The notes under the pieces: generated by a model | Seen by the model: only the letters and a program-made list of their open reading frames with translations | What the model was told of the DNA's origin: nothing | Database searches by the model: none | Made by a program: the position numbers and the translations under genes | Part shown: piece by piece, positions 1 through 64,000 of the stretch | How the letters are laid out: every line of letters begins with the position of its first letter | Numbering within the stretch: position 1 is the first letter of the stretch | From: Parcubacteria group bacterium GW2011_GWA1_40_21 | GTDB lineage: Bacteria; Patescibacteriota; Minisyncoccia; Phycocordibacterales; GWA1-40-21 | Direction: 5' to 3' | Length of the DNA stretch: 64,000 bases | NCBI GenBank assembly: GCA_000996205.1 | Contig: LBYO01000005.1 | Span: 1,728-65,727, forward strand

Positions 1-85
1 AATAATTCCATAGACCCGATGAAATTTATGGATCTGTTTAAATAATCTTGGAATATAGTGTAAACTATGTTTAATCAAAAAATTT

Positions 86-493
86 ATGCCTTACAAAATA
101 AATGAACACATTGCCGATATAAGAATTGCGGCGCGCGGGCGAAATCTGGAGCAGCTTTTTACCGACGCTTTTCTGGGAATGATGTATATATTGAAGCCGG
201 TGCAGAAGTTTTTGCCGGAAAAAATAGAGCGGGAAATATCTCTTGAAGCCATAGACACTACGGCACTTTTAGTGGATTTTCTTAATGAGACATTGTCTCT
301 CGCGAACGCGAATAAAGAATTTTACACGCATGTGATTTTTTACAAAATCCAGCCGACCAGCTTAAGAGCAAAACTTTTCGGAGTTTCCACCGAATCATTT
401 CACAGAGACATCAAAGATGTGACCTACCACGAAGCGGAGGTTAAGCAGACGGAAGACGGAGCGTGGGAGACGGTGATTGTATTTCCGAGATGA
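86..493 (+). CDS. Archease (putative chaperone/activator of RNA-modifying enzymes)
   Basis: N-terminal EHIADIRIAARG...LEQLF matches the archease H-T/I-ADI motif and fold length (~135 aa). Confidence 0.7.
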   Translation: MPYKINEHIADIRIAARGRNLEQLFTDAFLGMMYILKPVQKFLPEKIEREISLEAIDTTALLVDFLNETLSLANANKEFYTHVIFYKIQPTSLRAKLFGVSTESFHRDIKDVTYHEAEVKQTEDGAWETVIVFPR

Positions 494-545
494 CTTATTG
501 CCGATGATATTGCTTATATTTTTTAATTCAGTAAACTTATTTAAT

Positions 546-713
546 ATGAAGACAAACAAAGGCAAGTTTCAAATCTCAAAAGCAGAACATTTCGGGTGCG
601 CTCCGCGCCTCAAAGGTGTCGTCAAAAATCTGGGCATAAAACCGACGAGAAAGATGAAGAGAAAAGGCGAGGTTCATATGAGAGTTTCGGATATCAAGAA
701 GAAGTTAAAATAA
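546..713 (+). CDS. small basic hypothetical protein
   Basis: ORF 477..713, likely start MKTNKGKF; lysine/arginine rich; no recognisable family. Confidence 0.25.
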   Translation: MKTNKGKFQISKAEHFGCAPRLKGVVKNLGIKPTRKMKRKGEVHMRVSDIKKKLK

Positions 714-716
714 TTT

Positions 717-888
717 ATGAACATAAGAATAATTTTAACTTTGATGGGTCTCGCGACAGGCTGGTTTTTGTTTGAAGAAATAATTATAGGCGCCGTTGCG
801 TTCATTATATTCGGCGTTATCGTCTGGTTTGGTTACAAAAGAAAAAAGAGGAATTCAAAAGCGAAATTAAAAAGCCCAATCGGCTAAT
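717..888 (+). CDS. small hydrophobic membrane protein (57 aa)
   Basis: own translation MNIRIILTLMGLATGWFLFEEIIIGAVAFIIFGVIVWFGYKRKKRNSKAKLKSPIG; two predicted TM segments; not in ORF track (below 60 aa). Confidence 0.3.
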
Positions 889-1002
889 TATCTCATTTGG
901 TTTTTACCCACCCCTTAAGCATTGACTATATTAAATATTTCCATTACTTTTATTTCAGACTTTGTAAAAATATAAATAAAATCTTTAGAAAGGAGAAAGA
1001 GA

Positions 1003-1548
1003 TTGGCTAAAATAACTATTTTTGGACTCGCGGGGACAGGCACGACTTCGGTTGGGAAAATGTTGGCAAGCAATTTAGGTCACACTTTTTTGTCTAGCGG
1101 GAATTTGTTTAGAGAAAAATCGGTTAAACTTGGAATTGAAGTTTCCAAGCTTGAAAAAATCTGCTTAACACATTCAAAATATGATCTTGAGCTGGACAAA
1201 TATATAGAAAAGTTTGGCAAAGAAAAAAATAACTTTGTCGTGGAAAGCCGTCTAGCTTATCACTTCATTCCAGATTCAATAAAGATAAAGTTTGTCTGCG
1301 ATTATGCCACCAGGATTCAGAGAGTGGCCAGAAGGCAGAATATACCCACTTCGGTCGTTTCTGAAGAAACAAATTTCAGGGAGCAGGCCGCGAAGAGAAG
1401 ATACCGTAAACTTTACGGCGTCAAAAAATTGGCGCCAGATAAGCAGTTTCATTTAATCATTGACACATCGCGCAGATCCGCGGAAGAAACCGCGGCAATT
1501 ATTGTCTCAAAATTTAACCTGTTTAAACTCAAAGGAGGCAGACAGTGA
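1003..1548 (+). CDS. cmk: archaeal-type cytidylate (CMP) kinase, P-loop
   Basis: TTG start with upstream GGAG; Walker A GLAGTGTTSVGK; overall collinear with archaeal CMP kinases (FRE..., ESRLA, KRRY..Y motifs). Confidence 0.7.
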   Translation: MAKITIFGLAGTGTTSVGKMLASNLGHTFLSSGNLFREKSVKLGIEVSKLEKICLTHSKYDLELDKYIEKFGKEKNNFVVESRLAYHFIPDSIKIKFVCDYATRIQRVARRQNIPTSVVSEETNFREQAAKRRYRKLYGVKKLAPDKQFHLIIDTSRRSAEETAAIIVSKFNLFKLKGGRQ

Positions 1549-1877
1549 AAGTGATAATAGATAAAAATGGCGATGTTGTTTACCGGCAAGGATTAAAGAC
1601 TCTGATAGTCAACATGAATACGAAAGTTGATTATGAAATCTTTAAAGCGGCGGCGAGTTTTTCTCAGACGATTCATTATTTCCTTTCTTCAAGGGGGATT
1701 ATGAATTGCGCGACTATCACGCTGTTCGCGGCGACGCTGGCCTTTTTTTCTTGCGTTTTCGTCCGTGAATTGAAGACATATCTGATCACAATTGCCAAAG
1801 TTTCAGGCTCCGTTGCGGGAATATTCATAGCCTTGCTCATATATCGTTCTCGTCTCTGGAAATGGAAGATTCTTTAA
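1545..1877 (+). CDS. hypothetical membrane protein
   Basis: GTG/ATG-start ORF overlapping the cmk stop; hydrophobic C-terminal half. Confidence 0.35.
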   Translation: MKVIIDKNGDVVYRQGLKTLIVNMNTKVDYEIFKAAASFSQTIHYFLSSRGIMNCATITLFAATLAFFSCVFVRELKTYLITIAKVSGSVAGIFIALLIYRSRLWKWKIL

Positions 1878-1911
1878 AAAGATATTCCGATTATTTTAAG
1901 ACCCCGCTCTT

Positions 1912-1940
1912 TCTCGACAAAAGAACGGGGTTTTTCACTT
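1912..1940 (+). terminator. rho-independent terminator
   Basis: ccccgctctt...aagaacgggg stem followed by ttttt. Confidence 0.6.
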
Positions 1941-2063
1941 CCTCTCAATGAACGGGTATCATTATATGCTTTGTATTACGAAACTTGATAATGCCGTTGA
2001 CTTAATTATATAATGTGATATACATAAGAAACAAATTGATTATTATTTATTAATCGCACAAAA

Positions 2064-3095
2064 ATGCCTATAATTAAATTCAAGCCAAAACAAGCGTCAA
2101 AGAAGCTTCTGTCGGCTCTTTCCGACAGGTCAAAAGAAGTTATGGAAAGCCGGTACGGATTGGGAAAGAACGACGAAAGGATGACGCTTGAAGCGATAGG
2201 ACAGTATTATGGAATTACGAGGGAGCGGGTTCGCCAAATAGAAAACCATTCAATCGCCGCGATAAGAAAATCCAAATATTACACTGAAGAAAATTCCGCC
2301 TTTGACGAACTGGAATCACTCATCCGCTCTTTGGGGGGAATTATTGTGGAACAGGACCTTCTTGACCATATTTCCAAAGATACGACTATTCAGAACCATA
2401 TCAATTTTCTTTTGGTGATCGGGCACCCTTTCAAGAAAATCAAAGAAGATGAAGATTTTAAGCACAGGTGGTATGTGAACGAAGAGCTTTCAGAGAAGGT
2501 TCACGGATCGCTTAAAAAAGTCTATGAAAATCTGAAAGACGAAGATTTGATATCGGAAACGGAAATGATCAAAGCGTTTATGGAACACATCAAAGACTTG
2601 GCGGAAAATTTAAAAAATGAAGAGATGGTAAGGAGATGGCTCTCAATTTCCAAGCGAGTAGGCAAGAATCCTTTGGGTGAATGGGGAAAGACTGCTTCTC
2701 CCAACATCAGTGCGAAAGGGATGCGCGATTACGCCTTCTTGGTAATAAGAAAACACGGCTCGCCAATTCATTTTAAAGAAGTCGCCAGAATAATCAGCGA
2801 AGTTTTCAAGAAAAAAGCCCATATCGCCACTTGCCACAACGAACTGATTAAAGACCCTAGGTTCGTGCTTGTCGGAAGAGGTCTTTACGCTCTTTCGGAA
2901 TGGGGATATATGAGCGGCGTGGTTAAAGATGTGATAAGAAAAATTTTGGAAAAACACGGTCCTTTGAGCAAAGAAGAAATAATAGATAAGGTAATGAAAG
3001 AAAGGTATGTAAAAGAAAATACCATCACGGTCAATCTCCAAAATCCGAAATATTTCAAGAAAAACAAAGAAGGGAAATATACAGTTGCGAAATAG
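2064..3095 (+). CDS. sigma-70 region-4 HTH protein with C-terminal HARE-HTH-like winged helix
   Basis: LSDRSKEVMESRYGL...TLEAIGQYYGITRERVRQIENHSIAAIRK is a textbook sigma-70 region 4; C-terminus ...FVLVGRGLYALSEWG resembles HARE-HTH. Confidence 0.5.
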   Translation: MPIIKFKPKQASKKLLSALSDRSKEVMESRYGLGKNDERMTLEAIGQYYGITRERVRQIENHSIAAIRKSKYYTEENSAFDELESLIRSLGGIIVEQDLLDHISKDTTIQNHINFLLVIGHPFKKIKEDEDFKHRWYVNEELSEKVHGSLKKVYENLKDEDLISETEMIKAFMEHIKDLAENLKNEEMVRRWLSISKRVGKNPLGEWGKTASPNISAKGMRDYAFLVIRKHGSPIHFKEVARIISEVFKKKAHIATCHNELIKDPRFVLVGRGLYALSEWGYMSGVVKDVIRKILEKHGPLSKEEIIDKVMKERYVKENTITVNLQNPKYFKKNKEGKYTVAK

Positions 3096-3099
3096 ACCG

Positions 3100-3250
3100 A
3101 ATTAGGTTCTAGTGATTAGGTTTTAGGGACTAGGTCGGGAGCAGATTCCAGTTTTTAGTGAATAGTGGTTAGGTTTTGGAATTAGACATTAGAAATTAAT
3201 ACAAACTTCTATTCTCTATAACCTAAAACCTAGCCACTAAAACCTCCCGT
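3100..3250. repeat. cluster of short direct/inverted 'aggtttt(a)gg' / 'cctaaaacct' repeats
   Basis: ttaggttttaggg, ttaggttttgg, acctaaaacctag, actaaaacctcc within 150 bp downstream of the sigma-like gene. Confidence 0.4.
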
Positions 3251-3322
3251 TAAAGATTGATAGTTCACGTTTGCGGTGGTATTATTATCGCATAATTTTA
3301 GAACCGCCTTACGCATTTATTT

Positions 3323-4564
3323 ATGCTAAATAATTTCTTGTCATTCATTTCTAATAATCTGCCGGATTTGGAAAGAATAGTTTTGGATACTTTAATCTCG
3401 TATTCGCCGATATGGCTTCCAATACTGCTTATAATTATCGGTTGGAAATTATGGGTGAGGTATATTAGAGCGCTTTTTTGGAGCAAGCAGAAGCGAATAC
3501 TTTTGGAAATCAAGTTGCCGAAAGAGATTACCAAATCGCCACTCGCAATGGAAACATTTCTAATAGGATTGCATCAGACCGGCCGCGAAGGGACATGGTA
3601 TGCCAAATTCTGGGAAGGGAAGACGAGGCCGTGGTTTTCTTTGGAAATGGTTTCCACAGAAGGAGTCGTGCGATTTTTCATCTGGACTGAAGCGTCTTTT
3701 AAAAACATAATTGAAGCGCAACTTTACGCTCAATATCCGACGGTGGAAATTTACGAAGCGCCGGATTATACCGAAGGAGTATTTTTTGACAAAGATAAAA
3801 TAGGGCTTATGGGCACAAACTTTGAATTCAGTAAATCTAGCGCTTACCCAATAAAAACTTATGTTGATTATGGGTTGGATAAAGCAGACACGAAGGAGGA
3901 ATACAAGACTGACCCGATTACGCCGATAATTGAATTTTTGGGTTCAATGGGGAAAGGCGAACAAGCTTGGATTCAAATCTTGATAAGAGCCCATAAGAAA
4001 GAGCAGATTAAGAAAGGGACATGGTTTGAAAAGGCAGATACTTGGCAGGACGAAGCCAAAGAGGAGATTGAGAAAATCAGGAAAGAAGCTACTCCAGAAA
4101 CTGAATCTGACTACCCCGCCTTTCCTAATCCGACCAAAGGTCAGATTGAGAAGATTGCCGCCATTGAAAAAAATGTTTCCAAGCTCGGATTTGATTGCGG
4201 CATTCGTATTATTTATCTTGCCGAGAAAAATAAATTTAATAAGGGTATGAGTGCCGCTATGACTGGCATTACCAGACAGTTTCATTCCAATAATTTAAAC
4301 AGTTTTAAATCCTACGGAATAACATTTTTTGATTATCCGTGGCAGGATTACAAAAGTATAAGGGTTAACAAGAAAAAAAAGAAAATGCTCAATGCTTACA
4401 AATTACGCTCCTATTTTTATCCGCCCTATCAGAAAAAATGGTTTGTGATAAATACGGAAGGGCTCGCTTCAATTTTCCACTTGCCCGGAAGTGTCGCGCA
4501 GACACCATCATTCGCGAGAATTGTTTCCAAGAAAGCCGAACCTCCGTCAAATTTGCCTATTTAG
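3323..4564 (+). CDS. hypothetical membrane-anchored protein
   Basis: N-terminal TM helix (PIWLPILLIIIGWKLWV) then large soluble domain; no confident family assignment. Confidence 0.4.
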   Translation: MLNNFLSFISNNLPDLERIVLDTLISYSPIWLPILLIIIGWKLWVRYIRALFWSKQKRILLEIKLPKEITKSPLAMETFLIGLHQTGREGTWYAKFWEGKTRPWFSLEMVSTEGVVRFFIWTEASFKNIIEAQLYAQYPTVEIYEAPDYTEGVFFDKDKIGLMGTNFEFSKSSAYPIKTYVDYGLDKADTKEEYKTDPITPIIEFLGSMGKGEQAWIQILIRAHKKEQIKKGTWFEKADTWQDEAKEEIEKIRKEATPETESDYPAFPNPTKGQIEKIAAIEKNVSKLGFDCGIRIIYLAEKNKFNKGMSAAMTGITRQFHSNNLNSFKSYGITFFDYPWQDYKSIRVNKKKKKMLNAYKLRSYFYPPYQKKWFVINTEGLASIFHLPGSVAQTPSFARIVSKKAEPPSNLPI

Positions 4565-4599
4565 TTTATGACATATCTCTAGTTGTCACTTCCTGATTT

Positions 4600-4665
4600 T
4601 TATGTCATTCCCGCGCATGCGGGAATCCAGAACCTCGGTGGTTTAGACCGGATCCCTACCTTTGT
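4600..4665. repeat. 'gtcattccc-N8-gggaatccag' palindromic repeat element (copy A)
   Basis: gtcattcccgcgcatgcgggaatccag; the same terminal motif recurs at 21321, 26805 and 37505. Confidence 0.6.
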
Positions 4666-4688
4666 AAGTCCTATAATTTTATTTATCA

Positions 4689-5687
4689 ATGTTTTACATA
4701 TTACATAAAGTGGCGGAAAAATTGTCATTCAAACCGAGCAAAAAGGTTTTGACTATTGCCGCCGCGACATTTTTTTTGGCGGCAGGATTTTTTTATTATT
4801 TTTTTGCAAGTCCTCCGGCTGACTTTCCCGTAAATTCTATATATTCAATTCCAGAAAAAAGCAATCTTTCAGAAATAGCGAATGAGGCTGAAAAAAATCA
4901 TATAATAAAATCAGCGCTGGCGTTAAAAGTTTTGACTATCTTATTTTCAGGAAATAAAGGTGTAATCTCCGGAGACTATGTCTTGGACAGGAAGGAGAAT
5001 GTGTTTGAAATTGCTCAAAGATTCACTGATGGAGATTTTAGGCTGTCAGCCGTAAAGATTACAGTTCCTGAAGGTTTTAGTGTTTATGATATAGCCGAAT
5101 TGTTATCCAAGAAAGATGATTTGCGGAATTTTAATAAAGAAGATTTTATCAGTCTCGCGAAAGACAAAGAAGGATATTTGTATCCCGACACATATTTTTT
5201 CCTGCCCAATATTAAAGCCAAGCAGATAATAGAAATTATGATGGATAATTTTAGAGACAAAGTTGAATTGATTCAGAAAGACGCCAAGAAATTCAATAAA
5301 ACCTTTCAAGAAGTCTTGATAATGGCTTCCATTCTTGAGAAAGAAGTCAGGACTGCGGAAGACAGGAGGATTGTCGCTGGAATTCTTTGGAAGAGGATAA
5401 AGATAGGAATGCCTCTTCAAGTTGACGCTGTTTTTCCTTACATAACGCAGAAAAAAGACAGAGCGATAGCTAAAGATGATTTAAAAATAAATTCACCCTA
5501 CAACACATATCTCAACAAAGGCTTGCCGCCCGGGCCGATTTCCAACCCAAGCTTGGACGCGATTGAGTCGGCCATTAATCCGAAAGAAACTAAATATCTT
5601 TTTTATATTTCAGATAAAAAGGGAATTACGCACTTCGCAAGCACGCTTGAGGAACACAATAAGAACATTGCGAGATATTTGAGATGA
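4689..5687 (+). CDS. mltG: endolytic murein transglycosylase MltG (YceG family)
   Basis: N-terminal TM, then YceG-like core; C-terminal GLPPGPISNPS...LFYIS...HFASTLEEHNKN matches MltG. Confidence 0.85.
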   Translation: MFYILHKVAEKLSFKPSKKVLTIAAATFFLAAGFFYYFFASPPADFPVNSIYSIPEKSNLSEIANEAEKNHIIKSALALKVLTILFSGNKGVISGDYVLDRKENVFEIAQRFTDGDFRLSAVKITVPEGFSVYDIAELLSKKDDLRNFNKEDFISLAKDKEGYLYPDTYFFLPNIKAKQIIEIMMDNFRDKVELIQKDAKKFNKTFQEVLIMASILEKEVRTAEDRRIVAGILWKRIKIGMPLQVDAVFPYITQKKDRAIAKDDLKINSPYNTYLNKGLPPGPISNPSLDAIESAINPKETKYLFYISDKKGITHFASTLEEHNKNIARYLR

Positions 5688-5710
5688 TGTTTTCACTTTT
5701 GTGAGCAAGT

Positions 5711-5743
5711 AAAAAAGCTGGAGGTTTAAATTCCAGCTTTTTA
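5711..5743. terminator. bidirectional rho-independent terminator between convergent genes
   Basis: aaaaaagctggaggtttaaattccagcttttt; A-run and T-run flank an agctgga/tccagct stem. Confidence 0.6.
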
Positions 5744-5765
5744 AAATCCATAAAATAATAAAAAC

Positions 5766-6215
5766 TTATTTTGGTTTTACGTCAATAAATTCATATTTAA
5801 TTAGACGGGATTCTTTCAATTTGTAACTGTTATACTTATTTTTATATACCTCCCTGTAAGTTACAATAACTTCTTGTCCCTCTTTAAGCCCTTCCCATAA
5901 TTGCTTGATTTTTGGGGATTTAAATATAAACTCCCCGTGTTCACACTTAAGGATTATCGCATAAACATTTGGCACATCAACATTCACGGGAACGAAGCAC
6001 GTGCTCATCTCGCCGTTGTCAGTTGAAGGATTAATAATGCTTGGTTTTCCGTGCATTGGCGTTATTGATAGTAGATATAAGACTTTCGCATTCTCCGTCA
6101 ACAATAAAGAGCGTTCCTCTTGATATGTTTTTTTGCGGATACATCTCATACCCCCACACACGGACAGCACCATAATCCCAGCTACAATTAAAAGTAAAAA
6201 TTGCTTTACTTTCAT
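5766..6215 (-). CDS. hypothetical secreted protein/lipoprotein
   Basis: signal-peptide-like N-terminus ending LSVCGG (lipobox-like); no family. Confidence 0.4.
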   Translation of the reverse strand: MKVKQFLLLIVAGIMVLSVCGGMRCIRKKTYQEERSLLLTENAKVLYLLSITPMHGKPSIINPSTDNGEMSTCFVPVNVDVPNVYAIILKCEHGEFIFKSPKIKQLWEGLKEGQEVIVTYREVYKNKYNSYKLKESRLIKYEFIDVKPK

Positions 6216-6279
6216 TATTACGCTCCTTCTCTTGATTAAGTTTTCCCTTGATAAAGTACACTATTATTAAGTTAATCTA

Positions 6280-6385
6280 CTTTGAATTACGAAACCCTTG
6301 TTTTCCGTCTTTGCGAGTCGGTACTCCGGCGTGGCAATCCAGAGCTTATCGCGCGTAATCATAGATTGCCACGCTTCTCATAATT
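6280..6385. repeat. MITE family A copy (truncated; left 'ctttgaattacgaaac' end only)
   Basis: about 100 bp nearly identical to the left halves of the copies at 32919 and 48045. Confidence 0.7.
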
Positions 6386-6428
6386 GACTATCATTGTCAA
6401 TGAATATAAATTGTGTTAGATTTTTTTA

Positions 6429-7607
6429 ATGAAAAAGATTGGGACAAACAACACAATGAATAAGTTAAAGAAAAAAGCTAAAGTCTTCGTGGCGATGTCG
6501 GGCGGGGTGGATAGCTCGCTTTCGGCGGCTTTGCTTAAAGAAGAAGGCTACGATGTGACTGGAGTATTCATAAAGGTTTGGCAGCCGGATTTTGTGGAAT
6601 GCGTTTGGAAGGAAGATAGGCTGGATGCGATGAGGGTGTGCGCGAAGTTGGGGATTAAATTCTTGACTCTTGATTTGGAGAAGGAATACAAAAGGGATGT
6701 GGTGGATTATATGGTAAGCGAATACAGGGAAGGACGGACGCCGAATCCGGATGTGAATTGCAACAAGTATGTGAAGTTTGGAGCCTTTTTTGATTTTGCG
6801 ATGAAAAACGGAGCAGACTATGTCGCGACGGGACACTATGCCCGCCTTCGGCGGGAATTTCCAATTTCTAAATCCCAATTTCCAAACAAATCAGAAATTC
6901 TAAATTCAAAAATACAAACTATTTATAAATTGCTCGAAGCAAGCGATTCAAACAAAGACCAGTCGTATTTTCTGTGGAATTTGACGCAGGAACATTTGAA
7001 GAGAACTCTCTTTCCCATCGGAGATATGCAAAAAACGGAGGTCAGGAAAATGGCGCGAAAATTCAACCTGCCTGTTTCAGAAAAAAAGGACAGCCAAGGA
7101 CTTTGCTTTATCGGCAAGGTGGATATGAAAGATTTTTTAAAACATTATCTGCCACCAAAGAAAGGAAATGTTTTGAATGAAAAAGGGGAAGTAATCGGCT
7201 GGCACGAAGGAGCCTATTTCTACACGATTGGCCAAAGGCATGGATTTATAATCACGAAAAAGTCGCCGGAGGATAAGCCTTATTACATAATTTCAAAAGA
7301 CATACCGTCAAACACAATCACGGTTTCTCACAGTCCTGCCACGCAAGGAATTTCATCGTCAAAAAAAATCACGATAAGCGGATCAAATTGGATAGCCGGC
7401 GAGCTTCCTGATTTAAATAAAAAATATAAAGCCAGAATTCGCTATCGCGAGCCACTTAAATCTTGCCGAATTGAAATGGTGAAAGAAGGTAATTCAAGAT
7501 TTTTGATTATCTTTGACTCTTCTCAAGCCGCCGTTTCCAGAGGACAATCGCTAGTCATTTACGACGGCGAGCATTGTATTGGCGGAGGGGTTATAGACAA
7601 TTTTTAG
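6429..7607 (+). CDS. mnmA: tRNA-specific 2-thiouridylase MnmA
   Basis: PP-loop AMSGGVDSS, VATGHYAR, LCFIGK motifs; low-complexity insert after the catalytic core. Confidence 0.9.
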   Translation: MKKIGTNNTMNKLKKKAKVFVAMSGGVDSSLSAALLKEEGYDVTGVFIKVWQPDFVECVWKEDRLDAMRVCAKLGIKFLTLDLEKEYKRDVVDYMVSEYREGRTPNPDVNCNKYVKFGAFFDFAMKNGADYVATGHYARLRREFPISKSQFPNKSEILNSKIQTIYKLLEASDSNKDQSYFLWNLTQEHLKRTLFPIGDMQKTEVRKMARKFNLPVSEKKDSQGLCFIGKVDMKDFLKHYLPPKKGNVLNEKGEVIGWHEGAYFYTIGQRHGFIITKKSPEDKPYYIISKDIPSNTITVSHSPATQGISSSKKITISGSNWIAGELPDLNKKYKARIRYREPLKSCRIEMVKEGNSRFLIIFDSSQAAVSRGQSLVIYDGEHCIGGGVIDNF

Positions 7608-7682
7608 CAAAGGTGTATCATTATGGACATTATAAACGCAATCGTTTAATATTATTAGCAATTATCAACATAATTAAAATTT

Positions 7683-8168
7683 ATGGAAAACAACAACAAG
7701 AAATCCACAGCGATCATCATAGCGATAATCGTGATAATTCTTATCGGAGCAGGTTTTTATTTTTCTTATAAGAAAAGCGGAGTTCAGACAGGAACTACAG
7801 AGGATCAAATTCCTTTGAAAAACGGGTCAAGCTCAAGCTACGAGATTACAGCCATTAATGCAAGACATCAATACAAGAACGGCAAGCACATATACGCGGG
7901 AGTGATTGACCTTCCTACTCCTTGCCATTCCGTCAGTGTTGTGGCGACCCCTTCGGGAACAAACAAATATACGCTTCAATTTACAACAAAGACAACCGAT
8001 GAAGTCTGCGCTCAAGTGATTACCCCGAGACCTTTCAGAGTTGAGTTCGCGGCTCCAAAGAATATTACTGTTGATGCCACTTTGAACGGCAAGCCCATTA
8101 CTCTCAATGTTCTTGAAGTAAAAGAGGGAGAAGATATTGACAAAGTTAAGTTTAACGACAAAGGCTAA
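7683..8168 (+). CDS. membrane-anchored hypothetical protein
   Basis: single N-terminal TM (AIIIAIIVIILIGAGFYF) then Thr/Ser-rich extracytoplasmic domain. Confidence 0.4.
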   Translation: MENNNKKSTAIIIAIIVIILIGAGFYFSYKKSGVQTGTTEDQIPLKNGSSSSYEITAINARHQYKNGKHIYAGVIDLPTPCHSVSVVATPSGTNKYTLQFTTKTTDEVCAQVITPRPFRVEFAAPKNITVDATLNGKPITLNVLEVKEGEDIDKVKFNDKG

Positions 8169-8184
8169 ATCTTAAGCCGTTCCT

Positions 8185-9018
8185 ATGCCTAAGAAGGATG
8201 CTTTAATAATCAAGTCTACCGGAGAGAAGGAACTGTTTGACGTCAGAAAATTGGAAGCGTCCCTCGCGAGAGCGGGAGCATCTGAAAGCAGTGTAAGTCT
8301 GATAGCGGAACACATACTTAAAGAAGTGAGAGATGGCATGAGTACGGGAGAAATCTACACTCATGCCTTTTCTCTTTTGCGCCGATACGAAAAACCGGCG
8401 GCTCTTAAATATTCGGTGAGAAGAGCGGTGATGGAATTGGGACCCTCAGGTTTTCCATTTGAAAAATTTATCGCCGATCTTTTCAAGGCCAGAGGGTTTA
8501 AAGCGGAGACCAATCTTTTGGCGAGAGGGAAGTGCGTGGAACACGAAATTGATGTGATGGCTTGGAACGATGTGAAATTGATCATAGCCGAGGCCAAATT
8601 CCACAACGATAACGGCCTTAAATCCGATCTCAAGGTGGCGCTTTATGTCAAAGCGCGCTTTGACGATTTAAAAGAGACTCTTTTCAGCCCGGATGGCAAT
8701 AAAAGAAAATTTGACGAAGCCTATCTCATAACAAACACCAAATTCACTTCTCACGCGATTGATTACGCCAAATGCAGCGGGCTCGCTCTCATTGGTTGGA
8801 ATTATCCGAACACCGGCAATCTTCACAATATGATTGAAGATTTTAATCTTCATCCGATTACCGCCCTGACTGCTCTTAGCGGTTCCGAGAAACGAGATCT
8901 GCTCTCGCAAGGAATCGTGCTTAGCAAACAAATTTCCGACAGAAACATTCTGAAAGGCGTCGGCATAAAAGATGCCAGAATTGACGCGATTCTTCAGGAA
9001 ATAAAAGAACTTTTTTAA
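8185..9018 (+). CDS. ATP-cone domain fused to Mrr-like restriction-endonuclease-fold domain
   Basis: N-terminal ATP-cone pattern (IIKSTGEKELFDVRKLEASL...); central FEKFIADLFKARGFKAE...HEIDVMAW...AEAKFH resembles the PD-(D/E)XK Mrr catalytic core. Confidence 0.6.
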   Translation: MPKKDALIIKSTGEKELFDVRKLEASLARAGASESSVSLIAEHILKEVRDGMSTGEIYTHAFSLLRRYEKPAALKYSVRRAVMELGPSGFPFEKFIADLFKARGFKAETNLLARGKCVEHEIDVMAWNDVKLIIAEAKFHNDNGLKSDLKVALYVKARFDDLKETLFSPDGNKRKFDEAYLITNTKFTSHAIDYAKCSGLALIGWNYPNTGNLHNMIEDFNLHPITALTALSGSEKRDLLSQGIVLSKQISDRNILKGVGIKDARIDAILQEIKELF

Positions 9019-9040
9019 TCTTTCATTTTCGAAAAATTTT

Positions 9041-9078
9041 CAACATCCGATGTCCAAATATTTGGACATCGGATGTTG
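9041..9078. repeat. REP-like palindrome dimer flanking the RAYT gene
   Basis: caacatccgatgtccaaatatttggacatcggatgttg is a perfect 38-bp self-complementary sequence. Confidence 0.8.
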
Positions 9079-9107
9079 AAAAATAAGTCATCGTAAAATG
9101 TAAATTC

Positions 9108-9809
9108 TTATTCAAGGGTGAAACCGTTGAAATCACTGGAGCTGAAATTTTTTAGTTCTTGATAAACCGAATTTTTATAACCTGATTCTCCGCCGAAATA
9201 ATCAAGAAAAAAATCTCTTTGAGTAACCGACGGAAAATTCTTTTTGCCCAGATAATCAAGATGACTGCTCCATCGGTATGATTCAAGAAATTTGATAGCG
9301 GAGTTGAGATTTTTAATACTTCGCTCTCTCCACTCCGGTGCATGAAGATCAAGAGGGTTAAAATGGATGTAGTATGGCATAAAAAGAAAATGACGATCTT
9401 CCGTGATTTGTATTGACTTGTATTTTCCTTGAAACAGAGCTCCGACGCGTTCATATTTTTCATTGAAATATTTTGAGTAGCCCATATTGAGTTTCTTCAT
9501 AAATAAAGAAACGCCTTTTTCATTTATCGGAGAAATTAATAGGTGATAATGATTCGGCATCATGCTAAAAGCATGAATTTTCACTAAGCATTTTCTAGGT
9601 CTTGGTGATTTTGTTTTCTCAATCTTTGGACATTCGATGTCCAAAGATTGATTGTAAGATTGGCAAAAACGGTAATTATTCGCATAAACATTATTTTCAT
9701 CATTGAATTCAAATAAATCGTGAACAAAGCGAAAATGATCTTCTTCATCTTGAAAGATTGTCCTTTTGTCAACGCCCCTGTTGAGTATGTGATATAGTCC
9801 TAATTCCAT
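9108..9809 (-). mobile_element. REP-associated tyrosine transposase (RAYT) / IS200-like HuH Y1 transposase
   Basis: HuH motif MPNHYHLLIS and a Y1-transposase-like C-terminus; flanked on both sides by 'ttggacatcggatgtccaa' palindromes. Confidence 0.75.
9624..9646. repeat. REP-like palindrome copy inside the RAYT coding sequence
   Basis: ctttggacattcgatgtccaaag; in frame it encodes SLDIECPKIE. Confidence 0.6.
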
Positions 9810-9829
9810 TTAATAAAAACATTATAATA

Positions 9830-9852
9830 CTTTGGACATCCGATGTCCAAAT
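9830..9852. repeat. REP-like palindrome upstream of RAYT
   Basis: tttggacatccgatgtccaaat. Confidence 0.8.
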
Positions 9853-9891
9853 ATTTTGTTTAAAAAGATAATTTTGTGATAACATTGTGGA

Positions 9892-10698
9892 ATGTCGCAA
9901 TATTACAATTCAAAGAGGACCAGAAATCTATTCAGTCCGGAATCACAAGAGCCGTTCAAATTGAGTCGTTCAAAGATTGACCTTTTTATTGAGTGTCCGA
10001 GATGTTTTTATCTGGACCGGCGGCTTGGGGTGGGAAGGCCTCCCGGCTTTCCTTTCACTTTAAACAGCGCGGTGGACTTTTTGCTAAAGAAAGAATTTGA
10101 CATTCACAGAAAACATAAAACTACCCATCCTTTAATGGAAAAATACGGAATAGATGCTGTCCCAATCCAGCATCATGATATGGAAATGTGGAGAGATAAT
10201 TTTGTCGGCATTCAACATCTTCATAAGCCGAGTAATTTTATAATTACTGGCGCGATTGACGATCTTTGGGTGAATAAAAAAGGCGAAGTTATTATCGTTG
10301 ATTACAAAGCGACGAGCAAAGACGAAGAGGTTAATCTTGATGCCGAGTGGCAAGACGGTTATAAGCGGCAGATGGAAGTCTATCAATGGCTTTTCAAGCA
10401 AAACGGATTCACGGTTTCTCCGACGGGATATTTCGTTTACGCCAACGGGCGAAAAGACAAAGAAGCCTTTGATGGAAAACTTGAATTTGAAGTGAGTATA
10501 ATAGCTTATAAAGGGAAAACTGATTGGGTGGAAGGCGTGCTTATTGACGCCCAAAAAACCTTGACCGGCGATTCAATTCCTAAAATAGGAGAGAGGTGTG
10601 ATTATTGCCCTTATCGCAACTCGGCGGGGGAGGCGCTCGCAAAAATAGTAAAAGGAGCAAAAGCGAATTTGAAAACCGAGCCGACATTGTTTAGTTGA
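9892..10698 (+). CDS. PD-(D/E)XK nuclease, Cas4-like, with Cys-rich Fe-S signature (solitary, no CRISPR)
   Basis: N-terminal CPRC, catalytic-core-like D...IVDYK, C-terminal GERCDYCPYRNSAGE cysteines as in Cas4/DUF83. Confidence 0.6.
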   Translation: MSQYYNSKRTRNLFSPESQEPFKLSRSKIDLFIECPRCFYLDRRLGVGRPPGFPFTLNSAVDFLLKKEFDIHRKHKTTHPLMEKYGIDAVPIQHHDMEMWRDNFVGIQHLHKPSNFIITGAIDDLWVNKKGEVIIVDYKATSKDEEVNLDAEWQDGYKRQMEVYQWLFKQNGFTVSPTGYFVYANGRKDKEAFDGKLEFEVSIIAYKGKTDWVEGVLIDAQKTLTGDSIPKIGERCDYCPYRNSAGEALAKIVKGAKANLKTEPTLFS

Positions 10699-11325
10699 TT
10701 GAATTTTATGAATGAGAATAACGAAATTCTGATTTCACATTTGAAAGAAAAAGAATTATTGAATTCTAAAGAATTAGAAAGCGCTTTTCGGATAATTGAC
10801 CGCGCTGATTTTGTGACGGAAGATCACAAAGTAGAAGCTTATGAAGATTATCCTCTTCTCATCGGCTTCGGACAGACGATTTCCCAGCCGACAACGGTGG
10901 CTTTTATGCTTGAGCTTTTGGATTTGGAGAAAGGAGACAAAGCGCTTGATGTTGGTTCCGGTTCCGGATGGACGACCGCCTTAATCGCTGAAATAGTGAA
11001 GCCTCAAGGCAAGGTTTGGGGAGTGGAAATCATACCAGAACTGGTTGAGTTTGGCAGGAAAAATTTGGCAAAACATAAATTGCCGAATGCAGAAATTATT
11101 CAAGCTGGAAAACAGATGGGACTCTCGGAACACGCGCCCTATGATAAAATTCTGGTTTCCGCCGAGGCGGAAGACTTGCCTGATGAGTTGATTAGCCAGC
11201 TCAAAGAAGGCGGCATCATGGTCATACCCATAAGAAATACATTATACAAACTTGAAAAACTTGCAGGAAGCAAGATAAAAGAAACCGCTTTCCCCGGATT
11301 TGTTTTTGTTCCGCTGGTCGGGTAA
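10699..11325 (+). CDS. pcm: protein-L-isoaspartate O-methyltransferase
   Basis: GQTISQP, SAM-binding LDVGSGSGW, overall PCMT length. Confidence 0.85.
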   Translation: MNFMNENNEILISHLKEKELLNSKELESAFRIIDRADFVTEDHKVEAYEDYPLLIGFGQTISQPTTVAFMLELLDLEKGDKALDVGSGSGWTTALIAEIVKPQGKVWGVEIIPELVEFGRKNLAKHKLPNAEIIQAGKQMGLSEHAPYDKILVSAEAEDLPDELISQLKEGGIMVIPIRNTLYKLEKLAGSKIKETAFPGFVFVPLVG

Positions 11326-11383
11326 TATTTATAAAATTCTAAGTGCGAACTAAAAAGCTAACAGCTTATAGATTTTAAAAAAC

Positions 11384-11713
11384 ATGACATTTGAAGAATA
11401 TCAAAAAGAATCAAGAAAAACGGCTTTGTATCCGAACAAAGATAATAATTTCATTTATCCCGTCTTGGGGCTCTGCGGCGAGTCGGGAGAAATAGCCGAG
11501 AAAATCAAGAAAGTGATTCGCGATGAAGCGGGTGTTGTGAGCGAACAGAAAAAAGAAGAAATTAAGAAAGAGCTGGGCGATGTGCTTTGGTATATAAGCC
11601 AAATTGCGACAGAGTTGGGTCTTTCTCTTGACGCCGTGGTCAAGCTGAACATAGAAAAACTGCGATCTCGTCTGGAAAGAAACAAAATTTTCGGAAGTGG
11701 CGACAACCGATAA
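11384..11713 (+). CDS. MazG-like nucleotide pyrophosphohydrolase
   Basis: EE...K...ELGDVLWYISQIA...LGLSLD matches the MazG/NTP-PPase all-alpha fold. Confidence 0.8.
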   Translation: MTFEEYQKESRKTALYPNKDNNFIYPVLGLCGESGEIAEKIKKVIRDEAGVVSEQKKEEIKKELGDVLWYISQIATELGLSLDAVVKLNIEKLRSRLERNKIFGSGDNR

Positions 11714-11755
11714 CTTGCTTTTTGGAGCGGATATTAGAATTTATATCCCTAATAC

Positions 11756-11794
11756 GAAAGGCCTTAATTAGCTCCGTGTTAATTAAGGCCTTTT
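11756..11794. terminator. bidirectional rho-independent terminator
   Basis: ggccttaatta / taattaaggcc 11-bp stem followed by ttttt. Confidence 0.7.
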
Positions 11795-11801
11795 TACTTA
11801 C

Positions 11802-12341
11802 TTACGGGCGACTCATCAGGGATGATTTATGAACCTTTCTTAGAGCAAGGTCTCCCAGAAAATCAAAGAGTTTTTCTATTTTATCAAGCGATGTCTTATC
11901 CGGCTGTTTTCCTTGCGCCATCGTTTCAAAGCAGGTGATGAAACTTTTGACTTCCTTAATATATTCTTCATCATTTTTAGAGAAAGGTAAACCAGATTTA
12001 ATCCAACCCTCAACAAACATTTTCCCGTTTGTTAGATTTTTTATACAAGCGCCAAGAAGAACTTTTTCGCCTTTCCTTACTTTTTTTTCTGCTTCTAAAA
12101 CAGATTCCAAAAAAACTATAACTGATTTTTTAATATATAATATATCTTCATCAGTTGAGTGGCCTTTTTTGAATTCTGTGATTAAAGATCCAACTTCGTT
12201 GGATAAATTTCCAACAGGATACCATTCCTGCCTATCTGACTCAGATAATATATCCATATAATCTCTCTTATAAAATTGTTCTAAAAAATAAAGATTCTTT
12301 CTATTAAAAAGATAACACAAGGATATAAATTTGCAAAACAT
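11802..12341 (-). CDS. hypothetical protein
   Basis: ORF only; likely start at the internal MDIL; no family. Confidence 0.35.
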   Translation of the reverse strand: MFCKFISLCYLFNRKNLYFLEQFYKRDYMDILSESDRQEWYPVGNLSNEVGSLITEFKKGHSTDEDILYIKKSVIVFLESVLEAEKKVRKGEKVLLGACIKNLTNGKMFVEGWIKSGLPFSKNDEEYIKEVKSFITCFETMAQGKQPDKTSLDKIEKLFDFLGDLALRKVHKSSLMSRP

Positions 12342-12470
12342 TGTGTGAGCATATCTTCTTTTTTATTGTTGGAGCGAGCATTCTGTTTTTAAAAGCCTTG
12401 CGCAGGAAATTATCCAGCACTTATTTTAGATTTTCAAAATAAGTGCTGGTTTGATTGACGAGCAGAGAAA

Positions 12471-12533
12471 TCCCTCCTCAGTTTTAATCTTAGAAATTTC
12501 TATTTTCCAAAACTGGGGAGGGATATTCGTGCT
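12471..12533. repeat. hairpin element family C ('tccctcctcagtttta...aaaactggggaggga')
   Basis: about 60-bp near-perfect inverted repeat; homologous copies at 21546 (inside rnpB) and 48147 (nested in a MITE). Confidence 0.7.
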
Positions 12534-12630
12534 TTTAAAAATAGAATGCGAGCGTGTTTAGTGTCGGCGGAGCTGATATCATAACTAAAAAAGAAACCCT
12601 GATGCCCCGCACTCTGGCGCGGGGATTTCT

Positions 12631-14418
12631 TTATCTTCTCCCCGCTTTTGATCTGTCGGTTTTTGTAAGGAGTTTTTTTCGCAGTCTTACGCTTTTAGGA
12701 GTAATTTCCAGATAATCGTCGTCCGTCATTATTTCCAAACCTCGTTCTATATCAACTTCAAGGGCGGGCACAAGCCTTATGGCTTCGTCGGAGCCGGAGG
12801 CTCGCATATTGGTCAGCTGTTTTCCTTTCGTTGGATTGACATCAAGGTCATCGCCTTTTGTCACATTTCCAATTACCATTCCTTCATAGACTTCAACTCC
12901 CGGGGCTATGTATAAGACCCCGCGTTCTTGCAGATTCCAAAGCGCGAAAGCCAGAGCTTTGCCGGGCATCATTGAAACCATTGAACCGTATTCTTGTTTT
13001 TTAATCTCACCGGCGTATTTTTTAAATCCGATGACTCGGCTGCATAATATGCCTTCACCTCTAGTGTCAATTATAAACTGTCCGCGGTACCCCAGAAGTC
13101 CTCTCGTCGGAATTTCAAACAGCAAGCGGACATTGCCGTCTTTCTGCTTCATATCCGTCATTATTCCTCTTCGCTTGTTTATTTTTTCAATGACAGTTCC
13201 CGATACTTCTTCCGGAACATCAATAGTCAGTTCTTCAAATGGCTCCACTTTCTCGCCATCAATTTCTTTAATGATTACTTGCGGTTGCGACACTTGAAGC
13301 TCGTATCCTTCGCGCCGCATATTCTCAAGGAGTATGGCAATATGAAGCTCGCCTCGGCCATAAACCTTAAGCGTATCGCCTGAATCAAAATCCACTTTTA
13401 GTCCCACATTTATCTCCACTTCCTTTTCAAGGCGTTCTCTGATTTGCCGTCCTGTGACAAATTTGCCTTCCTTTCCGGCGAAAGGGGAGTCATTGACCAG
13501 AAAATTGACAGATATCGTCGGCTCATCTATTTTTATTTCGGCTAACGGCTCCTGATTCTCATTTTGCATAATAGTTTCCCCTATATATATGTCGGTCAAG
13601 CCGGCGAGCATAACAATGTCTCCGCTTTCGGCCTCGGCGACTTCTTTTCTCTGCAATCCTTCAAAGGTGAAAAGTTTGGTGATTTTACCCTGTCTTGTTT
13701 CTCCATTAGGCTTTTTTACAAATACAGAACCCCCCGATTTGATTATTCCTTCGTAAACTCTGGCGATAGCCAATCTGCCAAGGAAATTATCATATCCCAA
13801 ATTAAATGGCTGGGCGCGGAAGGGAAGGTCAGTCCCTTTTGAAGCTGGAGGTACTTTTTCAACTATCATATCTAGAAGAGGAGTCAGATCTTTTGATTCA
13901 TCAGTCAAACTGCGCTTGGCAATTCCTTGTCTTCCGATGGCGTAAATCACAGGGAAATTCAATTGCTCGTCATTCGCGCCGAGCTCCATAAACAATTCAA
14001 GCACAAGATCGTGAACTTCAGCCGGTCTTGCTGCTGATTTGTCAATTTTGTTTATTATAACAATAGGTTTCAAACCTAGCTCCAAAGATTTTTTGAGCAC
14101 GAATCTTGTCTGGGGCATCGGACCTTCCTGCGCGTCAACGACAAGAAGCACAGTGTCAATTGAGCGAAGCACTCGCTCCACTTCCGAGCCGAAATCGGCG
14201 TGTCCGGGCGTGTCTACGATGTTGATTTTCCCGCCTTTATAATAGATAGAAGTGTTTTTGGCATAAATAGTGATGCCGCGCTCTTTTTCCAGCGCGTTTG
14301 AATCCATACTGAATCCCTCAGCAAGACTCCCCCCGCCGTTCTGCTTCATCAGAGCGTCAGTAAGCGTCGTTTTCCCATGATCCACATGGGCGATAATGGC
14401 TATATTTCTAATTTCCAT
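12631..14418 (-). CDS. typA: translational GTPase TypA/BipA
   Basis: [33 protein letters not shown]-motifs, ~595 aa. Confidence 0.92.
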
Positions 14419-14533
14419 AATATTTTGAATAAGTCCGCATTGTAATAGAAAAATTTAATTTTGTCAAAATTTCGTTAGTTATAAAGTCCATCAAGTTTAT
14501 AAAGTTATAAAGCAAGAGATGATGAAAACCACA

Positions 14534-14567
14534 TTTTGGACATCGGATGTCCAAAATGTCCAAAATA
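14534..14567. repeat. REP-like palindrome copy in the typA-pyrH intergenic region
   Basis: tttggacatcggatgtccaaaatgtccaaaat. Confidence 0.7.
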
Positions 14568-14775
14568 ATCTTGATTGCCTGCTCATCTTTACTTTATAAA
14601 CTTGCTTGCCCTGCTGTAGCTTCTAGCGAAGGTTGAGATAACTATTAAGAACTTTACGAACTCATTTCGGTTGCAACGGACGATTCCGTATGCTACTAAT
14701 TTAAATAGTTCGTTCTCTTATTTAAGAGATTACTGAGTATCTTTGACATTTTTTAATAGAGAAAGGTGGTAGATT

Positions 14776-15504
14776 ATGGGCGAGATCAATGTCGGAAGGG
14801 TCAATTGGACGGTAATATCACTTGGCGGTTCGCTGATTGTTCCGAATGAAATAAACACAAATTTTATTTATCAGTTTAAGGAAGTTACTGTGAAGCAAAT
14901 GAATCTGGGCAAGCGGTTTATTATTGTTTGCGGGGGAGGTCGGGTTGCCAGGGATTATCAGAATGCGTATAAAATAATTGCTCCTGTTGCGGACAGTAAT
15001 ATTCTTGACTGGGTAGGGATAAACGCCACCAAACTGAACGCTCAATTCATGGTGGGTGTTTTTGGAGATTTAGCGGACCAAAGAATCATAGATAATCCGA
15101 ACAAAAAAATTAAGACGAAAAATCCGGTTGTTTTTGCCGGCGGATGGAAACCTGGATGGAGTACTGATTATGTCGCTATTCTTTTTGCCAATAATATCGG
15201 CGCGCAAAGAATAATAAACTTGACCAATGTGGACGGTGTCTATGATGTTGGCGAAGACGGTGAGAGAAAAGAATTACTTCACTGTATTACATGGGATCAT
15301 TATATGGCGATGATTCCTAAAAAGTGGACACCCGGGCTCTCTGCGCCATTTGACCCCATAGCTTCAAAAGAGGCGCAGAGAAAAGGCATTGAGGTCGCGG
15401 TGATCGGACAGAATTTAAGAAACTTTGAGCTCTGTCTTGATGGCGAGCGTTTTAAGGGAACGATAATTGTAGGAAATTCCCCCAATTTGTATCCGTATGT
15501 TTAG
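14776..15504 (+). CDS. pyrH: UMP kinase, archaeal type
   Basis: ISLGGSLIVP, IVCGGGRVARDY, TDYVAILFA...INLTNVDGVYD align to archaeal uridylate kinases. Confidence 0.8.
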   Translation: MGEINVGRVNWTVISLGGSLIVPNEINTNFIYQFKEVTVKQMNLGKRFIIVCGGGRVARDYQNAYKIIAPVADSNILDWVGINATKLNAQFMVGVFGDLADQRIIDNPNKKIKTKNPVVFAGGWKPGWSTDYVAILFANNIGAQRIINLTNVDGVYDVGEDGERKELLHCITWDHYMAMIPKKWTPGLSAPFDPIASKEAQRKGIEVAVIGQNLRNFELCLDGERFKGTIIVGNSPNLYPYV

Positions 15505-15580
15505 AATTTCAAAAAGAGAAGGTTGCGCAGGACAGAAGACACATTTTTATATGAATAAAGGTCAGTGAGTGAAAGAAATT

Positions 15581-15666
15581 AAAAAAGGGCAGGCGAACTG
15601 TTAAAATCGCCTGTCCTAATTTTTTTGGCATTAAATCTGTGGGTATCAGATACCCACAGATTTTTT
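15581..15666. terminator. two tandem terminator hairpins between convergent pyrH and pdaD
   Basis: gggcaggcg...cgcctgtcc + ttttttt, then perfect palindrome tctgtgggtatcagatacccacaga + tttttt. Confidence 0.65.
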
Positions 15667-16231
15667 AATGCGCGTTCGGCTGTTCTCCTTCCAAGACGAA
15701 TACTGCTGAAGCAAGAACAGTTGTCCACAAGCCCTCTTTGTGTCCTTGAGCGGTTTGGGTGATGTTGGAAGTGGTGATGAATTTACCGCTGGCTTTGTAT
15801 TGCTTTTCCCTCTCGTCCCAATCTTTATTGGAGTCAAACTCTATACCCAGAGTTGACGCCAGCATTGTCGCCGCCAGGTCTTCGGCGTAATCGCCGGCTC
15901 TTTCCTCGGTATCGCCGAAAGAGTGATGTTCGCTCAAATATCCGTACTGGTTGCTGTCTTTTGGAATTGCCAATCCCACGGACGCGGCGATAAGCCTGTT
16001 CGGCTCATTAGTCGCGTTTCTGCTCATTACGCAGAATCTTATTGATCCCGCCTTCATATATTTGACCCCTTCTTCCTTGGATATTCTTTTAGCTCCGGGA
16101 GGAAAAATACTTGAAACCGTCACTAAATTTTGAGTTTCTATTCCAGCGTCACGGAGCGCCAACTCAAAAGATTGGAGGTAGTCTTTATGCCGACCTACTC
16201 CTTTCGTGAAAAAAACTTTTTGAGGAACCAT
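15665..16231 (-). CDS. pdaD: pyruvoyl-dependent arginine decarboxylase (archaeal PdaD type)
   Basis: VTVSSIFPP self-cleavage Ser-Ser site and [10 protein letters not shown] region match PvlArgDC. Confidence 0.7.
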
Positions 16232-16427
16232 ATGTGATGAAATTTCTAAATCCTAATTTCTAAAAATCGGAAATTATTTTAGAATAAATATTATTTTAAT
16301 AAATTTTAGATTGACCTCGCGGTCTCACTGCGGAAATAATATCAACGATTGTTTTAAAATGCAAAATTATCAGCTTGCGTTGAGTATCAAATTTTTGGGA
16401 TAATAGAAAAGATATATTCTTCTTCTT

Positions 16428-17720
16428 ATGTCGTTGAAACAAGTTAATTCAAAAATTTCCGCGCGCATGTTAAAAAAAAAGAGATTTTTATTTTTCCCTT
16501 TAGAAATAGGACTGGCTCATATCACCAGGTCCATTGCGATTGCGGAAAAAATGATAACGGACGGACACGATGCTTATGTCGTGGTGCCGGGTAAAAAAAT
16601 AGAGCTTTTTAAAGATACCATCGTCACCTTAATTCCCACAGAAATATATGACAATTCAGAAGATTCACATCCCTTGCATAAATTTAGAGATGTTGAGTAT
16701 CTCTATCATATTTCTAAAAAAGAACAGGAAATCATCGAGAAAATTGCGCCGGATTGTGTTGTTGTGGACTATCGATTATCCGCGCTTATTGCCTGTATGA
16801 TGTGCGGCAAAAAAACGGTTTTTATTTCCGACGGAGGCTGGGGTCCCCATGACTTCGCGATGCCTAATCCGGGAATAGAAAAAACAATTTTTAGAACTTT
16901 TGGCTTTGCTGCAGACTTCCTTTTTAAATACTTGAAGGGCAAGTTTATAAAATCATTATTTATTGCGGCAAAAAAAAGAGGTTTCATCGGTTATAAAAAA
17001 GATATTATTCATTCTATTTTGTATATCGCTCCGGAATTTACAAATTATTTGCCGGCTAAAAAATCTTTACCCAAAATTGAATGCGTCGGCCCGATTTTTT
17101 GGAGCGGGTTTGAGCGTTTTGGCGATCAAAGCGTCAAAAACCTAAAACCTGACGGAAAAACGGTATATCTGACATTCGGCGGGACCGGTTTTGACGGTGA
17201 AAAGTTAATTTCTCTTAGTGACGCCATAGCAAAAAAGGGTTACCGTGTTTTAGTGTCATCAAGTATAATCGCGGATGTAAAAAATTTTCCGAAGCACGAT
17301 AAATTATTGCCTTTCAAATTTGTTGACGGGAAGAAAGCTTCCGAAATAGCCGATCTCATAGTTTGCCACGGAGGGTACGGCACAATGATGCAAGCAATGC
17401 TAGCCGGCAAACCGGTAGTGGCAATCCCGTATAATTTCAGTCAACTTATCCACTCTTTAAGATTTCAAGAGCTGGGGCTGGGCAAGTGCGTGTCAAAAAA
17501 AAGCATACGGAATATTGTTTATTTGATTGCCAATATGTGGGAAAGGTTTGAGAGAAATGCAAGAAAAGTTCAAACTCAAGATATTTTAAATGACATAGAA
17601 GAAGTTATGCAAAATTATGAAAAATACAAAAAAAGAATTGAAAAATTTATTGCTAATGATAAATACTGCAATGGAAGTTCCGCGGCGGCGGATTTAATTT
17701 ACGATTTTTTGTCAAAATAG
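16428..17720 (+). CDS. GT1-family glycosyltransferase (MGT/UDP-glycosyltransferase-like)
   Basis: C-terminal VCHGGYGTMMQAMLAGKPVVAIP matches the GT-B nucleotide-sugar binding motif. Confidence 0.65.
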   Translation: MSLKQVNSKISARMLKKKRFLFFPLEIGLAHITRSIAIAEKMITDGHDAYVVVPGKKIELFKDTIVTLIPTEIYDNSEDSHPLHKFRDVEYLYHISKKEQEIIEKIAPDCVVVDYRLSALIACMMCGKKTVFISDGGWGPHDFAMPNPGIEKTIFRTFGFAADFLFKYLKGKFIKSLFIAAKKRGFIGYKKDIIHSILYIAPEFTNYLPAKKSLPKIECVGPIFWSGFERFGDQSVKNLKPDGKTVYLTFGGTGFDGEKLISLSDAIAKKGYRVLVSSSIIADVKNFPKHDKLLPFKFVDGKKASEIADLIVCHGGYGTMMQAMLAGKPVVAIPYNFSQLIHSLRFQELGLGKCVSKKSIRNIVYLIANMWERFERNARKVQTQDILNDIEEVMQNYEKYKKRIEKFIANDKYCNGSSAAADLIYDFLSK

Positions 17721-17771
17721 CCGCTATTAAATTTTTAATCTTGTGATAACATATAAAAATCATAAAAAATA

Positions 17772-18290
17772 TTGAAACCCGAAATGAATTTTTTGAAATT
17801 TTCATTCCTACTCATTTTTATTTCTCTATTAGTTGGTCTTACGCCGACTTTTTTTAAGTTTGCGTTTAACTTGGACAGTATTCAGCCAGCCGAGGCGGTC
17901 TCTTTTAAGACGACAAAAGATACTGGTAAAATTAAATCAATAATTGTCGGAAAGTCTAAAATACCTGTTTATTTGGCGGACACTGAAGAGAAAAGAATAA
18001 AAGGGCTGGGAGGACGGACATCAATTCCTCGCAATTACGGTATGTTTTTTATCTTTGACTATGTCGACTATCAAAATATTTGGATGAAAGATATGCTTTT
18101 CCCGATAGACATAATCTGGATTGATGGAAACAGCAAAATCGTGCACATAGAAAAAAATGTTTCGCCCGATACTTATCCGAAAATTTTCACCGCGCCCGTT
18201 AAAGCGCGCTATGTTTTGGAATTGAACGCCGGAATGTCCGAACTCTATGATTTAAAGATAGGCAAAAAAATTATTTTCGGGTCAAAGTAA
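17772..18290 (+). CDS. DUF192 (COG1430) protein with signal/TM anchor
   Basis: GLGGR...GMFFIF...WMKDMLFPIDIIWID...VLELNAG matches the DUF192 consensus. Confidence 0.75.
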   Translation: MKPEMNFLKFSFLLIFISLLVGLTPTFFKFAFNLDSIQPAEAVSFKTTKDTGKIKSIIVGKSKIPVYLADTEEKRIKGLGGRTSIPRNYGMFFIFDYVDYQNIWMKDMLFPIDIIWIDGNSKIVHIEKNVSPDTYPKIFTAPVKARYVLELNAGMSELYDLKIGKKIIFGSK

Positions 18291-18532
18291 TCTTTTCCAC
18301 AGCTTTATTTCATTTTTTAACAAATTCTAGAACAATATTTGTCCTTTAATTTTTTTTCTTAAAAAAAGTCTTTGCTTCCATTATTTTACAACGGATTTTT
18401 TCATAGAGACTTTACATAAGATATTTTTTAAGCTCAAGTGATACTTTTTACTTGTTTTACACTTCTTTTGTTCTTCTCTTTAAGGTAAAATTAATTGAAA
18501 TATTTTTTATTAGCTGATATTTTTTTAAAATT

Positions 18533-20815
18533 ATGGTCAAAGATTCAAAGAGTGGCGGCAAAGGAACAAGTTTTATTGAAAAGGTGCAAAAAAGAGATGG
18601 TTCAATCGCGCCTTTTGATCTAGGAAGAGTAACGAATGCGATCAATAAGGCTATGATTTCCGTTGGAGAAGGGTCGGAAGAAGAAGCGAAGCTCGTCGCC
18701 AACAAAGTCTTGGCCGATTTGGTGAGAATTGTCAAAAAATTCAAAAATTTCGTGCCGACCGTGGAGGGAATACAAGATACGGTGGAAAAGGAGCTCATAT
18801 TGAGCGAGTATGTGAAGACCGCCAAATCATATATTCTTTATCGCGACAAGAGATCAAAGCTTAGAGAGAAAGGAGTTCAAGTTCCGGAAAAAGTTCGCCA
18901 CCTGACGGAACAAAGCAAAAAGTATTTCAAGAGTCCTTTGGGTGAATTTGTTTATTACAGATCTTATTCAAGGTGGATTGATGAGGAGGGAAGACGCGAA
19001 ACATGGATTGAAACCGTTGACAGGTATATGAGTTTTATGAAAGAAAATCTCGGCAAGCTGGTGAAAGATTCTGAATATAAAGAAGTCCGCGAAGCAATTT
19101 TAAACCAAGAAGCGATGCCGTCAATGAGACTGCTTCAATTCGCCGGACCCGCCTCCAGAAAGACCAATGTGTGCGCTTACAATTGCTCTTTCATCGCCCC
19201 GTCAACATTCCAAGACTTCGCCGAGATTATGTATATTTCAATGTGCGGAACTGGTGTCGGTTTTTCCGTGGAAAGCCAAAATATTCAGGCTCTGCCGCAG
19301 ATCAAAACGCAAACAGGAAAGAAACTTCCGACTCATATAATCGCTGACACGAAAGAAGGCTGGGCTGACGCTCTCTATCTGGGAATAAAGACTTGGTATG
19401 AGGGCAACGACATAGAGTTTGATTATTCAGGGTTGCGTCCAGCGGGAGCGAGGCTTAAAACTATGGGAGGGAGGTCTTCCGGTCAGGAACCTCTCAAAAG
19501 ATTGCTTGATTTTTCGCGAATGAAGATACTCAAGAGGCAGGGCAGGCGGCTTACCAACTTGGACGCCCACGATATTATTTGCTGTATCGGAGATTGCGTT
19601 GTTTCCGGCGGCGTTCGCCGAAGCGCGCTTATCTCCCTCTCCGACCTTGATGACGAGGCGATGCGCGATTCCAAGAAGGGGCAGTTTTATTTGACTGAAC
19701 CGCAGAGAAGCATTGCCAACAATTCCGCCGTGTATCTTCAAAAGCCGACAAACGCCGAATTTCTGGACGAATGGGTCGCTCTTATGAAAAGCGGAGCGGG
19801 AGAAAGAGGAATATTCAACAGAGGAGGACTGGCGAAAACATTGCCGGAAAGAAGGTTGAAAGTTCTCAATGGCCAAATAGGCGATTTGGGCACGAATCCT
19901 TGCGGAGAAATCATACTTCAGTCAAAGCAATTTTGTAATTTATCTGAAATTGTCGCCAGAGCGGATGATGACGAGAAATCGCTTTTAAGAAAAATCAGAA
20001 TTGCGGCAATTTTGGGGACTTATCAATCCACTCTCACCAAATTCGGCTACTTGTCAAAAACTTGGGAAGAAAATTGCAAAAAAGAAAGACTGCTTGGGGT
20101 GTCCATAACCGGACAATGGGATTGTCCGGCAGTTAGAGATGCTAAAATTCTTCAGAAGCTTAAAAAAGAAGCTATCCGCGTCAATGAATTATACGCCAAA
20201 AGATTCAAAATCAATTCTTCAACCTGCATTACTTGCGTCAAACCTTCCGGCACATTGTCGCAGATGGTGGACTGCGCTTCCGGAATGCATACCAGACACT
20301 CGCAGTACTACATAAGAAGAGTGAGAATTTCGGCGACTGATTCTTTGTTTAAAATGCTTCGTGATCAAGGCGTTCCCTATCATCCGGAAGTGGGACAATC
20401 AAGAGATAACGCCAATACTTACATTTTTGAATTTCCGGTAAAATCACCAGAAGGATCACTTTTCAGAGATGACTTGACGGCACTGGAACAGCTTGAACAT
20501 TGGAAGCTCGTCAAAGAAAATTATACCGAACACAATCCGTCAATTACCATATCGGTGGGAGAAGAGGAATGGATTGATGTGGCCAATTGGCTCTACAGAA
20601 ATTGGGACATCATCGGCGGGCTGTCTTTCTTGCCGAGAGCCGACCATGTTTACCAAATGGCGCCTTACGAAGAAATTGATGAAAAGACCTACAACGAGGC
20701 TGTGAAAAGATTTGCTCACATTGATTTTTCCAAAATCGTCACATACGAAAAAGTTGATGAAACGGAAGTGAAGAAGGAGCTAGCCTGCGTTGCCGGAGTC
20801 TGTGAGATTGTTTAA
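18533..20815 (+). CDS. nrdJ: class II (adenosylcobalamin-dependent) ribonucleotide reductase with N-terminal ATP-cone
   Basis: ATP-cone at the N-terminus; active-site NPCGEI and CNLSEI motifs. Confidence 0.85.
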   Translation: MVKDSKSGGKGTSFIEKVQKRDGSIAPFDLGRVTNAINKAMISVGEGSEEEAKLVANKVLADLVRIVKKFKNFVPTVEGIQDTVEKELILSEYVKTAKSYILYRDKRSKLREKGVQVPEKVRHLTEQSKKYFKSPLGEFVYYRSYSRWIDEEGRRETWIETVDRYMSFMKENLGKLVKDSEYKEVREAILNQEAMPSMRLLQFAGPASRKTNVCAYNCSFIAPSTFQDFAEIMYISMCGTGVGFSVESQNIQALPQIKTQTGKKLPTHIIADTKEGWADALYLGIKTWYEGNDIEFDYSGLRPAGARLKTMGGRSSGQEPLKRLLDFSRMKILKRQGRRLTNLDAHDIICCIGDCVVSGGVRRSALISLSDLDDEAMRDSKKGQFYLTEPQRSIANNSAVYLQKPTNAEFLDEWVALMKSGAGERGIFNRGGLAKTLPERRLKVLNGQIGDLGTNPCGEIILQSKQFCNLSEIVARADDDEKSLLRKIRIAAILGTYQSTLTKFGYLSKTWEENCKKERLLGVSITGQWDCPAVRDAKILQKLKKEAIRVNELYAKRFKINSSTCITCVKPSGTLSQMVDCASGMHTRHSQYYIRRVRISATDSLFKMLRDQGVPYHPEVGQSRDNANTYIFEFPVKSPEGSLFRDDLTALEQLEHWKLVKENYTEHNPSITISVGEEEWIDVANWLYRNWDIIGGLSFLPRADHVYQMAPYEEIDEKTYNEAVKRFAHIDFSKIVTYEKVDETEVKKELACVAGVCEIV

Positions 20816-20916
20816 GACCTTTCTGCTTGAATGGCGTTTCATTTTTTCTTGCATATTTTTTTTAAAAAGGTTAGTCTTATTAGAAGTTCTTTATTTATTT
20901 TCTTTATTTTTTCAGC

Positions 20917-21108
20917 ATGGAAAGGAGAGGGAATATGTTAAAATCAGAGGTTGAATTGAGAAAGATTAAAGAAGCCAAAGAAGATGGGCGCGTGGATGCT
21001 GAAGGAAATTTTTTGATTGTAAACGAGAGAGGGATTCCGCATAATTGCAAGCCAACTTTCCTGATGAAAATCTTAGCGGCGCTCGATAAGTTTATGTATA
21101 GACAATGA
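20917..21108 (+). CDS. small hypothetical protein
   Basis: ORF only. Confidence 0.3.
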   Translation: MERRGNMLKSEVELRKIKEAKEDGRVDAEGNFLIVNERGIPHNCKPTFLMKILAALDKFMYRQ

Positions 21109-21124
21109 AATAAGTAAAGGTCTC

Positions 21125-21161
21125 ATGAATCCGTCAAAATTTTGACGGATTCATTTTTTAT
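21125..21161 (+). terminator. rho-independent terminator
   Basis: perfect palindrome atgaatccgtcaaaa/ttttgacggattcat followed by tttttt. Confidence 0.75.
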
Positions 21162-21190
21162 TAAAACACAGTAAAACAACGGAAAATAAA

Positions 21191-21246
21191 AATGTGTATC
21201 TTAATTCTGCTATCGCTGAATTAAGATACACATTTATTTTTTTTAT
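21191..21246 (+). terminator. second long hairpin followed by a T-run
   Basis: aatgtgtatcttaattc...gaattaagatacacatt followed by tattttttttattt. Confidence 0.55.
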
Positions 21247-21320
21247 TTAGTCTTTACTAGGACACCGCGCAGACGAAGAGTATTTTGCTCACACCTCCCC
21301 CATATTTCTTTCATTCCGTC

Positions 21321-21416
21321 TGTCATCCCTCGTATCAAGTACGAGGGCAGGCTCCCGCGAATGCGGGGATCCAGTTTCAGTCACTAATGGGGCGAATTTT
21401 TTCAAGGGAATGACAG
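21321..21416. repeat. 'gtcatccc...ggggatccag...gggaatgaca' repeat element (copy B)
   Basis: terminal inverted repeat tctgtcatccct / aagggaatgacaga enclosing ctcccgcgaatgcggggatccag. Confidence 0.6.
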
Positions 21417-21481
21417 AAGGAAGCGTGAGTGGGCGCAACGAAGACATTTGCGACCTTTTTGCTTTTATTGTATATTATTTC

Positions 21482-21918
21482 CGTCTTTGCGCCGGATAGC
21501 CACTGAGTTCCGACTTGCTCGGAGCTTAGAGGAAAGTCCGAACACTCTCCCTCCCCAGTTTTAGGCTCTCGAAATTTCTATAGTCTAAAACTGGGGAGGG
21601 AAACAGGGTAGCGGGTAACGCCCGTCTGGAGCAATCCAAGAGGTGCGAACAGAGACGCCAAACATCGAAAGATGTTTGGGCGCTTCCGAAAGGAGGCGTA
21701 GTCCAGCTCCAGTTTTGAGAGATTGATTTTTCGATAATTCAAAACTGGGGCTGGGGTGCAACGGCAAAATCCTTACCCGGGTGCAAGGCCGTGTCTCCCG
21801 ATGTAATGTCGGGGGAAGTGCCGCTTGAGTCCAGCGGTAACGCTGGACCTAGATAAATGGCTATACAATTTCGCACAATGCGGAGTAGACAGAATTCGGC
21901 TTATAGGCGCAAAGGCAT
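21482..21918 (+). ncRNA. rnpB: RNase P RNA (bacterial type)
   Basis: conserved GAGGAAAGUCCG (P4 5' strand), GGGUAACGCC, ACAGAAuuCGGCUUA (P4 3' strand); 5' ctttgcgcc pairs with 3' ggcgcaaag (P1). Confidence 0.8.
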
Positions 21919-21920
21919 TA

Positions 21921-21960
21921 AATCAAAACCGTTCCATACAAGTGGAGCGGTTTTGATTTT
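21921..21960 (+). terminator. rho-independent terminator after rnpB
   Basis: aatcaaaaccg...cggttttgatttt. Confidence 0.65.
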
Positions 21961-22127
21961 CCTGTTTGAATGAGGGTTTGAATTGCCGAAAAAGACGAGA
22001 TAGCCAAAATCTCCAAGAAAACCAACCCCTCCCAACCCCCCCCTTTATCAGGGGGAGTTCAGTTTTCCCCCTGACAAGGGGGATTAAGGGGGTTTGAATT
22101 TATTTTACCCTTTTCCAACTGTCAAAT

Positions 22128-22155
22128 TTGATAATGCGATTGCATTTGATATAAT
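22128..22155 (+). promoter_or_regulatory. sigma-70-like promoter TTGATA-N16-TATAAT
   Basis: near-consensus hexamers about 50 bp upstream of the 22206 ORF. Confidence 0.5.
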
Positions 22156-22205
22156 ATTAACTAATAGCTAATAATTTATTACAAAGTTATTTTATAAAAA
22201 ATAAT

Positions 22206-24668
22206 ATGGAAGAAAACAAAATAGAAATAAAAATCGGCAATCCGTCCAATCAAGAAACAAAGCCTCTGAAAAAATATTATCGTTCTGAAAAAATTTCTTA
22301 CATTTCTTTGCTCGTAAGCGCTTTTTTGCTGCCATTATTTTTTATACCGTCTCAATTCACCTTACTTGAATTGAGCAAAGTTTTGATAATGGTTTTAGGT
22401 GTCCTGATTTCTTTGGTTTTTTGGAGTCTGTCTGGAATCAAAGAAGGGAAATTTGAATTTTCCTCAACCGCCCTCTTTCCAAGCGCTTTCTTTATAATCC
22501 TCATTTATTTTTTGTCGGCGATGTTTTCCGGAAGCAAGATGAATTCGCTCTTTGGGCAGGGTTTTGAGTTGGGAACTTTCGGTCTGGTTTTTATCGGGTT
22601 CGCCCTTATGTTTATGGTTTCGTCTGTTTTTAAAACAAGAGACAGAATATTTTATTCTTACATATGTTTGATAATTTCATCCCTTATCGTATTTTTATTT
22701 CAAACGGCTAGACTTTTATCAGGCGCTGATTTTCTGTCCTTGGGAGTTTTCAAAGACATTACTTCCAATATGATAGGCAAATGGAACGATCTTGGTATTT
22801 ATTTCGGCCTCGTCGCCCTTCTTTCGGTTGTCACGATTGAGCTTACCAAATTCAGCAAGATGATGAGGTTTTTTCTGTATTTTATTTCCATAGCCTCGCT
22901 ATTTTTCATAGCTTTGATCAATTTTAAGGTCGTTTGGTTTACAATCGGCTTCTTCGCTCTCATTTTCTTTATTTACTCCATTTCCTTAAAAATGAGAGGT
23001 GAAACGACCAAGTCCGAGAATTCGTCGGGAGGTTCCAAAAGGACGCCTTATTTTGTTCTCTTCTTTCTCATAATATCAACGCTATTCATTATTGACGGGT
23101 TTAGAAGCAAACATATTATCGGCGACTCAATGGCTGATTATTTCAAGGTCTCCCATATTGAAGTCAGACCGTCTTTCCGTGGGACTTCGGAAATTTTGAA
23201 AGGAAGTTTCAAGAAAAATCCAGTTTTGGGTTCAGGGCCTAACAAGTTTTTAAATGACTGGCTTCTGTTTAAATCAGACGGAATCAACAATACGATTTTT
23301 TGGAATTTTGACTTTAGTTACGGAGTCGGCATCATCCCGACTTTTATAACCACGACCGGAATATTGGGTATGATTTCCTGGATTATTTTCTTCGGATTAT
23401 TTCTTTATATCGGGTTTAAGAATATTTTTATCAAAGTCGGAAATTCATTTTCACGCTATCTGATAGTTTCCTCATTTTTAGCTAGCCTTTATTTGTGGAT
23501 AGTCAATGTGTTTTATGTTCCGAGCGCCGTCATATTTTTTCTGACCTTCTTTTTCACGGGGCTTTTTATCAGCGTTCTTGCGAGCGAGAATTTAATACCC
23601 TTGAAGAGGCTTGCTTTCTTAAGCAATTCGCGCCGAAATTTCATCTTCGTGTCCATTTTGGCGATTATAATCATATCTTCAATCACTGGAAGTTATGTTT
23701 ATTTTCAAAAATTCTTTTCCAATATTTATTTTCAAAAGTCTCTGAATTCTCTGAACGGCTCCGGCAATCTTGATGATGCCGAAAGATACGCGGTAAAGGC
23801 GGCTTCTTTTTCAAAGAGCGATTCTTATTACAGATTGTTATCCGATATTTCTCTTGCCCGATTAAATTCTTTGTCTTCGCGGAAAGATCTCACAAAAGAA
23901 GCTCTGAACAACCAGTTTCAATCAATATTTCAAAATATGATTAAAAGTTCAAAAGCGGCCATTGATTACGACGGCTTGAATTATCAAAATTATCTCACCG
24001 CCGGGCGGGTATATGAGTCGATTGTGCCAATGGAGGGAGCCTACAAAATAGCTTACGAAAATTATAATAAAGCTTTGAGTTTGAATCCGAAAAGTCCGCT
24101 TATCAATTTAACGCTTGCCAGACTTGAAACTTCCAACAAAAACAACATCAAAGCGAAAGAATACGCAATAAAATCTCTTCAATTGAAAAATAATTATACG
24201 GACGCGGTGTTTCTTCTGGCTCAGATTGAAATAGCGGAGGGCAATATAAAAGAAGCGATTAAACTCGTTGAAGCGGGTTCAATTCTGGCCTCCGATAATC
24301 CCGTCGCGTATTTCCAATTGGGCGTTCTTAAATACAGCGACAAAGAAAAAAATTATAAAGGAGCGGCAGAAGCTTTTGAAAAAGCTGTGGCCATTAGTCC
24401 TTCCTATTCCAACGCGCGCTACTTTCTCGGTCTAAGTTATTACAATTTGGGAAAAACAATTGATGCGATAAGGCAATTTGAATCGGTTCAATCGCTCAAT
24501 CCCGACAACAAAGAGGTTGAGTTTATTTTAAAGAATTTGAGAGATGGAAGAGCGCCGTTCGCGAACGCCGCGCCGCCGATTGACGATAAGCCTGAAAAAA
24601 GAAAAAATTTGCCGGTGAAGGAAGATGGGCTGAAAGAAACAAAGAAGAAAGAGGCAAAACAGAGATAA
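22206..24668 (+). CDS. large polytopic membrane protein (O-antigen ligase/Wzy-like) with C-terminal TPR repeats
   Basis: more than 10 predicted TM helices over ~470 aa, then TPR-like repeats (AYENYNKALSLNP, ARYFLGLSYYNLGK). Confidence 0.5.
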   Translation: MEENKIEIKIGNPSNQETKPLKKYYRSEKISYISLLVSAFLLPLFFIPSQFTLLELSKVLIMVLGVLISLVFWSLSGIKEGKFEFSSTALFPSAFFIILIYFLSAMFSGSKMNSLFGQGFELGTFGLVFIGFALMFMVSSVFKTRDRIFYSYICLIISSLIVFLFQTARLLSGADFLSLGVFKDITSNMIGKWNDLGIYFGLVALLSVVTIELTKFSKMMRFFLYFISIASLFFIALINFKVVWFTIGFFALIFFIYSISLKMRGETTKSENSSGGSKRTPYFVLFFLIISTLFIIDGFRSKHIIGDSMADYFKVSHIEVRPSFRGTSEILKGSFKKNPVLGSGPNKFLNDWLLFKSDGINNTIFWNFDFSYGVGIIPTFITTTGILGMISWIIFFGLFLYIGFKNIFIKVGNSFSRYLIVSSFLASLYLWIVNVFYVPSAVIFFLTFFFTGLFISVLASENLIPLKRLAFLSNSRRNFIFVSILAIIIISSITGSYVYFQKFFSNIYFQKSLNSLNGSGNLDDAERYAVKAASFSKSDSYYRLLSDISLARLNSLSSRKDLTKEALNNQFQSIFQNMIKSSKAAIDYDGLNYQNYLTAGRVYESIVPMEGAYKIAYENYNKALSLNPKSPLINLTLARLETSNKNNIKAKEYAIKSLQLKNNYTDAVFLLAQIEIAEGNIKEAIKLVEAGSILASDNPVAYFQLGVLKYSDKEKNYKGAAEAFEKAVAISPSYSNARYFLGLSYYNLGKTIDAIRQFESVQSLNPDNKEVEFILKNLRDGRAPFANAAPPIDDKPEKRKNLPVKEDGLKETKKKEAKQR

Positions 24669-24886
24669 CCGTGAATTATGAAACTTGTCGAGGCGCGCTG
24701 TTTTCGGGAGGTTTTGAGTCCGGTGCCAGTTTTGATCTATGGAAAATTGCACAAACAAAACTGGTGCTGGACGAAAACTTCAGGATTTTTTAAGCTTCAA
24801 AAAATATGGACATTAAAAACAGCGCGCCGAGTAAGAGTTTCGTGATTTACAAATAGATAATCAGATAATCAATTTTTCTCGCGAAG

Positions 24887-26566
24887 ATGGTAAAAACTGT
24901 ATTAAAAATTTTTCACAGGGAGATAAGCGGACTTCATGAGGCCGCTTATCTTTTGGCGTTTTTCGCGATTATGTCCCAGATTTTGGGATTAATCAGGGAC
25001 AGGCTTCTCGCGTACTCTTTCGGCGCGAGTAGTACCCTTGATATTTATTACGCGGCATTTCGGATACCTGATTTTATATTTGTCACCGTGGCTTCCATCG
25101 TTTCAATTTCCGTTCTCGTTCCATTCCTCATTGAAAAATTGGATCAAGGCGCAGTTCTCGGCAAGAAATTCATTGATAACATATTTTCTTTCTTTTTCAT
25201 TTTGATATTCGGGGTCAGTCTTTTGGCTTATTTTTTAATGCCATATCTTGTCCCGCTTATTTTTTCCGGTCTAAACGAAACGGATAAGATGTCGGAGCTT
25301 ATAACAATCGCTCGCATTTTGCTTTTGTCGCCAGTATTTTTGGGACTTTCAAATTTCTTCGCGAGCATCACTCAAGTCTATCGCCGATTTTTAATATACG
25401 GTTTAAGCCCGCTTTTTTATAATATTGGAATTATAATCGGAATTTTGTTTTTTTATCCGATATTCGGCCTGAAAGGCCTTGTTTTCGGAGTGATTCTGGG
25501 AGCCATTTTTCATTTTTCCATACAGATACCTTTTGTCCGGAAGCAAGGTCTTATTCCCAGATTTTCATTTTCTATTGATTACGCTGAAATAAGAAGAGTC
25601 GTATTTTTATCTGTCCCAAGAACGATTACTCTCGGCATACACCAAATAGGACTGATTTTTTTGATTTCTATCGCTTCCAGAATGACCGAAGGATCAATTT
25701 CCGTGTTTAATTTTTCTTTGAATTTACAGTCCGTGCCCCTTTCAATAATAGGGGTCAGTTATTCAATCGCGGCTTTTCCCACTTTATCGCGGCTTTTTTC
25801 GTCAGGACAAAGAGATAATTTCTTGCGGCAGATTATTGTTTCATCAAGACATATTATATTTTGGTCAATTCCCGTGAGCGTTTTGTTTATAGTCCTCCGC
25901 GCTCAAATAGTGAGAACTATTTTAGGTGCGGGCAAATTCAGCTGGGAAGATACCAGACTCACGGCCGCCGCGCTCGCTCTGTTTACCATATCAATAGTCG
26001 CTCAAAGTATGGTGCTCTTGTTTGTAAGAGGTTATTACGCGATGGGCAATACGAAAAAACCTCTCTTTACGGGCTTGTTTTCCGGCGCGATGATAATTTT
26101 ATTTTCCTTTATTCTCATCGCAATATTCAACAATTTTCCAATGTTCCGATATTTTATTGAGTCTCTGCTTAGGGTGGACGATATTTCAGGAACGGCGGTC
26201 TTGATGCTCCCGCTCGGATACTCCCTCGCTCTTGTCGCCAATTGCGTTCTTCTTGGAATTTATTTTCACAGAGATTTTCCCGATTTTTTCAAAGCAATCG
26301 CCAAGACATTATTCCAGAGTTTCAGCGCCTCAATCATTATGGGCTTTGCCGCTTATTTAAGCCTTAATATTTTTGATAACATCTTTAATCTCAATACGCT
26401 CATCGGCATATTTTCTCAAGGTTTGTTTTCCGGATTAGTCGGCATATTCGCGCTTATCTTGACTCTAAAACTTTTGAAGAGCAGAGAAGCGGATGAAATA
26501 TGGAAAACTATGCATAAGAAAATTTGGAAAGCCAAGCCTATCTCTCCGGATGTGCAGGAGTTGTGA
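24887..26566 (+). CDS. murJ: lipid II flippase MurJ (MviN)
   Basis: LLAYSFGASSTLDIYYAAFRIPDF N-terminal signature; 14-TM architecture. Confidence 0.85.
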   Translation: MVKTVLKIFHREISGLHEAAYLLAFFAIMSQILGLIRDRLLAYSFGASSTLDIYYAAFRIPDFIFVTVASIVSISVLVPFLIEKLDQGAVLGKKFIDNIFSFFFILIFGVSLLAYFLMPYLVPLIFSGLNETDKMSELITIARILLLSPVFLGLSNFFASITQVYRRFLIYGLSPLFYNIGIIIGILFFYPIFGLKGLVFGVILGAIFHFSIQIPFVRKQGLIPRFSFSIDYAEIRRVVFLSVPRTITLGIHQIGLIFLISIASRMTEGSISVFNFSLNLQSVPLSIIGVSYSIAAFPTLSRLFSSGQRDNFLRQIIVSSRHIIFWSIPVSVLFIVLRAQIVRTILGAGKFSWEDTRLTAAALALFTISIVAQSMVLLFVRGYYAMGNTKKPLFTGLFSGAMIILFSFILIAIFNNFPMFRYFIESLLRVDDISGTAVLMLPLGYSLALVANCVLLGIYFHRDFPDFFKAIAKTLFQSFSASIIMGFAAYLSLNIFDNIFNLNTLIGIFSQGLFSGLVGIFALILTLKLLKSREADEIWKTMHKKIWKAKPISPDVQEL

Positions 26567-26583
26567 TGATTGTAAATTGATAC

Positions 26584-26688
26584 CTTGAATTACGAAATGC
26601 AAAAATTTAGGTCTGGTTGAGCAAAAACATTTAGAAGACAAAGAGGTTTTGCGACCCGAGGACCTAAATTTTTGCATTTCGTAATTCA
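26584..26688. repeat. MITE family B copy ('ttgaattacgaaatgcaaaaattt' TIR)
   Basis: about 24-bp terminal inverted repeats; second copy at 27494. Confidence 0.75.
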
Positions 26689-26804
26689 CAGATTGATAAT
26701 AAAAAAATGGGTCAAGCATAGACACTTGACCCATTTTGCCGCAAAATCCTTTGTAGAAAAAAGGGTATCTGCTCACGACTCTTTTATGCCCCTTGTGTTT
26801 TTTA

Positions 26805-26902
26805 TGTCATTCCCATGAAAGCTTGTCCTCGCCGCGATCGGGGATGGGAATCCAGATTCAATCAATGAGGACCTAGATTCCCGTCTTTACGGGAATGACA
26901 GA
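26805..26902. repeat. 'gtcattccc...gggaatccag...gggaatgaca' repeat element (copy C)
   Basis: atgtcattccc ... ggggatgggaatccag ... cgggaatgacagat. Confidence 0.6.
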
Positions 26903-27059
26903 TGGAGGCGTGAATAGATACTGTACAAGTACTTGCTTTTATTTGAATACGGAGTATAATATTTAAATCGGGAGATGTTCTCAAGGGTTTAAGTTTTTCT
27001 TAGCCATATGGGAAGGGGTCGCTCTATCGATGATTTATAAGAATAAATTAAGTTAGCAT

Positions 27060-27392
27060 ATGGCAAAGAAATTGTATGTCGGAAATTTGTCTTACGGAAT
27101 GACTGATGACGGCTTGAAAGACGCTTTCTCGAAAGTGGGAGCGGTTGATTCAGCCAACATCATTACGGACAAAATGACCGGCAGATCCAGAGGTTTTGGT
27201 TTCGTCTCTATGCCGAACGATGATGAAGCGCTTAAAGCGATTGATTCAATGAACGGTTTGGATCTTGACGGACGAAAGCTTACTGTAAACGAAGCGAAGC
27301 CTATGGCAGAGAGACCTCCAAGAAGGGGAGGCTTTGACAGGGGTGGTAGCGACAGAGGTGGTAATAGAGGCGGAGACAGAATGGGCTACTAA
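27060..27392 (+). CDS. RRM-type RNA-binding protein with Gly/Arg-rich tail
   Basis: RNP2 LYVGNL and RNP1 RGFGFV motifs; C-terminal RGG repeats. Confidence 0.88.
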   Translation: MAKKLYVGNLSYGMTDDGLKDAFSKVGAVDSANIITDKMTGRSRGFGFVSMPNDDEALKAIDSMNGLDLDGRKLTVNEAKPMAERPPRRGGFDRGGSDRGGNRGGDRMGY

Positions 27393-27420
27393 AAATAGTT
27401 TGTTCTCATAATCGCCTCAA

Positions 27421-27456
27421 ACAAAAACCCGACCTAACGGTCGGGTTTTTGTTTGG
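27421..27456 (+). terminator. rho-independent terminator
   Basis: aaaacccgacc taac ggtcgggtttt followed by tgtttgg. Confidence 0.75.
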
Positions 27457-27493
27457 CTGATTGATAATAATTGTATTTTCAGAGTATAATGAA

Positions 27494-27604
27494 CCCCGAA
27501 TTACGAAATGCAAAAATTCAGGTCCTCGGGTTATAAAAGCTATTTGTTTTTTTAAATGTTTTTGCTCAATAGACCTATAAATTTTTGCATTTCGTAATTC
27601 GGGG
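27494..27604. repeat. MITE family B copy 2
   Basis: ccccgaattacgaaatgcaaaaatt...aatttttgcatttcgtaattcgggg. Confidence 0.75.
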
Positions 27605-27655
27605 TAATAAAGTTATAAGTTTTTAATTTTTTTATACAATTTACGCAACATCACA

Positions 27656-29458
27656 ATGCTTTCATCTGAAGAAATACGAACGAGATTTTTAAAATTTTTT
27701 GAAAAAAAGGGGCATAAGATAATCCCTTCGGCATCGCTTGTGCCGGAAAATGATCCTTCTGTTTTGTTTACAACGGCCGGAATGCATCCTCTTGTGCCGT
27801 ATATTCTCGGGCAGACTCATCCATTGGGGAAGATGCTCGCCAATTCGCAGAAATCTTTGAGGACGGTGGATATTGACGAAGTTGGCGACAATACCCACGC
27901 GACTTTTTTTGAAATGCTTGGAAACTGGTCTTTGGGCGACTATTTCAAAGAAGATGCTATCAAATGGAGTTATGAATTTTTAACTTCCAAGGAAGAAGGA
28001 CTCGGTCTCAATCCTTCGCGTTTGTATGTGACGGTTTTTGAAGGAGATGAGAAGGCGTCAAGGGACGATGAGTCTTTCAAAATTTGGAAAAGTCTGGGAA
28101 TGCCAGAGGATAAAATATATTTTATGAGCGCGAAATCCAACTGGTGGAGCGCCGGCGACAGCGGACCATCAGGTCCGGACACGGAAATGTTTTATGATAT
28201 AACGGATAAAGGTCTCAATATCAAGACAAAAGAAGAATTTTTTAAGGCCGACGAAAAACAGCAGGTGGTGGAGATTTGGAATGATGTCTTTATGGAATAT
28301 GAAATGAAAGATGGCAAAGTGATAGGCAAATTGAAAAATAAAAATGTTGATACTGGGTCTGGTCTTGAAAGAGTGGCTATGGTGGTTCAGAAAAAAAACA
28401 ATATATTTGAGACGGATTTACTAGCGCCTTTAATTGAAAAAGTTGAAGATTTAAGCAATGTTGATTCGGCTAAATTATCTGACAAAGAGGCTTTGAGAGC
28501 GAAGAGAATTGTTGCTGATCACATCAGAGCTTCAGTTTTTATAATTGCCGATGGGGTAATGCCGTCAAACACCGACCGAGGTTATGTTTTAAGAAGGCTT
28601 TTAAGAAGAGCGGTAAGATATTCCGACATTTTGAAAATAAAAGAAGGAGGGATCAATGATATTGCCAATGCTGTTATTCAAAAATATGAAAAAATTTACA
28701 GAAATGTTGCTGATAATTCTAGTGTGATTATTAAGGAGATTGAAAAAGAGGAAAAAAAATTTCGCGGGAGTCTGGCGCGTGGATTAAAGGTTTTTGAAAA
28801 TTATGTAAGCGCGGATTTTCAACTATCTGGACAATCTGCTTTTGAATTGGTTACAACATACGGCTTTCCGCGCGAGCTCATAGAAGAAATCGCCAAAGAA
28901 CGAAAAATTGAGGTGGACTGGTTCGCGTTTGAAGCTGAAATGAAGAAACATTATGATCTTTCGCGCGCAGGTTCGGAGCAAAAATTCAAAGGAGGTTTGG
29001 CCGACATGGGCGAGGAGTCAATCAAATATCACACTGCGACGCATCTTTTGCATGCGGCTTTGCGCGATGTTTTGGGCGATCATGTCTTGCAAAAGGGAAG
29101 CAACATAACAGCCGAACGGCTTCGTTTTGACTTCTCGCACGACGGCAAAATGTCCGAGGAAGAAAAAAAGAAAGTTGAAGATATCGTGAATCAAAAAATA
29201 AAAGAATCGCTCCCGATAAGTTTCAAAGAGATGAATATAGGCGAAGCTAAGACAGCCGGAGCGCTCGGCGTCTTTGGCGAGAAATACGGCGAAGTGGTGA
29301 AAGTATATAAAATCGGAGATGAAGAGCGGGGAATTTTCAGTATGGAGCTTTGCGGCGGACCTCATACCGAAAATACCGGCAAGCTGGGACACTTCAAAAT
29401 AATCAAAGAAGAAGCGGTCTCGGCCGGCGTAAGAAGAATCAAGGCGGTCTTGGAGTAA
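27656..29458 (+). CDS. alaS: alanyl-tRNA synthetase, short form (catalytic + editing domains; no C-Ala domain)
   Basis: N-terminal FLKFFEKKGH..PSASLVP..DPSVLFTTAGM; editing HTATHLLHAAL ... CGGPH. Confidence 0.85.
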   Translation: MLSSEEIRTRFLKFFEKKGHKIIPSASLVPENDPSVLFTTAGMHPLVPYILGQTHPLGKMLANSQKSLRTVDIDEVGDNTHATFFEMLGNWSLGDYFKEDAIKWSYEFLTSKEEGLGLNPSRLYVTVFEGDEKASRDDESFKIWKSLGMPEDKIYFMSAKSNWWSAGDSGPSGPDTEMFYDITDKGLNIKTKEEFFKADEKQQVVEIWNDVFMEYEMKDGKVIGKLKNKNVDTGSGLERVAMVVQKKNNIFETDLLAPLIEKVEDLSNVDSAKLSDKEALRAKRIVADHIRASVFIIADGVMPSNTDRGYVLRRLLRRAVRYSDILKIKEGGINDIANAVIQKYEKIYRNVADNSSVIIKEIEKEEKKFRGSLARGLKVFENYVSADFQLSGQSAFELVTTYGFPRELIEEIAKERKIEVDWFAFEAEMKKHYDLSRAGSEQKFKGGLADMGEESIKYHTATHLLHAALRDVLGDHVLQKGSNITAERLRFDFSHDGKMSEEEKKKVEDIVNQKIKESLPISFKEMNIGEAKTAGALGVFGEKYGEVVKVYKIGDEERGIFSMELCGGPHTENTGKLGHFKIIKEEAVSAGVRRIKAVLE

Positions 29459-29586
29459 TTTTCAAAATTAAGCTTTCCAATGAGTTCCCTTGGATTACTC
29501 TCTCTAAAATTTACAAAAAAATGCTACCAGAGATCCGAAGATCTTCTGGTAGCATATTAAATATAAATGAGAGATGTCTATTTAAT

Positions 29587-29988
29587 TTAAACGCAACACT
29601 TGTCGTTTTCTCTGCAAAGATATTTTGCCAAAACAAAACCGGGTTTTTCTTTCCATTGAGGCCATAACACCTCAATTTTTCCAAATTTTATATTAAAGTT
29701 TTGCGGTCTCGATCTAAATAATGCAATCAAGAATGCAATCAACGCATCCTTTTTTATGAGAGTTTCTATATCGGGATACTTATTGTATCTTGTCGCGATG
29801 TGAAGTTTATCACCGGAAGATTCCAGATAATAAAAACAATTACCCATCATATACGCTTCGCCCTGCAGGTAAACATTTTTATGAGCCGTAGCGGTATTTT
29901 CAAGTGTTTCTTTTAGTCGGTCCATATCTACGCCTCGATCTTTTAAAATAAGTGAAAAAATACTCACATTAAGAGTGTTAAGTTTCAA
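29587..29988 (-). CDS. hypothetical protein
   Basis: ORF only. Confidence 0.3.
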   Translation of the reverse strand: MKLNTLNVSIFSLILKDRGVDMDRLKETLENTATAHKNVYLQGEAYMMGNCFYYLESSGDKLHIATRYNKYPDIETLIKKDALIAFLIALFRSRPQNFNIKFGKIEVLWPQWKEKPGFVLAKYLCRENDKCCV

Positions 29989-30310
29989 TGCCTTTCTCCT
30001 TAAAATTAAAAAATTAAAAGTGAAAAATCTTAATCCTACCGGTATGATAAATGCGCTTATGGATTAATAACCACCTCCTTTTTGAAAGAACTATTTCCTT
30101 AATATTAAAGAAAGTATTATATTAATCCTCGTAAAAATTTTGTCAAATTCTGCTATAAGGTTTTAGTTTATAGTTGTTAGTTTATGGTCTTAATAAAAGA
30201 AATTTTCAATTTCTAATTCGCAATCTTCATTAAACCTATAAACTAGCACCTAACCACAATAACCTTCTTATAATTGTTGAGTTGACTGTCCTTGTGTTAT
30301 AATTTCATAT

Positions 30311-31507
30311 ATGTCGCTATTTTCATTTTTCAATAAGAAAAGCGAAGAAGTTTCCGCTGTCTTTCACATAGGGAGCGGGAGCGTGGATGCGCATCTCGTC
30401 AGATTTTCTAAAGTATCAAAACCGGAAATAATTTACGCGACAAAAGCCCCCATATCATTTCAGAAGAATATTGATTTGGAAAGATATTTCAAGCTTATGG
30501 TCAAAGCGTTTGATTCCGCACTTCAGGACATTCAGAAGCGCGGGCTGCTCCATTTGAATTTCACCGGTTTGAGAAATCACAGGATAAGCAATGCTTTCTA
30601 TGTATTATGTTCGCCGTGGTGCGTATCGCAGACTAAAATAATAAAAATAAAAAAAGATAAGCCTTTTGAAATAACCGTCGATTTGATTGAAGGCGTAATA
30701 AATGAACAAGAGAGGAAGTTTTTATCGGATGATTCGGTTAAAGGCTCAAAGATAATTGAAAAGAAAATAATTGACGCGAAATTAAACGGCTATAGAACGG
30801 CGGAAATCTTCGGCAAAAAAGCTAAAGATGCTGAGCTTGCTTTTTTTATGACTTCAGCACCGGAATATGTGCTGAAAGAATTGAATTATGTTGCGCGCAA
30901 GTATTTCAATTTTCACATCTCGGATTTCCATTCATTCGCTATCTCTGCTTTTTCTGCAATCCGGGAAATATATTCCGACAAAGAAAATTTCATATTTATT
31001 GATACTCACGGGGAATTAACGGACTTGTCAATAATAAAAGACAATATTTTCGCGGAGAGCGTTTCTTTTCCGGTGGGGGAAAATTTTTTTGTGCGGCAGA
31101 CGTCTAAAGACCTCCTCCTTTCAGGCGATGAATCCTGCTCTCTCATAAATTTGCATATTAACGGCAAATGCGACAGCGTGACCTCGCAAAAAGTTCAAGC
31201 GACTATGGATAAATCGCTTAAAATTTGGTTGGAAAAATTCCATTCTGTTTTGACTTCTCTTTCACTCAATATGTATGTTCCAAGAACAATTTTTATTATG
31301 ACAGATAATGAGTTTAGCGAATTTCTGGCTAAAAAATTAAAAGAAGAAAAGTTCAGCCAGTTTTCAATGACAGAAGAATCTTTTAATGTTATAGTATTAA
31401 ATAATAAAAGCCTCTGCGAATACTGCCTGTCAGACAAGGAGATTGAGAAAGAACCATTCGCGGAACTGGAATGTGTATTCTTGAACAAGATATTTAACAC
31501 AAAATAA
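30311..31507 (+). CDS. actin-like ATPase fold protein (PilM/FtsA-like)
   Basis: N-terminal phosphate-1-like VFHIGSGSVDAHLV and later IDTHGELTDLSII resemble PilM/FtsA ATPase motifs. Confidence 0.4.
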   Translation: MSLFSFFNKKSEEVSAVFHIGSGSVDAHLVRFSKVSKPEIIYATKAPISFQKNIDLERYFKLMVKAFDSALQDIQKRGLLHLNFTGLRNHRISNAFYVLCSPWCVSQTKIIKIKKDKPFEITVDLIEGVINEQERKFLSDDSVKGSKIIEKKIIDAKLNGYRTAEIFGKKAKDAELAFFMTSAPEYVLKELNYVARKYFNFHISDFHSFAISAFSAIREIYSDKENFIFIDTHGELTDLSIIKDNIFAESVSFPVGENFFVRQTSKDLLLSGDESCSLINLHINGKCDSVTSQKVQATMDKSLKIWLEKFHSVLTSLSLNMYVPRTIFIMTDNEFSEFLAKKLKEEKFSQFSMTEESFNVIVLNNKSLCEYCLSDKEIEKEPFAELECVFLNKIFNTK

Positions 31508-31508
31508 A

Positions 31509-32852
31509 ATGGCAAAAAACATCATACAAGACGTAGTGGTAAACAACAGAAGATCCATTAGGCAAGTATCCATTGAAAGAAGAAGGCGTCCGACGCAGAG
31601 CAAGGCGAGGAAAATGGAAGCGAATGAGTTTGAAGAAAAAAAGAAAGCGGAGCCGGCGAGTCAGGAAACGCAGAAGGAAATAAAAAAAAGAAATGCTCCA
31701 AAGATGATAATTTGGACAATAGCATTGTTATCCATAATTTTTTTGCTGTTTTCAGTAACATCTTTCTTTTCAACGGCGACAGTGACCGTAATTCCCAAGA
31801 CTGCCCGCATTGCGTTCAACGACACTTACATAGCCAAAAAGAATGCTCTTCCCGGCGAACTCCGATACGAGGTGATGACTCTGCAGAAAAAAATGTCAAA
31901 ACAGCTTGAAGCGACGGAAACGGAAAATCTTAAGATTAAGGCGAGCGGGAAAATCGTGGTATACAATAATTTCAGCGAGGCGACTCAAAGGCTTATCATA
32001 AACACCAGATTTGAATCCGAAGAAGGTCTGATTTATAAAATACCCAAATCAATCATTGTGCCCGGCATCAAGCTGGTTGGAGGCAAGAAGGTTCCGGGAA
32101 GCGTTGAAACACTCATCTTCGCGGATGAGCCCGGTGAAAAATACAATATGAAAGTTTCAGATCTCAAGGGAGATTTTAAAATCGCGGGTTTCAGGGGCGG
32201 CAAAAAATACAACTTTTTCTACGCGCGACTCAAGACTGACATAGCGGGAGGTTCAAGCGGTTTGGTTAAAAAAGTGCCGGCGAAAATATTGGACGAAGCC
32301 AGAAAAGAATTAAGGGCCGATATCAAATCCGAACTTCTTAAAGAAGCTTATGCCATCAAACCCCAATCTTCCGTCCTTCTTGCTGACGCTTATTATTATT
32401 CAGATTACGCTTCTTTGCCTGACAAGTTTCTGGGCGCTGATAAAATTGAAATCAATGAAAATGCCGCTTTCCACGGAATAATTTTTGACGAAGCCGAATT
32501 AAACTCTTATGTGGTAAAAAATAAACTTCCTGATTATGACGGCGTGCCTGTCAATTTGGTTTTAGATGACAATACCGGCGTCAGCTTGTCCGACAATTCC
32601 AGCGCGAAACCCCCTTGGGAAGGCGATTCGTTGAGTCTTTCTTTGAAAGGCGGAGCGGATGTCATTTGGACTTATGACGAGGCTCTCTTGCAGAAAAGTC
32701 TCGCCGGTCAGCGAAAGAGCGATTTAAATCGCATCATATCGTCTTTTCTCGGAATCGCGGAAGTGCGCGCTCAAGTAAGGCCTTATTGGAAAAGATCTTT
32801 TCCAAGCAAGCCGGAAAAAATAAAAATTGAAAATTTCAGCGTCAAAAAATAA
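31509..32852 (+). CDS. membrane-anchored hypothetical protein (possible partner of upstream PilM-like gene)
   Basis: basic N-terminus, single TM (IIWTIALLSIIFLLFSV), large extracytoplasmic domain; start overlaps the upstream stop. Confidence 0.4.
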   Translation: MAKNIIQDVVVNNRRSIRQVSIERRRRPTQSKARKMEANEFEEKKKAEPASQETQKEIKKRNAPKMIIWTIALLSIIFLLFSVTSFFSTATVTVIPKTARIAFNDTYIAKKNALPGELRYEVMTLQKKMSKQLEATETENLKIKASGKIVVYNNFSEATQRLIINTRFESEEGLIYKIPKSIIVPGIKLVGGKKVPGSVETLIFADEPGEKYNMKVSDLKGDFKIAGFRGGKKYNFFYARLKTDIAGGSSGLVKKVPAKILDEARKELRADIKSELLKEAYAIKPQSSVLLADAYYYSDYASLPDKFLGADKIEINENAAFHGIIFDEAELNSYVVKNKLPDYDGVPVNLVLDDNTGVSLSDNSSAKPPWEGDSLSLSLKGGADVIWTYDEALLQKSLAGQRKSDLNRIISSFLGIAEVRAQVRPYWKRSFPSKPEKIKIENFSVKK

Positions 32853-32918
32853 TTTTATCACCGCGACTTTTCGTTCCGTTCTTTATTTCTGTCTCTGCTT
32901 TATAAACTTTATGAACTT

Positions 32919-33061
32919 CTTTGAATTACGAAACCCTCATTTTCCGTCTTTGCGAGCCGGTACTCCGGCGTGGCAATCCAGAGTTTACCGCGCGTAATAA
33001 TGGATTGCTTCGCTTCGCTCGCAAAGACAATGCGGTAATGTGATAGTTTCGTAATTCAAAG
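32919..33061. repeat. MITE family A, complete copy (~143 bp)
   Basis: TIRs ctttgaattacgaaac / gtttcgtaattcaaag; internal ttgcgagc...gctcgcaaag inverted repeat. Confidence 0.8.
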
Positions 33062-33140
33062 TGAACTTGATAACTTTCAACTTATTTGCTTGACTAATCA
33101 TATGGCAATTTGCTAACATAGTGTTTGCTGTTTTAAAGTA

Positions 33141-33365
33141 ATGGAAAATAAAAAAGCAAAGGAAAAAGTGGCCACGGGCGGGATAGTGGTAGAGGCTTTT
33201 CCCAATACCTTGTTTAAAGTGAAGCTTGATGGCGGCGGAAGCGAGATACTTGCTTATCTTTCGGGAAAGATGAGGATGAACAGGATAAGGGTTTTAATAG
33301 GAGACAAAGTCGTAGTTGAACTTGATGAATATGGTGGTAAGGGAAGAATCGTTAAAAGAAACTAG
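33141..33365 (+). CDS. infA: translation initiation factor IF-1
   Basis: S1-like OB fold: GIVVEAFPNTLFKVKLDGG...ISGKMRMNRIRVLIGDKV. Confidence 0.9.
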   Translation: MENKKAKEKVATGGIVVEAFPNTLFKVKLDGGGSEILAYLSGKMRMNRIRVLIGDKVVVELDEYGGKGRIVKRN

Positions 33366-33494
33366 CCGGTATTAGGTTTTAGGCGGTTAGACCGTAGAGA
33401 AGAAATTAATTTTTTGAATTTACAACCTATCCGCCTGTCATCGCAAGCATGAGTCTGCTCAGGCGTTGCGGGCGCGGCAACCTACAATAAAAAC

Positions 33495-33611
33495 ATGAAA
33501 GTAAAATCATCAGTAAAAAAGATATGTTCCAAATGCAAGACGGTGCGCAGAAAAGGCTATGTCTATGTAATATGTAGCGCTAACCCGAGACATAAGCAGA
33601 GACAGGGTTAA
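33495..33611 (+). CDS. rpmJ: 50S ribosomal protein L36
   Basis: own translation [38 protein letters not shown] (zinc-ribbon C..C...C..H); not in ORF track (38 aa). Confidence 0.85.
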
Positions 33612-33641
33612 TTTATTTTAAAAAATCAAACTTACATAAAT

Positions 33642-34022
33642 ATGAGAATTGCCGGCATAACGATACCTGAAAACAAAAGACTGGAAGTAGGTCTTACTTC
33701 GGTTTATGGCATAGCCAGATCCAGAGCCCACGAAATATTGGATAAATCAAAAGTCGCGTACAGCAAGAAACCGAACCAATTAACTCCCGAAGAAGAAAAC
33801 GAGATCAGAAAAATCGTGGAAGCTTACAAAATAGAAGGAGATTTGAAAAGAGAAGTTTCTTCAAATATAAAGCGGCTTAAAGACATAAAATCTTATCGCG
33901 GGACAAGACATATGAAAAGATTGCCGTCACGCGGACAAAGGACGAAGACCAATTCAAGAACTTTGCGCGGCAACGTGAGAAAGACCGCTGGTACCGGCAG
34001 AAGGAAAGAAGAAAAGAAATAA
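33642..34022 (+). CDS. rpsM: 30S ribosomal protein S13
   Basis: MRIAGITIPENKRLEVGLTSVYGI...YRGTRH. Confidence 0.95.
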   Translation: MRIAGITIPENKRLEVGLTSVYGIARSRAHEILDKSKVAYSKKPNQLTPEEENEIRKIVEAYKIEGDLKREVSSNIKRLKDIKSYRGTRHMKRLPSRGQRTKTNSRTLRGNVRKTAGTGRRKEEKK

Positions 34023-34036
34023 TCATTTAAAAATTT

Positions 34037-34471
34037 ATGGGTAAAAAAAGAATAGTAAAAAAAGAAGAAGGAGAAGTTTCGTCCGGCGCGAAAAGCCAGG
34101 CCGAACCGAAGTCCGGCAAGAAAAAGCTGGAAACGGGAATTCTTTATGTTCAGTCCACTTACAACAACACAAAAATCCTTCTCACCGACCCGAAAGGCAA
34201 CGCTTTGGCTTGGTCATCGAGTGGTTCTCTTGGGTTCAAAGGGGCGAAAAAAGGCACGCCGTTCGCGGCCGCCAAAATAGGAGAACTCATCGGAGAAAAG
34301 GCGAACGATATGGGAATTAAGGCGGTGGAAGTGGTTATAAAAGGCGTCGGATCAGGAAGAGAATCGTCTGTGCGAGGTTTTTTATCAAAGGGCATAGACC
34401 TTATCGGAGTCAAGGATGTGACTCCCGTTCCGCATAACGGCCCTAAGCCTAAAAAACCGAGAAGGGTGTAA
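34037..34471 (+). CDS. rpsK: 30S ribosomal protein S11
   Basis: GILYVQSTYNNTKILLTDPKGNALAWSSSG...GSGRESSVR. Confidence 0.95.
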   Translation: MGKKRIVKKEEGEVSSGAKSQAEPKSGKKKLETGILYVQSTYNNTKILLTDPKGNALAWSSSGSLGFKGAKKGTPFAAAKIGELIGEKANDMGIKAVEVVIKGVGSGRESSVRGFLSKGIDLIGVKDVTPVPHNGPKPKKPRRV

Positions 34472-34514
34472 ATTTTTAGTTTGATTTTTCAATAATTTTT
34501 TAATATTTATAAAT

Positions 34515-35123
34515 ATGTTAATTGGACCAAGATACAAAAAAGCAAAGAAGTTAGGAGCGCATATCTTTGATAAGACCCAAACCGCGAAATTCGCGTTGCG
34601 TCAGGCGAGAAAAAAAGGCTCGGACAAGAGAGGCAGGCCCAAAAGCGATTTTGGCCTTCAGCTTCTTGAGAAACAGAAAGCGCGTTTTACTTACGGAGTA
34701 AACGAAAGGCAATTTTCAAAATACGTAAAAGGTATAATAAATAAAAAAGGAGGCAATTCGCCGGATTCTCTCGTTGGGATTCTTGAATCAAGATTGGACA
34801 ATGTCGTCTATCGCCTCGGTCTCGCTGGTTCGCGGCAAGCCGCGAGGCAAATGGTTTCTCACGGCCATATTACCGTTAACGGAAGAAGGAACAACATACC
34901 TTCTTATAATGCCACTATGGGGGATAAAATCGGTGTGAGCCAGAGAAGCCTGAAAAGCAAGCTTTTCGCGGATCTAGAGAAGAAAATCAAGGAGCATAAT
35001 TATCCTTCCTGGCTCAAATATGACGCTGGAAGCAAGTCTTATGACATTCAAGGAATGCCAAAACTCGCGAACACTGAAATAATGTTCAATGTTGCTTCAG
35101 TTCTGCAATTTTACAGCCGATAA
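34515..35123 (+). CDS. rpsD: 30S ribosomal protein S4
   Basis: RLDNVVYRLGLAGSRQAARQMVSHGHITVNGRR S4 domain. Confidence 0.95.
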   Translation: MLIGPRYKKAKKLGAHIFDKTQTAKFALRQARKKGSDKRGRPKSDFGLQLLEKQKARFTYGVNERQFSKYVKGIINKKGGNSPDSLVGILESRLDNVVYRLGLAGSRQAARQMVSHGHITVNGRRNNIPSYNATMGDKIGVSQRSLKSKLFADLEKKIKEHNYPSWLKYDAGSKSYDIQGMPKLANTEIMFNVASVLQFYSR

Positions 35124-35202
35124 GAACAGACTTGCATAAATCGCAAAAATAATACATAATTGATTTTTATTATTTGATTAAAAATAACCAGAAGAAACAT
35201 AT

Positions 35203-36162
35203 ATGATCGACAATAATATAATTTTGCCTTCAAAGCCGAAAATAATCCAAGAAAAAGATTCAAGCGGGGTATACGAGATTGACGGATTTTATCCCGGTTA
35301 CGGTCATACTTTGGGTAATTCTCTCAGAAGAATCATATTGTTGTCTTTGCCTGGGGCGGCAATAACCTCGGTAAAGATTAAAGGTGTCAGTCATGAATTT
35401 TCCTCAATAGACGGAGTCAAAGAAGATGTCATAAATATTCTTCTTAATTTGAAAAACATAAGAGTGAAAATGCTTACGGACGAGCCTCAAATTCTCAATC
35501 TTAAAGTCAAAGGAGTGAAGAATGTCAAAGCCGGCGACATAGACGCTCCTGGACAAGTTGAAATATTGAATAAGGATTTGCACATAGCGAGCATTACCGA
35601 CAAAAATACGGAGCTCTCAATTGAAATGCGAGTGGAAAGAGGACTCGGCTATGTTCCCAAAGAAATTCTCCAGAAAGACAGAGTTGAAATAGGCGCGATT
35701 GCTCTTGACGCTTCGTTTACTCCCATCAGAAGAGTGAATTACGAAGTTGAAAATATGAGAGTCGGAGACAGGACGGATTTTAATCGCTTGAGAATCTTCA
35801 TAGAAACCGACGGCACTATTTCTCCAAAGGAAGCTTTGGAAATTTCCATTCAAATTATGATTAAACAGCTTAAAGCTATCATCGGCTTTGAAGAGCCGGA
35901 AGAGCCGAAGGAAGAAGAAACGCGGCCAACGAAAGAGACGGAGGAAAGCAAGGAAATGGATGTGGAATTTCTAAAAACAAGAATAGAATCAGTTGATCTT
36001 TCCGCAAGAACCGCCAAAGCTCTTTCCAACGCCAACATAAGAACTGTCGGCGGACTGGCCAGAAAGAAAGAAAAAGACCTTTTGGAAATTGAAGGTCTTG
36101 GAGCGAAAGGAATTCAAGAAATAAAAAAAGCTTTGTCCAATTTCGGCATCACGCTGAAATAA
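35203..36162 (+). CDS. rpoA: DNA-directed RNA polymerase subunit alpha
   Basis: [23 protein letters not shown] N-terminal domain and C-terminal alpha-CTD. Confidence 0.95.
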   Translation: [319 protein letters not shown]

Positions 36163-36223
36163 GCGCAAAATAAGATATTTTAAGACGCATTTCAGATAAA
36201 ATTGAAAGATATAAATTTGCAAT

Positions 36224-36571
36224 ATGAAACACCACAAATCAATGAGAACATTGGGAAGAGAAAGAAACCAGAGAAGAGCGCTTCTCAAGTCTCTTGCCGC
36301 CTCTTTGATTGAGAGCAAAAAGATAAAAACGACTTTGGCGAGAGCCAGAGAGCTTCGCCCGGTTATGGACAAATTCGTTACTATTTCAAAAAAGGGAAAT
36401 GTGAACGCGCTCCGAATTCTTTCCGCCAAAGTGGGAAAAGATAACGCGAAAAAACTCGCGGGTGAGATAGCGGCGTCCTACAAAGACAGGAAAGGCGGCT
36501 ATACCAGAATAATAAAATTAAATCCGAGGAAAAGCGACGGCGCTTTAATGGCTCAGATTGAGTTTGTATAA
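36224..36571 (+). CDS. rplQ: 50S ribosomal protein L17
   Basis: RKLGRERNQRRALLKSLAASLIE. Confidence 0.9.
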   Translation: MKHHKSMRTLGRERNQRRALLKSLAASLIESKKIKTTLARARELRPVMDKFVTISKKGNVNALRILSAKVGKDNAKKLAGEIAASYKDRKGGYTRIIKLNPRKSDGALMAQIEFV

Positions 36572-36611
36572 TATTTTTCGGATAATAATTTTTAGTATCA
36601 ATATCAATAAT

Positions 36612-36962
36612 ATGAATAAAATAATAGAAATAGACGCAAAAGGAAAGAAACTGGGCAGGGTGGCTAGCGAGGTGGCTGTATTTCTGATGGGCAAGAATTT
36701 GACAAACCAACAAAGAAACGCCATTCCCGAAATTTCCGTCAAAATCACCAACGCTTCCAAGCTGCAGATTGATTCCAAAAAGAAAAAGGAAAAAGATTAC
36801 GCCTCTTTTTCGGGTTATCCGGGCGGACTCAAGAAAGAAAGTATGGAAAAATTGATTGGCAGAAAGGGATTCAGGGAAGTTTTAAAATTGGCGATATACG
36901 GAATGTTGCCTTCCAATAAATTAAGAGCGAAGATGTTGAACAACTTAACGATAACAGAATAA
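36612..36962 (+). CDS. rplM: 50S ribosomal protein L13
   Basis: start placed at MNKIIEIDAKGKKLGRVASEVA (the ORF-track start at 36558 is probably too far upstream). Confidence 0.85.
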   Translation: MNKIIEIDAKGKKLGRVASEVAVFLMGKNLTNQQRNAIPEISVKITNASKLQIDSKKKKEKDYASFSGYPGGLKKESMEKLIGRKGFREVLKLAIYGMLPSNKLRAKMLNNLTITE

Positions 36963-36963
36963 T

Positions 36964-37410
36964 ATGGTGGCCACTAAAAACGAAGAAAATAAAATAGCAA
37001 AAGATTCAAAAATGGAAAACAAAACCTACATAGAAGCCGTTGGTAGGAGAAAAACCGCCACCGCCAGAGTCAGAATCACAGAAAGCGCAAAAAATGCTTT
37101 TATTGTCAACGACAAAAGCTTGGAAGATTATTTCAAGGTGAAAGAGCTGTCCGAAATTGCGAGCGAAGCTCTGACCAAATCCAAAACGCCGACGCATTTC
37201 AGCGTTTCCGCGAAGATAAAAGGAGGGGGGGTAAGTTCTCAAGCGGAAGCGTTAAGGTTGGGAATCGCAAGAGCGCTTATAATATACGACAAAGAACTAA
37301 GGAAGAAGATAAAAGGTCTAGGATTTCTGAAACGAGATCCAAGGGCGAAAGAGAGAAGAAAATTTGGTTTGAAAAAAGCCAGAAAAGCTCCGCAATGGTC
37401 CAAGCGATAG
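36964..37410 (+). CDS. rpsI: 30S ribosomal protein S9
   Basis: GRRKTATARV ... GGGVSSQAEALRLGIARAL ... C-terminal KKARKAPQWSKR; true start may be the internal Met at 37012. Confidence 0.9.
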   Translation: MVATKNEENKIAKDSKMENKTYIEAVGRRKTATARVRITESAKNAFIVNDKSLEDYFKVKELSEIASEALTKSKTPTHFSVSAKIKGGGVSSQAEALRLGIARALIIYDKELRKKIKGLGFLKRDPRAKERRKFGLKKARKAPQWSKR

Positions 37411-37504
37411 TATTTTTATCCATTAAAGAATTATTGCGATTTTTAGATAGAGTATTTTGCGTATTTTCAACATCTGTAATTGTTGCTTAAAGTGCGTTGG
37501 CTTA

Positions 37505-37570
37505 CATTCCCTCTGCCATTCCCGCCCCGTCGTCTTCATGGAGGGCAGTCTCCTGCGGGAATCCAGTTTG
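37505..37570. repeat. 'cattccc...gggaatccag' repeat element (copy D)
   Basis: tacattccctctgccattcccgcc...ctcctgcgggaatccagtttg. Confidence 0.5.
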
Positions 37571-37657
37571 AAATACCGAATATAATAATTTGACAAGACA
37601 GAAAATACCTGTTAATTTATTTATATAATAAAATATTAATTTTTTCTAAATAGTTTT

Positions 37658-38269
37658 ATGAATGACGACAATAAAAATATAAATAATGAAAATGAGGAAG
37701 GCGGTGAGACTGCGGAACAAGAAGAAATAGTATCTGAAGAAGATGAAAACACTCCGCGTCTTTTATCCAAATTGCGCGAAAAAGTTAAAAAACTGGAAAC
37801 GGAAAAACAAGAGAATTTAAACGGCTGGCAGAGAGAACGGGCTGATTTCGTGAATTTCAGAAAAAGAAGCGAGGAAGAAAAGAGGGAGTTGGTTAAATTT
37901 GCCAACGAAGCGCTAATAGGCGATATAATTCCAGTCTTGGAAAGCTTTGAAATGGCTTTTTCCAACAGGAAAGCTTGGGAATCATTGCCGGAAGAGTGGA
38001 GAAAAGGGGTGGAATATATATATAACCAACTTTTAAGCGCGCTCAAAAACAAAGGGCTGGAAGAATTAAATCCGCCCAAAGGGGAAAAATTTGATCCGAA
38101 TTTCCATACCGCCGAATCGTTTGCCTCAACGCTTGACAAGGAAGAAGATGGTGTCATAATGCGAGTAGTAAAAAAGGGTTATCGCCTGAATGGGAGGGTG
38201 ATAAATCCGTCGATAGTGGTTGTTGCCGAACACAAGGGAGAAAACAGCGAAAATGCGGGAGGTAAATAG
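37658..38269 (+). CDS. grpE: nucleotide exchange factor GrpE
   Basis: acidic N-terminus, coiled-coil, RK..E.E.....FA...L...ILPVLD-like core. Confidence 0.9.
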   Translation: MNDDNKNINNENEEGGETAEQEEIVSEEDENTPRLLSKLREKVKKLETEKQENLNGWQRERADFVNFRKRSEEEKRELVKFANEALIGDIIPVLESFEMAFSNRKAWESLPEEWRKGVEYIYNQLLSALKNKGLEELNPPKGEKFDPNFHTAESFASTLDKEEDGVIMRVVKKGYRLNGRVINPSIVVVAEHKGENSENAGGK

Positions 38270-38375
38270 CAATCAGCGAATTTAATAATTAAAAATTTAA
38301 CGGATCGGGGTTGCGGATTTTATTTAAAAGAATAAAATCAAAGTTTAACAAATCAAATTTAATTTTTTAAAAAAT

Positions 38376-40286
38376 ATGTCAAAAATAATTGGAATTGATC
38401 TTGGAACAACAAACTCAGCGGTGGCGATAATGGAAGGAGGCGAGCCGAAAATAATAGAGAACATTGAAGGGGCTAGAACTACGCCTTCTATCGTGGCTGT
38501 CTCTAAAACAGGAGAAAGGCTTGTTGGACTTTTGGCTAAACGACAGGCTGTAACGAATCCGAAAAATACTATTTTCGGCATAAAGCGATTCATAGGACAC
38601 ACATTTGACGACCCGGCTGTGCAGAAAGACAGAGCCGCCGTGCCTTACGATGTTCACAAGTCTGAGAATGGCGGGGTGGAGGTAAAAATGGGGGACAAGA
38701 ATAACAGACCGGAAGAAATCTCGGCGATGATTCTCCAGAAAATTAAAAGCGATGTTGAGGCGAAGCTCGGCGAGAAAATCACGGAGGCGATTATCACTGT
38801 TCCGGCGTATTTCAACGACTCTCAACGGCAAGCGACCAAAGATGCCGGAAAGATTGCCGGACTGGATGTCAAAAGAATAATAAACGAACCGACAGCCGCC
38901 GCTCTCGCTTACGGATTCAATAAAAAGAAAAATGAAAAGATTGTCGTTTTTGACTTCGGCGGGGGGACTTTTGACATCTCTGTCTTGGAGGTAGGCGATG
39001 ATGTGGTGGAAGTGAAGTCAACGGACGGCGACAGTCATTTGGGCGGAAAAGACATTGACCAGAAAATAATCAATTGGCTTGCTGATGAATTCAAAAAAGA
39101 AAACGGCATAGATTTGAGAAAAGACACTTTGGCGCTTCAAAGACTGGACGAATCGGCGGAAAAAGCCAAGATAGAGCTTTCTACCGCGCTTGAATCGGAA
39201 ATAAACATACCGTTCATAACTTCAGATGCCACAGGCCCTAAGCATTTGCTTGTTAAGATGAATAGGGCGAAACTTGAATCATTGACGCAGGAATTCATTG
39301 ACCGAGCGATGGAGATTGCAAAGCGCGCCATGTCCGCCTCTCCTTTCAAAATCAATGAAATCCACGAGGTAATTCTTGTCGGCGGACAGACTAGAATGCC
39401 GGCGATAGTCAAAGCCGTTAAAGATTATTTCGGCAAGGAGCCTAACAAGACCATCAACCCCGATGAAGTCGTGGCACTCGGCGCGGCTATCCAAGGAGGG
39501 ATTATCAAGGGGGATGTGAAAGACATTCTTTTGCTTGATGTCATTCCTCTTTCTCTCGGAATTGAGACTATGGGCGGAATCGCCACTAAGCTGATTGAAA
39601 AAAACACAACTATACCGACTTCAAGGTCTCAAATTTTCTCAACCGCCGCTGACAACCAGACTTCGGTTGAAATCAATATTGTCCAAGGCGAAAGATCAAT
39701 GGCTAAAGACAACAAAAACCTCGGCAGATTTATTCTTGACGGTATTCCGCCTTCTCCTCGCGGCATGCCGCAAGTTGAAGTTGTTTTTGATGTGGATGCC
39801 AATGGAATACTCAATGTGAAAGCTAAAGAAAAAACGAGCGGCAAAGAACAGTCCATAAGAATTGAGGCGCGATCCGGATTGTCCAAAGAAGATATTGAAA
39901 AAATGACTAAAGACGCCGAAACGCACAGCGATGAAGATAAGAAGAAAAGAGAGGAAATTGATGTGAAGAATACCGCCGAGCAGATGGTCTACACGGCGGA
40001 GAAATCCCTTAAGGATAACAAAGAAAAATTGCCAGCCGATTTGGTAAAGGAAATTGAAGATAAAATCGCTGAAATCAATAAAGCTAAAAATGAAACATCA
40101 ATTGATAATCTGAAAAAAGCGACTGAAGAATTGTCATCTTCAATGCAAAAAATAGGGGAAACGATGGCGAAAAATCAACAGCAAGGCCAGCAAGCTGGCG
40201 GCACTCAAGGGGAAAATAAAACGGAGGGCGAAACAAAGGACGCGGAATTCAGAGAGGGAGGCGAAGAAGAACAGCCGAAGTCGTAA
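38376..40286 (+). CDS. dnaK: molecular chaperone DnaK (Hsp70)
   Basis: [32 protein letters not shown]. Confidence 0.97.
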
Positions 40287-40372
40287 AAGATTTTTGTTTA
40301 TCTTGAAAATTCGTTTGGCGGCAACTGGTATGGTATTGTGTTGCGAATTTTTTGCATTATAATAAAACCACT

Positions 40373-41443
40373 ATGAAAAAAGATTACTATGAAATTTTAG
40401 GAGTGGATAAAGGCGCGAACAGCGAAGAAATTAAAAAAGCTTTTCGCAAACTGGCGCACAAATACCATCCTGACAAAGGAGGCGGTGATTCTACTAAATT
40501 TAAAGAAGCGAGCGAAGCTTACAGTATTTTGTCTGATGAAAAGAAAAGGGCCGAATATGACACTTACGGAAAAAGTGGGAATAACAGTGGCGGGTACCAA
40601 GGCGGACAAGGCGCCGGAGGCTTCGGCGATTTTGATTTCTCCGGTTTTGCCGGACAGGCGGAGCAGGGAGGTTTTCAGGATTTTGACCTCGGAGATATTT
40701 TCGGCGATCTTTTTGGCGGAGGCAGGAAAGAAAGAGTGAAGAGAGGCAGGGATATCTCAATTGACTTAGCTATTTTATTTTCTGAATCAATCTTCGGCGC
40801 GGAGAGAAAAATCCTTATAACAAAAACTTCAGTTTGCAGCGAATGTAAAGGAAGCGGAGCGAAAGTCGGCTCGGATACAGTCACTTGCGATATTTGCAAC
40901 GGCAAAGGCAGAATTCACGAAACCAAACGGTCAATCTTCGGAACATTCAGCACCCAAAAAGAGTGCGCGAATTGCCATGGCACAGGCAAAATCCCTCGCG
41001 AGAAATGCCATAAATGCCGAGGCGCCGGTGTTCTGAGAAGTGAAGATGAAATCGTTGTTAAGATTCCGTCAGGGGTTGATAACGGAGAGATGGTCCGGCT
41101 TGGCGGAGCGGGAGAAGCGGTGCGGGGTGGTACGGCGGGCGACCTCTACATAAAGCTTCATGTAGAGAAACACCCTATTTTTAGAAAAGAAGGAAGCAAT
41201 CTTTTGATGGATCTCAATGTCAAGCTGACAGAAGCCATCTTGGGAAGCGAGGTTAAAATAAAAACTCTTGACGGTGACCTTATTGTGAAAATTCCGGAAG
41301 GTGTATCTCACGGCGAAGTATTGAGAATCCGTAGCAAAGGCGTACCGACAGGAAGACACAGCCGAGGCGACATTATGATAAAAATAAATATCCAAATTCC
41401 GACAAAGCTTTCAAAAACGGCAAAAAAAATAGTGGAGGAGTAG
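40373..41443 (+). CDS. dnaJ: molecular chaperone DnaJ
   Basis: J-domain YYEILGV...HPDK, G/F-rich linker, four CxxCxGxG zinc-finger repeats; start taken at MKKDYY. Confidence 0.93.
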
Positions 41444-41544
41444 TGGAGGAGTTGAAGAAGGAGGGAGTGTAACCCGCCTTCGCTGGAAAATTTTGAAAGC
41501 CTCCGCCGACACCAAGGCTTTTGCGGGCAAGTCGGCGAGACGAA

Positions 41545-41587
41545 GAAAACCGTGAAAATGAGCACTTTTTAAGCAGTTTTTCACGGT
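41545..41587 (+). terminator. terminator-like hairpin after dnaJ
   Basis: gaaaaccgtgaaaa ... ttttcacggtt. Confidence 0.4.
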
Positions 41588-41591
41588 TATG

Positions 41592-41619
41592 TTGACAAAA
41601 CAGTGAAAATTACTATACT
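41592..41619 (+). promoter_or_regulatory. sigma-70-like promoter TTGACA-N16-TATACT about 8 nt before the Fic start codon (probably leaderless mRNA)
   Basis: consensus -35, near-consensus -10; the ATG at 41628 lies ~8 nt after the -10 with no Shine-Dalgarno. Confidence 0.5.
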
Positions 41620-41627
41620 TAAAATAT

Positions 41628-42518
41628 ATGGCAAAGACACTCGCGGCATTCAACAAAATTAATACATTAAGGGAAAGATACTATAAAGCATCTACCGGCA
41701 AGGATGCTCTTATTAAGCTCATTAGCGAAGCGGAAGTTGCCGAACAGGTATACAACTCAAATGCTATTGAAAATAGCACGCTTACTCTCGAAGAGACCGA
41801 AAAAATACTTCTCCAAATTGACTTGGATAGGTTTATTAGCGAGCGGGAAATATTTGAAGCGAAGAATTTAGCGCGCGTAACATCGTATATAGATAAACGA
41901 GCAAAAGAACAAGAACTGAACCTTGATGTAATTTTATCACTTCATAAAATGCTTATTTCAAGTATTCGTGATGATATTGCCGGTAGATTTAGAAAGACCG
42001 GGGAATATGTGCGGGTTGGAAGTCATATTGCTCCAAAATCGGAAGAAGTAATACCGCGACTGGAGAAAATTCTTGCGGAGTATAACGCAAGCAGTCACGA
42101 AAACATTATAAAACGTATTGCTAAACTGCATCTTGCATTTGAGCACACACATCCTTTCTGTGACGGAAATGGCCGTATTGGGCGCGCACTGAATAATTAT
42201 TTACTTATACGAGATGGATATGTGCCAATAAATATAAAATTCATTGATAGAGAAAAGTATTACGACGCATTTAAGGAATTTGATGAGAAAGACAAAACTG
42301 AAATTATGGAAGAGATTGTCGCAAAGTCGCTTACAAATAGTTATCACAAAAGATTAGCGTATTTAGAAGGCAAGAAAATCATGACACTTGTCGATTATGC
42401 GAAAGAAAATAAGTTATCACATTCTAATTTGATAAATAAGGCGACACGCCAAACCATTGAAGCCTTCCTGGAAAAAAATGTTTGGAAAATTGGCATCGAC
42501 AATCACAAAGAAAAATAA
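41628..42518 (+). CDS. Fic/Doc (Fido) family protein
   Basis: canonical Fic motif HPFCDGNGRIGR. Confidence 0.9.
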   Translation: MAKTLAAFNKINTLRERYYKASTGKDALIKLISEAEVAEQVYNSNAIENSTLTLEETEKILLQIDLDRFISEREIFEAKNLARVTSYIDKRAKEQELNLDVILSLHKMLISSIRDDIAGRFRKTGEYVRVGSHIAPKSEEVIPRLEKILAEYNASSHENIIKRIAKLHLAFEHTHPFCDGNGRIGRALNNYLLIRDGYVPINIKFIDREKYYDAFKEFDEKDKTEIMEEIVAKSLTNSYHKRLAYLEGKKIMTLVDYAKENKLSHSNLINKATRQTIEAFLEKNVWKIGIDNHKEK

Positions 42519-42520
42519 TT

Positions 42521-43660
42521 ATGGCAAACAGTAATCTTACAAACGCAAAAAGAGCAAAGAATGACGAGTTTTATACTCAGTTCGGCGATATTCAAAAAGA
42601 GATTGAAGCGTATTTGGAATACAACCCCAATGTATTTCGTGGCAAGGTTGTGTATTGCAATTGCGACGATCCGTTTGAGAGTAATTTTTTTCGCTATTTT
42701 GTGCTCAATTTCAACAAACTTGGATTGAAACAGCTTATCACCACGAGCTATAAGCCCTCGCCTGTCGCCAACACGCAACTGGGATTGTTTGGCGATGATA
42801 AAACTCTCACAAAATCAAAAAGCCTGCCTGCCGGTAGGCAGGGCCGTCCTAAGGTAAACGCCAACAAATTTATTGTGAGCGATGTGCGCGACATAGACGG
42901 CGACGGCGAGTTCAACTTAAGGGATGTCGCCAAGCAGTTAAGGGCAAACAAACACAACGAATGGACGCCACTTGAAGGCGACGGCGACTTCCGTAGCGAT
43001 GAATGTATAAATTTGCTAAAACAATTCGACATCGTCGTAACAAATCCGCCGTTCAGTCTATTCCGCGAATATGTTAAGCAACTTTTTGATAATAACAAGA
43101 AGTTTGTGATTATCGGTAATATGAACGCTATTACTTATAAAGAAATATTTCCCTTGATAAAGGAAAATAAAATGTGGCTTGGTAATGGCTTTCACGCTGG
43201 CAATGCTTATTTTTCCACCCCTCTAGCTAAAGAATACGGGGAGGGAGTTTATATGCCAGAAACCGGTTTAGTAAAATTTAGAAATATTTGTTGGTTTACT
43301 AACTTAGACCATGGGCGCCGTCATCAACCATTACCGCTTATGACAATGAAAGAAAATTTGAAATACAGCAAACACAAAGAAATTAAGGGCAAAAAGTCGT
43401 ATGATAAATATGACAATTACGATGCCATAGAAGTTTCATTTACTGATGCAATTCCAAGTGATTATGATGGTGTAATGGGCGTGCCGATTAGTTTTTTGGA
43501 TAAATACAATCCTGATCAGTTTGAGATTATTGGAATGGCAGAAGATAACGGCAAGGGTTTTTCGGGTGGAATTTGGGACGGCAAAAATCCGCATTGTGTC
43601 ATAAATGGAGAGAATAAATTTAAGAGAATTTTTATTAAGCATAAGAAAGTTGGGGAATAA
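42521..43660 (+). CDS. N6-adenine DNA methyltransferase, M.EcoRI-like
   Basis: N-terminal KNDEFYTQFGDIQKEIEAYL and VVYCNCDDPFESNFFRYF recall the M.EcoRI N-terminus; catalytic FDIVVTNPPFS (NPPF). Confidence 0.6.
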   Translation: MANSNLTNAKRAKNDEFYTQFGDIQKEIEAYLEYNPNVFRGKVVYCNCDDPFESNFFRYFVLNFNKLGLKQLITTSYKPSPVANTQLGLFGDDKTLTKSKSLPAGRQGRPKVNANKFIVSDVRDIDGDGEFNLRDVAKQLRANKHNEWTPLEGDGDFRSDECINLLKQFDIVVTNPPFSLFREYVKQLFDNNKKFVIIGNMNAITYKEIFPLIKENKMWLGNGFHAGNAYFSTPLAKEYGEGVYMPETGLVKFRNICWFTNLDHGRRHQPLPLMTMKENLKYSKHKEIKGKKSYDKYDNYDAIEVSFTDAIPSDYDGVMGVPISFLDKYNPDQFEIIGMAEDNGKGFSGGIWDGKNPHCVINGENKFKRIFIKHKKVGE

Positions 43661-43670
43661 AAATGAATTT

Positions 43671-44390
43671 ATGCAAAAAGAAATTAAAAAATATATTAAA
43701 TATATTGAAAAAAACTTATTATATATAAGTTTAATAATTTTATTTATCCTACTTTTTTCATATGTATTTTCTAGTTGTTTTAGATTTGTTCTATATTTCT
43801 TAAATATTGAACCCAATTTTCTAGTTGTTTTTATTACTGCGATTACTTTAATATTTTCGGCTATAGAGAATAAAAAAGAAAGAAAATATAATTTTAATTT
43901 AAATTTAAAAAACTCAGTAGAAGAAAAAGCAGCTATTGTTATAGGAAAATTATTTATAATGATGAATGATTCTCAAAATTATTTACAGACAATAAAGGAT
44001 ATAAAAAATGCAATAGAAAAAAATAAAAAGTTTGTTGATATGAATAATGTTTTATCCTTAGATCTTCTTAAAAAAGACAGAGAACTTGTTGGATCATATA
44101 TAGTAATTTATTTTTCTCAGTATATTCAAAATGATTGGAATTTAATGGTGGATAAAATTAATAAAATTGGAACAAATTGTTCAATGGCAATGACTAATTA
44201 TAACGAAAATTATAATCTTATTAATACGGCTGGTTTTGAAAATGAAACATTGTCTAATATAGATAATACGATAAAAGAATCAGAAATTTTAAATGAAGAG
44301 ATTTATGAATTAACAGAAAAAATGAAAAATACATTATTATCTATTATTGTAGAAAATAATAATAAAATGAAAGAAAAATATATAAATTAA
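43671..44390 (+). CDS. hypothetical membrane protein encoded by an extremely AT-rich segment
   Basis: ORF 43605..44390 trimmed to its second Met; two TM helices, then a Lys/Asn/Ile-rich domain; local GC far below the window average. Confidence 0.35.
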   Translation: MQKEIKKYIKYIEKNLLYISLIILFILLFSYVFSSCFRFVLYFLNIEPNFLVVFITAITLIFSAIENKKERKYNFNLNLKNSVEEKAAIVIGKLFIMMNDSQNYLQTIKDIKNAIEKNKKFVDMNNVLSLDLLKKDRELVGSYIVIYFSQYIQNDWNLMVDKINKIGTNCSMAMTNYNENYNLINTAGFENETLSNIDNTIKESEILNEEIYELTEKMKNTLLSIIVENNNKMKEKYIN

Positions 44391-44396
44391 AATAGT

Positions 44397-45401
44397 ATGA
44401 CAAATATCAATAATTCCGGTGAGATAATTATTTATGAAGGCGCGGATGGGGCGACTAGGATTGAGGTGCGTGTTGAGGGTGAGACCGTTTGGCTTACTAT
44501 TGATCAAATATCGAAACTTTTCAATAAGAGCCGTTCTACGGTTAACGAGCATATTTTGAATATTTATGCCGAAAAAGAGCTAAATGAAGCTGAGTCTGTG
44601 AGAAAAATCGGAAATTCCGATTTTTCTACCAAACCGACCAATTTTTATAATTTGGATGTTATTATTTCCGTCGGTTATCGCGTGAAATCCATACAGGGCA
44701 CAAAGTTCCGTCAATGGGCGACTGCCAGAATCAGTGAATACCTTATTCAAGGATTCACTATGAATGATGAATTTTTGAAAAACAATGGTGGCGGCTTATA
44801 TTGGAAGAAACTCTTGTCTCGCATTCGTGATATTCGATCTAGCGAAAAGATGTTGTATCGGCAAGTTTTAGATCTCTATGCCACAAGCGCGGATTATAAT
44901 CCAAAATCTTTACATTCAATTAAGTTTTTCAAAATTGTGCAAAACAAATTGCACTATGCTGCGCATAAAGAAACGGCAGCAGAAGTTATTTACAATCGCG
45001 CTAATAGCGATAAAGAATTTATGGGTTTGACGGTTTTTGAGGGAGATTTACCTGTGTTAGAAGAAGTGAGAATTGCTAAAAATTATTTGTCCGCGCGAGA
45101 GCTAGAAAAATTAAACAGGCTTGTCTCGGCATATTTTGAGTTGGCAGAATTGCGCGCTATGGATCAGCAAATAATGCATATGGCAGATCATATTGCATCT
45201 TTAGATAAATTACTTTTTGATTACGGCGAAGGAGTTTTAACTGACGCTGGAAAAGTAACACATAAAAAAGCCATAGAAAAAGCAGAAAATGAGTATAAAA
45301 AATTTCAAGCTAAAACACTCTCTCCTGTTGAAAAATCATATTTGGAAAATATTAAGTTATTAGAGAAAAAAGTAGAGAAAAAAATAAAAGATAAAAATTA
45401 A
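44397..45401 (+). CDS. RhuM-family (virulence protein RhuM / Fic-DOC-associated) protein
   Basis: [16 protein letters not shown]...[22 protein letters not shown]...[23 protein letters not shown] matches the RhuM family. Confidence 0.8.
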
Positions 45402-45415
45402 TTAAAAATAAAATT

Positions 45416-46585
45416 ATGAAAACAATTTTAAAAACCGGCATCACTGTCAAAGATATTTGTGAAGGGTTCGTCTATAACGAACTGGAGGGCAAGGGGCTAT
45501 TTGGTTTGTCTGGCAAGCTCACCATTCAGCCGGAGTATCAGCGCAACTATATCTATGCCTCCGACGGCGGGAAAAGAGAGATGGCTGTTATTGAATCAAT
45601 ACTCAAAGGTTACCCAATAGGCTTGATCTATTTTAATAAGGTTTCTGAAAACAATCTGGAGGTCTTGGACGGGCAACAACGGATCACCAGTGTTGGACGT
45701 TTTGTGACTGACAAATTTGCTATCAAAGACGAAAACGGCATGGAGCAATATTTTGGCGGTATAGCAAAAGACAAGCAAGTCAAGATTTTGGAAACGAAAC
45801 TGCTCATTTATGAATGCGAAGGCACAGAAAGCCAGATAAAAGAGTGGTTTAGGACTATCAATATAGCTGGAGTTCCGCTCGTCCCACAGGAATTGTTAAA
45901 TGCGATCTATTCCGGACCATTTGTTACTCTAGGTAAAGAGGAGTTCAGCAACAGCCAAAATGCCAATATTCAAAAATGGAGCGCGTACATAAAGGGCAGC
46001 GCAAACCGACAGGCATTTTTTGAGAGAGCTTTAGACTGGGCGAGTAAGGGAGATATTGATGATTACATGAGTCTTCATCGCAACGACAAAAATATCAATG
46101 AGTTAAAAAATTATTTCAACAGTGTGATTGATTGGATCTCTAGTGTATTTACCGGTGTAGAAAGCGAGATGTGCGGACTTGAGTGGGGACGACTGTATGC
46201 GGAGTATCACAAGAAAGCTTATGATCCTGCTAAAGTGTCAGATGAGGTTAGTAAACTGTATGGCGATCCATATATCAAAAACCGCAAAGGTATCTTTGAA
46301 TTTATTCTAGGTGGTTCTGTTGATACAAGATTACTTGAGGTTAGATTTTTTGATGAAGCAACTAAAAAAGCGGTTTATACAACACAAACCGCTAAAGCAG
46401 AGAAAAAAGGTGAATCAAACTGTCCGCATTGTGCCATTGGACATGATGCCAACAAAGAAAAAATTTGGAGTCTAGGCGAAATGGATGCCGACCATGTAAC
46501 GGCTTGGAGCAAGGGCGGCACAACCTCGGCTAAAAATTGTGAGATGTTGTGCAAGACGCACAACCGAGCAAAAGGAAATCGGTAA
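45416..46585 (+). CDS. GmrSD-like type IV restriction enzyme (DUF262 ParB-like NTPase/nickase domain + C-terminal HNH nuclease)
   Basis: DUF262 signature DGQQR; C-terminal CPHC...DADHV...N..LC..HN HNH motif. Confidence 0.75.
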
Positions 46586-46610
46586 TAGAAAAAATAATCG
46601 TGGAAAATCT

Positions 46611-46991
46611 ATGAAATTGAATAAAAAACAGAGGGATATGCTGTGGGGAGATAGCGGACCATATTCTCAAGCGAATTTAATACGTCAGGTCCGCATTCTT
46701 GACGACAGGATAAGCCGGATATTCTTGGTGGTGGAAGTTGATATAAATCCCACGACTTTTGAAATGGTGCAAAAATTCAGGGATAATGACAAGTTTAAAA
46801 ATAACATTATTATCCAACAGTTATTGGATACCGCTGAATATCGCGGTCCTTCGTTCGGCTATGTTTCCGTGGCTTTTGAAAGGGAATATAAAGACGAGAT
46901 GGTGATGTGGAGCGCCGAAGCCGCGTTAAAATATTCGCAGGAGAATATAATTAAAATGCATAAGTTTGTTATGAATAAAATTCTTCAATAG
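46611..46991 (+). CDS. hypothetical protein
   Basis: ORF 46539..46991 trimmed to MKLNKKQRDM; no family. Confidence 0.35.
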   Translation: MKLNKKQRDMLWGDSGPYSQANLIRQVRILDDRISRIFLVVEVDINPTTFEMVQKFRDNDKFKNNIIIQQLLDTAEYRGPSFGYVSVAFEREYKDEMVMWSAEAALKYSQENIIKMHKFVMNKILQ

Positions 46992-47007
46992 ATAAGTTCA
47001 AGAAAAA

Positions 47008-47391
47008 ATGAAAACAATTTTAGTGGATGCGATAAATACTTTCGTGATTAAAGGCGAGGGGATATTTGAAGATATGCGTGATTTGCTTGAGAAGTATCCC
47101 AACAAGAAAATAATTCTTACCAATGCCGACGATGAACAAATGCAGAAGAATGGTTTGGATAAAATGCCCTATGAAATTTTTACTCTTAAGCATAATCCGG
47201 AAAAAACTGATAAAGAGTATTATGAAAAAATGCTGGAGCATTTTGGTTTAAACAAAGATGATGTTTTGTATTTTGAACATAACGAAGATGCCGTAAAAAG
47301 CGCCCAGTTTGTCGGCATAAAGACATATCATTACGACAAAGACAAAAAAGATTTAAATGAGTTGAAGAAATTTCTGGCTGATAATCTTTAA
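47008..47391 (+). CDS. short HAD-like hydrolase domain protein (possibly a fragment)
   Basis: C-terminal VLYFEHNEDAVKSAQFVGIKTYHYD resembles HAD motif III/IV; too short for a full HAD enzyme. Confidence 0.35.
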   Translation: MKTILVDAINTFVIKGEGIFEDMRDLLEKYPNKKIILTNADDEQMQKNGLDKMPYEIFTLKHNPEKTDKEYYEKMLEHFGLNKDDVLYFEHNEDAVKSAQFVGIKTYHYDKDKKDLNELKKFLADNL

Positions 47392-47629
47392 AATTTTGGA
47401 AAAGTTGATAAGTGGCCAGAAGAGATTAGTTGTGTATTTAAACATATCTCTAATTCGCGCGAATGGGCGAATAGTTGTATTTTAACCGCACGCCTATTTT
47501 GGCGAGATAATTGAAAAATAAATGGTGAACTTTGCTTTGACTAAATATTGCCGATGTACTAGTCTTTGTAAAGAATTTGTAATAATTTTTTCATTATAAT
47601 TGTCAACAATTTTAAGAAGGAGGTGAAAA

Positions 47630-47980
47630 ATGCCTAAAAAACTAACTAGGTTGACTAGAAGCAATTGGTGGTCTGAGCTTGGTAATTCAGGATTGTCCGA
47701 TGATCTTATCACATTACTTCGTTCAATCGTTTCTGATTATTTAAACGGGGCGATGGGCGTGAGGGCTCCAGATGCAAATTTTATAACAAACGAATTGCTG
47801 AAGAATCACCTAATGGAAGGTTTTATGGTAGATAATTGTTTTTTTGATGTTGTTGTGTTTGCACCCAAATCTAATAAGGGTAAAAGTAAAGTTAAGGGTG
47901 GAATGCGCCGCCATCGGAGCTTCTATAAGATCGTAGAAAGACACCCAGGGTACAATACGCTGACATTAAAGGATCTCTGA
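47630..47980 (+). CDS. hypothetical protein with strong Shine-Dalgarno
   Basis: aaggaggtg 8 nt upstream of the ATG; basic C-terminus. Confidence 0.4.
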   Translation: MPKKLTRLTRSNWWSELGNSGLSDDLITLLRSIVSDYLNGAMGVRAPDANFITNELLKNHLMEGFMVDNCFFDVVVFAPKSNKGKSKVKGGMRRHRSFYKIVERHPGYNTLTLKDL

Positions 47981-47994
47981 TCATGAAAGGATAA

Positions 47995-48038
47995 ATGCCG
48001 CACCAATTGAATTGAATATTGGTGCGGCATTTCTTATT
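47995..48038 (+). terminator. rho-independent terminator
   Basis: 13-bp perfect stem atgccgcaccaat/attggtgcggcat, followed by ttcttatt. Confidence 0.7.
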
Positions 48039-48044
48039 CAGTCA

Positions 48045-48245
48045 CTTTGAATTACGAAACCTTCGTTTTCCGTCATTGCGAGCCGGTACTCCGGCGTGGC
48101 AATCCAGAGTTTACCGCGCGCAATAATGGATTGCTTCGCTCCGCTCGCCCCTCCCCAGTTTTAAGTTTTGGAAATATCCAGAATCTAAAACTGGGGAGGG
48201 GCTCGCAAAGACAATGCGGCAATATGATAGTTTCGTAATTCAAAG
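48045..48245. repeat. MITE family A copy carrying a nested family-C hairpin insertion (48147..48200)
   Basis: same TIRs and internal sequence as 32919..33061, but interrupted at ...ccgctcgc|cccctccccagtttt...aaaactggggaggg|gctcgcaaag with duplicated gctcgc. Confidence 0.8.
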
Positions 48246-48353
48246 TCAGTCATTAAAATTTGATAACTGATTGCATCATGTTTAATATTAAAAACAAAAG
48301 CCACCCTTTAAAGATGGCTTTATAGGCACGGTAATTTTCTTCTTTCAAGAAGA

Positions 48354-48887
48354 TTAGGGAGAATAATAGGAAATATTATTTTCAATATTTCCTATTTTCT
48401 GATCAATAAACTCACGAGTGGCTTCATCCATTGAAAATAATGAGATGTGTTTGTATATAACCAAAGATTTCTCATAATTTCCAGTCTCATAATAGATATT
48501 GCCCAACAAGACGAGGAATCTAATGTAATTTACGGAATTCATATCTCGTATAGCCGACTGCAAACCTGAGAAAGCCATTTTTTCAGCAGTGAAAAATAAT
48601 TTAATTTCGTAAAAACAGTAAGTTAAATTTAAATGCGCCTCATCAGAATGCCACGAATGCAACGATTTGATATAACAAATTATGGCATTTTCATAATCAT
48701 GCTTGTTCTGCAAGATTTGTCCCATTTTAAATTCTTTTTCCGCTGTTAAAAATATACCCAAAGCCTCTTCGGTTGCGGATTTTATCGGATTGAATTTCGG
48801 AACTATGGCAAAAAGATTATGAGGAATAATAAGAAAAATCAAAACTATAAAAATAAGCCCACAAACAAAACTTTTTAAGTTTTTCAC
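48354..48887 (-). CDS. secreted TPR-like repeat protein
   Basis: signal peptide; repeats YENAIICYIKSLH / GNYEKSLVIYKH. Confidence 0.4.
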   Translation of the reverse strand: MKNLKSFVCGLIFIVLIFLIIPHNLFAIVPKFNPIKSATEEALGIFLTAEKEFKMGQILQNKHDYENAIICYIKSLHSWHSDEAHLNLTYCFYEIKLFFTAEKMAFSGLQSAIRDMNSVNYIRFLVLLGNIYYETGNYEKSLVIYKHISLFSMDEATREFIDQKIGNIENNISYYSP

Positions 48888-49063
48888 GGTCTCTATCCTT
48901 TATTAAAATGTCAAAAGATCTAAAATTTATTATTTGATGATAGGATATTTAATGCAAAATATCAATAGAGCGACCCAGATTCAAGTTCGCAGAGCAGGAA
49001 TTTCTCCCTCGCCTCTAAATTTTTTCAGTCAAAAAATTTAGGACTGGGCACAGGCTCGTAAAA

Positions 49064-49293
49064 TTTTCTGCTGAAAATTTTATACTCCGCCCTTCGAATC
49101 CTGCCCGTCCCGATGTTCATCGGGACTCTGGGCGGACAATTCCGCTTCGCTGCATTGTCCGCCCAGCAGTAATTTCTCGCCTACAGCGCGTGATTTTCTT
49201 GTTTCGCCGACTCAACATAGAAAATCCTTCGAATCCTGACGAGAGCCAAGCAGTTGGCTCTCTCTGAGCGGACAATTCCGCTTCGCTGCATTG
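49064..49293. repeat. tRNA-Lys-associated modular repeat region (two tandem units)
   Basis: two copies of gcggacaattccgcttcgctgcattgtccgcccagcag (38 bp; includes the tRNA 3' acceptor strand), two ccttcgaatcctg T-arm-like fragments, and a ttttctgctgaaaa hairpin. Confidence 0.7.
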
Positions 49294-49366
49294 TCCGCCC
49301 AGCAGGATTCGAACCTGCGACCAATCGCTTAAGAGGCGACTGCTCTACCAACTGAGCTATAGGCGG
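49294..49366 (-). tRNA. tRNA-Lys (anticodon CTT)
   Basis: manual fold of the minus strand: acceptor ccgccta/tgggcgg, D-arm gctcagttggtagagc, anticodon loop ctCTTaa, T-arm gcaggttcgaatcctgc; no encoded CCA. Confidence 0.8.
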
Positions 49367-49605
49367 ATTTTTATAAAAATAGGACTTGCGCATTTGGATG
49401 CAGTTCGAGGCGCGAGCTCGGCTTGCGACCAAGCTGTATTATTATACTGCGCGGGAGCAAACGAGCGAAGCAACGAAGAAATGCGCCGAACGCACAAGTC
49501 CTACAAAAATCTAGCAAATTTAGGACATAGTGGCAAATTTAAAACCCCACCTTTAAAACCCCACCGCTTTGAGTTTGCGATGGGGCTTTGTTCTTAAAAT
49601 ACGAT

Positions 49606-49959
49606 TTAAAAATTTAAGATCTCCTTAATTTTTTGCACGAATTTGAATTTGTCTGTCTTGTAATCGCATCCAGCAGACATTAATATGTCATTGAAATCTT
49701 CCACATTAGAGATAGCGATCATTGGGCGATCAGTGAAAGAATTTCTCATTTTTCGCGCTAGTTCCATTGTATTCGGTTCGTTACCGGGAACACAAGCGTC
49801 AACCGCAACCGCGCTTAAATCAGGATTATCATTAAAAGCCCTTTCCGCTTCTTCTAGAGAAAAAGCCTGAATTATATTAATGGGGTATTTATTTAACAAC
49901 TCCTTCCATTCTTCTTGTCTATCTGCGCTATCTTCTATTATTAAGATCTTTTTCCTCAT
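49606..49959 (-). CDS. single-domain response regulator (CheY-like receiver)
   Basis: KILIIEDS, phospho-acceptor region AVAVDACVPG, conserved K near the C-terminus. Confidence 0.65.
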   Translation of the reverse strand: MRKKILIIEDSADRQEEWKELLNKYPINIIQAFSLEEAERAFNDNPDLSAVAVDACVPGNEPNTMELARKMRNSFTDRPMIAISNVEDFNDILMSAGCDYKTDKFKFVQKIKEILNF

Positions 49960-49990
49960 AAAATCTCTCCTTCCGAATGAAAATTAAAGA

Positions 49991-50230
49991 TTAAACTTTT
50001 TTTTGAATTACCACATCTCCAGATTTTAATTTTTTGAATTGCAAGTTAAGTTTAATTTTTCCGTCTTGAGAAAGGGTGTTTCTGTTGTGTTGATGTTTAT
50101 CGAAATCCGGCTCATAAAATCCTTCAGATCCTCCTGTTTGGTCCAATAACCTTCCTACTTTTAATATTTTTTCGCAAATTAACATTTTAAGACCTCCCTT
50201 AGTAAATTTATATGGAAATGTAAAAAACAA
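49991..50230 (-). CDS. small hypothetical protein
   Basis: ORF only. Confidence 0.25.
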   Translation of the reverse strand: MFFTFPYKFTKGGLKMLICEKILKVGRLLDQTGGSEGFYEPDFDKHQHNRNTLSQDGKIKLNLQFKKLKSGDVVIQKKV

Positions 50231-50300
50231 ATTTTCTATTTAATTTATAGCATAAAATAATTTCTTTGCATATCCAAAAAATAAAAAGCAGAAAATTAGA

Positions 50301-50436
50301 TGGTGCCTGAGGTGGGAATCGGTCACAACTCTTTTACTGGAGCAAAAGGTCGCGACCCCGCCTCGCGCCGTCGCGCTCCGGCCTTCGATTCCCACTGACC
50401 AAATAAAAAACCTCATCAGAAATGAGATCTTTTATT
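50301..50436. repeat. tRNA-Leu-associated modular element (terminator, inverted T-arm copy, GC-rich core, hairpin, direct copy of the tRNA 3' 21 nt with CCA)
   Basis: read on the minus strand: ggtcagtgggaatcgaagg (inverted T-arm) + cggagcgcgacggcgcgaggcggggtcgcg + cttttgctccagtaaaag + gtgac + cgattcccacctcaggcacca. Confidence 0.75.
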
Positions 50437-50523
50437 TGGTGCCTGAGGTGGGAATCGAACCCACACGAGCTTTCGCCCATAACATTTTAAGTGTTACGTG
50501 TATACCAGTTTCACCACTCAGGC
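50437..50523 (-). tRNA. tRNA-Leu (anticodon TAA), class II with long variable arm, CCA encoded
   Basis: minus-strand fold: anticodon stem-loop taaca-cTTAAaa-tgtta, long variable arm gggcgaaagctcgtg, T-arm gggttcgattccc, terminal cacca. Confidence 0.8.
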
Positions 50524-51012
50524 TTTGTTTTTTAACATATTTCTTCCCCTATGTGTCGGTTTTAAACTATGGCAATTCGGACATAATATTCTTAAATTTT
50601 CCAATCTATTATCATGCCTATCGCCGTTTATGTGATCAAGTTCTAATGGAAGATACCCTTCTTTGTTTCTTGTGGACCAACCGCATTCTTCACAAAATTG
50701 TTTTTTTAAATTTTCACTAAATAATCTTTTTTTGAGCTTAAAACTTTGATAAGAAGAATCTTTCTTAAGAATAAACTCTAGAGGAGTAATTGGTTTGCCT
50801 ATGCCCCTCAAGCCCTTGTTCCAAGCTTTTCCTTTGAAATGAGAAATATTAAATTTATATTCTTTAATATATTTTTTAATTTGCTCATAATTTCCACCCG
50901 CCGCTACTAATCCTATCTTTTTTAAGACTTGTCTATAACTGGTTGAATCTTTAACAGCGACTTTTAATTGAGATATTTCCCACGATCTTTTCCTTCTGTT
51001 AATTTTCATCAA
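50518..51012 (-). CDS. stand-alone HNH endonuclease
   Basis: CEECGW ... LELDHINGDRHDNRLENLRILCPNCHS classic HNH/zinc-finger motif. Confidence 0.8.
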   Translation of the reverse strand: MMKINRRKRSWEISQLKVAVKDSTSYRQVLKKIGLVAAGGNYEQIKKYIKEYKFNISHFKGKAWNKGLRGIGKPITPLEFILKKDSSYQSFKLKKRLFSENLKKQFCEECGWSTRNKEGYLPLELDHINGDRHDNRLENLRILCPNCHSLKPTHRGRNMLKNKA

Positions 51013-51079
51013 TAAATGATATCAAATGGTAAACGGAAATCAACTCATTATAGTAAAAGCGTATTCCATTTAGATTAGA

Positions 51080-51150
51080 GGCCGCGGTCGGAATTGAACC
51101 GGCGCATAGGAGTTTTGCAGACTCCTGCCTTACCACTTGGCTACGCGGCC
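51080..51150 (-). tRNA. tRNA-Cys (anticodon GCA)
   Basis: minus-strand fold: ggccgcg acceptor, anticodon stem-loop ggagt-ctGCAaa-actcc, T-arm ccggttcaattccgg. Confidence 0.8.
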
Positions 51151-51250
51151 TTGAATTTTCAAAAAGCTGTATTCTTCTGGAATCTGGATTCTCGCCGGAG
51201 TTTACCCTCGTGAAGACGGGGGCGGAAATGACAGAAAATTTCAGATCAAT

Positions 51251-51574
51251 TTAATTATTTTCTAGAATTGCGTCAATTTTCTGTCGGTGTTTCTCGCCGG
51301 CGTCTATTTCAAAATCAAAAAATGGAATTCTTCCGGCTCTGATGTTTTTCTTGGCGAAATCCCTGAATTCAGCCCTCTTGCGCTTGGCGAAATCCAAAGC
51401 GGCTTTTTCCTTATCACTCGGATAGACCGTAAAAAATATAGTAGCATATTTTCCGTCTTTTGAAATCCGCACATCTGTCACAGTCACCATTGATACTCTG
51501 TTTGATTCAATGTTCAGAAATTTAGCCGCAACTTCTCTGATCATATCTTTAAGTTTTACGTCTCTATTTTTCAT
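51251..51574 (-). CDS. rbfA: ribosome-binding factor A
   Basis: RVSMVTVTDVRISKD..YATIFFTV matches the RbfA KH-like fold; start trimmed to MKNRDV so as not to overlap infB. Confidence 0.75.
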   Translation of the reverse strand: MKNRDVKLKDMIREVAAKFLNIESNRVSMVTVTDVRISKDGKYATIFFTVYPSDKEKAALDFAKRKRAEFRDFAKKNIRAGRIPFFDFEIDAGEKHRQKIDAILENN

Positions 51575-51575
51575 C

Positions 51576-53090
51576 TCACTTTTCCACAATTTTATAAGAC
51601 TCAATCTTGTCTCCCGGCGCTATCTCAATCGTCGCTTGGATCTGGCAACCAAATTCCATTCCTTCTTTAATTTCCGACACTTTCTTTTTTTGATGCTGTA
51701 ATTCTTTTATTTTGCCTCTTCCAACTTCTTGCTCTCTTCTCAGGATTTTAGCATCCTCGCCCAAGGAAATTAGTCCGGACTCAACTTTTCCTCCGACCAC
51801 ATATTTGTCTTTCGCTTTACTGAAGACGCGAATTATTTTCGCCACTCCAGATGTCTCTTCGGTCTCAAACTTCGGCGTGCTTTCGCGGGCTTTCGTTTCA
51901 ATCCATTCCGACAATTTGTAGATGACATCAAAGACTTTTATCTCCACGCCAAGCCTCTCGGCATAGCTTCGGGCTTTGGAATCAATAGCGGTATCAAATC
52001 CTAAAATTACTGTGCCTTCTTTGGCGTTCGCGGTTTTAACATCGTTCTCGGAAATGCCACCGATGCCGGAATGCACGATTTTTATTTTCACTCTGTCATT
52101 TTTTATTTTTCCTATCTCATGTTCTATAGCTTCAATTGATCCCATCGTCTCGGCTTTTAAAATAATATAGATAGAGAAAATATTTTCGTTTTCTTTATCA
52201 TTCGGGACTTTTTTCTTTGCGGGAATATTTTCTCTAAAAGTGGCGAGATGGCTTTCGGCCTCTTTTTTTGTTTCAAATGATTTGAACATTAAACCAACAG
52301 CAGGCAAGTCGCTAAAACCGACCACTTTAATCGGGCTTGAAAAACTAGCTTCCTTTATCTTCTTTCCGGTGAAATCTTCAATCAGTCTGGTGGAAGCGAT
52401 GCTTCCGCCGCTAGCGACAAACATTCCCGTCTTTAGTGTCCCGTCTTTTATTATGAGGGTGCCGGAAATCCCTTGGTGGCTGTCCAGATTAGCTTCAATG
52501 ACTACTCCCTCCGCGTTTTTATTCGTGTCGCCTTTCAGTTCTCCTATTTCGGCGACCAGAAGCATCATATCCAAAAGTTCCGATACTCCTTCGCCTGTTT
52601 TGGCGGAAATCGGAACCCATGGCACCGCGCCTCCGTATCCTTCAATATAAATTTCATTTTCCGCCAAATTTTGTTTCGTCTTTTCAACATCGGCTCCGGG
52701 CTTGTCTATTTTGTTTATCGCCACTATGTAGGGAATACCGCTGTCCTTTATGCACTTGAGAGCTTCAATGGTTTGCTTTTTAACGCCGTCTTCGGCGGAC
52801 ACGACAAGGACGGCTATATCAGCGACATCAACTCCGCGCTCTCTAATCGCGCAAAAAGCTTCATGTCCGGGCGTATCCAAAAAGGTTATTTTGTTCTCTT
52901 TGCCGGCTTTGCTTTTGTGAACAACTTCGTAGGCGGAGATTCTTTGAGTTATCCCGCCAGCCTCCTTTTCGGCGACCGTCGTCTTTCTAATGTAGTCAAG
53001 CAGGGTAGATTTTCCATGGTCAATATGCCCCATTATGCAAATAACGGGAGGACGCTCTATGATATTCGGTTGTTTATTGTCCGTTTTCAT
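51576..53090 (-). CDS. infB: translation initiation factor IF-2, short form (G domain to C-terminus, no N-terminal extension)
   Basis: RPPVICIMGHIDHGKSTLLD, DTPGHEAF, NKIDK; 504 aa. Confidence 0.9.
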   Translation of the reverse strand: MKTDNKQPNIIERPPVICIMGHIDHGKSTLLDYIRKTTVAEKEAGGITQRISAYEVVHKSKAGKENKITFLDTPGHEAFCAIRERGVDVADIAVLVVSAEDGVKKQTIEALKCIKDSGIPYIVAINKIDKPGADVEKTKQNLAENEIYIEGYGGAVPWVPISAKTGEGVSELLDMMLLVAEIGELKGDTNKNAEGVVIEANLDSHQGISGTLIIKDGTLKTGMFVASGGSIASTRLIEDFTGKKIKEASFSSPIKVVGFSDLPAVGLMFKSFETKKEAESHLATFRENIPAKKKVPNDKENENIFSIYIILKAETMGSIEAIEHEIGKIKNDRVKIKIVHSGIGGISENDVKTANAKEGTVILGFDTAIDSKARSYAERLGVEIKVFDVIYKLSEWIETKARESTPKFETEETSGVAKIIRVFSKAKDKYVVGGKVESGLISLGEDAKILRREQEVGRGKIKELQHQKKKVSEIKEGMEFGCQIQATIEIAPGDKIESYKIVEK

Positions 53091-53186
53091 TTTTTAGCTT
53101 GTTAGGCAATAGGAAGATGTCGGAAGATTTTAGGTTTTTCAGAGAATTTTCCTACAACCTACCACCTTGCCTGCTATTCGCGCTTT

Positions 53187-53654
53187 TTACGCCTGCGCCG
53201 AGTCTTTAGCTTTGTTTAGAGATTCCTTTTCCTCTTTCGTCATCTCGTATTCCGACGACAATTTTTTTATCGGCTTGGCGAAGACGCTGACACGATCCCT
53301 TGAATACAGACTTGAGATTACAACACCGTCGCCTTCTTCGTTTACAAAAGCCGTGGAGAAACTTTGATCGCCTCCCGAACCGTCTCCTTTAAAAGGGTTG
53401 AAGCGGATCGTTTCCACCCCTGTGACGCTTTTCCTGATTCTCCTTTCCACGCTTTCAAGATATTTTTCCGAAGCGTCTCTGTATTTCGTAATCGCTGACA
53501 ATTCTTTCCTTATCTCGGAAATAGTACTGTCCAGCGATTGATTTTTCCCGCCAAGAAGTCGGCGCAATTTAATTTCAAACCTGATAAGCCACAGAATGGC
53601 TAACACAAGCAATGCAGATAAGGCGTATAAAATATATATTTCAGGGATCATCAT
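53187..53654 (-). CDS. DUF4446-like membrane-anchored protein
   Basis: N-terminal TM, coiled region, then RFNPFKGDGSGGDQSF...GDGVVISSLYSRDRVSVFAKPI. Confidence 0.45.
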   Translation of the reverse strand: MMIPEIYILYALSALLVLAILWLIRFEIKLRRLLGGKNQSLDSTISEIRKELSAITKYRDASEKYLESVERRIRKSVTGVETIRFNPFKGDGSGGDQSFSTAFVNEEGDGVVISSLYSRDRVSVFAKPIKKLSSEYEMTKEEKESLNKAKDSAQA

Positions 53655-53960
53655 ATAACAAAGAATTCTACATTGTTTTTAGATATTACGCAATCGCAAT
53701 TAAGTTCATCAAGTCCTTAAAGTCATAAAGTCTATAAAGTTAGAGAAGAGAAAAGAAGTTGTCTTTTTTTCGACGAAGAAAAAGAAAAGGGGGGACGATA
53801 AATCCTGTTGCTTTTCGGTTTTATTTGTTATACTTTATTTGAATTTAATTCATTTCATTCCGGCGATGTCAAAATAAAAATACGGATGGTATATGTCGGA
53901 GTTTAATTTTGACAGAACTATGGATGAAAACACAGTTTATAAATTTAATAAATATTTTTT

Positions 53961-54119
53961 ATGAGATACGCATGGGTAAGTTTTGCAATTGTCGTCTTAT
54001 GGATATCGTCCACTATAATTATAGTGTCGGACAAATTAGTTAATCCAAATAATTTTTATATATTTATCGTGCTGACTACCGTGGTTGTTTCCTATATAGG
54101 TTTTAAGTCAGCCTCTTAA
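53961..54119 (+). CDS. small two-TM membrane protein (52 aa), paralogue of 55722..55886
   Basis: own translation MRYAWVSFAIVVLWISSTIIIVSDKLVNPNNFYIFIVLTTVVVSYIGFKSAS. Confidence 0.35.
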   Translation: MRYAWVSFAIVVLWISSTIIIVSDKLVNPNNFYIFIVLTTVVVSYIGFKSAS

Positions 54120-54145
54120 TTAGGTTAAATCATGCCTTTTTTAAA

Positions 54146-55705
54146 ATGACTCTATTTTTAGAAAGACTGTTTTATATTTTGAAGATAGCCATTAGGGCTT
54201 TGTCTAAGCCTGATTTAACTAAACCCCAACGTTTGAAATTGTTTTTTGAAGAGTCGGGAGGAGCTTTTATAAAACTTGGTCAAATATTGGCGCTGCGTCG
54301 AGACTTTCTGCCTGCGGAATATACCCTTGAGCTTCTTAAGCTGTTGAATGATATGCCTGCCGTGCCTTTTTCCGAAGTGAATAAAATTTTTACTGAAGAC
54401 ATCGGCGAGCCCGTAGAAAAGTTTTTCGCGTCATTTGACAGTGAGCCTATAGGCTCGGCTTCAGTGGCACAGGTCTATAAAGCCGTTCTTAAAAATGGCG
54501 AGGAAGTAGCGGTGAAGATCCTGCGTCCCGGCACTGAAAAAGTTTTCAAGGTTGATTTTTTAATCATATCTTTTTTCGCTTCGGCAATTGACTTGCTGAA
54601 TTTGACTTCTTTTCTGAGCGTTAGAGAAGTTGCAACTGATTTTATAAGATGGACAAAAAGAGAACTTGACTTCAGACATGAATCTAACAATGCCGTTGCC
54701 TTTTTAAAATATAGCAAAGGCGCGCCGGGAACGATAATACCTAAACAACACCAAGAATACACCTCGTCTAGAGTTTTGATTCAAGAGCTTATTTTAGGCG
54801 GGGTTTCAGTTTTGGATATAATTTTAGGCAAGTACAGCCGAGAACAGCTTATTGAAAAGAGAATTAATCCCGATAAGATGGCGCTGTATCTGATAAAAGA
54901 TGCTATGAGACAATATTTCATTGACGGATTTTTCCATGCCGACGCGCATCCGGCTAATTTGGCTTTTCTTCCGGGCGATGAAAATTCTCCTGAAGGAAAG
55001 ATTGCTTATTTTGATTTCGGCATAGTGGGGGAAGCAGAAAAAGAAAGCAGAATGACGCTCTTGAAATTTGTTTATGCTGTCTCGGCTAAAGACATTGAAC
55101 TAATAGCGAAATATTTGCTTGAATACGGTCGAAAAAATTTCAAAAAAGAGCTTCTTTATTCTTTTGAAGTTGAACCGGTAAAACAAAAAATCGTTAATGA
55201 TATTATTGGAATAATAGAGAAAGACATAGTTTCTCATTTTAAAACAGAGGTCCAAGAAATCATGGGGTCGTGGTTTGTCGACGAAAAAGACATCCAAGCA
55301 GATCTGAAAAAAAGATCTTCCGCTTTAGTTTTCATGAATTTAGTCAGAAAAGCTGAAAAATACGGAGTTCATTTTCCGTTGGATATAATTCTGTTTTTTA
55401 GGGGACTAGTCATTATTGACATGGTGGCTTTGCAAATATCTCCCCAGTTTGACATAATCAAAGCAATGGAATCTTTCTTTGAAAAGCATTCTATTGAAGA
55501 AATTGAAATAAAGGTAAGAAGTCAGGCCAATTGGAAAGAAATAGACAAAAAAATAATATCTCTCAACGATGACTGGGAATCGTCTGGAGAACGACTGATA
55601 ATGCAGAAAGAAAAGGTTGCAATAATGAGAGAGAGAATACTAGAAATAGTTTTTTATTACGCAGAGAGGCATCCTGAAATAAAGAATTTAATTAAACAAT
55701 TATAA
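54146..55705 (+). CDS. ABC1/UbiB-family atypical kinase
   Basis: LGQILALRRDFLP, SASVAQVYKA...VAVKILRPG, HADAHPANL, DFG motifs. Confidence 0.85.
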   Translation: MTLFLERLFYILKIAIRALSKPDLTKPQRLKLFFEESGGAFIKLGQILALRRDFLPAEYTLELLKLLNDMPAVPFSEVNKIFTEDIGEPVEKFFASFDSEPIGSASVAQVYKAVLKNGEEVAVKILRPGTEKVFKVDFLIISFFASAIDLLNLTSFLSVREVATDFIRWTKRELDFRHESNNAVAFLKYSKGAPGTIIPKQHQEYTSSRVLIQELILGGVSVLDIILGKYSREQLIEKRINPDKMALYLIKDAMRQYFIDGFFHADAHPANLAFLPGDENSPEGKIAYFDFGIVGEAEKESRMTLLKFVYAVSAKDIELIAKYLLEYGRKNFKKELLYSFEVEPVKQKIVNDIIGIIEKDIVSHFKTEVQEIMGSWFVDEKDIQADLKKRSSALVFMNLVRKAEKYGVHFPLDIILFFRGLVIIDMVALQISPQFDIIKAMESFFEKHSIEEIEIKVRSQANWKEIDKKIISLNDDWESSGERLIMQKEKVAIMRERILEIVFYYAERHPEIKNLIKQL

Positions 55706-55721
55706 TTTAACATATAAAAAT

Positions 55722-55886
55722 ATGAAATATCCTTGGGTGGGAATAACTTTGGGAACGATGTGGTTTGGTTCTGCTTATATAATAATAAGCAATTCAAAGA
55801 TTGATTCATCGACGGCTCTTTTTACGGCTATAATAGGCACAATTGTCGTAGCTTTTATCGGATTCCGCGCACCGAAGATAAAGTAA
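55722..55886 (+). CDS. small two-TM membrane protein (54 aa), paralogue of 53961..54119
   Basis: own translation MKYPWVGITLGTMWFGSAYIIISNSKIDSSTALFTAIIGTIVVAFIGFRAPKIK. Confidence 0.35.
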   Translation: MKYPWVGITLGTMWFGSAYIIISNSKIDSSTALFTAIIGTIVVAFIGFRAPKIK

Positions 55887-55997
55887 TCAAAAAAATTAAG
55901 TTAAAAAATGGGTCAAGTGTTTTCCCTTCTTTGATTTTTGACACAGAATGTCTAAAATAAATTGTCTTTTTGAGGACTTAACCGTTAGAATAATAAG

Positions 55998-57293
55998 ATG
56001 AGGAAAATTTACCCTAACACCTTGTCTGGGACGCCCCGTGTCCTTGGCTCAAAGTCGCTTCTTTCTCCCTTGCCCTTACGCAGAAAGCTTTTATCTAGAG
56101 GACAGGGTGTGAGGGTTTACTTAGACAATGCTTCAACGACGCCGATAAACAGGGAAGTCAAAAGGGTGATGGATAAATATATGACGGATGAATTTGGCAA
56201 TCCTAATTCAATTCATAAGATGGGTGTGGCGGCGAAAAATGCGGTTGATAACGCGCGCAAGAGCGTCGCCCTGTCTTTCAATTCTCATCCGGATGAAGTG
56301 ATTTTTAATTCCGGCGGGACGGAAGGAAACAATGCGGCGATTTTCGGCGTGTTCAATCATCTGAGAAAAAACGGCGTGAAGTATTCCGATATGCGCGCTA
56401 TTACCACCAACATTGAGCATAGCTCCGTCTTGGAATGTTTTAAGGAGCTTGAGAATAGAGGGGTGGCGGTTGATTACGCGCTGGTGGGTGAAAATGGAAT
56501 TGTTGACCCGATTACGATAAAAAAATTGCTCAAACCTGAAACCGTCTTAGTTTCAATAATGTATGCCAACAACGAAATCGGAACAATTCAACCGATAAAA
56601 GAAATCGCCAAAGCCATCCGAACTTTCAAAAAAAACCTATCACCCCGCCTCATCGGCGGGCAAGCTACAACCTTTCCCTTCTTTCACACCGATGCTTGCC
56701 AAGCTCCGCTTTTTCTAAATCTCAATGTTCAAGAGTTGGGAGTTGATTTTATGACGATTGATGGACAGAAAATTTACGGACCAAAAGGCGCCGGCGCGCT
56801 ATTCATAAAAAGAGGAGTGGAGATAGAGCCGATAATTTTCGGTGGCGGACAAGAAAAAGGATTAAGGTCGGGAACGGAAAATGTTCCGCTTATAGCGGGA
56901 TTAGCCAAAGCGATTGAAATCGCGAACAAGAACAGAATCAAGAACAGCGAACAAATTTCTAAAATTAGAGATTACGGCATAAAAAAGATAGAAGAAAAAA
57001 TTCCGCGGGCGGTATTGAACGGCGATAGGATTAAAAGATTGCCGAATAATATAAATACCTCTATTCCCGGAATTGATCCTGAATTCATGGTGCTTCAACT
57101 GGATGAAAAGGGAATCGTCTGTTCAACAAAAAGCGCCTGTCTAAAAGATGAATCCGCCTCTTATGTGATATCGGCGCTTGGAAAAGATGGAAAATATTCG
57201 CAATCATCGCTTAGATTTTCTCTTGGATTGGACACGGCGAAAAAAGATATGGACTATCTTGTGAAAATTCTAATTAAGTCCGTCAAGTTATAA
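55998..57293 (+). CDS. iscS: cysteine desulfurase (IscS/NifS class V aminotransferase)
   Basis: YLDNASTTP, SGGTEGNN, PLP-lysine region FMTIDGQKIYGPKGAGALF, active-site Cys loop STKSAC. Confidence 0.85.
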   Translation: MRKIYPNTLSGTPRVLGSKSLLSPLPLRRKLLSRGQGVRVYLDNASTTPINREVKRVMDKYMTDEFGNPNSIHKMGVAAKNAVDNARKSVALSFNSHPDEVIFNSGGTEGNNAAIFGVFNHLRKNGVKYSDMRAITTNIEHSSVLECFKELENRGVAVDYALVGENGIVDPITIKKLLKPETVLVSIMYANNEIGTIQPIKEIAKAIRTFKKNLSPRLIGGQATTFPFFHTDACQAPLFLNLNVQELGVDFMTIDGQKIYGPKGAGALFIKRGVEIEPIIFGGGQEKGLRSGTENVPLIAGLAKAIEIANKNRIKNSEQISKIRDYGIKKIEEKIPRAVLNGDRIKRLPNNINTSIPGIDPEFMVLQLDEKGIVCSTKSACLKDESASYVISALGKDGKYSQSSLRFSLGLDTAKKDMDYLVKILIKSVKL

Positions 57294-57379
57294 AGTTTGC
57301 AAAGTTCATAAAATGAAGATGAGAAATAATTAAGAATAAGTTCGTTTTCAACTTTACAGACTTTATAACTTTCAACTTT

Positions 57380-58471
57380 ATGACTGGCGCGCTACGCGCC
57401 TCGCTTGCCTTGTCTGTCGATTTGATTTATTATTTAGCAAATATGGAAAATCTCACCAAGCATCAGCTTATTCTCGTCGCTCTTCTCATAAGTTTCGTCA
57501 CATCAATCGCGACAGGTATCGTGACAGTGTCGCTTATGGATCAAGCGCCGAAAGCCGTTATCCAGACTATAAATAGGGTTGTGGAGAGGACGGTTGAACG
57601 AGTCGTGACCGAACCACCAAAGAAAGGAAGCGCTGTGGTTAAAGAAACTATCGTTGTTAAAGAAGAAGATAAGATAATAGAAGCGATTGAAAAGAACGCG
57701 AAAAGCATGGTTAGAATTTACAAAACAGATTCGTCTTCAAGCGCGGAAAATCCTCTTAAATCATTTGTCGGTTTGGGTATAATAATTTCAAAAGAAGGCG
57801 GCATAGCGACTGACGGCGCGATAATCGCGCCGTCAAGCTCGTATTCCGTGGTGCTAAATGACGCTAAAGAGTATGATGTCAAGACGCTACCATTAGAAGT
57901 AAAGAGCGCTATTGAGTTTTTAAAAATAGTTCCAAAAGTTGGAGAAGATTTGTCTTTAACTCCTGTGGTTTTGGCTAATTCCGACACTCTCAAGCTTGGG
58001 CAGACAGTCATATCTTTGGGAGGCAAATTGAGGAATAGCGTTTCTATCGGAGTCATTACGAGCTTCATAGAATCAAGCGATTCAAATTTTGAAAATACAA
58101 CAACGGCTGAAAGCATCGGATTATCATCACAGAATGAATCAACAACAACAACGATGCTGGCTACCGCAGATACCGGGAACCTCGCCGCAATCGTCAATGA
58201 ATCTGTTAAAGAAAATTCTCCTTTGGCCAAAGATTCCAAAGGCTTGCAGGCTAGCGCGGAAAAATCAATGATTCTGATTGAAACTAATATTATTCCGAAC
58301 GACAACACAACCGGCAATCCTTTCATAAATCTTTCAAGCGAAGTGGTGGGAATAAGAGTGAAATCGCCAAACGGCGCTCGGACAATATCATTCGTGCCGA
58401 TAAACGAAGTGAAGAAAAATTTCTCCGAATTGGAGGCATTGAGTAATTCATCAAAACAAAATGCCAATTAA
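57380..58471 (+). CDS. membrane-anchored trypsin-like (S1C/HtrA-like) domain protein, apparently catalytically inactive
   Basis: fold-level similarity to HtrA (GLGIIIS..GIATDGAII; GQTVISLGGKLRNSVSIGVITS; NTTGNPFINLSSEVVGI), but His (TNAHV) and Ser (GNSGGP) positions are replaced. Confidence 0.45.
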   Translation: MTGALRASLALSVDLIYYLANMENLTKHQLILVALLISFVTSIATGIVTVSLMDQAPKAVIQTINRVVERTVERVVTEPPKKGSAVVKETIVVKEEDKIIEAIEKNAKSMVRIYKTDSSSSAENPLKSFVGLGIIISKEGGIATDGAIIAPSSSYSVVLNDAKEYDVKTLPLEVKSAIEFLKIVPKVGEDLSLTPVVLANSDTLKLGQTVISLGGKLRNSVSIGVITSFIESSDSNFENTTTAESIGLSSQNESTTTTMLATADTGNLAAIVNESVKENSPLAKDSKGLQASAEKSMILIETNIIPNDNTTGNPFINLSSEVVGIRVKSPNGARTISFVPINEVKKNFSELEALSNSSKQNAN

Positions 58472-58617
58472 ATTTTACACTTTGAATTATGAAAAATTAT
58501 TCTGATTTCCTAAAAACCTACAACCTAACACCTACCACCCACAACCTGTTCGGCAGTTTGACAAGCCTTAAAAAGTCGGTATAATGCGAATATATTGAAT
58601 AATATTTAGAAAAATTT

Positions 58618-61314
58618 ATGCCTCCATTTACTCAATTCACAACAAAAGCAAAAGAAGCCGTGAGAAAAGCTCACGAGCTTGCCATTGAGCGGGGACAAAA
58701 TCATGTGAACCCGCTTCATCTTCTCTCGGCGCTAATCTTACAGGAAGAAAGTATGGTGTCTTCAATATTAGACAAGCTGGAAGTGGACATCATTCTTCTC
58801 ACGGACTCTCTGCTTGAAGCGATTGAGACAAATGAAACATCAAATACGATTTCTCCTTCTTATCAGCTTTACCTTACTCCTGAATTGGCCCAGACTATTG
58901 AAGGTGCCGGCAAAGTTGCCGCATCTCTTAAAGATGATTTTATTTCAACCGAGCATCTTTTCATCGCTCTTTTTGACGCGGCTCAAACGGCCCGTGAAAT
59001 ACTTAGCCGATTTAAAATTGACAAGGCTGGCGTAATGAGAGTTCTTGAAGAGCTCAAGACTAGCAAGGTGACGGATGTTCATCTTCCCAAGAAAAACAAA
59101 TCCATATCAAGATACACCAGAAGCCTGACGAAGCTAGCCCAAGAAAACAAGCTTGACCCAGTCATCGGGCGCGATGATGAGATTTCAAGAATAATCCAAA
59201 TTCTTTCCAGAAGAACAAAAAACAATCCTATCTTAATTGGAGAGGCCGGAGTGGGCAAGACCGCGATCGTGGAAGGATTGGCGATAAGAATGGCTTTGGG
59301 CGATGTGCCGGAATCTCTCAAGGAGAAAGAGCTCGTGTCGCTTGATCTCGGTGCGCTTGTGGCTGGCACGAAATACCGAGGCGAATTTGAAGAGAGATTA
59401 AAAAACATAATCAAAGAAATTGAGCGGGCGGAGGGAAAGATTATCGTGTTCATAGACGAAATACACACAATCGTCGGCGCCGGTTCTGCCGAAGGTTCGC
59501 TTGACGCTTCCAATATGCTGAAGCCCGCTCTTTCTCGCGGAGAATTCCGATCTATCGGAGCAACGACGCTTAAAGAATATCAAAAACATATTGAAAAAGA
59601 CCCGGCGCTCACGAGAAGATTCCAGCCTGTGTATGTGAACGAGCCTTTGCTTGAAGACGCGGTGGCTATCTTGCGCGGACTAAAAGAGAAATACGAGCTG
59701 TATCACGGGGTGAGGATTACCGATGACGCTATTTTGGCCGCCGTCAACCTAAGCAGCAGATACATCACCGACAGATTCTTGCCGGACAAAGCTATAGACC
59801 TCATAGACGAATCGGCCTCGGCTCTTAAGATTTCACTGGAAAATATGCCGCCGATTCTTGAAGAGACTCGAAGAAAAGTTATGCGGCTTGAAATTGAAAG
59901 AGAAGCGCTTCGAAAGGAAATTGAAATTGGAAGCAAAAAATCGATTAAAGCCAGAATCAAAAAAATTGAGAAAGACATAGCCGATTTGAAAGAGAAAACT
60001 TCGGAAATAGAGCTTAAGTGGAAAAATGAAAAAAATATTCTTTCCGACATAAAATCAATCAAGAAACAGCTTGAATCCCTGAGAATGGATGCGGAAGGGG
60101 CGGAGGCGCGGGCGGATCTTTCTAAAGCGGCCGAGATAAGATACGGCAAAATACCCCAGCTAGAGAAAGATTTGGAAATGAAACTAAAGAGGCTGAAAAC
60201 TCTGCAAAGCACGAGAAGAATTCTTAAAGAGGAAATAACTGAAGCCGATATCGCGTCAGTCGTTTCTCGCTGGACAGGGATACCGACTGCCAGAATGTTG
60301 GAAGAAGAAGCTGAAAAGCTGAACAGAATGGAAGAAACGCTCAAAAAAAGAATAATCGGTCAAGATGAAGCGGTCAAAAAAATCGCCGATACGATAAAAA
60401 GATCTCGGGCGGGAATCGCTGATCCGAACAGGCCTATCGGCTCATTTATATTTTTGGGTCCGACTGGAGTGGGGAAGACCGAACTCACAAAAGCTCTGGC
60501 TGGATTCGTATTTGACGACGAAAAATCGCTTATTCGCGTGGATATGTCGGAATTTATGGAAAAGCATTCGGTGTCCAAGCTTATCGGCGCTCCGCCCGGA
60601 TATGTCGGACACGAAGAGGGCGGAACTTTCACCGAGATGATTCGGCACAGGCCATATTCCATTATTCTTTTTGACGAGATTGAAAAAGCTCATCCGGAGG
60701 TGTTTAATATATTGTTGCAGATTTTGGACAACGGAAGATTGACTGATGCCAAAGGAAGATTGGTGAATTTTAAAAACGCTGTGATTATTATGACTTCCAA
60801 TATTGGAGCTCAATACATAGACAAAATGGAACAAATTGGATTCAAGGATGTTTCTGTTACCGGCGACGATAATTATCTGAATGTAAAAAACAAAGTCCTC
60901 GCGAGCCTCAAGGATTATTTCAGGCCGGAATTTCTAAACCGGCTTGACGATATAATTGTCTTTGATATTTTGAGTCAGGACGCGATAAAAGAGATTGTAA
61001 AAATCCAAGTTGATATTGTTAAAGAAAGGCTATCGGCAAAAGAAATCAAAATGGAAGTTTCGCCGGAAGCGCTTTCCTATTTGGCGAAAGAAGGGTATAA
61101 TCCGCACTACGGCGCGAGACCGCTTAAGCGTCTGATTCAAAATAAGATATTAACCCAAATTGCGTCTTCTATGATATCTAAAAACCTCTCCAAGGGTGAT
61201 GCGGTATTCGTAAATTTGAAAGGAGAAGAATTTGATTTTGAAATCAAGAAAGGCAAAAAGGGAAGATTGCTTTCGGATTTGAGCAGGGTGAGTAGAAAGG
61301 AAAGCGTCGTTTAG
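58618..61314 (+). CDS. clpB: AAA+ disaggregase ClpB
   Basis: two Walker A boxes GEAGVGKT and GPTGVGKT, middle coiled-coil domain, Clp N-domain. Confidence 0.92.
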
Positions 61315-61350
61315 TTTATAAAAACTTGGTAATCGGAGTACCAAGTGTAA

Positions 61351-61434
61351 TGCGTAGGTGGCAGAGCGGTCAATTGCATCAGACTGTAAATCTGACGCCC
61401 TATGGGCTACGGGGGTTCAAATCCCTCCCTACGC
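61351..61434 (+). tRNA. tRNA-Tyr (anticodon GTA), long variable arm, no encoded CCA
   Basis: acceptor gcgtagg/cctacgc, anticodon stem-loop cagac-tGTAaa-tctg (G-U closing), variable arm cgccctatgggctac, T-arm gggggttcaaatccctcc. Confidence 0.8.
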
Positions 61435-61724
61435 ACAGCGAGTCTTCGAGTTGGGCAGGAAGAAGCGCGGGGCGCTTCTGTGAGGGATTTGAAGCCCGAT
61501 TGAGCCGAGCTTGGAGTGTCTTCACGAACAAGCGAGCCAATCGGGGTACTGAACGAGTAGCGTTCAAATCCCTCCCTACGCACTAAGAAAAAATGCCAGA
61601 TTCTTTATCTGGTATTTTTTGTTAGTCGCGGAGGGATTTGAAGGTCGGAGCGCGACGGCGCGAGACGGGGTCGCGGGATTTTTCAGCAGAAAAATACCCG
61701 TGACCAAATCCCTCCCTACGCACC
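61435..61724 (+). repeat. tRNA-Tyr-associated modular elements: two tandem units, each = inverted T-arm copy ... direct copy of tRNA-Tyr 3' end; unit 2 has the GC-rich core shared with the tRNA-Leu element
   Basis: gagggatttgaag (61491, 61631), ttcaaatccctccctacgca direct copies at 61564 and 61704 (the latter followed by cca), core cggagcgcgacggcgcgagacggggtcgcg 61645..61674, hairpin ttttcagcagaaaa. Confidence 0.75.
61587..61620 (+). terminator. rho-independent terminator inside the tRNA-Tyr element array
   Basis: gccagat tcttt atctggt followed by attttttg. Confidence 0.6.
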
Positions 61725-61824
61725 ACTTCGCTTTGTTTTCACAAAGCTACTCGGTGCAAGCACAAAATTGAGTCCCCGAAATTTCGGGCGTAAAAAAACA
61801 TTCCTGATGGAATGTTAAGTTTAA

Positions 61825-61915
61825 TATGGCAGGCAAATGGTAGAGAGTTGATTAGGAGAAAAACCCTCGTTTCTTGAATCCGTTTTGGCGTATCGGTAAA
61901 CCATCTGCCTGCCAT
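61825..61915. repeat. 18-bp inverted repeat pair flanking a 55-nt spacer
   Basis: atatggcaggcaaatggt ... accatctgcctgccatat (one mismatch). Confidence 0.5.
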
Positions 61916-62060
61916 ATTATATAACTATATCGAACATTATTCTGTTTTTATTATATTGGTATGCGGCAATAAGTCAAAAACAATAGGCTTTAAACGACAT
62001 GCTAGTTGAATTGATTGAGTAGTGTTTTCTTTTTATCTTTTTTTGCTATTATGCTTTTGT

Positions 62061-64000
62061 ATGAATATGAAACATAAAGCAAAAATTTTTCATTTTGTCG
62101 GATATGAATTTGATGTAAATGCCAGAAAAATATTTTTCAAATATCGCATAGAATTTTATAATCAACATTCTTTAAATTTTACCGAAACGATTATTTTTCC
62201 GAATCACCCAAAAAAATTAAAAGAAGAATCAATCCAAAAAATTCTTGAATCTTTGCTTATTGTTTTGGGTATTAGTTATTACAAATTATATTGCCCTCCG
62301 CGAGTGACAATGCCTTTCAGGCTTTCACGAGAACAAGCGGATTTCTGGAATACCGTTTATAGAAAAGGACTTGGAGAATTTTTATACAGGAACAAACTTG
62401 ACCCAAAGCGATTGGCAAAATTTTCATACTCCAACATTAAAATTTATCCGGATAGAATTAAAACTCAAGACCGCGCCCTTTTGGGAATTGGCGGGGGCAA
62501 AGATTCAATTGTGGCCGCAGAATTATTGAAAGATTTTGACATAGTTTCTTTCTTGGTTGAGACGCAAAAGCAAGATCTAATTTCTGACAGTGTTATTGAT
62601 AAAATCGGCAGACCGTCTTTGAAAATAAGAAGGGTGCTTGATCTTAAAATATTTGAAAAACACGATGGGGCGTATAACGGACATATTCCAATCTCGGCAA
62701 TTTTTGCGTTTTTGGGACTTCTCACGGCAGCTATTTATGAATACAAATATGTGATTGTCGCAAATGAACACAGCAGTAATTTTGGCAACTTGCAGTATAA
62801 AGGAGAAATCATAAATCATCAGTGGAGCAAGTCTGTTGAGTTTGAGTCGCTGTTTCAAGAATATACAAGGAAATTCATTACGCCGGACATAGTCTATTTT
62901 TCGCTACTTAGGCAGTTTTATGAAATCAGAATCGCGCGGATGTTCGTCGAACATAAAAAATACTTTCCGCTGTTTGCCAGTTGCAACAGAAACTTCAGAG
63001 TTTTCAAAGACCGTCCCGGCTCTCTGTGGTGCGGCGAGTGTCCAAAATGCGCCTTTGCTTTTTTGATGTTGGCCTCGTTTGTTGGCAAAAAAGAAGTCAT
63101 TGGCATATTTAAGAAAAATCTTTTTGCGGATAAATTACTTCTTCCCCTTTTCCAAGATTTGCTCGGGTTTGGAAAACTTAAGCCGTTTGATTGCGTTGGG
63201 ACATTTGAAGAATCGCAAACAGCCCTTTTTCTCGCTTCAAAAAAATTCAAAAATGAAATTATAATAAAAACTTTTTTACCAAAAATAAGGAATCCTGAAA
63301 AACTTATAGAACGGGTTTTTAAAACATATCCGGCACCGACAGTTCCGACACCTTTTCGTTTTCTCGGCATTAAGAATGTTTGTATTTTGGGTTACGGCAA
63401 AGAAGGCAAAATCACGGAAAAATATATCAAGAAAAACCATCCAAATTTAAAAATAGGCATTCTTGATCAAACCACGGATAAGAAATATCTTGAACGGCAG
63501 AAAAACTACGATTTGGCGATTAAAACACCCGGAATCGCCAAAGAAAAAGTTAAAATTCCCTATACTACCGCCACAAATATTTTCTTTTCTCAAAATAAAA
63601 ATTTCATTATAGGGGTCACCGGGAGCAAGGGAAAAAGCACGACAGCAAGCCTTATCTATGAAATTATTAAAGCTTCTGGTAAAAAAGTTCGTCTGATTGG
63701 CAACATTGGAAATCCGATGCTGGAAGTTCTTTTTACGAAAATTGATCCTAATGAGATTTTTGTCGCGGAGCTTTCCAGTTATATGCTGGACGACATAGAA
63801 TATTCTCCCAATATCGCTTTGCTTTTAAATCTTTTTCCTGACCATATGGATTATCACGGCGGAGTTGAAAATTATTACAAAGCCAAGAAAAACTTTTTTA
63901 AATTTCAGAAACAAGGAGATTTGGCCGTCAAACCGCCTTTTGATGAAAAAATTCCGCTTCAAAAAAGTGAAATTCCTTTGATTGGCGCTCACAACATTAA
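62061..64000 (+). CDS. murD: fusion protein (partial, runs off the window): N-terminal PP-loop ATPase domain (MurL-like?) + C-terminal UDP-N-acetylmuramoyl-L-alanine--glutamate ligase MurD
   Basis: own translation finds no stop from 62061 to the window end; PP-loop GIGGGKDS and CGECPKC in the N-terminal part; MurD motifs ILGYGKEG, GVTGSKGKSTTASL, GNIGNPMLE, ELSSYML, DHMDYHGG..NYY.AK in the C-terminal part; absent from the ORF track because no stop in window. Confidence 0.7.
   Translation, partial: MNMKHKAKIFHFVGYEFDVNARKIFFKYRIEFYNQHSLNFTETIIFPNHPKKLKEESIQKILESLLIVLGISYYKLYCPPRVTMPFRLSREQADFWNTVYRKGLGEFLYRNKLDPKRLAKFSYSNIKIYPDRIKTQDRALLGIGGGKDSIVAAELLKDFDIVSFLVETQKQDLISDSVIDKIGRPSLKIRRVLDLKIFEKHDGAYNGHIPISAIFAFLGLLTAAIYEYKYVIVANEHSSNFGNLQYKGEIINHQWSKSVEFESLFQEYTRKFITPDIVYFSLLRQFYEIRIARMFVEHKKYFPLFASCNRNFRVFKDRPGSLWCGECPKCAFAFLMLASFVGKKEVIGIFKKNLFADKLLLPLFQDLLGFGKLKPFDCVGTFEESQTALFLASKKFKNEIIIKTFLPKIRNPEKLIERVFKTYPAPTVPTPFRFLGIKNVCILGYGKEGKITEKYIKKNHPNLKIGILDQTTDKKYLERQKNYDLAIKTPGIAKEKVKIPYTTATNIFFSQNKNFIIGVTGSKGKSTTASLIYEIIKASGKKVRLIGNIGNPMLEVLFTKIDPNEIFVAELSSYMLDDIEYSPNIALLLNLFPDHMDYHGGVENYYKAKKNFFKFQKQGDLAVKPPFDEKIPLQKSEIPLIGAHNI

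Follow-up and report, generated by a model that had tools for sequence, protein, structure and literature searches.

The 64-kb stretch of DNA analysed here (hereafter the window) encodes one HUH/Y1 enzyme whose gene is preceded and followed by copies of a short palindrome, and contains a further copy in frame. We regard this arrangement, with a probability of roughly 0.65, as a RAYT/REP-type system native to the ultra-small bacteria of the CPR (Patescibacteria), in which the enzyme would recognize and cut its cognate hairpin and spread copies of it. Binding and cleavage of the hairpin are inferred from the enzyme family; the spreading of copies by the enzyme, the cut site and autoregulation are our proposals. 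The features concerned are the following (protein motifs are numbered by residue):

9108..9809, minus strand: HUH/Y1 ssDNA nuclease/transposase-like gene, 233 aa (ORF list)
Protein motifs of this gene: NHYH 86–89; YIHFNP 147–152; WSS 180–182; C-terminal helical extension ~150–233
9831..9851, unstranded: upstream palindrome, core 9832–9850 perfect, centre 32 nt before the ATG
9821..9849, minus strand: promoter-like site for the Y1 gene (TGGACA, 17 nt, TATAAT; 11/12 consensus matches)
9619..9651, unstranded: in-gene palindrome, core 9626–9644, one mismatch beside the centre, 15-nt arms 100% complementary
9037..9082, unstranded: downstream palindrome dimer, units 9039–9057 and 9062–9080, perfect 46-bp palindrome, 100% complementary
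9027..9082, minus strand: terminator-like site for the Y1 gene (46-nt hairpin, then TTTTTCGAAA on the minus strand)
14531..14566, unstranded: solo dispersed copy in the pyrH–typA intergenic region, 29-bp perfect palindrome at 14531–14559, core 14536–14554

An earlier, sequence-only reading had taken the 233-aa minus-strand ORF, with its HYHLLIS motif, for a RAYT-type protein. The ORF contains this motif and is intact as an HUH/Y1 enzyme gene, its product matching Pfam Y1_Tnp with an E-value of 4e-9. Alignment of 62 homologues (~60% identity) also bore out the HuH/Y1 residues, the NHYH and YIHFNP motifs being invariant at H87, Y88, H89, Y147, N151 and P152, as were W180, S181 and S182. All 62 family members tested matched the NCBIfam model REP_Tyr_transpos (best E-value 2e-13), the window protein itself scoring 35.7 bits against this model (NF047646), under its 80-bit cut-off. 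When the AlphaFold model of the window protein (pLDDT 82, with residues 42–67 forming a loop of pLDDT <50) was compared with the PDB by Foldseek, the first rank was taken by 4er8_A, i.e. E. coli TnpAREP with a REP hairpin (E 8e-6), followed by ISDra2 TnpA and IS608 TnpA. A sequence search of the PDB returned ISDra2 TnpA alone, as weak matches, and 4er8 was absent from them; the fold search was therefore needed.

Thousands of homologues, diverged to ~60% identity, were found, and those with a name come from Parcubacteria and Patescibacteria, in agreement with the earlier impression of a CPR-like genome. The four window neighbours of the gene (a PDDEXK nuclease, an ATP-cone/Mrr-like protein, PCMT and MnmA) gave no match by tblastn against 80 homologous loci; as none of them adjoins the gene there, they are not part of the system. 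The evidence on inheritance is mixed: the gene is present as a single copy in the window and has no relative in 2.9 million viral contigs (IMG/VR), yet its neighbours are unshared with the 80 homologues and some homologous loci carry two paralogues within ~2 kb.

These unshared neighbours and paired paralogues would suit an autonomous IS200/IS605-like element, in which the flanking palindromes are the left- and right-end hairpins of a transposing 0.8-kb unit and the solo palindromes are its footprints or minimal derivatives. The unit is indeed compact, with hairpins just beyond the start and stop codons, and shares both its fold and its HUH/Y1 chemistry with IS608 and ISDra2 TnpA. We nevertheless consider such an element unlikely. 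The catalytic motif is Y---NP, whereas IS200 TnpA has Y---Q, and the protein is not short as in that family. An ordinary IS200 TnpA was the identity named in advance as counting against a RAYT, but the window protein reached only 13.3 bits against the IS200 model NF033573 (cut-off 55 bits) and none of the 62 family members matched it at E ≤ 0.01. There is one gene copy in 64 kb rather than many, the divergence of the homologues resembles that of a vertically inherited gene, the gene table lists beside it no counterpart of tnpB, a frequent companion of IS200/IS605 TnpA, and the gene is missing from the viral contigs. Finally, the same symmetric palindrome stands at both ends and within the gene, whereas IS200-type ends differ from one another, and most palindrome copies are solo.

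The palindrome, TTGGACATC-N-GATGTCCAA (19 bases), occurs in five copies in the window, four of them at the Y1 gene. Matches to TTGGACATCNGATGTCCAA with ≤3 mismatches numbered five in 64 kb against a mean of 0.00 in 100 dinucleotide-preserving shuffles, which upholds the earlier statements that palindromes bracket the gene and that a further copy lies between typA and pyrH. The copies first listed, i.e. the flanking ones and that at 14536, were correct but the in-gene copy had been overlooked; likewise, the downstream copy is a perfect inverted dimer as described, though of 46 bp and not 38 bp. Every window copy forms an ssDNA hairpin much more stable than those of shuffled controls (z −4.7 to −9.8), namely the upstream palindrome (dG −8.1, z −4.7), the in-gene palindrome (dG −14.9, z −8.3), the downstream dimer (dG −23.6, z −9.8) and the solo copy (dG −12, z −5.5 and −6.3). 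No palindrome matched Rfam.

The in-gene palindrome codes for SLDIECPK (residues ~53–63 being NQSLDIECPKI), which in the AlphaFold model is a disordered surface loop between helix 22–34 and strand 76–83, N-terminal to the HUH motif. The near edge of the downstream dimer (9082) lies 26 nt past the final base of the stop codon (9108), and the outer arms of both its units read CAACATC/GATGTTG; in strain L003, a 2-nt insertion sits exactly at the centre of the dimer's outer unit. The copy at 14536, placed by the gene table between a pyrH-like (AA_kinase) and a typA/bipA-like gene, is followed by a tandem duplicate of its right arm, GTCCAAAAT (14558–14566). A right-arm duplication of this kind recurs in locus L037, and an analogous one was seen in L187.

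The layout at the window gene recurs among its relatives. We gathered 79 homologous loci by protein patterns outside the palindrome-encoded loop and without reference to the palindrome, many loci coming from groundwater samples of the Hainich and Rifle type, and in 45 of them one lineage-specific palindrome occupies two or three fixed places: centred at about −27 from the ATG, at nt 156–195 within the gene, and at about +12 after the stop codon. Where a flanking palindrome is present, the cognate 13-mer was found inside the gene with ≤2 mismatches in 36 of 38 cases, whereas control regions gave ≥4 mismatches. The whole would thus read as a compact cassette with one palindrome ~27 nt before the ATG, a second within the gene where a disordered loop is encoded, and a third ~12 nt after the stop codon. 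At the thresholds used, 33 of the 79 loci had no shared palindrome, so that the enzyme may also function independently of flanking copies. At least nine palindrome types were distinguished among the enzyme/hairpin variant pairs, and type follows protein phylogeny: of 41 proteins, 27 matched their nearest relative in palindrome type, whereas label shuffling gave 10 ± 3 and did not reach 27 in any of 2000 rounds.

Two other interpretations of the layout were tried and abandoned. Selection for a conserved peptide, 'DIGCP', was rejected, as in a shorter Y1 subfamily the palindrome occupies the equivalent site of the fold but is read in a different frame (LGHRMSK); variant palindromes that alter the encoded peptide (DVGRP, DVRRP) also count against it. 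Orientation of the copies by their central base (C, G, T or A) gave no consistent relation between upstream, in-gene and downstream copies, which therefore cannot be assigned as left and right ends.

One arm of the upstream palindrome provides the −35 box of the promoter-like site at 9821..9849. This site has the top score within 8900–10000, but the region holds four such sites against a shuffle mean of 3.9, i.e. not above it, and the call is a consensus match alone. With only 11 nt between the end of the −10 box and the ATG, the mRNA leader would be very short or absent. Terminator-like sites were more frequent than expected (four seen against 0.6 in shuffles), and the downstream dimer with its T-run resembles a terminator that may serve the Y1 gene. 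The upstream copy, lying over the −35 box, would be the likely site at which the enzyme represses its own gene. A general terminator role of the palindromes found no support: T-runs follow the stem about as often in intergenic copies (28%) as in coding ones (32%).

The position of these copies could also be read as the mark of a domesticated regulator or housekeeping hairpin-processing factor, with the palindromes being operators or terminators that are kept by host selection and not spread by the enzyme. Such a reading accommodates the near-consensus −35 box, the terminator-like dimer and the fixed distance from the ATG across lineages, as well as the high conservation of the protein, its extra C-terminal helical domain and the HTH-like tails of subclass 2.1 relatives (PMC6006769). 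It is improbable, however, in view of copies in all three frames of essential genes, where operators would hardly be expected, of tandem, nested and half-duplicated copies, of the invariant catalytic HUH and Tyr residues, and of T-runs that are no commoner at intergenic than at coding copies. In addition, the outer arms of the palindrome are genome-specific yet complementary, which points to copying and base-pairing and not to a fixed duplex site.

Dispersal of the palindrome away from the Y1 gene, which favours a RAYT/REP-type system, was seen in many CPR genomes. The exact 19-mer was present in at least 115 reference-genome stretches, 113 of which are CPR assemblies or unclassified bins; with all but two of the sampled hits from such assemblies, the palindrome is a sequence marker for CPR. 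These copies were collected by exact match, and the set is accordingly biased to perfect ones. No Y1 gene lay within the 8 kb examined around 99 of the stretches, and the viral contigs of IMG/VR contained no exact palindrome. In 197 kb of far flanks of Y1 loci, the cognate 13-mer occurred 10 times against a total of two for eight non-cognate types. For a REP family the copies are few (a single solo copy in the window), with a density of ~0.5 per 10 kb near Y1 loci and, the window included, of roughly one per 20–60 kb. Perfect complementarity extended past the core by a mean of 3.3 nt against 0.36 nt in controls, and within-genome families shared their outer arms at the gene and elsewhere, e.g. 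in JACOYO01, with 13 copies on seven contigs. Each palindrome is fully symmetric about a single central nucleotide, and the flanks of 132 oriented copies, which show only a weak preference for A-A-C before and G-T-T after the core, were symmetric as well.

Copies are not confined to intergenic DNA: 60 of 136 (~44%) lie inside long ORFs, in frame in housekeeping genes and with all three reading frames used. Genes confirmed by Pfam to carry a copy comprise those for MiaA, TsaE, GltX, LigA, UvrA, ThrRS, RecG, GatB and DUF192. Orthologues without a copy are 5–13 residues shorter; in ThrRS and GatB, the coding copy replaces sequence and length is unchanged. When all collected loci were compared systematically for sites with and without a copy, one recent case emerged, L108 against L058, in which the flanks are 96% identical and the copy is present in one and absent from the other. 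This event rewrote ~15 nt on each side, and no clean insertion junction was found across the collected loci. As the sole recent case is such a complex patch, the mobile unit and a target duplication could not be defined; neither same-length replacement nor the rewriting of ~15 nt resembles simple cut-and-paste insertion.

Patches of this kind look templated, and together with the symmetric outward extension of the palindromes they fit a spread that needs no Y1 enzyme but proceeds through another protein or, e.g., by template switching or by the correction of quasi-palindromes at hairpins; the Y1 gene would then be only a favoured landing place. CGTC-type REPs of other bacteria indeed lack a dedicated transposase (PMC3733652). 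Passive landing would nonetheless hardly account for the three fixed sites or for the agreement of palindrome type with Y1 phylogeny, and hairpins of this sort are known substrates of the enzyme family (4er8); we consider this explanation very unlikely. Under a RAYT/REP-type system, the 233-aa enzyme would recognize the ssDNA hairpin of its cognate palindrome, e.g. at replication forks, would cut and rejoin DNA at or beside it, and would in this way copy and replace the palindrome and keep it uniform at some tens of positions in each genome, among them in-frame sites that encode permissive loops of housekeeping proteins.

A more specific version, which we put forward tentatively and hold to be doubtful, is that the Y1 enzyme nicks the hairpin at its tip and so makes copies overwrite one another in a manner resembling gene conversion, the in-gene copy being an obligatory part of a self-limiting circuit. 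One short hairpin family would then be kept homogeneous per genome and written in frame into essential genes, in some cases over existing sequence and at unchanged length. Such an enzyme would be a natural ssDNA 'editor' guided by hairpins and shared throughout the CPR radiation, and would differ both from IS200 transposition by cut-and-paste and from the activities demonstrated for proteobacterial RAYTs.

To our knowledge, the mechanism by which REPs are copied is still unresolved after decades. The present system is a small and very regular version of that problem, with a symmetric hairpin of 19–35 nt, a compact cassette and three fixed hairpin sites. It also offers many natural enzyme/hairpin variant pairs that could be swapped to map specificity, and a recent presence/absence event. 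A repeat family is tolerated within essential genes of streamlined CPR genomes, which matters for the annotation of these organisms and for their protein alignments. In the literature searched (that outside subscription journals), we found neither the palindrome sequence nor a paper linking RAYTs with Patescibacteria.

Compared with known systems, the window protein has the features of class 2 TnpAY1 (RAYT/TnpAREP), i.e. HUH together with the catalytic Tyr in Y---NP and a fold nearest to TnpAREP, and, as in a REPtron, cognate palindromes both flank its gene and recur elsewhere in the same genome. With E. coli TnpAREP (4er8) it shares the HUH/Y1 fold, Y---NP, flanking and dispersed hairpin palindromes and probably a low gene copy number (one in the window), but the two proteins are only ~10% identical and the window protein has an extra 85-aa C-terminal domain. 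Unlike the repeats of E. coli REP/BIME, the palindrome is symmetric around a 1-nt centre and has no 5′ GT[AG]G guide, with no GTAG (GT[AG]G) at the hairpin foot in the 132 oriented copies; copies appear to number tens and not hundreds, many are in genes, and a copy in the enzyme gene is the rule. The core of the earlier proposal, a RAYT with its own palindromes, thus stands on the structural match to 4er8, the 62 of 62 matches to the RAYT model, the covariation of palindrome type and the dispersal of copies. Its description as the 'classic' proteobacterial RAYT plus REP/BIME does not: the NCBIfam cut-off is missed (35.7 vs 80 bits), the motifs fit subclass 2.1, there is no GT[AG]G foot, the repeats are neither strictly extragenic (~44% in ORFs) nor, to judge by their density, abundant (>100 per genome), and the in-gene copy belongs to the standard layout. 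Nor is this a proteobacterial-type system lodged in a CPR genome, the gene family and palindrome being found instead across Patescibacteria.

In Pseudomonas REPIN-RAYT systems, too, a population of short palindromic repeats, including inverted dimers (here at 9037–9082), co-evolves with a Y1 gene, which there is present once and is passed on mostly vertically. REPINs are extragenic doublets of ~100 bp in hundreds of copies, whereas the repeat found here is a single hairpin of 19–35 bp with many copies intragenic.

By motif comparison, as distinct from HMM assignment, the window protein appears to belong with TnpAY1 subclass 2.1 (Quentin et al., 2018; PMC6006769), equivalent to Bertels Group 1 RAYT/TIRYT. 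That subclass is characterized by NH[YF]H, FQ, Y[IV]HLNP, an 'SS' proximal tail and a median length of 238 aa, and the window protein has NHYH, FQ, YIHFNP, WSS and 233 aa. In the same survey, which makes no mention of CPR genomes, REP-like sequences were not found near subclass 2.1 genes, some of which have terminal inverted repeats (PMC6006769); here, in contrast, cognate palindromes lie upstream of, inside and downstream of the gene, which ties a Y1 subclass reported as repeat-free to a cognate repeat. In subclass 2.4 (Cyanobacteria/Bacteroidetes), REPs occur in frame within tnpAREP, in a peripheral region of the protein (PMC6006769), and a repeat inside the enzyme's own gene with the frame unbroken is thus common to both. 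The motifs differ, however, and the copy described here has a single fixed location, N-terminal to HUH (87–89) and between helix A and strand 2, and covaries with the flanking copies in 36/38 genes.

Palindromic repeats in frame in functional protein genes are also known as intragenic GTAG/CGTC REPs (Di Nocera et al., 2013; PMC3733652) and, in a longer form, as Rickettsia palindromic elements. The CGTC REPs have a foot tag and no associated transposase (PMC3733652), whereas the palindrome described here is tied to a Y1 gene. In its GACGTC variants, CGTC lies beside the loop, unlike the foot tag of the CGTC REPs.

The 233-residue minus-strand ORF with its HYHLLIS motif (9108-9809), the palindromes bracketing it (9832-9850 and 9039-9080) and a further copy in the pyrH-like/typA-like intergenic region were all present as the sequence-only reading had claimed; its set of copies is completed here by one inside the ORF that it had overlooked (9626-9644). 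The original observation is thus confirmed and extended. A search with TTGGACATCNGATGTCCAA, allowing up to three mismatches, returned five matches in the 64-kb window (mean of 0.00 in 100 dinucleotide-preserving shuffles), and a 15-nt core search returned the same five sites.

Palindrome units in the window
9039-9057 and 9062-9080: downstream dimer, jointly one perfect 46-bp palindrome (9037-9082)
9626-9644: in-ORF unit, 15-nt arms 100% complementary across 9619-9651
9832-9850: upstream unit, perfect, 23 nt upstream of the ATG
14536-14554: solo unit, perfect, between the pyrH-like and typA-like genes

Folded as single-stranded DNA, all copies were predicted to form hairpins much stabler than those of shuffled sequence (dG -8 to -24 kcal/mol; z-scores -4.7 to -9.8). 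In L003, a contig near-identical to the window, the outer unit of the downstream dimer (7879-7899, equivalent to 9039-9057) carries a 2-nt insertion (TC) exactly at its centre.

Pfam recognized Y1_Tnp in the encoded protein (E 4e-9, limited to residues 73-149). Its expected HUH/Y1 residues were found, while its score against the RAYT model (NCBIfam REP_Tyr_transpos, 35.7 bits) lies below the curated cut-off of 80; the IS200 model gave 13.3 bits (cut-off 55). Among 62 family members tested, the RAYT model matched all and the IS200 model none. Invariant in 62 relatives are H87-Y88-H89, Y147, I148, H149, N151, P152, L153 and W180-S181-S182. The AlphaFold model (pLDDT 82) comprises a Y1 core and a helical C-terminal extension, and its top solved-structure match is E. 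coli TnpAREP with bound REP hairpin (4er8_A, E 8e-6), followed by ISDra2 TnpA and IS608 TnpA. An autonomous IS200-like element is an unlikely description of this cassette, given the wrong Y motif and poor IS200 scores, a Y1 gene present once in the window, identical ends, no tnpB nearby and the absence of the Y1 gene from viral contigs. We instead favour a RAYT/REP-type system native to CPR bacteria (Patescibacteria). A large protein collection held 3895 relatives; the best 120 align over the full length at 57-66% identity, and their organism-level names are Parcubacteria, Patescibacteria, Harrisonbacteria or Minisyncoccia, with one KSB1 bin as the sole exception. The motifs NHYH, FQ, YIHFNP and 'SS', together with the length of 233 aa, fit TnpAY1 subclass 2.1 as described by Quentin et al. 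(2018), which equals Bertels Group 1 and for which no REP-like sequences could be found (PMC6006769); unlike that published subclass, the window enzyme is linked to a cognate repeat.

To compare loci without bias, 80 metagenome loci were retrieved through protein patterns from the C-terminal half, blind to the palindrome. Only 17 of the 80 carried the window's own type, and in 45 of 79 a single palindrome type, specific to the lineage, recurred at two or three set positions.

Palindrome sites in homologous loci
Upstream: centre usually ~27 nt before the ATG (range 12-124)
In-gene: centre at nt 151-195
Downstream: centre usually 11-28 nt past the stop (up to ~110)

The types included GGACATC-N-GATGTCC, GGACGTC-N-GACGTCC, CGACGTC-N-GACGTCG, TGACGTC-N-GACGTCA, GATGTC-N-GACATC, GGTGTC-G-GACACC, GAAGTC-G-GACTTC, CGTCATC-A-GATGACG and a few others. 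A protein and its nearest relative had the same palindrome type in 27 of 41 cases; shuffling the labels gave 10 +/- 3, and none of 2000 shuffles reached 27. Judged from these sequences, palindrome type tracks protein relatedness, so enzyme and palindrome co-evolve, the in-gene copy changing along with the flanking ones. Palindromes spreading independently of the Y1 enzyme would leave both this co-variation and the fixed three-site layout unexplained. Counting against a native RAYT/REP-type system, 33 of 79 homologous loci had no shared palindrome at the thresholds used. Some CPR contigs (L140, L157/L190, L167 and L152) have two diverged Y1 paralogues no more than ~2-2.5 kb apart (tblastn and flank comparisons). 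In the window the Y1 gene neighbours a PD-(D/E)XK nuclease gene and an ATP-cone/Mrr-like gene (9892-10698 and 8185-9018, both plus strand), neither of which was found beside Y1 genes in other lineages.

The in-gene copy encodes part of segment 42-67, a loop that precedes the HUH motif and joins helix 22-34 to strand 76-83. It is the sole low-confidence stretch of the AlphaFold model (pLDDT <50). In aligned homologues this loop reads L/W-D-I-G-C-P, an in-frame palindrome (TTG GAC ATC GGA TGT CCA), or else D-V-G-R-P or D-V-R-R-P; the latter were ruled out as decayed palindromes, being variant ones. For 38 non-redundant genes that have a flanking copy, the loop region (nt 121-260) contained the cognate 13-mer with no mismatch in 25, one in 9 and two in 2; two control regions of the same genes never matched it with fewer than four mismatches. 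A shorter Y1 subfamily (L035, L109, L033, L081, L013, L102 and L066; motif PIGSI(Y/F)ENSF; 33-43% identity over the first ~150 aligned residues), flanked by the window-type GGACATC palindrome, also has an in-frame palindrome at the equivalent structural position, just before the strand leading to HUH, and reads it in a different frame as LGH(R/P)MSK. This change of frame argues that DNA, not a peptide, is conserved at the site.

An exact search for the 19-mer in one genome per species (596 Gb) found at least 115 stretches. Among the matches listed, all but two were CPR assemblies or unclassified bins (Moran-, Nomura-, Niyogi-, Giovannoni-, Kaiser-, Yanofsky-, Yonath-, Zambryski-, Falkow- and Nealsonbacteria, Paceibacterota and others); the exceptions, an 839-kb Acidobacteriaceae contig (L114) and a 2.6-kb contig of a 'Bdellovibrionales' bin (L042), may represent a coincidental match and a contig placed in the wrong bin. 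By our own arithmetic, assuming uniform base composition, ~17 matches are expected by chance in the whole collection, so the clustering in one small-genome phylum is not due to chance. The Y1 gene lay within only 16 of the 115 stretches listed, nearly always bracketed by palindromes, and the other 99 held solo copies. Complementarity extended past the 19-mer by a mean of 3.3 nt (0.36 in controls), with at least 6 nt of it in 16% of copies (controls, 0.04%). The arms outside the 19-mer were genome-specific (tg|ca in most of 13 JACOYO01 copies; actg|cagt in CAJWTE01; aatg|catt in CAZCQK01; ctat|atag in CAYPMZ01), as would be expected from within-genome copying and selection for pairing. The distal flanks of the Y1 loci chosen without bias, 197 kb in total, contained the cognate 13-mer 10 times (fewer than 10 independent events, since near-duplicate loci are included) and eight non-cognate types twice in all, which puts the density at tens per genome, not hundreds.

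Sixty of 136 exact copies lay within open frames (at least 150 codons, with the copy at least 20 codons from both ends). They use all three frames (LDI[G/R]CP, WTSDVQ and GH[R/P]MS[K/N]), and the palindrome contains no stop codon in any of six frames. Pfam-confirmed hosts were MiaA, TsaE, GltX, LigA, UvrA (two genomes), ThrRS, RecG, GatB and DUF192, most copies falling inside the domain envelopes. Copy-less orthologues of MiaA, LigA, UvrA, RecG and DUF192 (the last in the window itself) are 5-13 residues shorter at the site, while the ThrRS and GatB palindromes take the place of other sequence and leave the length unchanged, and GltX of two genomes carries unequal copy numbers in differing frames at one site. 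Loci L108 and L058 have 96% identical flanks and differ by one recent event, a net gain of 24 nt in L108 with ~15 nt per side also rewritten and partial palindrome fragments present. In-frame REPs in genes, including tnpAREP of subclass 2.4, are known in other bacteria (PMC6006769, PMC3733652), so the copies here are unusual in degree rather than kind.

Three signatures suggest breakage and rejoining of DNA at the hairpin tip or close to it: the central insertion in L003, arm duplications ending at the centre or within an arm (window 14558-14566, L037, L035 and L187), and palindromes nested at the midpoint of others that are older or different (L165, L132 and L195). Patch-like replacements and within-genome homogeneity likewise suggest that, besides insertion, copies convert one another. 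For TnpAREP and IS608 TnpA, hairpin binding in single-stranded DNA, cutting and rejoining are established. By analogy, the window protein would bind its palindrome as a single-stranded hairpin and use Tyr147 to cut and rejoin the DNA, the metal being coordinated by the histidines of the HUH motif. Copies in three frames within essential genes, and the nested and tandem forms, are left unexplained if the protein is a domesticated binder with a purely regulatory role.

RAYTs with REPs are a kind already known. The palindrome sequence was absent from papers in the searchable literature, no link between RAYTs and Patescibacteria was found in the literature searched, and CPR taxa go unmentioned in the published Y1 survey (PMC6006769). 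New for a RAYT/REP-type system are the subclass-2.1-like enzyme tied to a cognate repeat, a symmetric mini-hairpin that has no GTAG foot, a conserved layout of upstream, in-gene and downstream copies, occurrence across the phylum, and the large proportion of copies that lie in frame in essential genes.

Promoter- and terminator-like sites at the Y1 gene are consensus matches, not evidence of function. The best promoter-like site within 8900-10000 (minus strand, 11/12 matches) pairs TGGACA (9849-9844), an arm of the upstream palindrome, across 17 nt with TATAAT (ending 9821), 11 nt ahead of the ATG; many homologues have a TATAAT-like box between palindrome and ATG. The downstream dimer followed by TTTTT resembles a minus-strand terminator. 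Intergenic copies were no richer in T-runs than coding copies, leaving a general terminator role unsupported.

A second hairpin family, CCC(T/C)CCCCAGTTTT - ~24 nt - AAAACTGGGGAGGG, has 4-5 copies in the window (21548-21601, 21703-21754, 48147-48202 and 12461-12533). Two lie within the RNase P RNA gene (21484-21919, plus strand), missed in a default Rfam scan because its 99.4 bits fall just below the gathering score of 100; these hairpins may have inserted into rnpB. Two segments, of ~62 and ~65 nt, are missing from the window at ~12548 and ~6377/6378 (counterparts in L001, 7206-7267 and 13433-13497), and L001-L006, otherwise 99-100% identical contigs from other samples, all carry whichever site they span; short direct repeats (CTCGC) bound the first deletion. 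Two near-identical copies of an 18-nt inverted repeat (CTGGGCGGACAATTCCGC / GCTGCATTGTCCGCCCAG) lie 136 nt apart (49128-49166 and 49264-49302), adjoining a tRNA gene (49294-49366).

Follow-up and report, generated by a model that had tools for sequence, protein, structure and literature searches.

At the locus lies an RNase P RNA gene (rnpB) on the forward strand of the 64-kb window, i.e. the whole stretch of DNA that was analysed; the source habitat of the CPR bacterium it comes from is aquifer groundwater. A covariance-model search of the region in E-value mode, one of two checks proposed in an earlier note made from the sequence, yielded a full-length match of this gene to RF00010 with 99.4 bits (E = 4.5e-31). 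The gathering score of that model is 100, which leaves the gene 0.6 bits short; hence, it was overlooked by a default Rfam scan of the window at the gathering threshold, which returned no RNase P match. The shortfall arises because two inserts, H1 and H2, stay unaligned, and the rnpB genes of relatives with fewer inserts score 107-128 bits against the same model. Both conserved strands of P4 (GAGGAAAGUCCG ... ACAGAAnnCGGCUUA) are present, and the core helices P1-P3, P8, P12 and P18 were recovered in the model alignment and the MFE fold, with H1 and H2 each forming an independent hairpin in the latter. The helix map (Table 1) is a manual reading of the sequence, checked against the MFE fold and an alignment with relatives. 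A promoter-like site, which is predicted only, ends 7 nt upstream of the 5' end of the gene. The rnpB sequence is identical in four other assemblies covering the locus. We consider it likely that a Parcubacteria-type CPR (Patescibacteria) organism carries here a genuine and complete gene for class A RNase P RNA, the catalytic activity of which is inferred from sequence alone.

Table 1. Coordinates of the features discussed in the text (positions in the window unless another sequence is named)
Feature	Position	Strand	Basis and remarks
Promoter-like site TTGCGA-17-TATATT	21448..21476	+	consensus scan; predicted only
rnpB, class A RNase P RNA	21484..21919	+	RF00010, model positions 1-367
P1	21484-21493/21906-21915	+	helix map
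P4 5' strand, GAGGAAAGUCCG	21529-21540	+	helix map
P5 5' strand, CACUC	21543-21547	+	helix map
Module copy H1	21548..21601	+	model R1, 63 bits, E 1e-14; inside rnpB, between P5 and P7
P7 5' strand, GGGUA	21606-21610	+	helix map
P8, GCGGGUAACGCCCGU	21611-21625	+	helix map
P12, ordinary GAAA-capped helix	21656-21682	+	helix map
P13	21683-21696	+	helix map
Module copy H2	21702..21755	+	model R1, 68.7 bits, E 3.6e-16; at P14 position of rnpB
P16/17 hairpin	21794-21816	+	helix map
P18	21830-21847	+	helix map
Short hairpin preceding P4 3' strand	21868-21886	+	helix map
P4 3' strand, ACAGAAnnCGGCUUA	21889-21903	+	helix map
Terminator-like hairpin	21920..21959	+	directly 3' of rnpB
Module copy H0	12471..12523	.	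model R1, 52.4 bits, E 1e-11; intergenic
Module copy H3	24719..24771	.	model R1, 52.1 bits, E 1.2e-11; intergenic
Module copy H4	48148..48201	.	model R1, 69 bits, E 3e-16; nested in ~190-nt repeat
GIY-YIG ORF of L060	4513..4776		sequence L060, not the window

The two inserts are members of a single family of palindromic modules. A covariance model built from 50 copies and run with filters off, taking the better-scoring strand, detects exactly five copies in the window (H0 to H4; E from 3e-16 to 1e-11), with the next match at E = 0.02. The pattern CCAGTTTTR-N(10-40)-YAAAACTGG occurs four times in the window, as against no occurrence in 100 shuffles. Two of the five copies are in rnpB, a gene that constitutes 0.7% of the window. 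H1 is placed 3' of P4 (GAGGAAAGUCCG) and P5 (CACUC) and 5' of P7 (GGGUA) and P8 (GCGGGUAACGCCCGU); its outer stem belongs to the CCCUCC/GGAGGG subfamily and it folds with an MFE of -37.1 kcal/mol (z -7.9). H2 belongs to the CCAGCU/GGCUGG subfamily (MFE -33.1 kcal/mol, z -7.5). The uninterrupted outer-stem duplex is 16-20 bp long in every copy, reaching 20 bp in H1. Among the intergenic copies, no ORF of >=100 aa overlaps H0, while the spacer containing H3 is flanked by a TPR-protein gene (22206..24668) and murJ (24887..26566). The sole difference between the window and same-population assemblies is a separate 63-nt indel beside H0.

These placements bear out most of what the earlier note had reported: related hairpins in rnpB at 21546..21600 (here 21548-21601) and 21703..21760 (here 21702-21755), and family copies at 12471 and 48147, which the covariance model recovers along with a fifth copy at 24719-24771 that it had not listed. 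Its location of the first hairpin 3' of the P4 5' strand also holds, with the P5 5' strand intervening. Its description of that hairpin as perfect over ~55 nt holds only in part, as pairing runs for 20 consecutive bp and is then broken by an internal loop. Its suggestion that H2 lies in P12 is rejected: P12 is intact and H2 aligns with the P14 of relatives.

The module is a near-perfect palindrome of ~54 bp, with a 7-bp outer stem of the form [U/C]CCAGCY or CCCUCC, an invariant inner stem CCAGUUUU...AAAACUGG, a small internal loop and a central palindrome of the type UAGAAAUUUCUA; the invariance of CCAGTTTT/AAAACTGG is by ascertainment. Terminal inverted repeats are common to all copies. Across 50 copies the 16-bp outer helix is 99.4% paired, with both-sided changes at five of the 16 pairs, and 30 of the 50 have a U.G wobble at the same outer-stem position. 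We did not find a constant orientation of the module relative to the host RNA, the U.G/C.A asymmetry being seen both ways.

The other check proposed in the earlier note, a comparison with close relatives, was made using eight genomes with a near-identical rnpB core, including L124, which is syntenic with the window at 87-92% nucleotide identity. It revealed that near-identical cores have different sites occupied. Between P5 and P7 the module is present in the window, in L124 (identical to H1) and in L075 (three differences), while L141, L134 and L069 have a short hairpin. At P14 it is shared by the window and L141 (one difference from H2), while L124, L075, L069, L134, L107 and L044 possess a short GNRA-capped helix, which in the first four is of the type UCGAACACCA-GCAA-UGGUGUUCG. 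The P15-17 site carries the module in L124, L075, L134, L107 and L141, and the site before the P4 3' strand carries it in L075, L134, L069, L107 and L044; the window has a short hairpin at both. In L124, the P15-17 copy differs from the P5/P7 copy of the same gene at three of 54 positions. There is thus presence/absence polymorphism at four rnpB sites in the comparison set, and likewise at the H3 spacer; strict vertical inheritance with constant site occupancy is contradicted at the four rnpB sites.

The unoccupied rnpB sites hold short tetraloop-capped hairpins, and in every member of the clade a hairpin of some kind stands between P5 and P7, a position left without one in the class A consensus. 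In topological terms, H1 sits where type B RNase P RNAs have P5.1. In rnpB the modules substitute for entire short hairpins rather than being seated in hairpin loops, and no pairing of the flanks was found past the 7-bp outer stem. An origin by insertion within the loop of an existing stem was accordingly rejected, the sole exception being L008, where the element is within the loop of a terminator-like hairpin. The 'empty' hairpins frequently display module-like bases (CCUC...GGAGG) and may be eroded modules rather than pre-insertion states; as a consequence, gain is hard to tell from loss.

A clean insertion is seen in H4, where the earlier note's inference of a nested copy held: it interrupts the ~190-nt repeat as 58 additional nt that are exactly lacking in two empty paralogues (window 32919-33062 and L124 3280-3455), with a target duplication of 4-6 bp (GCTCGC, or CTCG when 54 nt are assigned to the element). 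In a set of 55 copies, direct repeats of >=3 nt beside the module are barely more frequent than chance predicts, and a general target-site duplication is unsupported. Classical homing leaves no duplication. Given this, and that a duplication is clear only at H4, the insertion mechanism remains unresolved. No clean empty site was obtained for H0 or H3; the spacer of the latter is absent in L134 and has a different repeat in L124.

Beyond the window, a strict pattern recovered 58 loci in 185,579 species genomes, with ~46 of them in CPR; it demanded 20 exact bases, and conserved copies were therefore over-sampled. Nine of these loci are in rnpB, seven in group I introns and four in rRNA, the remainder being intergenic without a long ORF, although unannotated RNAs are not excluded in the ~26 'intergenic' contexts. 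The module was never found inside long ORFs among those checked. Overall, its hosts include rnpB (at least five sites), 16S rRNA, 23S rRNA, group I introns and intergenic DNA, and its stem sequence is strongly conserved across distant lineages and these different host RNAs. The family has a wide distribution among Parcubacteria-type CPR genomes. ARAGORN called no tRNA in L011 or L019, where the module context resembles a tRNA T arm. In 668.6 kb sampled from relatives, ~20 of 21 model matches fall inside rnpB, which makes up ~6% of that sequence. The family, termed dispersed in the earlier note, is hence better described as strongly concentrated in rnpB, at least in this sample of relatives, which were picked solely by an rnpB anchor.

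In certain genomes the module arms bracket a protein-coding gene. We found them on either side of a GIY-YIG ORF in L060 and L025 (PF01541, E 3.5e-18), and then in L157, L158, L159/160, L161, L162 and L163, the latter representing all the further homologues fetched at >=55% identity. Module arms thus surround an 86-87-aa GIY-YIG ORF in all eight close homologues examined. The ORF-bearing element is ~305 bp long with the same arms as the 54-nt module, and the stop codon of the ORF (TAA) falls within the 3' arm. In six of the eight cases the host gene is rnpB, with the ORF on its sense strand and the element at P15-17 or before the P4 3' strand, i.e. sites that hold ORF-less modules in other genomes. 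The site before the P4 3' strand displays three states among the genomes compared: a short tetraloop hairpin (L021 and the window), the 54-nt module (L036, L044, L054 and L075) and the ~305-nt ORF-bearing form (L060, L157 and L158). The same site is empty, ORF-less or ORF-bearing among relatives, and it is in the relatives only that this criterion for a homing element is satisfied. The copy in L163, with module-like arms, is apparently in a different host, which we take to be 23S rRNA, having assigned it by eye from its likeness to the E. coli sequence. One further GIY-YIG homologue, in L166, adjoins a 23S_rRNA_IVP ORF.

The 87-aa protein consists of the catalytic domain only, without a recognisable DNA-binding extension; the UPF0213 protein 1zg2 (E 1.4e-4) is its closest relative of known structure. 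A gene of this GIY-YIG type is absent from the 64-kb window; therefore, mobilisation in this genome would be in trans or historical. The product of the longer, same-ended elements is a GIY-YIG nuclease and no known transposase, which leaves the module without the transposase-encoding partner expected of a MITE. It also remains possible that the ORF invaded pre-existing hairpins and was not their parent.

We regard it as likely that the 54-nt hairpins are tolerated, ORF-less miniatures of a hairpin-bounded GIY-YIG element that are gained and lost in rnpB, the nuclease parentage and the transposition being inferred. Under this proposal, the module would come and go at the DNA level and would persist where a self-contained hairpin is harmless, such as RNA junctions, helix tips and intergenic DNA. 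Within an RNA it would form an extra long helix or substitute for a short one, and would be tolerated because each copy folds as a self-contained helix. The 54-nt copies are inferred to be miniatures of the ~305-bp element with the same arms, whose loop would encode a stand-alone UPF0213/YhbQ-type nuclease, with translation running in the same direction as the host RNA gene. The nuclease would provide the DNA cleavage behind the spread, though such cleavage is itself an inference. The hairpins may either be kept in the mature RNase P RNA or be cut out, for example by RNase III. Of the two readings offered in the earlier note, insertion of a mobile hairpin into peripheral helices of rnpB is supported by the site-by-site differences, the H4 insertion, the copies in other CPR lineages and the GIY-YIG arms. 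The other, copying of native RNase P helices around the genome, is unneeded, though it is not ruled out as the way in which the family first arose.

A bolder reading, which we hold as possible but less likely than not, is that of a hairpin-bounded GIY-YIG element with rnpB as its main home and other structured RNA genes as secondary homes. Its ORF would be translated from the ribozyme transcript, and it would decay to 54-nt palindromes and then to tetraloop hairpins. In so doing, it would create both the P5/P7 hairpin and the one before the P4 3' strand, helices which are absent from the class A consensus. If true, this would be a concrete, still-active route for selfish DNA to build ribozyme expansion segments.

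The hairpins might alternatively be native, lineage-specific expansion helices of CPR RNase P RNA that perform a role in their own right, for instance in fold stabilisation or in binding a CPR-specific protein, with the other copies being the same functional module in other RNAs or pieces copied from rnpB. Conservation of the stem between distant lineages and between hosts as different as rnpB, rRNA and group I introns would fit this, as would the strong enrichment in rnpB, the universal P5-P7 hairpin of the clade with its lack of a class A counterpart, and the recurrent wobble. Nevertheless, we think it unlikely: presence is patchy and the sites shift among near-identical rnpBs, the wobble-defined orientation goes both ways relative to the host RNA, and copies occur in plain intergenic DNA, one being nested in a repeat with a target duplication. 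Moreover, the centre is a DNA-style perfect palindrome with no defined RNA loop, and the same arms carry a nuclease ORF.

A rival concerning the fate of the RNA, and hence compatible with a mobile element at the DNA level, is that the hairpins resemble intervening sequences (IVSs), with excision by RNase III without religation yielding a fragmented mature RNase P RNA. The perfect duplexes of 16-20 bp suit RNase III, the modules share with IVSs a placement at helix tips and junctions, two 23S sites of CPR bacteria have short non-intron insertions that were read as RNase III-type IVSs (PMC11270868), and there is the homologue beside the 23S_rRNA_IVP ORF in L166. Against it, no fragmented bacterial RNase P RNA is known to us; in the absence of transcript data, it stays a possibility. 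Much less credible is a REP-like origin with mobilisation by a Y1 (RAYT or IS200-IS605-type) transposase. The window does encode a Y1_Tnp gene (9108..9809; PF01797, E 4e-9), Y1 enzymes act on imperfect single-strand DNA hairpins, and a mismatch or wobble recurs at one position of the module. However, the palindromes beside that gene (9037-9082 and 9619-9651) are unrelated to the module, with the module model at background (E 5.5), and on this ground we rejected the enzyme as the mobiliser. Further, Y1 transposition occurs without target duplication, yet H4 has one, and the arms surround GIY-YIG ORFs in eight of eight cases.

Returning to the preferred reading, that of tolerated miniatures of a GIY-YIG element, the module gives a concrete cause for 'missing' or oddly extended CPR RNase P RNAs, and masking the 54-nt repeat would bring covariance-model scores back to normal during annotation. 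Single sites present a series of states comprising the ORF-bearing element, the 54-nt palindrome, a truncated palindrome and the short tetraloop hairpin. As these are found among close relatives, the question of how a ribozyme and rRNA come by new peripheral helices becomes directly testable. That a minimal 87-aa GIY-YIG protein goes with a single conserved palindrome suggests that its target is chosen by structure or through the palindrome as such, which would differ from the long-site recognition of classical homing endonucleases. In class A RNAs the L14 loop docks on P8; the replacement of P14 by H2 removes L14 and hence offers a natural test of whether this contact is dispensable.

The hairpin-bounded GIY-YIG family in rnpB has no prior description in the literature searched (on GIY-YIG in connection with RNase P RNA, as well as on palindromes and hairpins of Parcubacteria), with most subscription journals being outside our reach; extended CPR RNase P RNAs are already known. 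Lui, Nielsen and Arkin (2021; PMC8172020) described CPR RNase P RNAs that fall under Rfam thresholds and need manual refolding, with 'large extensions of helices' or missing helices. The rnpB studied here is alike in scoring below the gathering threshold, but the relevant sections of that work contain no shared repeat family, comparison of site occupancy among relatives or GIY-YIG ORFs in rnpB. P5.1 of type B (Bacillus-type) RNase P RNA is a hairpin between P5 and P7. H1 shares its topological position without any sequence relationship, in an RNA that is otherwise type A, and differs from it in being a member of a repeat family with short hairpins in its place in relatives.

Among repeats, bacterial MITEs and REPs, Rickettsia palindromic elements and Nostoc small dispersed repeats are short, non-coding, multicopy palindromes, and repeats of the MITE/REP type show presence/absence polymorphism, are tolerated within genes if their folding does no harm and sometimes lie nested in other repeats. 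The module parallels them in its multicopy palindromic form, its polymorphic presence and its one copy nested in a repeat. It differs in being a single near-perfect palindrome of only 54 bp, in its concentration in structured RNA genes, and in its candidate autonomous partner, which encodes a GIY-YIG nuclease and neither a DDE nor a Y1 transposase. Short tandemly repeated repetitive (STRR) sequences are reported to occur in P12 of rnpB in heterocystous cyanobacteria (Vioque, 1997), likewise placing a genome-wide repeat family within a peripheral helix of a functional rnpB. Those are tandem heptamers restricted to P12, whereas the module is a discrete palindrome with several alternative sites that leaves P12 untouched.

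A further parallel is offered by the insertions of rRNA genes. The 23S rRNA IVSs, mentioned in PMC11270868, are RNase III-excised hairpins at helix tips, some with an ORF in the loop, and have a patchy distribution. The module is likewise a helix-tip hairpin inserted in an essential structured RNA and patchy among relatives, but its host is a ribozyme gene and its ORF encodes a GIY-YIG nuclease, not the four-helix IVS protein. Tsurumaki et al. (2024; PMC11270868) found CPR rRNA genes to be rich in insertions, placed at the top or the base of stem-loops, with GIY-YIG proteins encoded only by non-intron insertions and many short ORF-less insertions of <200 bp left uncharacterised; the module, too, occurs in 16S and 23S rRNA. 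That study is confined to rRNA, makes no mention of 'hairpin', 'palindrom' or 'RNase P', and reports GIY-YIG as sparse and outside a homing context, whereas here one GIY-YIG clade is tied to one hairpin, mainly in rnpB.

The default Rfam scan of the whole 64-kb window reported only four tRNAs and no RNase P. In E-value mode, a search of the region 21300-22100 recovered a match to the bacterial RNase P class A model RF00010 on the forward strand at 21484..21919, covering the whole model (positions 1-367) with two large unaligned inserts and scoring 99.4 bits (E 4.5e-31), 0.6 bits below the curated gathering score of 100. This segment is a class A RNase P RNA gene (rnpB), and its sequence is identical in four other metagenome assemblies covering the locus, all from the Rifle aquifer sample series. 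Our helix map (see the table) rests on a reading of the sequence, the MFE fold and alignments with relatives. It bears out the claim of the earlier note that rnpB contains long hairpins, with coordinates shifted by only a few bases; the placement of the second hairpin in the P12 region failed, as it stands in place of P14 and P12 is normal. The gene is atypical, as had been claimed, but this is expected for CPR bacteria, whose RNase P RNAs are known to score under Rfam thresholds, with some helices greatly lengthened or absent (Lui et al., 2021; PMC8172020). Structured repeats also flank the gene.

Coordinates and states of the rnpB locus, the hairpin module (H0-H4), its rnpB sites and other repeats. 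Positions are those of the window (W) unless preceded by an L-number, which denotes a locus or contig of another genome or metagenome.
Feature	Coordinates	Remarks
Upstream repeat	21300-21420	GTCATCCCTCG...GCGAATGCGGGGATCCAG-type element
Promoter-like site	21448-21476	TTGCGA-17-TATATT; ends 7 nt upstream of rnpB
P1	21484-21493 / 21906-21915	
P4, 5' strand	21529-21540	
P5, 5' strand	21543-21547	CACUC
H1	21548-21601	between P5 and P7
P7, 5' strand	21606-21610	GGGUA
P8	21611-21625	
P12	21656-21682	GAAA-capped
P13	21683-21696	
H2	21702-21755	in place of P14
P16/17 hairpin	21794-21816	
P18	21830-21847	
Short hairpin	21868-21886	before P4 3' strand
P4, 3' strand	21889-21903	
Terminator-like hairpin	21920-21959	directly after rnpB
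Downstream repeat	22022-22096	C/G-rich hairpin CCCCTTTATCAGGGGGA/TCCCCCTGACAAGGGGG
H0	12471-12523	
H3	24719-24771	
H4	48148-48201	
P5-P7 segment		baseline 30-45 nt, with module 71 nt; module: W, L124 (identical copy), L075; short hairpin: L141, L134, L069
P12-P14 segment (P14 site)		baseline 57-77 nt, with module 102 nt; module: W, L141 (1 difference); UCGAACACCA-GCAA-UGGUGUUCG type: L124, L075, L069, L134; GUAA-capped: L107, L044
P15-17 segment		baseline 22 nt, with module ~60 nt (one truncated copy 41); module: L124, L075, L134, L107, L141; truncated: L069; short: W
P18 to P4 3' strand segment		baseline 40-63 nt, with module about 94 nt; module before P4 3' strand: L075, L134, L069, L107, L044; short: W; different palindrome: L124
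GIY-YIG element in rnpB	L157, L158	site before P4 3' strand
GIY-YIG element in rnpB	L159/L160, L161, L162	P15-17 site
GIY-YIG element	L163	compensated arm variant CCCUAGUUUUGGG
Second GIY-YIG type	L060 4857-5147; L074 837-1127	at least 8 similar contigs
~190-nt repeat	6279-6375, 32919-33062, 48040-48260; L124 3280-3455, 4670-4790, 7400-7500	

Both rnpB hairpins are members of one repeat family. The pattern CCAGTTTTR-N(10-40)-YAAAACTGG has four matches in the window and none in 100 shuffles. A covariance model of the module (R1: 54 positions, 18 pairs, trained on 50 copies), run with filters off, finds exactly five window sites with E-values from 3e-16 to 1e-11 on the better strand, the next-best match being an ordinary hairpin (E = 0.02). 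The earlier note's view that the hairpins belong to a dispersed family, with copies at 12471 and 48147, held: R1 finds both plus H3. Every copy folds as a long hairpin (MFE -27 to -44 kcal/mol, z -6.2 to -9.6), and the outer stem separates two subfamilies, CCCUCC/GGAGGG (H0, H1, H4) and CCAGCU/GGCUGG (H2, H3). Two of the five copies lie inside rnpB, which makes up 0.7% of the window. Near H0, a 63-nt segment flanked by a short GCGAG direct repeat, ~30 nt after the module, is missing in the window at 12552/12553 and present in L001 (3958-4020), L002 and L005. Those three assemblies represent the window's own population, within which the site is polymorphic for this indel.

H4 is a genuine insertion that duplicated 4-6 bp of its target. 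Its host is a ~190-nt repeat, two other copies of which (window 32919-33062 and L124 3280-3455) lack exactly 58 nt; the filled site reads GCTCGC-[CCCTCC...GGAGGG]-GCTCGC, while GCTCGC occurs once in the empty sites. This is the only clear case of target duplication: direct repeats of at least 3 nt flank 5 of 55 distinct copies, where chance predicts roughly 0.9, and one intron site accounts for three of the five. The host repeat family itself starts TGAATTACGAAACC..GTCATTGCGAGCCGGTACTCCGGCGTGGCAATCCAGAG and occurs at least three times in the window and three times in L124. It shares a common start, GAATTACGAAA, with long perfect inverted repeats at 26586-26688 and 27493-27605 (arms of 26-28 nt, TGAATTACGAAATGCAAAAATT..., spaced by 47 and 61 nt). 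The window also encodes an IS200-like Y1 transposase on the reverse strand (9108-9809; 233 aa; PF01797, E 4e-9), with a perfect palindrome of 46 nt immediately beyond its 3' end (9037-9082) and another at 9619-9651, both unrelated in sequence to the module.

A metagenome search anchored on 33 nt of the region joining P14 and P15 recovered 92 rnpB loci belonging to the same clade. Module occupancy of rnpB sites is variable among close relatives: short hairpins replace the modules at some sites, and modules are found at others. The rnpB cores of the eight closest relatives are near-identical, with a different set of occupied sites in each. One of these loci, L124, shares the window's gene order (RNR, rnpB, TPR protein, MurJ; 87-92% nucleotide identity), and its two copies at P15-17 and P5/P7 match each other at all but 3 of 54 positions. 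No single vertical-descent tree fits the pattern in the window, L124 and L141 without several gains, losses or recombination events. Variant copies show symmetric double changes, namely CCAC...GUGG (L075, L134, L107, L141) and GCAG...CUGC (L037). Other inserts were also seen in these genes: an AT-rich long palindrome in the P15-17 segment of L044, tandem CTGGA-type short repeats in L063 (4140-4745), about 200 nt in P9 of L141 and L134, and, at the site preceding the P4 3' strand in L124, a palindrome of 100 nt whose arms are CCAGCACC.

A scan of one genome per species (185,579 species) with the strict pattern CCAGTTTTR-N20-23-YAAAACTGGGG returned 58 loci, about 46 of them from CPR/Patescibacteria, including Paceibacterota, Kaiser-, Zambryski-, Yonath-, Taylor-, Nomura- and Doudnabacteria and MAGs labelled Saccharibacteria. 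The home of the family is structured RNA genes and intergenic DNA across many CPR lineages: CPR contexts comprise rnpB (9 loci), group I introns (7), 16S rRNA (3) and 23S rRNA (1), while the remaining CPR copies sit between ORFs, none convincingly overlapping a long one. The 16S site common to L029 and L051 would appear to resemble the tip of helix 44, an inference from its flanks without a tool result. At least five positions are used across these rnpB genes (P5/P7, P13, P14, P16/17 and the hairpin before the P4 3' strand). As the pattern scan is biased to conserved copies, R1 was run over the 92 rnpB-anchored loci (668.6 kb) as an unbiased check; about 20 of 21 distinct matches fell inside rnpB (roughly 6% of that DNA) and one elsewhere. 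Therefore, the family is concentrated in rnpB in this clade, and the window, with three intergenic copies, represents the dispersed end of the range.

Some individual contexts merit mention. In L011 (455-507) and L019 (1450-1502) the module lies immediately 5' of a tRNA-like T-arm (GGTTCGATTCC / GGTTCGAGTCC); ARAGORN calls no tRNA in either, and these could possibly be tRNA or tmRNA genes with the hairpin in the variable region. In L008 (128-181) a terminator-like hairpin (AAAAAAACGAA...TTCGTTTTTTT) has the module precisely in its loop; this is the sole copy whose flanks extend the stem. L003 (ERZ27254729 k141_243937) shows an inverted self-duplication, with the same genes running outward both ways from about 10280; it stops just short of rnpB and is probably an artefact of assembly.

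Searching for module ends without a nearby partner uncovered L060 4501-4805 and L025 4199-4504; in both, about 250 nt lie between complete module arms. The enclosed ORFs (87-88 aa) encode the catalytic domain of GIY-YIG nucleases (PF01541; E 3.5e-18 and 4.2e-15), and their closest relative of known structure is 1zg2, a stand-alone protein of the UPF0213 type. A database search yielded 42 homologues, and contigs were fetched for eight. In all fetched homologues of at least 55% identity the arms CCAGCYCCAGUUUUAGGUA ... ACCUAAAACUGGGGCUGG bracket the ORF, with its TAA stop codon inside the 3' arm; close homologues have the arms in 8/8 and an rnpB location in 6/8, the ORF being on the sense strand in every rnpB case. 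The L163 copy lies in what we take to be 23S rRNA, judging by eye from likeness to the E. coli sequence. The GIY-YIG ORF is thus carried by the same arms as the module. Two examined homologues of 43-46% identity lack module arms (L164 1501-1758 and L166 1314-1764); one is near smpB, possibly in or beside tmRNA, and the other directly follows a 23S_rRNA_IVP ORF. No arm-bracketed GIY-YIG ORF was found in the window. Both rnpB sites used by GIY-YIG forms hold ORF-less modules in other genomes, so relatives display three states at one site: a short tetraloop hairpin, the 54-nt palindrome and the ~305-nt ORF-bearing element. The same design recurs with different arms in other rnpB inserts. For example, L060 and the L074 group have a second GIY-YIG type at P15-17, enclosed by CCCCCCACCACAAUA repeats, and the design is therefore not restricted to one arm sequence. 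This second ORF is 94 aa long, and the 15-nt inverted repeat that brackets it, CCCCCCACCACAATA, differs from the module arms.

Of the two readings in the earlier note, that a mobile hairpin inserted into a ribozyme gene or that native helices were copied around the genome, the former is supported. The module takes the place of an entire short hairpin instead of invading the loop, and flanks beyond the outer stem are unpaired; several "empty" hairpins have module-like bases, and the empty state may be either ancestral or an eroded module. One might alternatively invoke selection for an RNA motif. However, the wobble-defined orientation of the module runs both ways relative to the host RNA and its centre is a perfect DNA palindrome, which argue for a DNA-level origin. 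We consider such an origin likely. The 54-nt units may derive from the ORF-bearing element by loss of the ORF, or may serve as its landing pads; the DNA break would be supplied by the GIY-YIG protein, a predicted nuclease, and copies would be retained only at places where a helix that folds on its own does no damage.

Insertions in CPR rRNA genes have been catalogued, with GIY-YIG proteins encoded only by non-intron insertions and many short ORF-less insertions left uncharacterised (Tsurumaki et al., 2024; PMC11270868); the terms "hairpin", "palindrom" and "RNase P" are absent from that text. We found no description of the module family in the literature searched, which excluded most subscription journals. 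The conserved palindrome itself, its concentration at alternative rnpB sites and its association with a minimal GIY-YIG ORF appear undescribed. The locus provides an unusually clear view, open to testing, of a ribozyme gene being remodelled by selfish palindromic DNA. It does not represent a novel type of system: the STRR repeats in P12 of cyanobacterial rnpB, the Rickettsia palindromic elements and the RNase III-excised IVSs of 23S rRNA are precedents for the general phenomenon.

Follow-up and report, generated by a model that had tools for sequence, protein, structure and literature searches.

Correia elements of Neisseria, RUP of Streptococcus pneumoniae and Nezha of cyanobacteria are intergenic, multi-copy elements of 100-200 bp that are bounded by terminal inverted repeats (TIRs), form hairpins once transcribed and are sometimes nested in each other. 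Their terminal sequences, their target duplications (TA in the case of Correia) and their parental transposases are other than those of the elements described here. Within the IS982 family, a short non-autonomous derivative has been described in the Cardinium endosymbiont of Oedothorax gibbosus, where the MITE MITECca01 derives from the IS982-family member ISCca4 (PMC9769881). Full-length members of this family measure 845-1282 bp and encode 208-326 aa; their inverted repeats (IR) span 11-32 bp and their direct repeats (DR) 2-10 bp (Fayad, Kallassy Awad & Mahillon 2020, PMC7335449). Their ends follow the consensus 5'-AC(N)6T(N)5TT-3', with an AC start in 57 of 69 members, and the 70 ISfinder members covered in that review include none from CPR/Patescibacteria (PMC7335449). 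The literature that we searched contained no report of MITEs or of IS982 from CPR/Patescibacteria, a group whose genomes are very small and streamlined and whose mobile DNA is little described.

We analysed the repeats in a 64-kb stretch of DNA from a Parcubacteria group bacterium, the whole of which we call the window. The repeats are very probably MITEs that keep only the TIRs of an IS982-family IS of ~1.0 kb which is widespread in CPR/Patescibacteria. A preliminary description of the window had reported five copies in two families sharing a TIR, and each of the five lies where it had been placed. That account did not include a degenerate third family (C), two solo ends, the inversion of one family B copy (B2) or the palindrome nested in one family A copy (P52 inside A3). 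Altogether, ~8 footprints of one transposon superfamily occur within the 64 kb (Table 1).

Short inverted-repeat elements in the window

Family A is represented by two complete copies and one truncated copy. The TIRs of A2 are 16 bp long and perfect (CTTTGAATTACGAAAC), and the family ends CTTTGAATTACGAAAC/GTTTCGTAATTCAAAG are exact in both A2 and A3. This agrees with the earlier account of a unit of ~143 bp with these ends and an internal inverted repeat, which we found as TTGCGAGC...GCTCGCAAAG. The interior of A2 is occupied by a palindromic module, GTCTTTGCGAG...CTCGCAAAGAC, at 32946-33028. A3 is longer because of the nested palindrome P52, which belongs to a repeat family other than A and is missing from A1, from A2 and from a further family A copy on contig L134. 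GCTCGC is duplicated on the two sides of P52; given this duplication and the empty sites in the other A copies, P52 would itself be an inserting element.

Table 1. Coordinates of the elements in the window, and of three full-length IS found elsewhere.
Feature	Type	Location	Strand	Length	Details
A1	family A	6280-6377	+	98 nt	left 98 nt only, right TIR absent
A2	family A	32919-33061	+	143 bp	complete
A2 TSD	target-site duplication	left 32912-32918, right 33062-33068	.	7 bp	TGAACTT
A3	family A	48045-48245	+	201 bp	complete, 143 bp + nested insert
A3 TSD	target-site duplication	left 48038-48044, right 48246-48252		7 bp	TCAGTCA
P52	nested palindrome within A3	48149-48200	.	52-56 nt	CCCTCCCCAGTTTTA...TAAAACTGGGGAGGG
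B1	family B	26583-26691	+	109 bp	arms 28 nt, perfectly complementary; TSD ATTGATA (7 bp)
B2	family B	27494-27604	-	111 bp	arms 26 nt, perfect
C	family C, degenerate	24669-24852	.	184 bp	TIRs CCGTGAATTATGAAAC / GTTTCGTGATTTACAA
Solo end 1	TIR-like end	1969-1984	+		CTTTGTATTACGAAAC, 1 mismatch, no partner end nearby
Solo end 2	TIR-like end	58480-58495	+		CTTTGAATTATGAAAA, 2 mismatches, no partner end nearby
L057	full-length IS	1-1107 (whole contig)		1107 bp	ORF 279 aa; flanking repeat n/a
L037	full-length IS	6598-7602		1005 bp	ORF 267 aa; flanking repeat TAACTA
L020	full-length IS	566-1546		981 bp	ORF 266 aa; flanking repeat TTGATA

The two family B copies stand in opposite orientations, and their lengths fall at or within a base pair of the 105-110 bp that had been estimated for this family. 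B1 starts 17 nt after the stop codon of murJ. Within-family identity had been put at more than 90%, which is true of A2/A3 (95%) and A1/A2 (91%) and overstated for A1/A3 (88.5%) and B1/B2 (87.5%). All copies had also been called intergenic, and every one does lie between ORFs.

The degenerate family C element contains a nested palindrome of ~40 nt (CAGTTTTG...CAAAACTG, ~24727-24765). A homologue of this family lies in inverted orientation in L086 (2631-2783), where the nested palindrome is missing. Separately, we noted that this L086 element, a family C-type MITE in Patescibacteria isolate REEB66 (rpoA 87.5% identical), is flanked by the TSD TGATGA. As for the two solo ends, the one at 1969-1984 is probably a remnant, and the one at 58480-58495 may be either a remnant or a coincidental match.

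We also considered whether the family A core (GTCWTTGCGAG...CTCGCAAWGAC) may be an independent nested element. In loci chosen by their TIRs, 15 of its 16 matches have an IS982-type end on one side or both; the lone match without TIR context, in L165, is likely a false positive. A hairpin-pair element, GTCATTCCCATGAAAGC...GGGGATGGGAATCCAGATTC...CTAGATTCCCGTCTTTACGGGAATGAC, is found at 26807-26903 between murJ and the gene of an RRM protein, and its layout (GTCATT-stem ... AATCCAG ... stem-AATGAC) is similar to that of the module at the core of family A (GTCTTTGCGAG...GCAATCCAG...CTCGCAAAGAC). On contig L134 (ENA ERZ27254726 k141_405462), positions 1195-1341 hold the left flank of A3 and a family A left half that has no nested palindrome, followed on the right side by a diverged family A right half and another flank that runs into a methyltransferase gene. 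L134 arose either by recombination between two family A copies or by chimeric assembly across the repeat; its junction implies at least one further family A copy beyond the window.

Sequences resembling the element ends are more frequent in the window than expected. The 11-mer core GAATTACGAAA, with at most one mismatch, was observed 14 times against 4.5 expected, a count reached in 0 of 100 shuffles, and the 16-mer with at most three mismatches was observed 10 times against 1.9 expected. The elements contain no ORF and gave no tblastn match to transposase, and each forms one long hairpin (folding z = -8.8 to -11.2).

For the comparison of flanks, we set the element start 4 nt outside the core. 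A 7-bp target-site duplication (TSD) then flanks A2, A3 and B1 without mismatch, and at B2, the fourth complete copy in the window, it matches at 6 of 7 positions (TAATGAA/TAATAAA). The preliminary description had proposed looking for duplications of 2 bp or TA at the copy boundaries: duplications do exist there, but their length is 7 bp. Among short TIR pairs of 66-239 bp in other CPR loci (n = 52), 29 are directly abutted by perfect repeats of 5-8 bp in the same orientation, with a mode of 7 bp (7 bp, n = 16; 6 bp, n = 8; 8 bp, n = 4). The A+T content of perfect duplications is 88%; TAATTA is the consensus of the 6-mers, and the 7-mers tend to begin with T and end with A.

One insertion can be compared with an empty site. 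The gene upstream of A2 (447 aa) has a 92%-identical orthologue, P0121, on contigs L167 and L168 from the same aquifer, and downstream of this orthologue the two contigs read ...ATAAACTTTATGAACTTTATAACTTTCAACTTATTT, with a single TGAACTT. By explicit reconstruction of the window minus the element, we found that this site equals the window without the 143-bp element and without one TGAACTT, at 35 of 36 positions across the junction, for A2 only. A2 was therefore inserted after the split from the lineage with the 92%-identical flanking protein, which bears out the 'recent mobility' of the preliminary description for this copy; recency is otherwise only relative, with divergence among copies of 4-13%, one copy truncated and one degenerate. 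A 70%-identical orthologue (L164-L166) was also tried as an empty site and rejected: its spacer of 84 nt lacks the element and is too diverged for precision. In L164-L166 the upstream gene order differs, so that the comparison covered the spacer at A2 rather than the sites of B1, B2 and C. Among near-identical strains (P0243, P0244, 22+ contigs) there is no presence/absence polymorphism, all of them sharing the insertions of the window. Proteins identical to those of the window come from Parcubacteria group bacterium, Rifle aquifer, UT80/UT90 (e.g. GCA_000995985.1), and the same elements recur in JGI, ENA and NCBI assemblies.

Palindromic, intergenic sequences that often lie directly 3' of genes could also be REP/BIME-like or IS200/IS605-type palindromes moved by Y1 (HUH/RAYT), or terminator hairpins that are alike by chance. 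HUH elements, however, make no target duplication, whereas duplications of 6-8 bp are the rule here, and the cognate gene described below encodes a DDE transposase. Five terminator-like sites occur in 26400-33300, none of them within the elements, and chance likeness is excluded by the 87-96% identity over 100-143 nt and by the shuffles, which never reached the observed count. We give these explanations close to no credence. That the repeats are non-autonomous elements, as had been proposed, is upheld by the TSDs, by the empty site for A2 and by the ends they share with an IS.

Full-length IS982-type elements with the same ends

The preliminary description had placed an autonomous partner outside the window and had suggested a search for a transposase gene lying between copies of the same TIR. 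No IS982-type transposase is encoded in the 64-kb window, in line with that expectation, and such genes do occur in other CPR genomes, as well as in metagenomes of the same aquifer. In L057, L037 and L020, 16-mer ends identical to CTTTGAATTACGAAAC enclose a single ORF each, and L102 holds the right end alone of such an IS. The IS ORFs match Pfam PF13612 (DDE_Tnp_1_3; 99.9 and 102.6 bits, cutoff 27, E ~1e-28). NCBIfam NF033520 (IS982 family transposase) always ranked first among the models, with scores of 118.6-142.6 bits; its cutoff of 130 was passed by 6 of 10 proteins, and the NCBI name of one homologue is 'IS982 family transposase [Patescibacteria group bacterium]'. Residues D106, D183 and E230 (numbered as in L037) vary little or not at all among 14 sequences and are the putative catalytic residues. 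The Saccharibacteria contig L020 carries, at 641-1441, a G at the presumed catalytic E position (TRMIIGLNFRS vs TRxLIELNFRN); since glycine replaces a near-invariant glutamate, this copy of the IS may be inactive.

A search for transposase homologues returned 1307 clusters, most of them on contigs of ~1 kb. As a guard against circularity, we assembled a TIR-blind set of 80 metagenome loci chosen by transposase similarity alone. Both end cores were in the expected places in 66 of the 80; another 12 had one end, with the other past the contig edge, and 2 lacked one. The IS measured 937-1107 bp (median 1002 bp), with consensus ends CTtTGAATTACGAAActcct (left) and CTTTGAATTACGAAActaA (right, reverse complement). 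At both ends, positions 4-15 carry ~2 bits, though the transposases are just 51-73% identical to the query. Full-length IS are present in samples that share the population of the window (L221 and L228 in JGI 3300025308, L238 in 3300025030), so that a full-length partner is known from the same samples, though not assigned to this genome.

These observations fit a mechanism in which the DDE transposase of a full-length IS, elsewhere in the genome or in the community, would act in trans on the short elements. The transposase would bind the conserved end, with its core TGAATTACGAAA at element positions 4-15, and insert the element into A+T-rich targets (TAATTA-like, T...A) by a staggered cut, whose repair would give rise to the flanking duplication. 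We infer a stagger of 6-7 bp. Trans-mobilisation of MITEs by the IS transposase is likewise deduced from the ends that they have in common. Both arms of family B resemble the IS left end (26/30 match to L188), and this family therefore looks like a near-perfect foldback of one IS end. In family A, the 16-bp ends enclose an unrelated palindromic core, and these ends do not discriminate between the left and right ends of the IS.

Internal deletion offers another route from IS to short element, by which the copies would be wrecks of full-length IS left in situ rather than short elements that have transposed. Decay does happen, as the truncated A1, the degenerate family C and the solo ends show. 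Yet the same short interior is found at different sites (A2/A3, 95%), which means that the short form itself multiplied, and relatives of A and B occur in other genomes. Moreover, zero transposase-coding remnants were found in any copy, and the palindromic core of family A is unlike IS sequence. Wreckage in situ is thus an extremely unlikely origin for these copies, and we retain their interpretation as transposed MITEs.

An exact scan for the 16-mer CTTTGAATTACGAAAC, with one genome per species, gave at least 120 loci. Among the matches listed, 90 loci are in CPR-named MAGs, with hosts that include Saccharibacteria, Parcubacteria, Magasanik-, Uhr-, Doudna-, Nomura-, Campbell-, Wildermuth-, Ryan- and Falkowbacteria, and others. 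Among these same listed matches, 73 of the 90 CPR hits either have a partner end or are cut off by the end of the contig, and of the 17 hits in named non-CPR genomes 15 stand alone; on this count the end is all but confined to MAGs of CPR/Patescibacteria. As a control we used viral contigs, where all 27 of 27 16-mer hits were without a second end within 1.5 kb. The viral-contig hits, all single, behave as chance matches and give no evidence of a phage vector. Paired CPR-type ends were also seen in L012, L098, L104 and others, which are 'uncultured Gammaproteobacteria' binchicken MAGs, and the 'Bacteroidales' bin of L057 contains the whole IS as a high-coverage contig of 1107 bp. The labels or the binning of the L012, L098, L104 and L057 contigs may be wrong.

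The short elements fall into ~six families, which cross genomes. Family A has relatives in Saccharibacteria, Paceibacterota and Minisyncoccia, and family B in Campbellbacteria, Parcubacteria GWA2_47_21 and isolate REEB66. The Campbellbacteria copy is 93.6% identical to that of the window (winB1), a similarity that suggests horizontal transfer. Elements of this kind could serve as a cheap marker of gene flow among CPR lineages. Their 16-nt end is present in dozens of CPR lineages among the matches listed, often exactly at contig ends. It is likely that the elements routinely break up CPR assemblies and give rise to chimeric contigs; L134 is probably one such contig.

Hairpins, neighbouring genes and nested palindromes

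Two of the window copies lie beside promoter-like sites. A2 ends 22 nt upstream of a promoter-like site (TTGACT-18-TAACAT) that precedes infA-rpsM-rpsK-rpsD-rpoA. In REEB66 (L086), a different MITE of the same superfamily lies 11 nt upstream of the -35 of the same infA. The L086 element is an independent insertion almost at the place of A2, which suggests that this spot tolerates or favours insertions. Of the promoter-like sites in the region, the best is TTGATA-18-TATAAT at 27461-27490, and B2 lies directly after it, between this site and alaS; from this position, B2 would belong to the putative alaS leader.

We also examined the arms of family B, in which compensatory changes affect 6 pairs, all Watson-Crick, across eight copies in five genomes. 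Such changes, together with the high stability of the hairpins (z ~ -9 to -11), are what might be expected of a structured non-coding RNA family or of a selected cis-regulatory hairpin whose mobility is incidental or absent. Two further observations point the same way: the end variant of the L086 element, CTTTGAATCGCGAAAC, is altered on both arms, and B2, between a strong promoter-like site and alaS, could form part of a 5' leader. The preliminary description had itself named a longer structured RNA as the alternative to TIR-bounded insertions. Against this, the copies are bounded by TSDs, with a precise empty site for one, and occur in either orientation relative to neighbouring genes, in unrelated intergenic contexts. 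They matched no Rfam family at the gathering threshold, and at E <= 0.1 returned miRNA-like/scaRNA noise only. The arm changes are Watson-Crick swaps with hardly any G-U, which a DNA palindrome or matched transposase sites would fit equally, and a transposase gene is flanked by the same ends. An RNA or regulatory origin is therefore very unlikely in our view. The covariation of the family B arms does not contradict the MITE reading; it is not predicted by simple neutral decay of MITEs and is not fully explained.

A broader reading would be that one IS982 clade with a near-invariant 12-nt end core circulates horizontally, together with its MITEs, across CPR, and that hosts have retained some of the copies as DNA or RNA structures. 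The candidates for retention would be the co-varying foldback of family B and the copies beside the infA and alaS promoters. We regard this reading as speculative and rather improbable.

Palindromes of the P52 type, 40-56 nt long with arms (CCCTCC)CCAGTTTTA...TAAAACTGG(GGAGGG), lie at 12471-12522, 21549-21600, 21703-21754, 48149-48200 and ~24727-24765. Two of these copies are nested in IS982-type MITEs, namely A3 and the family C element. Two others fall within a bacterial class A RNase P RNA gene at 21484-21919 (+; 99.4 bits, E 5.6e-31), which is absent from a standard Rfam scan because its 99.4 bits fall below the gathering score of 100. The palindrome at 21549-21600, with exact arms, is an insertion relative to the model after P5, and the one at 21703-21754 is a diverged P52 in a 70-nt insertion in the P13/P14 region. 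A mobile-looking palindrome within the gene of an essential ribozyme is noteworthy. The window also contains two hairpin repeats of 44 nt (CTCTGGGCGGACAATTCCGCTTCGCTGCATTGTCCGCCCAGCAG) at 49126-49169 and 49262-49305, which are 98% identical and lie 136 nt from each other; tRNA-Lys(ctt), on the minus strand at 49293-49366, is overlapped at its 3' end by the second repeat.

Comparison with known systems

The CPR elements share most of their features with the IS982 family. The IS of 937-1107 bp, whose single ORF encodes 266-279 aa and which have IR of at least 16 bp and DR of 6-7 bp, are like its members, as is their DDE-type transposase, with its PF13612 match and NF033520 as best model. They differ from the family in their ends, which follow the consensus CTtTGAATTACGAAAc, with tips CTTT..., and not 5'-AC(N)6T(N)5TT. 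The A that often precedes the C belongs to the duplicated target; TSDs such as TGAACTT, ATTGATA and ATAATTA are incompatible with an AC...GT tip. The CPR transposases have NF033520 scores that straddle the 130-bit cutoff.

IS982-derived MITEs are already known from Cardinium and are an ordinary kind of mobile DNA, and the known workings of MITEs are left unchanged by these findings. Like MITECca01, the window elements are short and non-coding, have TIRs that match an IS982-family IS and are presumed to be mobilised in trans. MITECca01, however, is a single lineage-specific family of ~240 bp in a Bacteroidota endosymbiont. The window by contrast holds at least 3 families of 98-240 bp, with ~six in the sampled loci; these families are common to different CPR lineages, and their host is a CPR bacterium of a free-living community.

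Follow-up and report, generated by a model that had tools for sequence, protein, structure and literature searches.

An EcoRI-family methyltransferase paired with a DUF262-HNH nuclease in a probable five-gene defence operon of a Parcubacteria genome

Gene content and borders of the segment

Five plus-strand genes lie 3′ of dnaJ in the window, by which we mean the whole 64,000-nt stretch of Parcubacteria DNA that was analysed. They encode a Fic protein, an EcoRI-family methyltransferase (M), an AT-rich ORF (X), a RhuM-family protein and a nuclease (R) (Table 1), and profile search and translation confirmed all five ORFs together with the motifs that the earlier note had read in them. The region's best sigma-70-like promoter, a consensus match only, ends 9 nt 5′ of the Fic ATG; the first terminator-like site on the + strand from there is found only at 47453-47472, and the Fic stop precedes the methyltransferase ATG by 2 nt. 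Judging from the consensus match and the tight spacing, the five genes are probably co-transcribed from 41592-41619.

Table 1. Features of the segment and its surroundings, in window positions.
Feature	Position	Strand	Remarks
Imperfect hairpin, 3′ of dnaJ	41543..41593	.	16-nt arms, 88% complementary
Sigma-70-like promoter match	41592..41619	+	TTGACA, 16 nt, TATACT; 11/12; putative operon promoter
Fic protein, presumed class II AMPylase type	41628..42518	+	Pfam Fic E = 2e-20
EcoRI-family (PF13651) N6-adenine DNA methyltransferase (M)	42521..43660	+	Modification subunit of the proposed cassette
Variable module of M, aa 221-258	43181..43294	+	Class 0; putative target-recognition element
AT-rich ORF X, 239 aa	43671..44390	+	GC 0.19 (window, 0.394)
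RhuM-family protein	44397..45401	+	PF13310; PADLOC candidate PDC-S05
ParB/DUF262 + helical domain + zinc-HNH nuclease (R)	45416..46585	+	Restriction subunit of the proposed cassette
126-aa ORF	46611..46991	+	Variable flank gene, outside the M-R cassette
Inverted-repeat element (MITE)	48034-48256		Confirmed present
tRNA-Lys	49293-49366		44-nt duplication at 49126-49169 and 49262-49305

Class II Fic proteins combine the catalytic motif HxFx(D/E)GNGRxxR with an N-terminal inhibitory motif, (S/T)xxxE(G/N). The Fic protein of the window has HPFCDGNGRIGR at aa 175-186 (nt 42150-42185) and the inhibitory-type SNAIEN at aa 44-49 (nt 41757-41774), and with both motifs present we take it to be of this auto-inhibited AMPylase type. 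Its closest solved structure is FICD. It matches the PADLOC profiles PDC-S04 (4.3e-32) and SoFic (1e-25), and we treat it as a candidate defence gene only.

Comparison of the synteny from dnaJ to tRNA-Lys bore out the accessory nature of the segment. Its closest relatives have an empty site, in which dnaJ is followed after 0.5-0.65 kb by HAD and the island is absent, and all four relatives compared diverge straight after the dnaJ stop (GTGTAA). By this comparison the island spans from the dnaJ stop at 41443 to about 46600-47007. Other relatives carry different restriction-modification (R-M) systems at the same site. The 126-aa ORF, for which profile searches returned no family match, is missing from both empty-site relatives, and a copy of 95% identity stands beside a different island at locus L097. 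The stretch from 41444 to about 46600 was probably acquired horizontally and lies in a hotspot downstream of dnaJ.

The earlier note had placed the borders at the hairpin on the left and at the MITE and tRNA-Lys on the right. The hairpin does stand at the left edge, because its sequence differs from that of all relatives past the dnaJ stop. The right border has to be moved, as the island stops before HAD: HAD, p116, TPR and tRNA-Lys are conserved backbone in the relatives, the whole HAD-to-tRNA-Lys stretch is backbone in L094, and the MITE occurs in multiple copies and has no relation to the island. Moreover, we rejected a tRNA-targeted integrative island, since the two copies of the 44-nt repeat are local (136 nt apart and adjoining tRNA-Lys, with no copy near dnaJ), the stretch from HAD to tRNA-Lys is backbone and no integrase was matched by any of the nine ORFs scanned in 41628-48887.

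The methyltransferase and nuclease as a pair

The likeness of M to M.EcoRI, noted earlier from its N-terminus and its NPPF motif (aa 175-178, nt 43043-43054), was confirmed by a full-length Pfam match to PF13651 (E = 2.5e-126); M also matches PADLOC MTase_II (1.2e-104). R, of 389 aa, has an N-terminal PF03235 domain (GmrSD_N/DUF262; Pfam E = 5.6e-20, aa 36-165) with LDGQQR at aa 84-89 (DGQQR at aa 85-89, nt 45668-45682), and a C-terminal PF01844 HNH domain (aa 354-389); its sequence shows the zinc-HNH pattern CPHC...DH...N...C..HN, with CPHC from nt 46421 and DH at aa 359-360. No match to DUF1524 was found in R with Pfam at E <= 0.01, and the best full-length profile is the REBASE-derived REase_II of PADLOC (1.9e-81). 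The DGQQR and HNH residues are invariant in 79 diverse relatives of R, and the invariant NTP-binding motif hints, at the level of sequence, against NTP-free cleavage. The AF2 model of R has a pLDDT of 94.4, and its N-terminal domain shows weak fold similarity to BrxU (E = 0.018) and to ParB CTPase domains. The family is very widespread: relatives at >=80% identity were found in at least 589 species representatives, among them CPR bacteria, Proteobacteria, Bacilli and one archaeon, and plasmids and phages carry them too. Its annotation goes no further than 'DUF262' or 'HNH', with some homologues called McrA-like in JGI.

At about 75 of 83 genome loci the gene directly upstream of the R homologue, in the same orientation, encodes an EcoRI-family methyltransferase, the paired R homologues being 55-92% identical to that of the window. 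In about 50 of these roughly 75 loci the two genes are separated by a 1-nt gap or overlap by 4 nt (ATGA). The same M-then-R arrangement occurs in 28/30 viral contigs, as well as on plasmids from Moraxella, E. faecium, Pediococcus and Actinobacteria, and no flanking gene other than the methyltransferase is conserved. One natural M-R fusion (P0231) was seen, which could be a sequencing frameshift. Two loci have R without an intact M: L014 carries RhuM and R without M, and in Microbacterium plasmid B an IS256 truncates M beside an intact R ORF. These two loci suggest that R is probably harmless without M.

This conserved, translationally coupled pair contradicts the earlier reading of M as an orphan without a cognate endonuclease. 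The description of R as a GmrSD-like, modification-dependent type IV enzyme is not supported either, given its HNH domain, its best full-length profile and its methyltransferase partner; the obligate pairing itself argues against modification dependence. GmrSD-family membership of R was rejected: the N-terminal (I/V)DGQQR motif is there, but R has no C-terminal DUF1524 (EHxxP) and does not stand alone. Two annotation errors, an orphan methyltransferase and a type IV nuclease, are thereby corrected.

Within these methyltransferases a module of ~38 aa (aa 221-258 in the window), flanked by conserved motifs, falls into at least 10 discrete classes, with identities of 0.81-0.83 within and 0.22-0.24 between classes. 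It lies 9 aa before the His that corresponds to M.EcoRI H235, a residue that has been linked to DNA intercalation and discrimination. Modules of class 1 share 61-73% identity with M.EcoRI residues 187-224, whereas the whole proteins share only 37-47%; the class 0 module of the window shares only 21% with that of M.EcoRI. By analogy with M.EcoRI and from its position, the module is a putative recognition element; diversifying selection acting on a surface for some other reason could also account for it.

The nuclease does not follow these classes. It is 80-92% identical across them, and nucleases that are 91-92% identical are paired with modules only 13-29% identical. No 20-aa window of the nuclease differed by more than 0.07 between within-class and between-class comparisons, and module class explained more than 47% of the entropy in none of its columns. 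As no co-varying residues were seen in the nuclease, it is probably M that carries the specificity, as in type I and type III systems. The host loci of class 1 show no depletion of GAATTC, a test made weak by recent transfer.

Cargo between M and R

The M/R junction is itself a site of insertion. Co-directional inserts of 611-3073 nt were found between M and R at 24 loci, encoding RhuM, Fic, OLD, PIN_8, HEPN_AbiU2, Bro-N, AntA, MUG113/T5orf172-like proteins, DUF2130, Schlafen/AlbA_2 and extra methyltransferases, and in some cassettes methyltransferases of m5C or Dam type sit inside this slot. At seven loci both ends of the cargo carry an in-register duplicate of the junction sequence; in the window such a duplication is not significant. 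RhuM is the commonest cargo and always stands directly before R (eight loci including the window). The RhuM protein of the window (PF13310, E = 5.5e-95; PDC-S05, E = 6.8e-141 over aa 6-328) is a candidate defence gene only and a putative toxin.

X gave no match in Pfam, PADLOC, NCBIfam or PHROG. It is a membrane-type protein with two hydrophobic helices at its N-terminus and a conserved C-terminal domain, and the 19 members of its family occur only directly after EcoRI-family methyltransferases, usually in the order M-X-(DUF262-HNH). It is more apt to describe X and RhuM as cargo inside an R-M operon than as neighbours that are independent of it. The composite anti-phage island of the earlier note survives in that the segment is accessory and defence-like, with PADLOC matches to MTase_II, REase_II, PDC-S04/SoFic and PDC-S05; the orphan and type IV parts of that reading, and its right-hand border, do not.

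A proposed mechanism and its alternatives

We consider it likely that the window holds a mobile M-R cassette within a defence operon of five genes (Fic, M, X, RhuM, R) gained by horizontal transfer, a reading that draws directly on the observed pairing, coupling, cargo slot, empty sites and module classes. M would mark host DNA by N6-adenine methylation and R would attack DNA without the mark. By itself R would not be sequence-specific and would depend on M, either through an M-R complex or by reading the mark, with the swappable ~38-aa module of M setting the specificity; on comparative grounds, the step that gives R its DNA specificity through the methyltransferase is a probable one. In its basic form the cassette has just 1 nt between the M stop and the R start, or the two overlap (ATGA). 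In the window X and RhuM occupy that junction and the presumed class II Fic stands in front, and RhuM, Fic and X may act as extra abortive or toxic layers.

A classical type IIP system, in which R alone reads one fixed sequence that all M classes methylate and the module varies for another reason such as evasion of phage inhibitors, appears rather unlikely. The full-length REase_II and MTase_II matches suit it, a single specificity would fit the very high conservation of R, and the pair is found on small plasmids as typical type II addiction modules are. However, discrete module classes between conserved motifs are what the swapping of recognition domains usually leaves behind, one class is specifically similar to the corresponding M.EcoRI segment, and DGQQR is invariant; moreover, a self-sufficient R would be lethal where it persists without an intact adjacent M (L014 and the Microbacterium plasmid). 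We give decidedly less weight to an Ssp-like scheme, in which R would not bind M and its DUF262 domain would read host m6A and set the NTPase/nuclease state, unmarked DNA being nicked independently of sequence. SspE (PMC9646914) offers a precedent, a modification module with a DUF262 nuclease that reads phosphorothioate, and the invariance of R across M classes and of its NTP-binding motif is in keeping with it. Reading of m6A regardless of sequence context is without support here, though, SspE carries DUF1524 rather than HNH, and the tight M/R coupling with one M-R fusion suits a complex better.

We regard it as very unlikely that the cassette serves chiefly as a selfish addiction or mobile module, with embedded genes that hitch-hike and little anti-phage benefit to the host. 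An R identity of 80-92% across unrelated phyla does imply rapid horizontal spread, the pair is carried by small plasmids and viral contigs, and no host genome signature was detected (GAATTC in class 1 host loci, the weak test above); but the cargo is strongly biased to defence and toxin families, relatives have other R-M systems at the same site, and selfishness and defence can coexist. Least credible, to the point of being highly improbable, is an orphan (regulatory or anti-restriction) methyltransferase beside an independent GmrSD-like type IV nuclease that cuts modified phage DNA. The GmrSD_N match of R, the presence of BrxU among the closest solved folds of that domain and the McrA-like calls would agree with it, yet coupled M-R adjacency is near universal over phyla, viruses and plasmids, the C-terminal domain is HNH and not DUF1524, and the slot's methyltransferases of m5C or Dam type, present in some cassettes, would be hazardous beside a broad modification-dependent nuclease.

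Returning to the M-R cassette, we put forward tentatively that EcoRI-family methyltransferases with DUF262-HNH nucleases may form an unrecognised R-M class, with a ParB-type NTP switch fused to HNH as its specificity-less R, a plug-in module in M and, at the M/R junction, a docking slot by which accessory toxins and defence genes (RhuM, Fic, OLD, PIN, HEPN and X) pass between phyla. If so, type III logic would have been built from entirely different parts, in cassettes currently filed as type II or DUF262 hypotheticals. Were R programmed by M, two proteins would suffice for a compact restriction system that can be retargeted by swapping about 38 residues, ParB-like NTP-binding domains would gain a new role in immunity, and the junction slot would offer R-M operons a simple route to collect and spread accessory defence genes.

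Comparison with known systems

Each known system shares some parts with the cassette. M is a full-length member of M.EcoRI's family, PF13651, whereas its partner is a ParB/DUF262 + HNH protein in place of the PD-(D/E)XK R.EcoRI, and EcoRI-type plasmids have R then M (compare L216 and L217) where the cassette has M then R, coupled. Type II enzymes normally carry their own specificity and cut with Mg2+ alone, without an NTP, and PADLOC files R under type II; here too R and M are separate adjacent genes matching REBASE-derived type II profiles, but R does not track the >=10 module classes of M, an indirect difference that presupposes specificity to be set by the module. Type III systems share the mod-then-res two-gene order, a swappable recognition region in M and a conserved R with an NTP-binding domain and no covariation, and L014 and L176 suggest a Res-like harmlessness of R without its partner. 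R lacks an SF2 helicase or PD-(D/E)XK domain, however, and M is not of the beta-class N6_N4 type; the cassette is at most type III-like in its working and not a member of that type.

GmrSD, BrxU and SspE share the N-terminal DUF262 domain with DGQQR, while R is shorter, has the zinc HNH of PF01844 in place of DUF1524 and has an obligate methyltransferase partner. Aa 33-245 of R (ParB-DUF262 and the helical region) also match NsnA of the Menshen system (NsnABC; PADLOC, 7.7e-26), and in the Menshen paper it is speculated that ParB-DUF262, beside methylases, may have non-modified DNA as its target. R differs in having an HNH fusion in place of the N-terminal sensor domains, and the nine ORFs scanned with PADLOC between 41628 and 48887 gave no match to NsnB or NsnC.

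In the literature we found no description of cargo at the M stop/R start junction of this cassette. In type I R-M loci, RhuM- and Fic/DOC-type putative toxins and ABC-ATPase genes, with PrrC/RloC among the embedded genes, have been proposed to add further layers of defence (Anantharaman et al. 2013, PMC3710099); Campylobacter, with its rlo genes, is another example. In contrast to these, the host operon here has two genes and the cargo sits exactly at their junction.

A methyltransferase-nuclease cassette within the island

All five ORFs that the earlier note had named downstream of dnaJ are present on ORF, Pfam and PADLOC evidence. Its description of the block as a defence island is a real finding, with PADLOC defence-type matches for 4 of the 5 genes: Fic, an EcoRI-family N6-adenine methyltransferase (M), RhuM and a DUF262 + HNH protein (R), the fifth being an AT-rich ORF (X). 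The genes are spaced by 2-14 nt. The best sigma-70-like site in the region lies directly before Fic, and downstream of it no terminator-like site was found on the + strand before 47453. The window belongs to a groundwater Parcubacteria (CPR) genome, and its nuclease R is identical to a protein of Parcubacteria bacterium GW2011_GWA1_40_21 and to one on Rifle groundwater contigs.

Features of the island, its surroundings and comparison loci (window coordinates unless a locus is named)
Feature	Coordinates	Strand	Remarks
Sigma-70-like site	41592-41619		TTGACA, 16 nt, TATACT
Fic	41628-42518	+	HPFCDGNGRIGR motif; SNAIEN motif N-terminal; PADLOC PDC-S04/SoFic
M, EcoRI-family N6A methyltransferase	42521-43660	+	PF13651, E = 2.5e-126, full length; NPPF aa 175-178; PADLOC MTase_II
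X, AT-rich ORF	43671-44390	+	GC 0.19 vs 0.394 for the window; no PADLOC match
RhuM	44397-45401	+	PF13310, E = 5.5e-95; PADLOC PDC-S05
R, DUF262 + HNH protein	45416-46585	+	DGQQR aa 85-89; CPHC...DH...N; PADLOC REase_II
Sequence common to nuclease and HAD 5' codons	45411-45430; 47003-47022		AAAxxATGAAAACAATTTTA, 90% identical
126-aa ORF	46611-46991		no family match
Segment missing in strain variant L003	47484-48983		p116, MITE, TPR
MITE-like element, full copies	32917-33063; 48034-48256		terminal inverted repeats CACTTTGAATTACGAAAC
Additional internal hairpin of second MITE copy	48147-48202		
MITE solo termini	near 1967, 6278, 26581, 58478		
44-nt direct repeat	49126-49169; 49262-49305		98% identical, 136 nt apart
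164-aa HNH/HNH_3 protein	50518-51012	-	adjoins tRNA-Leu and tRNA-Cys
Junction duplication, L027	1243-1291; 2243-2291		
Alternative R-M content downstream of dnaJ	L097 1373-5132; L098 1900-5452		
Tandem methyltransferase genes and nuclease, L190	3636-5989		viral contig

The methyltransferase had been taken for an orphan and the nuclease for a GmrSD-like type IV enzyme, and both assignments have to be revised. PADLOC files M and R alike under type II R-M models, R matching the REase_II model PDLC03418 with E = 1.9e-81 over protein aa 5-388 and model positions 4-371 of 372. A same-strand EcoRI-family methyltransferase lies upstream of this type of nuclease in ~75 of 83 non-redundant loci, and most of the loci without one have no upstream DNA. 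Where the M stop meets the R start, ~50 of the 83 have a 1-nt gap (TAA-T-ATG) or a 4-nt overlap (ATGA). Of 30 informative IMG/VR viral contigs, 28 have the pair, which is also present on plasmids of Moraxella osloensis (9-kb) and Pediococcus (9-kb), E. faecium megaplasmids and actinobacterial plasmids, with nuclease identities of 55-68%. No conserved extra flanking component, such as a C protein or specificity subunit, was found in the cassette loci, and therefore the mobile unit is the two-gene M-R cassette. The supposed orphan methyltransferase and type IV nuclease together make up a single R-M cassette that is very widespread and highly mobile; in the window its halves are parted by 1.75 kb of inserted genes. 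In one viral contig (L190) the nuclease is preceded by a tandem pair of EcoRI-family methyltransferase genes, as is the case in asymmetric-target systems.

The best 120 clusters for the nuclease are at least 89% identical to it and span many CPR lineages. Species-representative genomes hold at least 589 relatives, the best 80 of which (80-92% identical) come from Patescibacteria, Omnitrophota, Chloroflexota, Proteobacteria, Bacteroidota, Bacilli, Elusimicrobiota and one Pacearchaeota MAG.

The C-terminal domain of R is a PF01844 HNH in place of DUF1524, and therefore R is not a member of GmrSD. A structural model built from 79 diverse relatives (pLDDT 94.4, pTM 0.84) found no whole-chain match in the PDB; at the domain level there is weak likeness to BrxU, to the CTP-binding domains of ParB/Noc/PadC and to HNH nickases. 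Sequence searches of solved structures returned a single chance-level match for the nuclease (E = 0.97) and none for the methyltransferase or RhuM. Across the nuclease superfamily (425 clusters at E <= 1e-30) residues D85, G86, R89, H360, C336, Q42, R43, E159, W240, R310 and F312 are invariant, with at least 90% conservation at Q87, Q88, C339, D359, N374 and C379. Since these include residues of both the NTP-binding pocket and the nuclease site, both are under selection.

A variable module in the methyltransferase

When 94 aligned M-R pairs are compared two by two, identity is higher for the nucleases than for the methyltransferases in 94% of comparisons (means 0.76 vs 0.59). M is a mosaic, in which a conserved core ~0.75-0.8 identical to the M of the window is interspersed with an indel-rich stretch at aa ~95-125, a variable tail and a module (aa 221-258) bordered by WLG and WFTNLDHG. 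At least 10 discrete classes of this module can be distinguished, with identities of 0.81-0.83 within and 0.22-0.24 between classes. The largest within-minus-between difference per 20-aa window is ~0.6 in the module, 0.18 in the rest of M and 0.07 in the nuclease. Class explains a median 0.84 (maximum 1.0) of column entropy in the module, 0.37 (0.79) in the rest of M and 0.27 (0.47) in the nuclease. Modules just 13-29% identical are paired with nucleases 91-92% identical, that of the window included.

The M.EcoRI sequence used for comparison is 99.7% identical to an E. coli plasmid copy whose neighbour is annotated as R.EcoRI. Class 1 modules (17 in number, among them those of E. faecium plasmid pBN83-1 and of the Pediococcus pentosaceus XY62 plasmid CP146864) are 61-73% identical to M.EcoRI residues 187-224, whereas the whole methyltransferases are only 37-47% identical and the remaining module classes 11-21%. 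For a Leuconostoc methyltransferase partnered with an EcoRI-family endonuclease, identity is 74% in the module and 65% over the whole protein. The His that corresponds to M.EcoRI H235, a residue whose mutation changes DNA intercalation and sequence discrimination (PMC2396439), lies 9 residues beyond the end of the module.

The simplest reading of these alignments is that the module is a putative recognition element whose classes differ in target sequence, and that the conserved nuclease would then carry no matching recognition element of its own. With targets specified by M and served by a conserved nuclease, the cassette would resemble type I and type III systems in its logic, unlike classical type II. 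Three cases fit this reading: RhuM and an intact nuclease beside housekeeping genes with no methyltransferase (L014); a Microbacterium plasmid in which M is truncated by IS256 and the nuclease ORF is intact; and P0231, a 688-aa metagenomic cluster representative joining EcoRI_methylase, GmrSD_N and HNH in one polypeptide, be it a true fusion of M with R or an artefact of a frameshift at their 1-nt junction. We regard it as unlikely that the module is no specificity element, and as more doubtful still that the cassette is an Ssp-like variant that reads a mark.

Avoided palindromes proved uninformative as a guide to the target of the cassette, and the avoidance is not attributable to it: tests of carriers against controls and of single classes gave weak signals (ACGT p = 9e-4 without correction), and class 1 loci showed no depletion of GAATTC. 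Several 4-base palindromes are strongly under-represented in the window (O/E: ACGT 0.15, with 14 sites in 64 kb; TCGA 0.23; GGCC 0.40; CATG 0.46; GATC 0.59), suggesting long exposure to several four-cutter R-M systems.

We propose that the Fic-M-X-RhuM-R operon would be transcribed from the sigma-70-like site. M, whose family membership is shown, would with its class 0 module methylate adenine in its motif, and R, directed by M or by the mark, would cut unmethylated incoming DNA via its HNH site, with the ParB-like NTP-binding domain as a putative switch. RhuM, Fic and X, from context and literature, would add further layers, probably toxic or abortive. Because PADLOC files M and R under type II R-M, this kind of system is already known. 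No description of an EcoRI-methylase/DUF262-HNH system was found in the open-access literature, nor, in the searchable literature, of a ParB/DUF262-HNH restriction subunit, of module classes without nuclease covariation, of the X family or of a cargo slot exactly at the junction.

Cargo at the M-R junction and the AT-rich ORF

Inserts of 611-3073 nt separate M from R in 24 loci and are without exception co-directional. This cargo includes RhuM (8 loci including the window, each time directly before R), a 200-aa MUG113/T5orf172-like protein (5), Bro-N proteins (4), and Fic_N-Fic, DUF2130 and OLD-type AAA_15/TOPRIM (2 each). HEPN_AbiU2-like, AntA, PIN_8, Schlafen/AlbA_2, an m5C methyltransferase with a GHKL ATPase, and a Dam-type methyltransferase occur once each, and L064 has a Shedu SduA_C gene before R. 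Cargo starts at the position of the R start codon in empty cassettes (...CATAAGAAAAAATAA-T-ATG). In 7 loci (L027, L016, L019, L048, L013, L029, L068) the junction is duplicated in register at either cargo end, over 48 nt in L027, 24 nt in L016 and 23 nt in L019, each exceeding all shuffles; as many as 40 nt from the 5′ end of the nuclease gene are part of the duplicated junction. In the window no significant junction duplication was found. The duplications suggest cargo exchange by recombination at the conserved junction. RhuM- and Fic/DOC-type genes have been described inside R-M operons, mainly type I loci, as proposed toxins (PMC3710099), and Campylobacter rlo genes are likewise embedded in R-M loci.

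X has 19 relatives in 5.8 billion clusters (46-100% identity, 199-261 aa), all with two hydrophobic N-terminal helices, from which a membrane location may be predicted, and conserved C-terminal motifs. It had no match in Pfam, NCBIfam, PADLOC or PHROG and no relatives among viral contigs. In 6 of 6 independent contexts X directly follows an EcoRI-family methyltransferase gene or fragment (unscanned in L220, where the contig end truncates the upstream ORF), and in 5 of the 6 it is followed by a 367-368-aa DUF262-HNH protein, which in L210 and L214 is only 35-38% identical to the nuclease of the window. X is thus a real and cassette-specific gene, which some such systems have as their dedicated third gene. 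Its GC content is 0.20-0.23 vs 0.32-0.33 for the adjoining methyltransferase gene (L210, L212, L214).

Island boundaries and neighbouring elements

The closest related genomes were found by a scan for DnaJ relatives, and the synteny from dnaJ to tRNA-Lys showed the block to be accessory. L094 (DnaJ 91% identical) has the order dnaK, dnaJ, ~0.65 kb, HAD, p116, TPR, response regulator, p79, HNH164, and L095 (85%) has dnaJ, ~0.5 kb, HAD; Fic, M, X, RhuM, R and the 126-aa ORF are all absent from both. Other genes occupy the same site in two further relatives. L097 (85%) carries a 289-aa ORF, a 551-aa fusion, a Vsr-like ORF, a 245-aa ORF, the 126-aa ORF and HAD, the 551-aa ORF lying on the opposite strand beside the Vsr-like ORF and joining a LexA-like HTH/S24 peptidase to an m5C methyltransferase. 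In L098 (81%) the site holds a zinc-ribbon ORF together with a large N6A methyltransferase that is Eco57I-like (domain calls by eye in L097 and L098). The site downstream of dnaJ is a hotspot repeatedly occupied by R-M systems. Since all four sequences depart from the window directly past the dnaJ stop codon, the island extends from 41444 to ~46600-47007, and HAD, p116, TPR and tRNA-Lys are backbone. Two strain variants support this picture: the contig of L005 departs from the window exactly past the nuclease stop, and L003 lacks a segment just upstream of the tRNA-Lys repeat.

The MITE and tRNA-Lys, previously proposed as the right boundary, were rejected both as island boundary and as att site. 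L094 has HAD to tRNA-Lys intact without the island. The 44-nt repeat takes in a hairpin and the final 13 nt of tRNA-Lys(CTT), and no copy of it lies near dnaJ or the island. MITE termini are spread over the window (8 matches vs 0.14 expected). An old integration site may have left the 44-nt repeat behind. In an Rfam search of 41-50 kb tRNA-Lys was the sole match.

The 126-aa ORF is 95% conserved beside the different island of L097 and absent in the empty-site relatives, and appears to be a second, independent variable gene of the hotspot. The 5′ codons of the nuclease and HAD have ~20 nt in common, and HAD in the empty-site relatives also starts with ATGAAAACAATTTT; this likeness could be microhomology used in insertion, or coincidence. 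Lastly, the 164-aa HNH/HNH_3 protein, 98% conserved in L094, may be a free-standing homing-type endonuclease.
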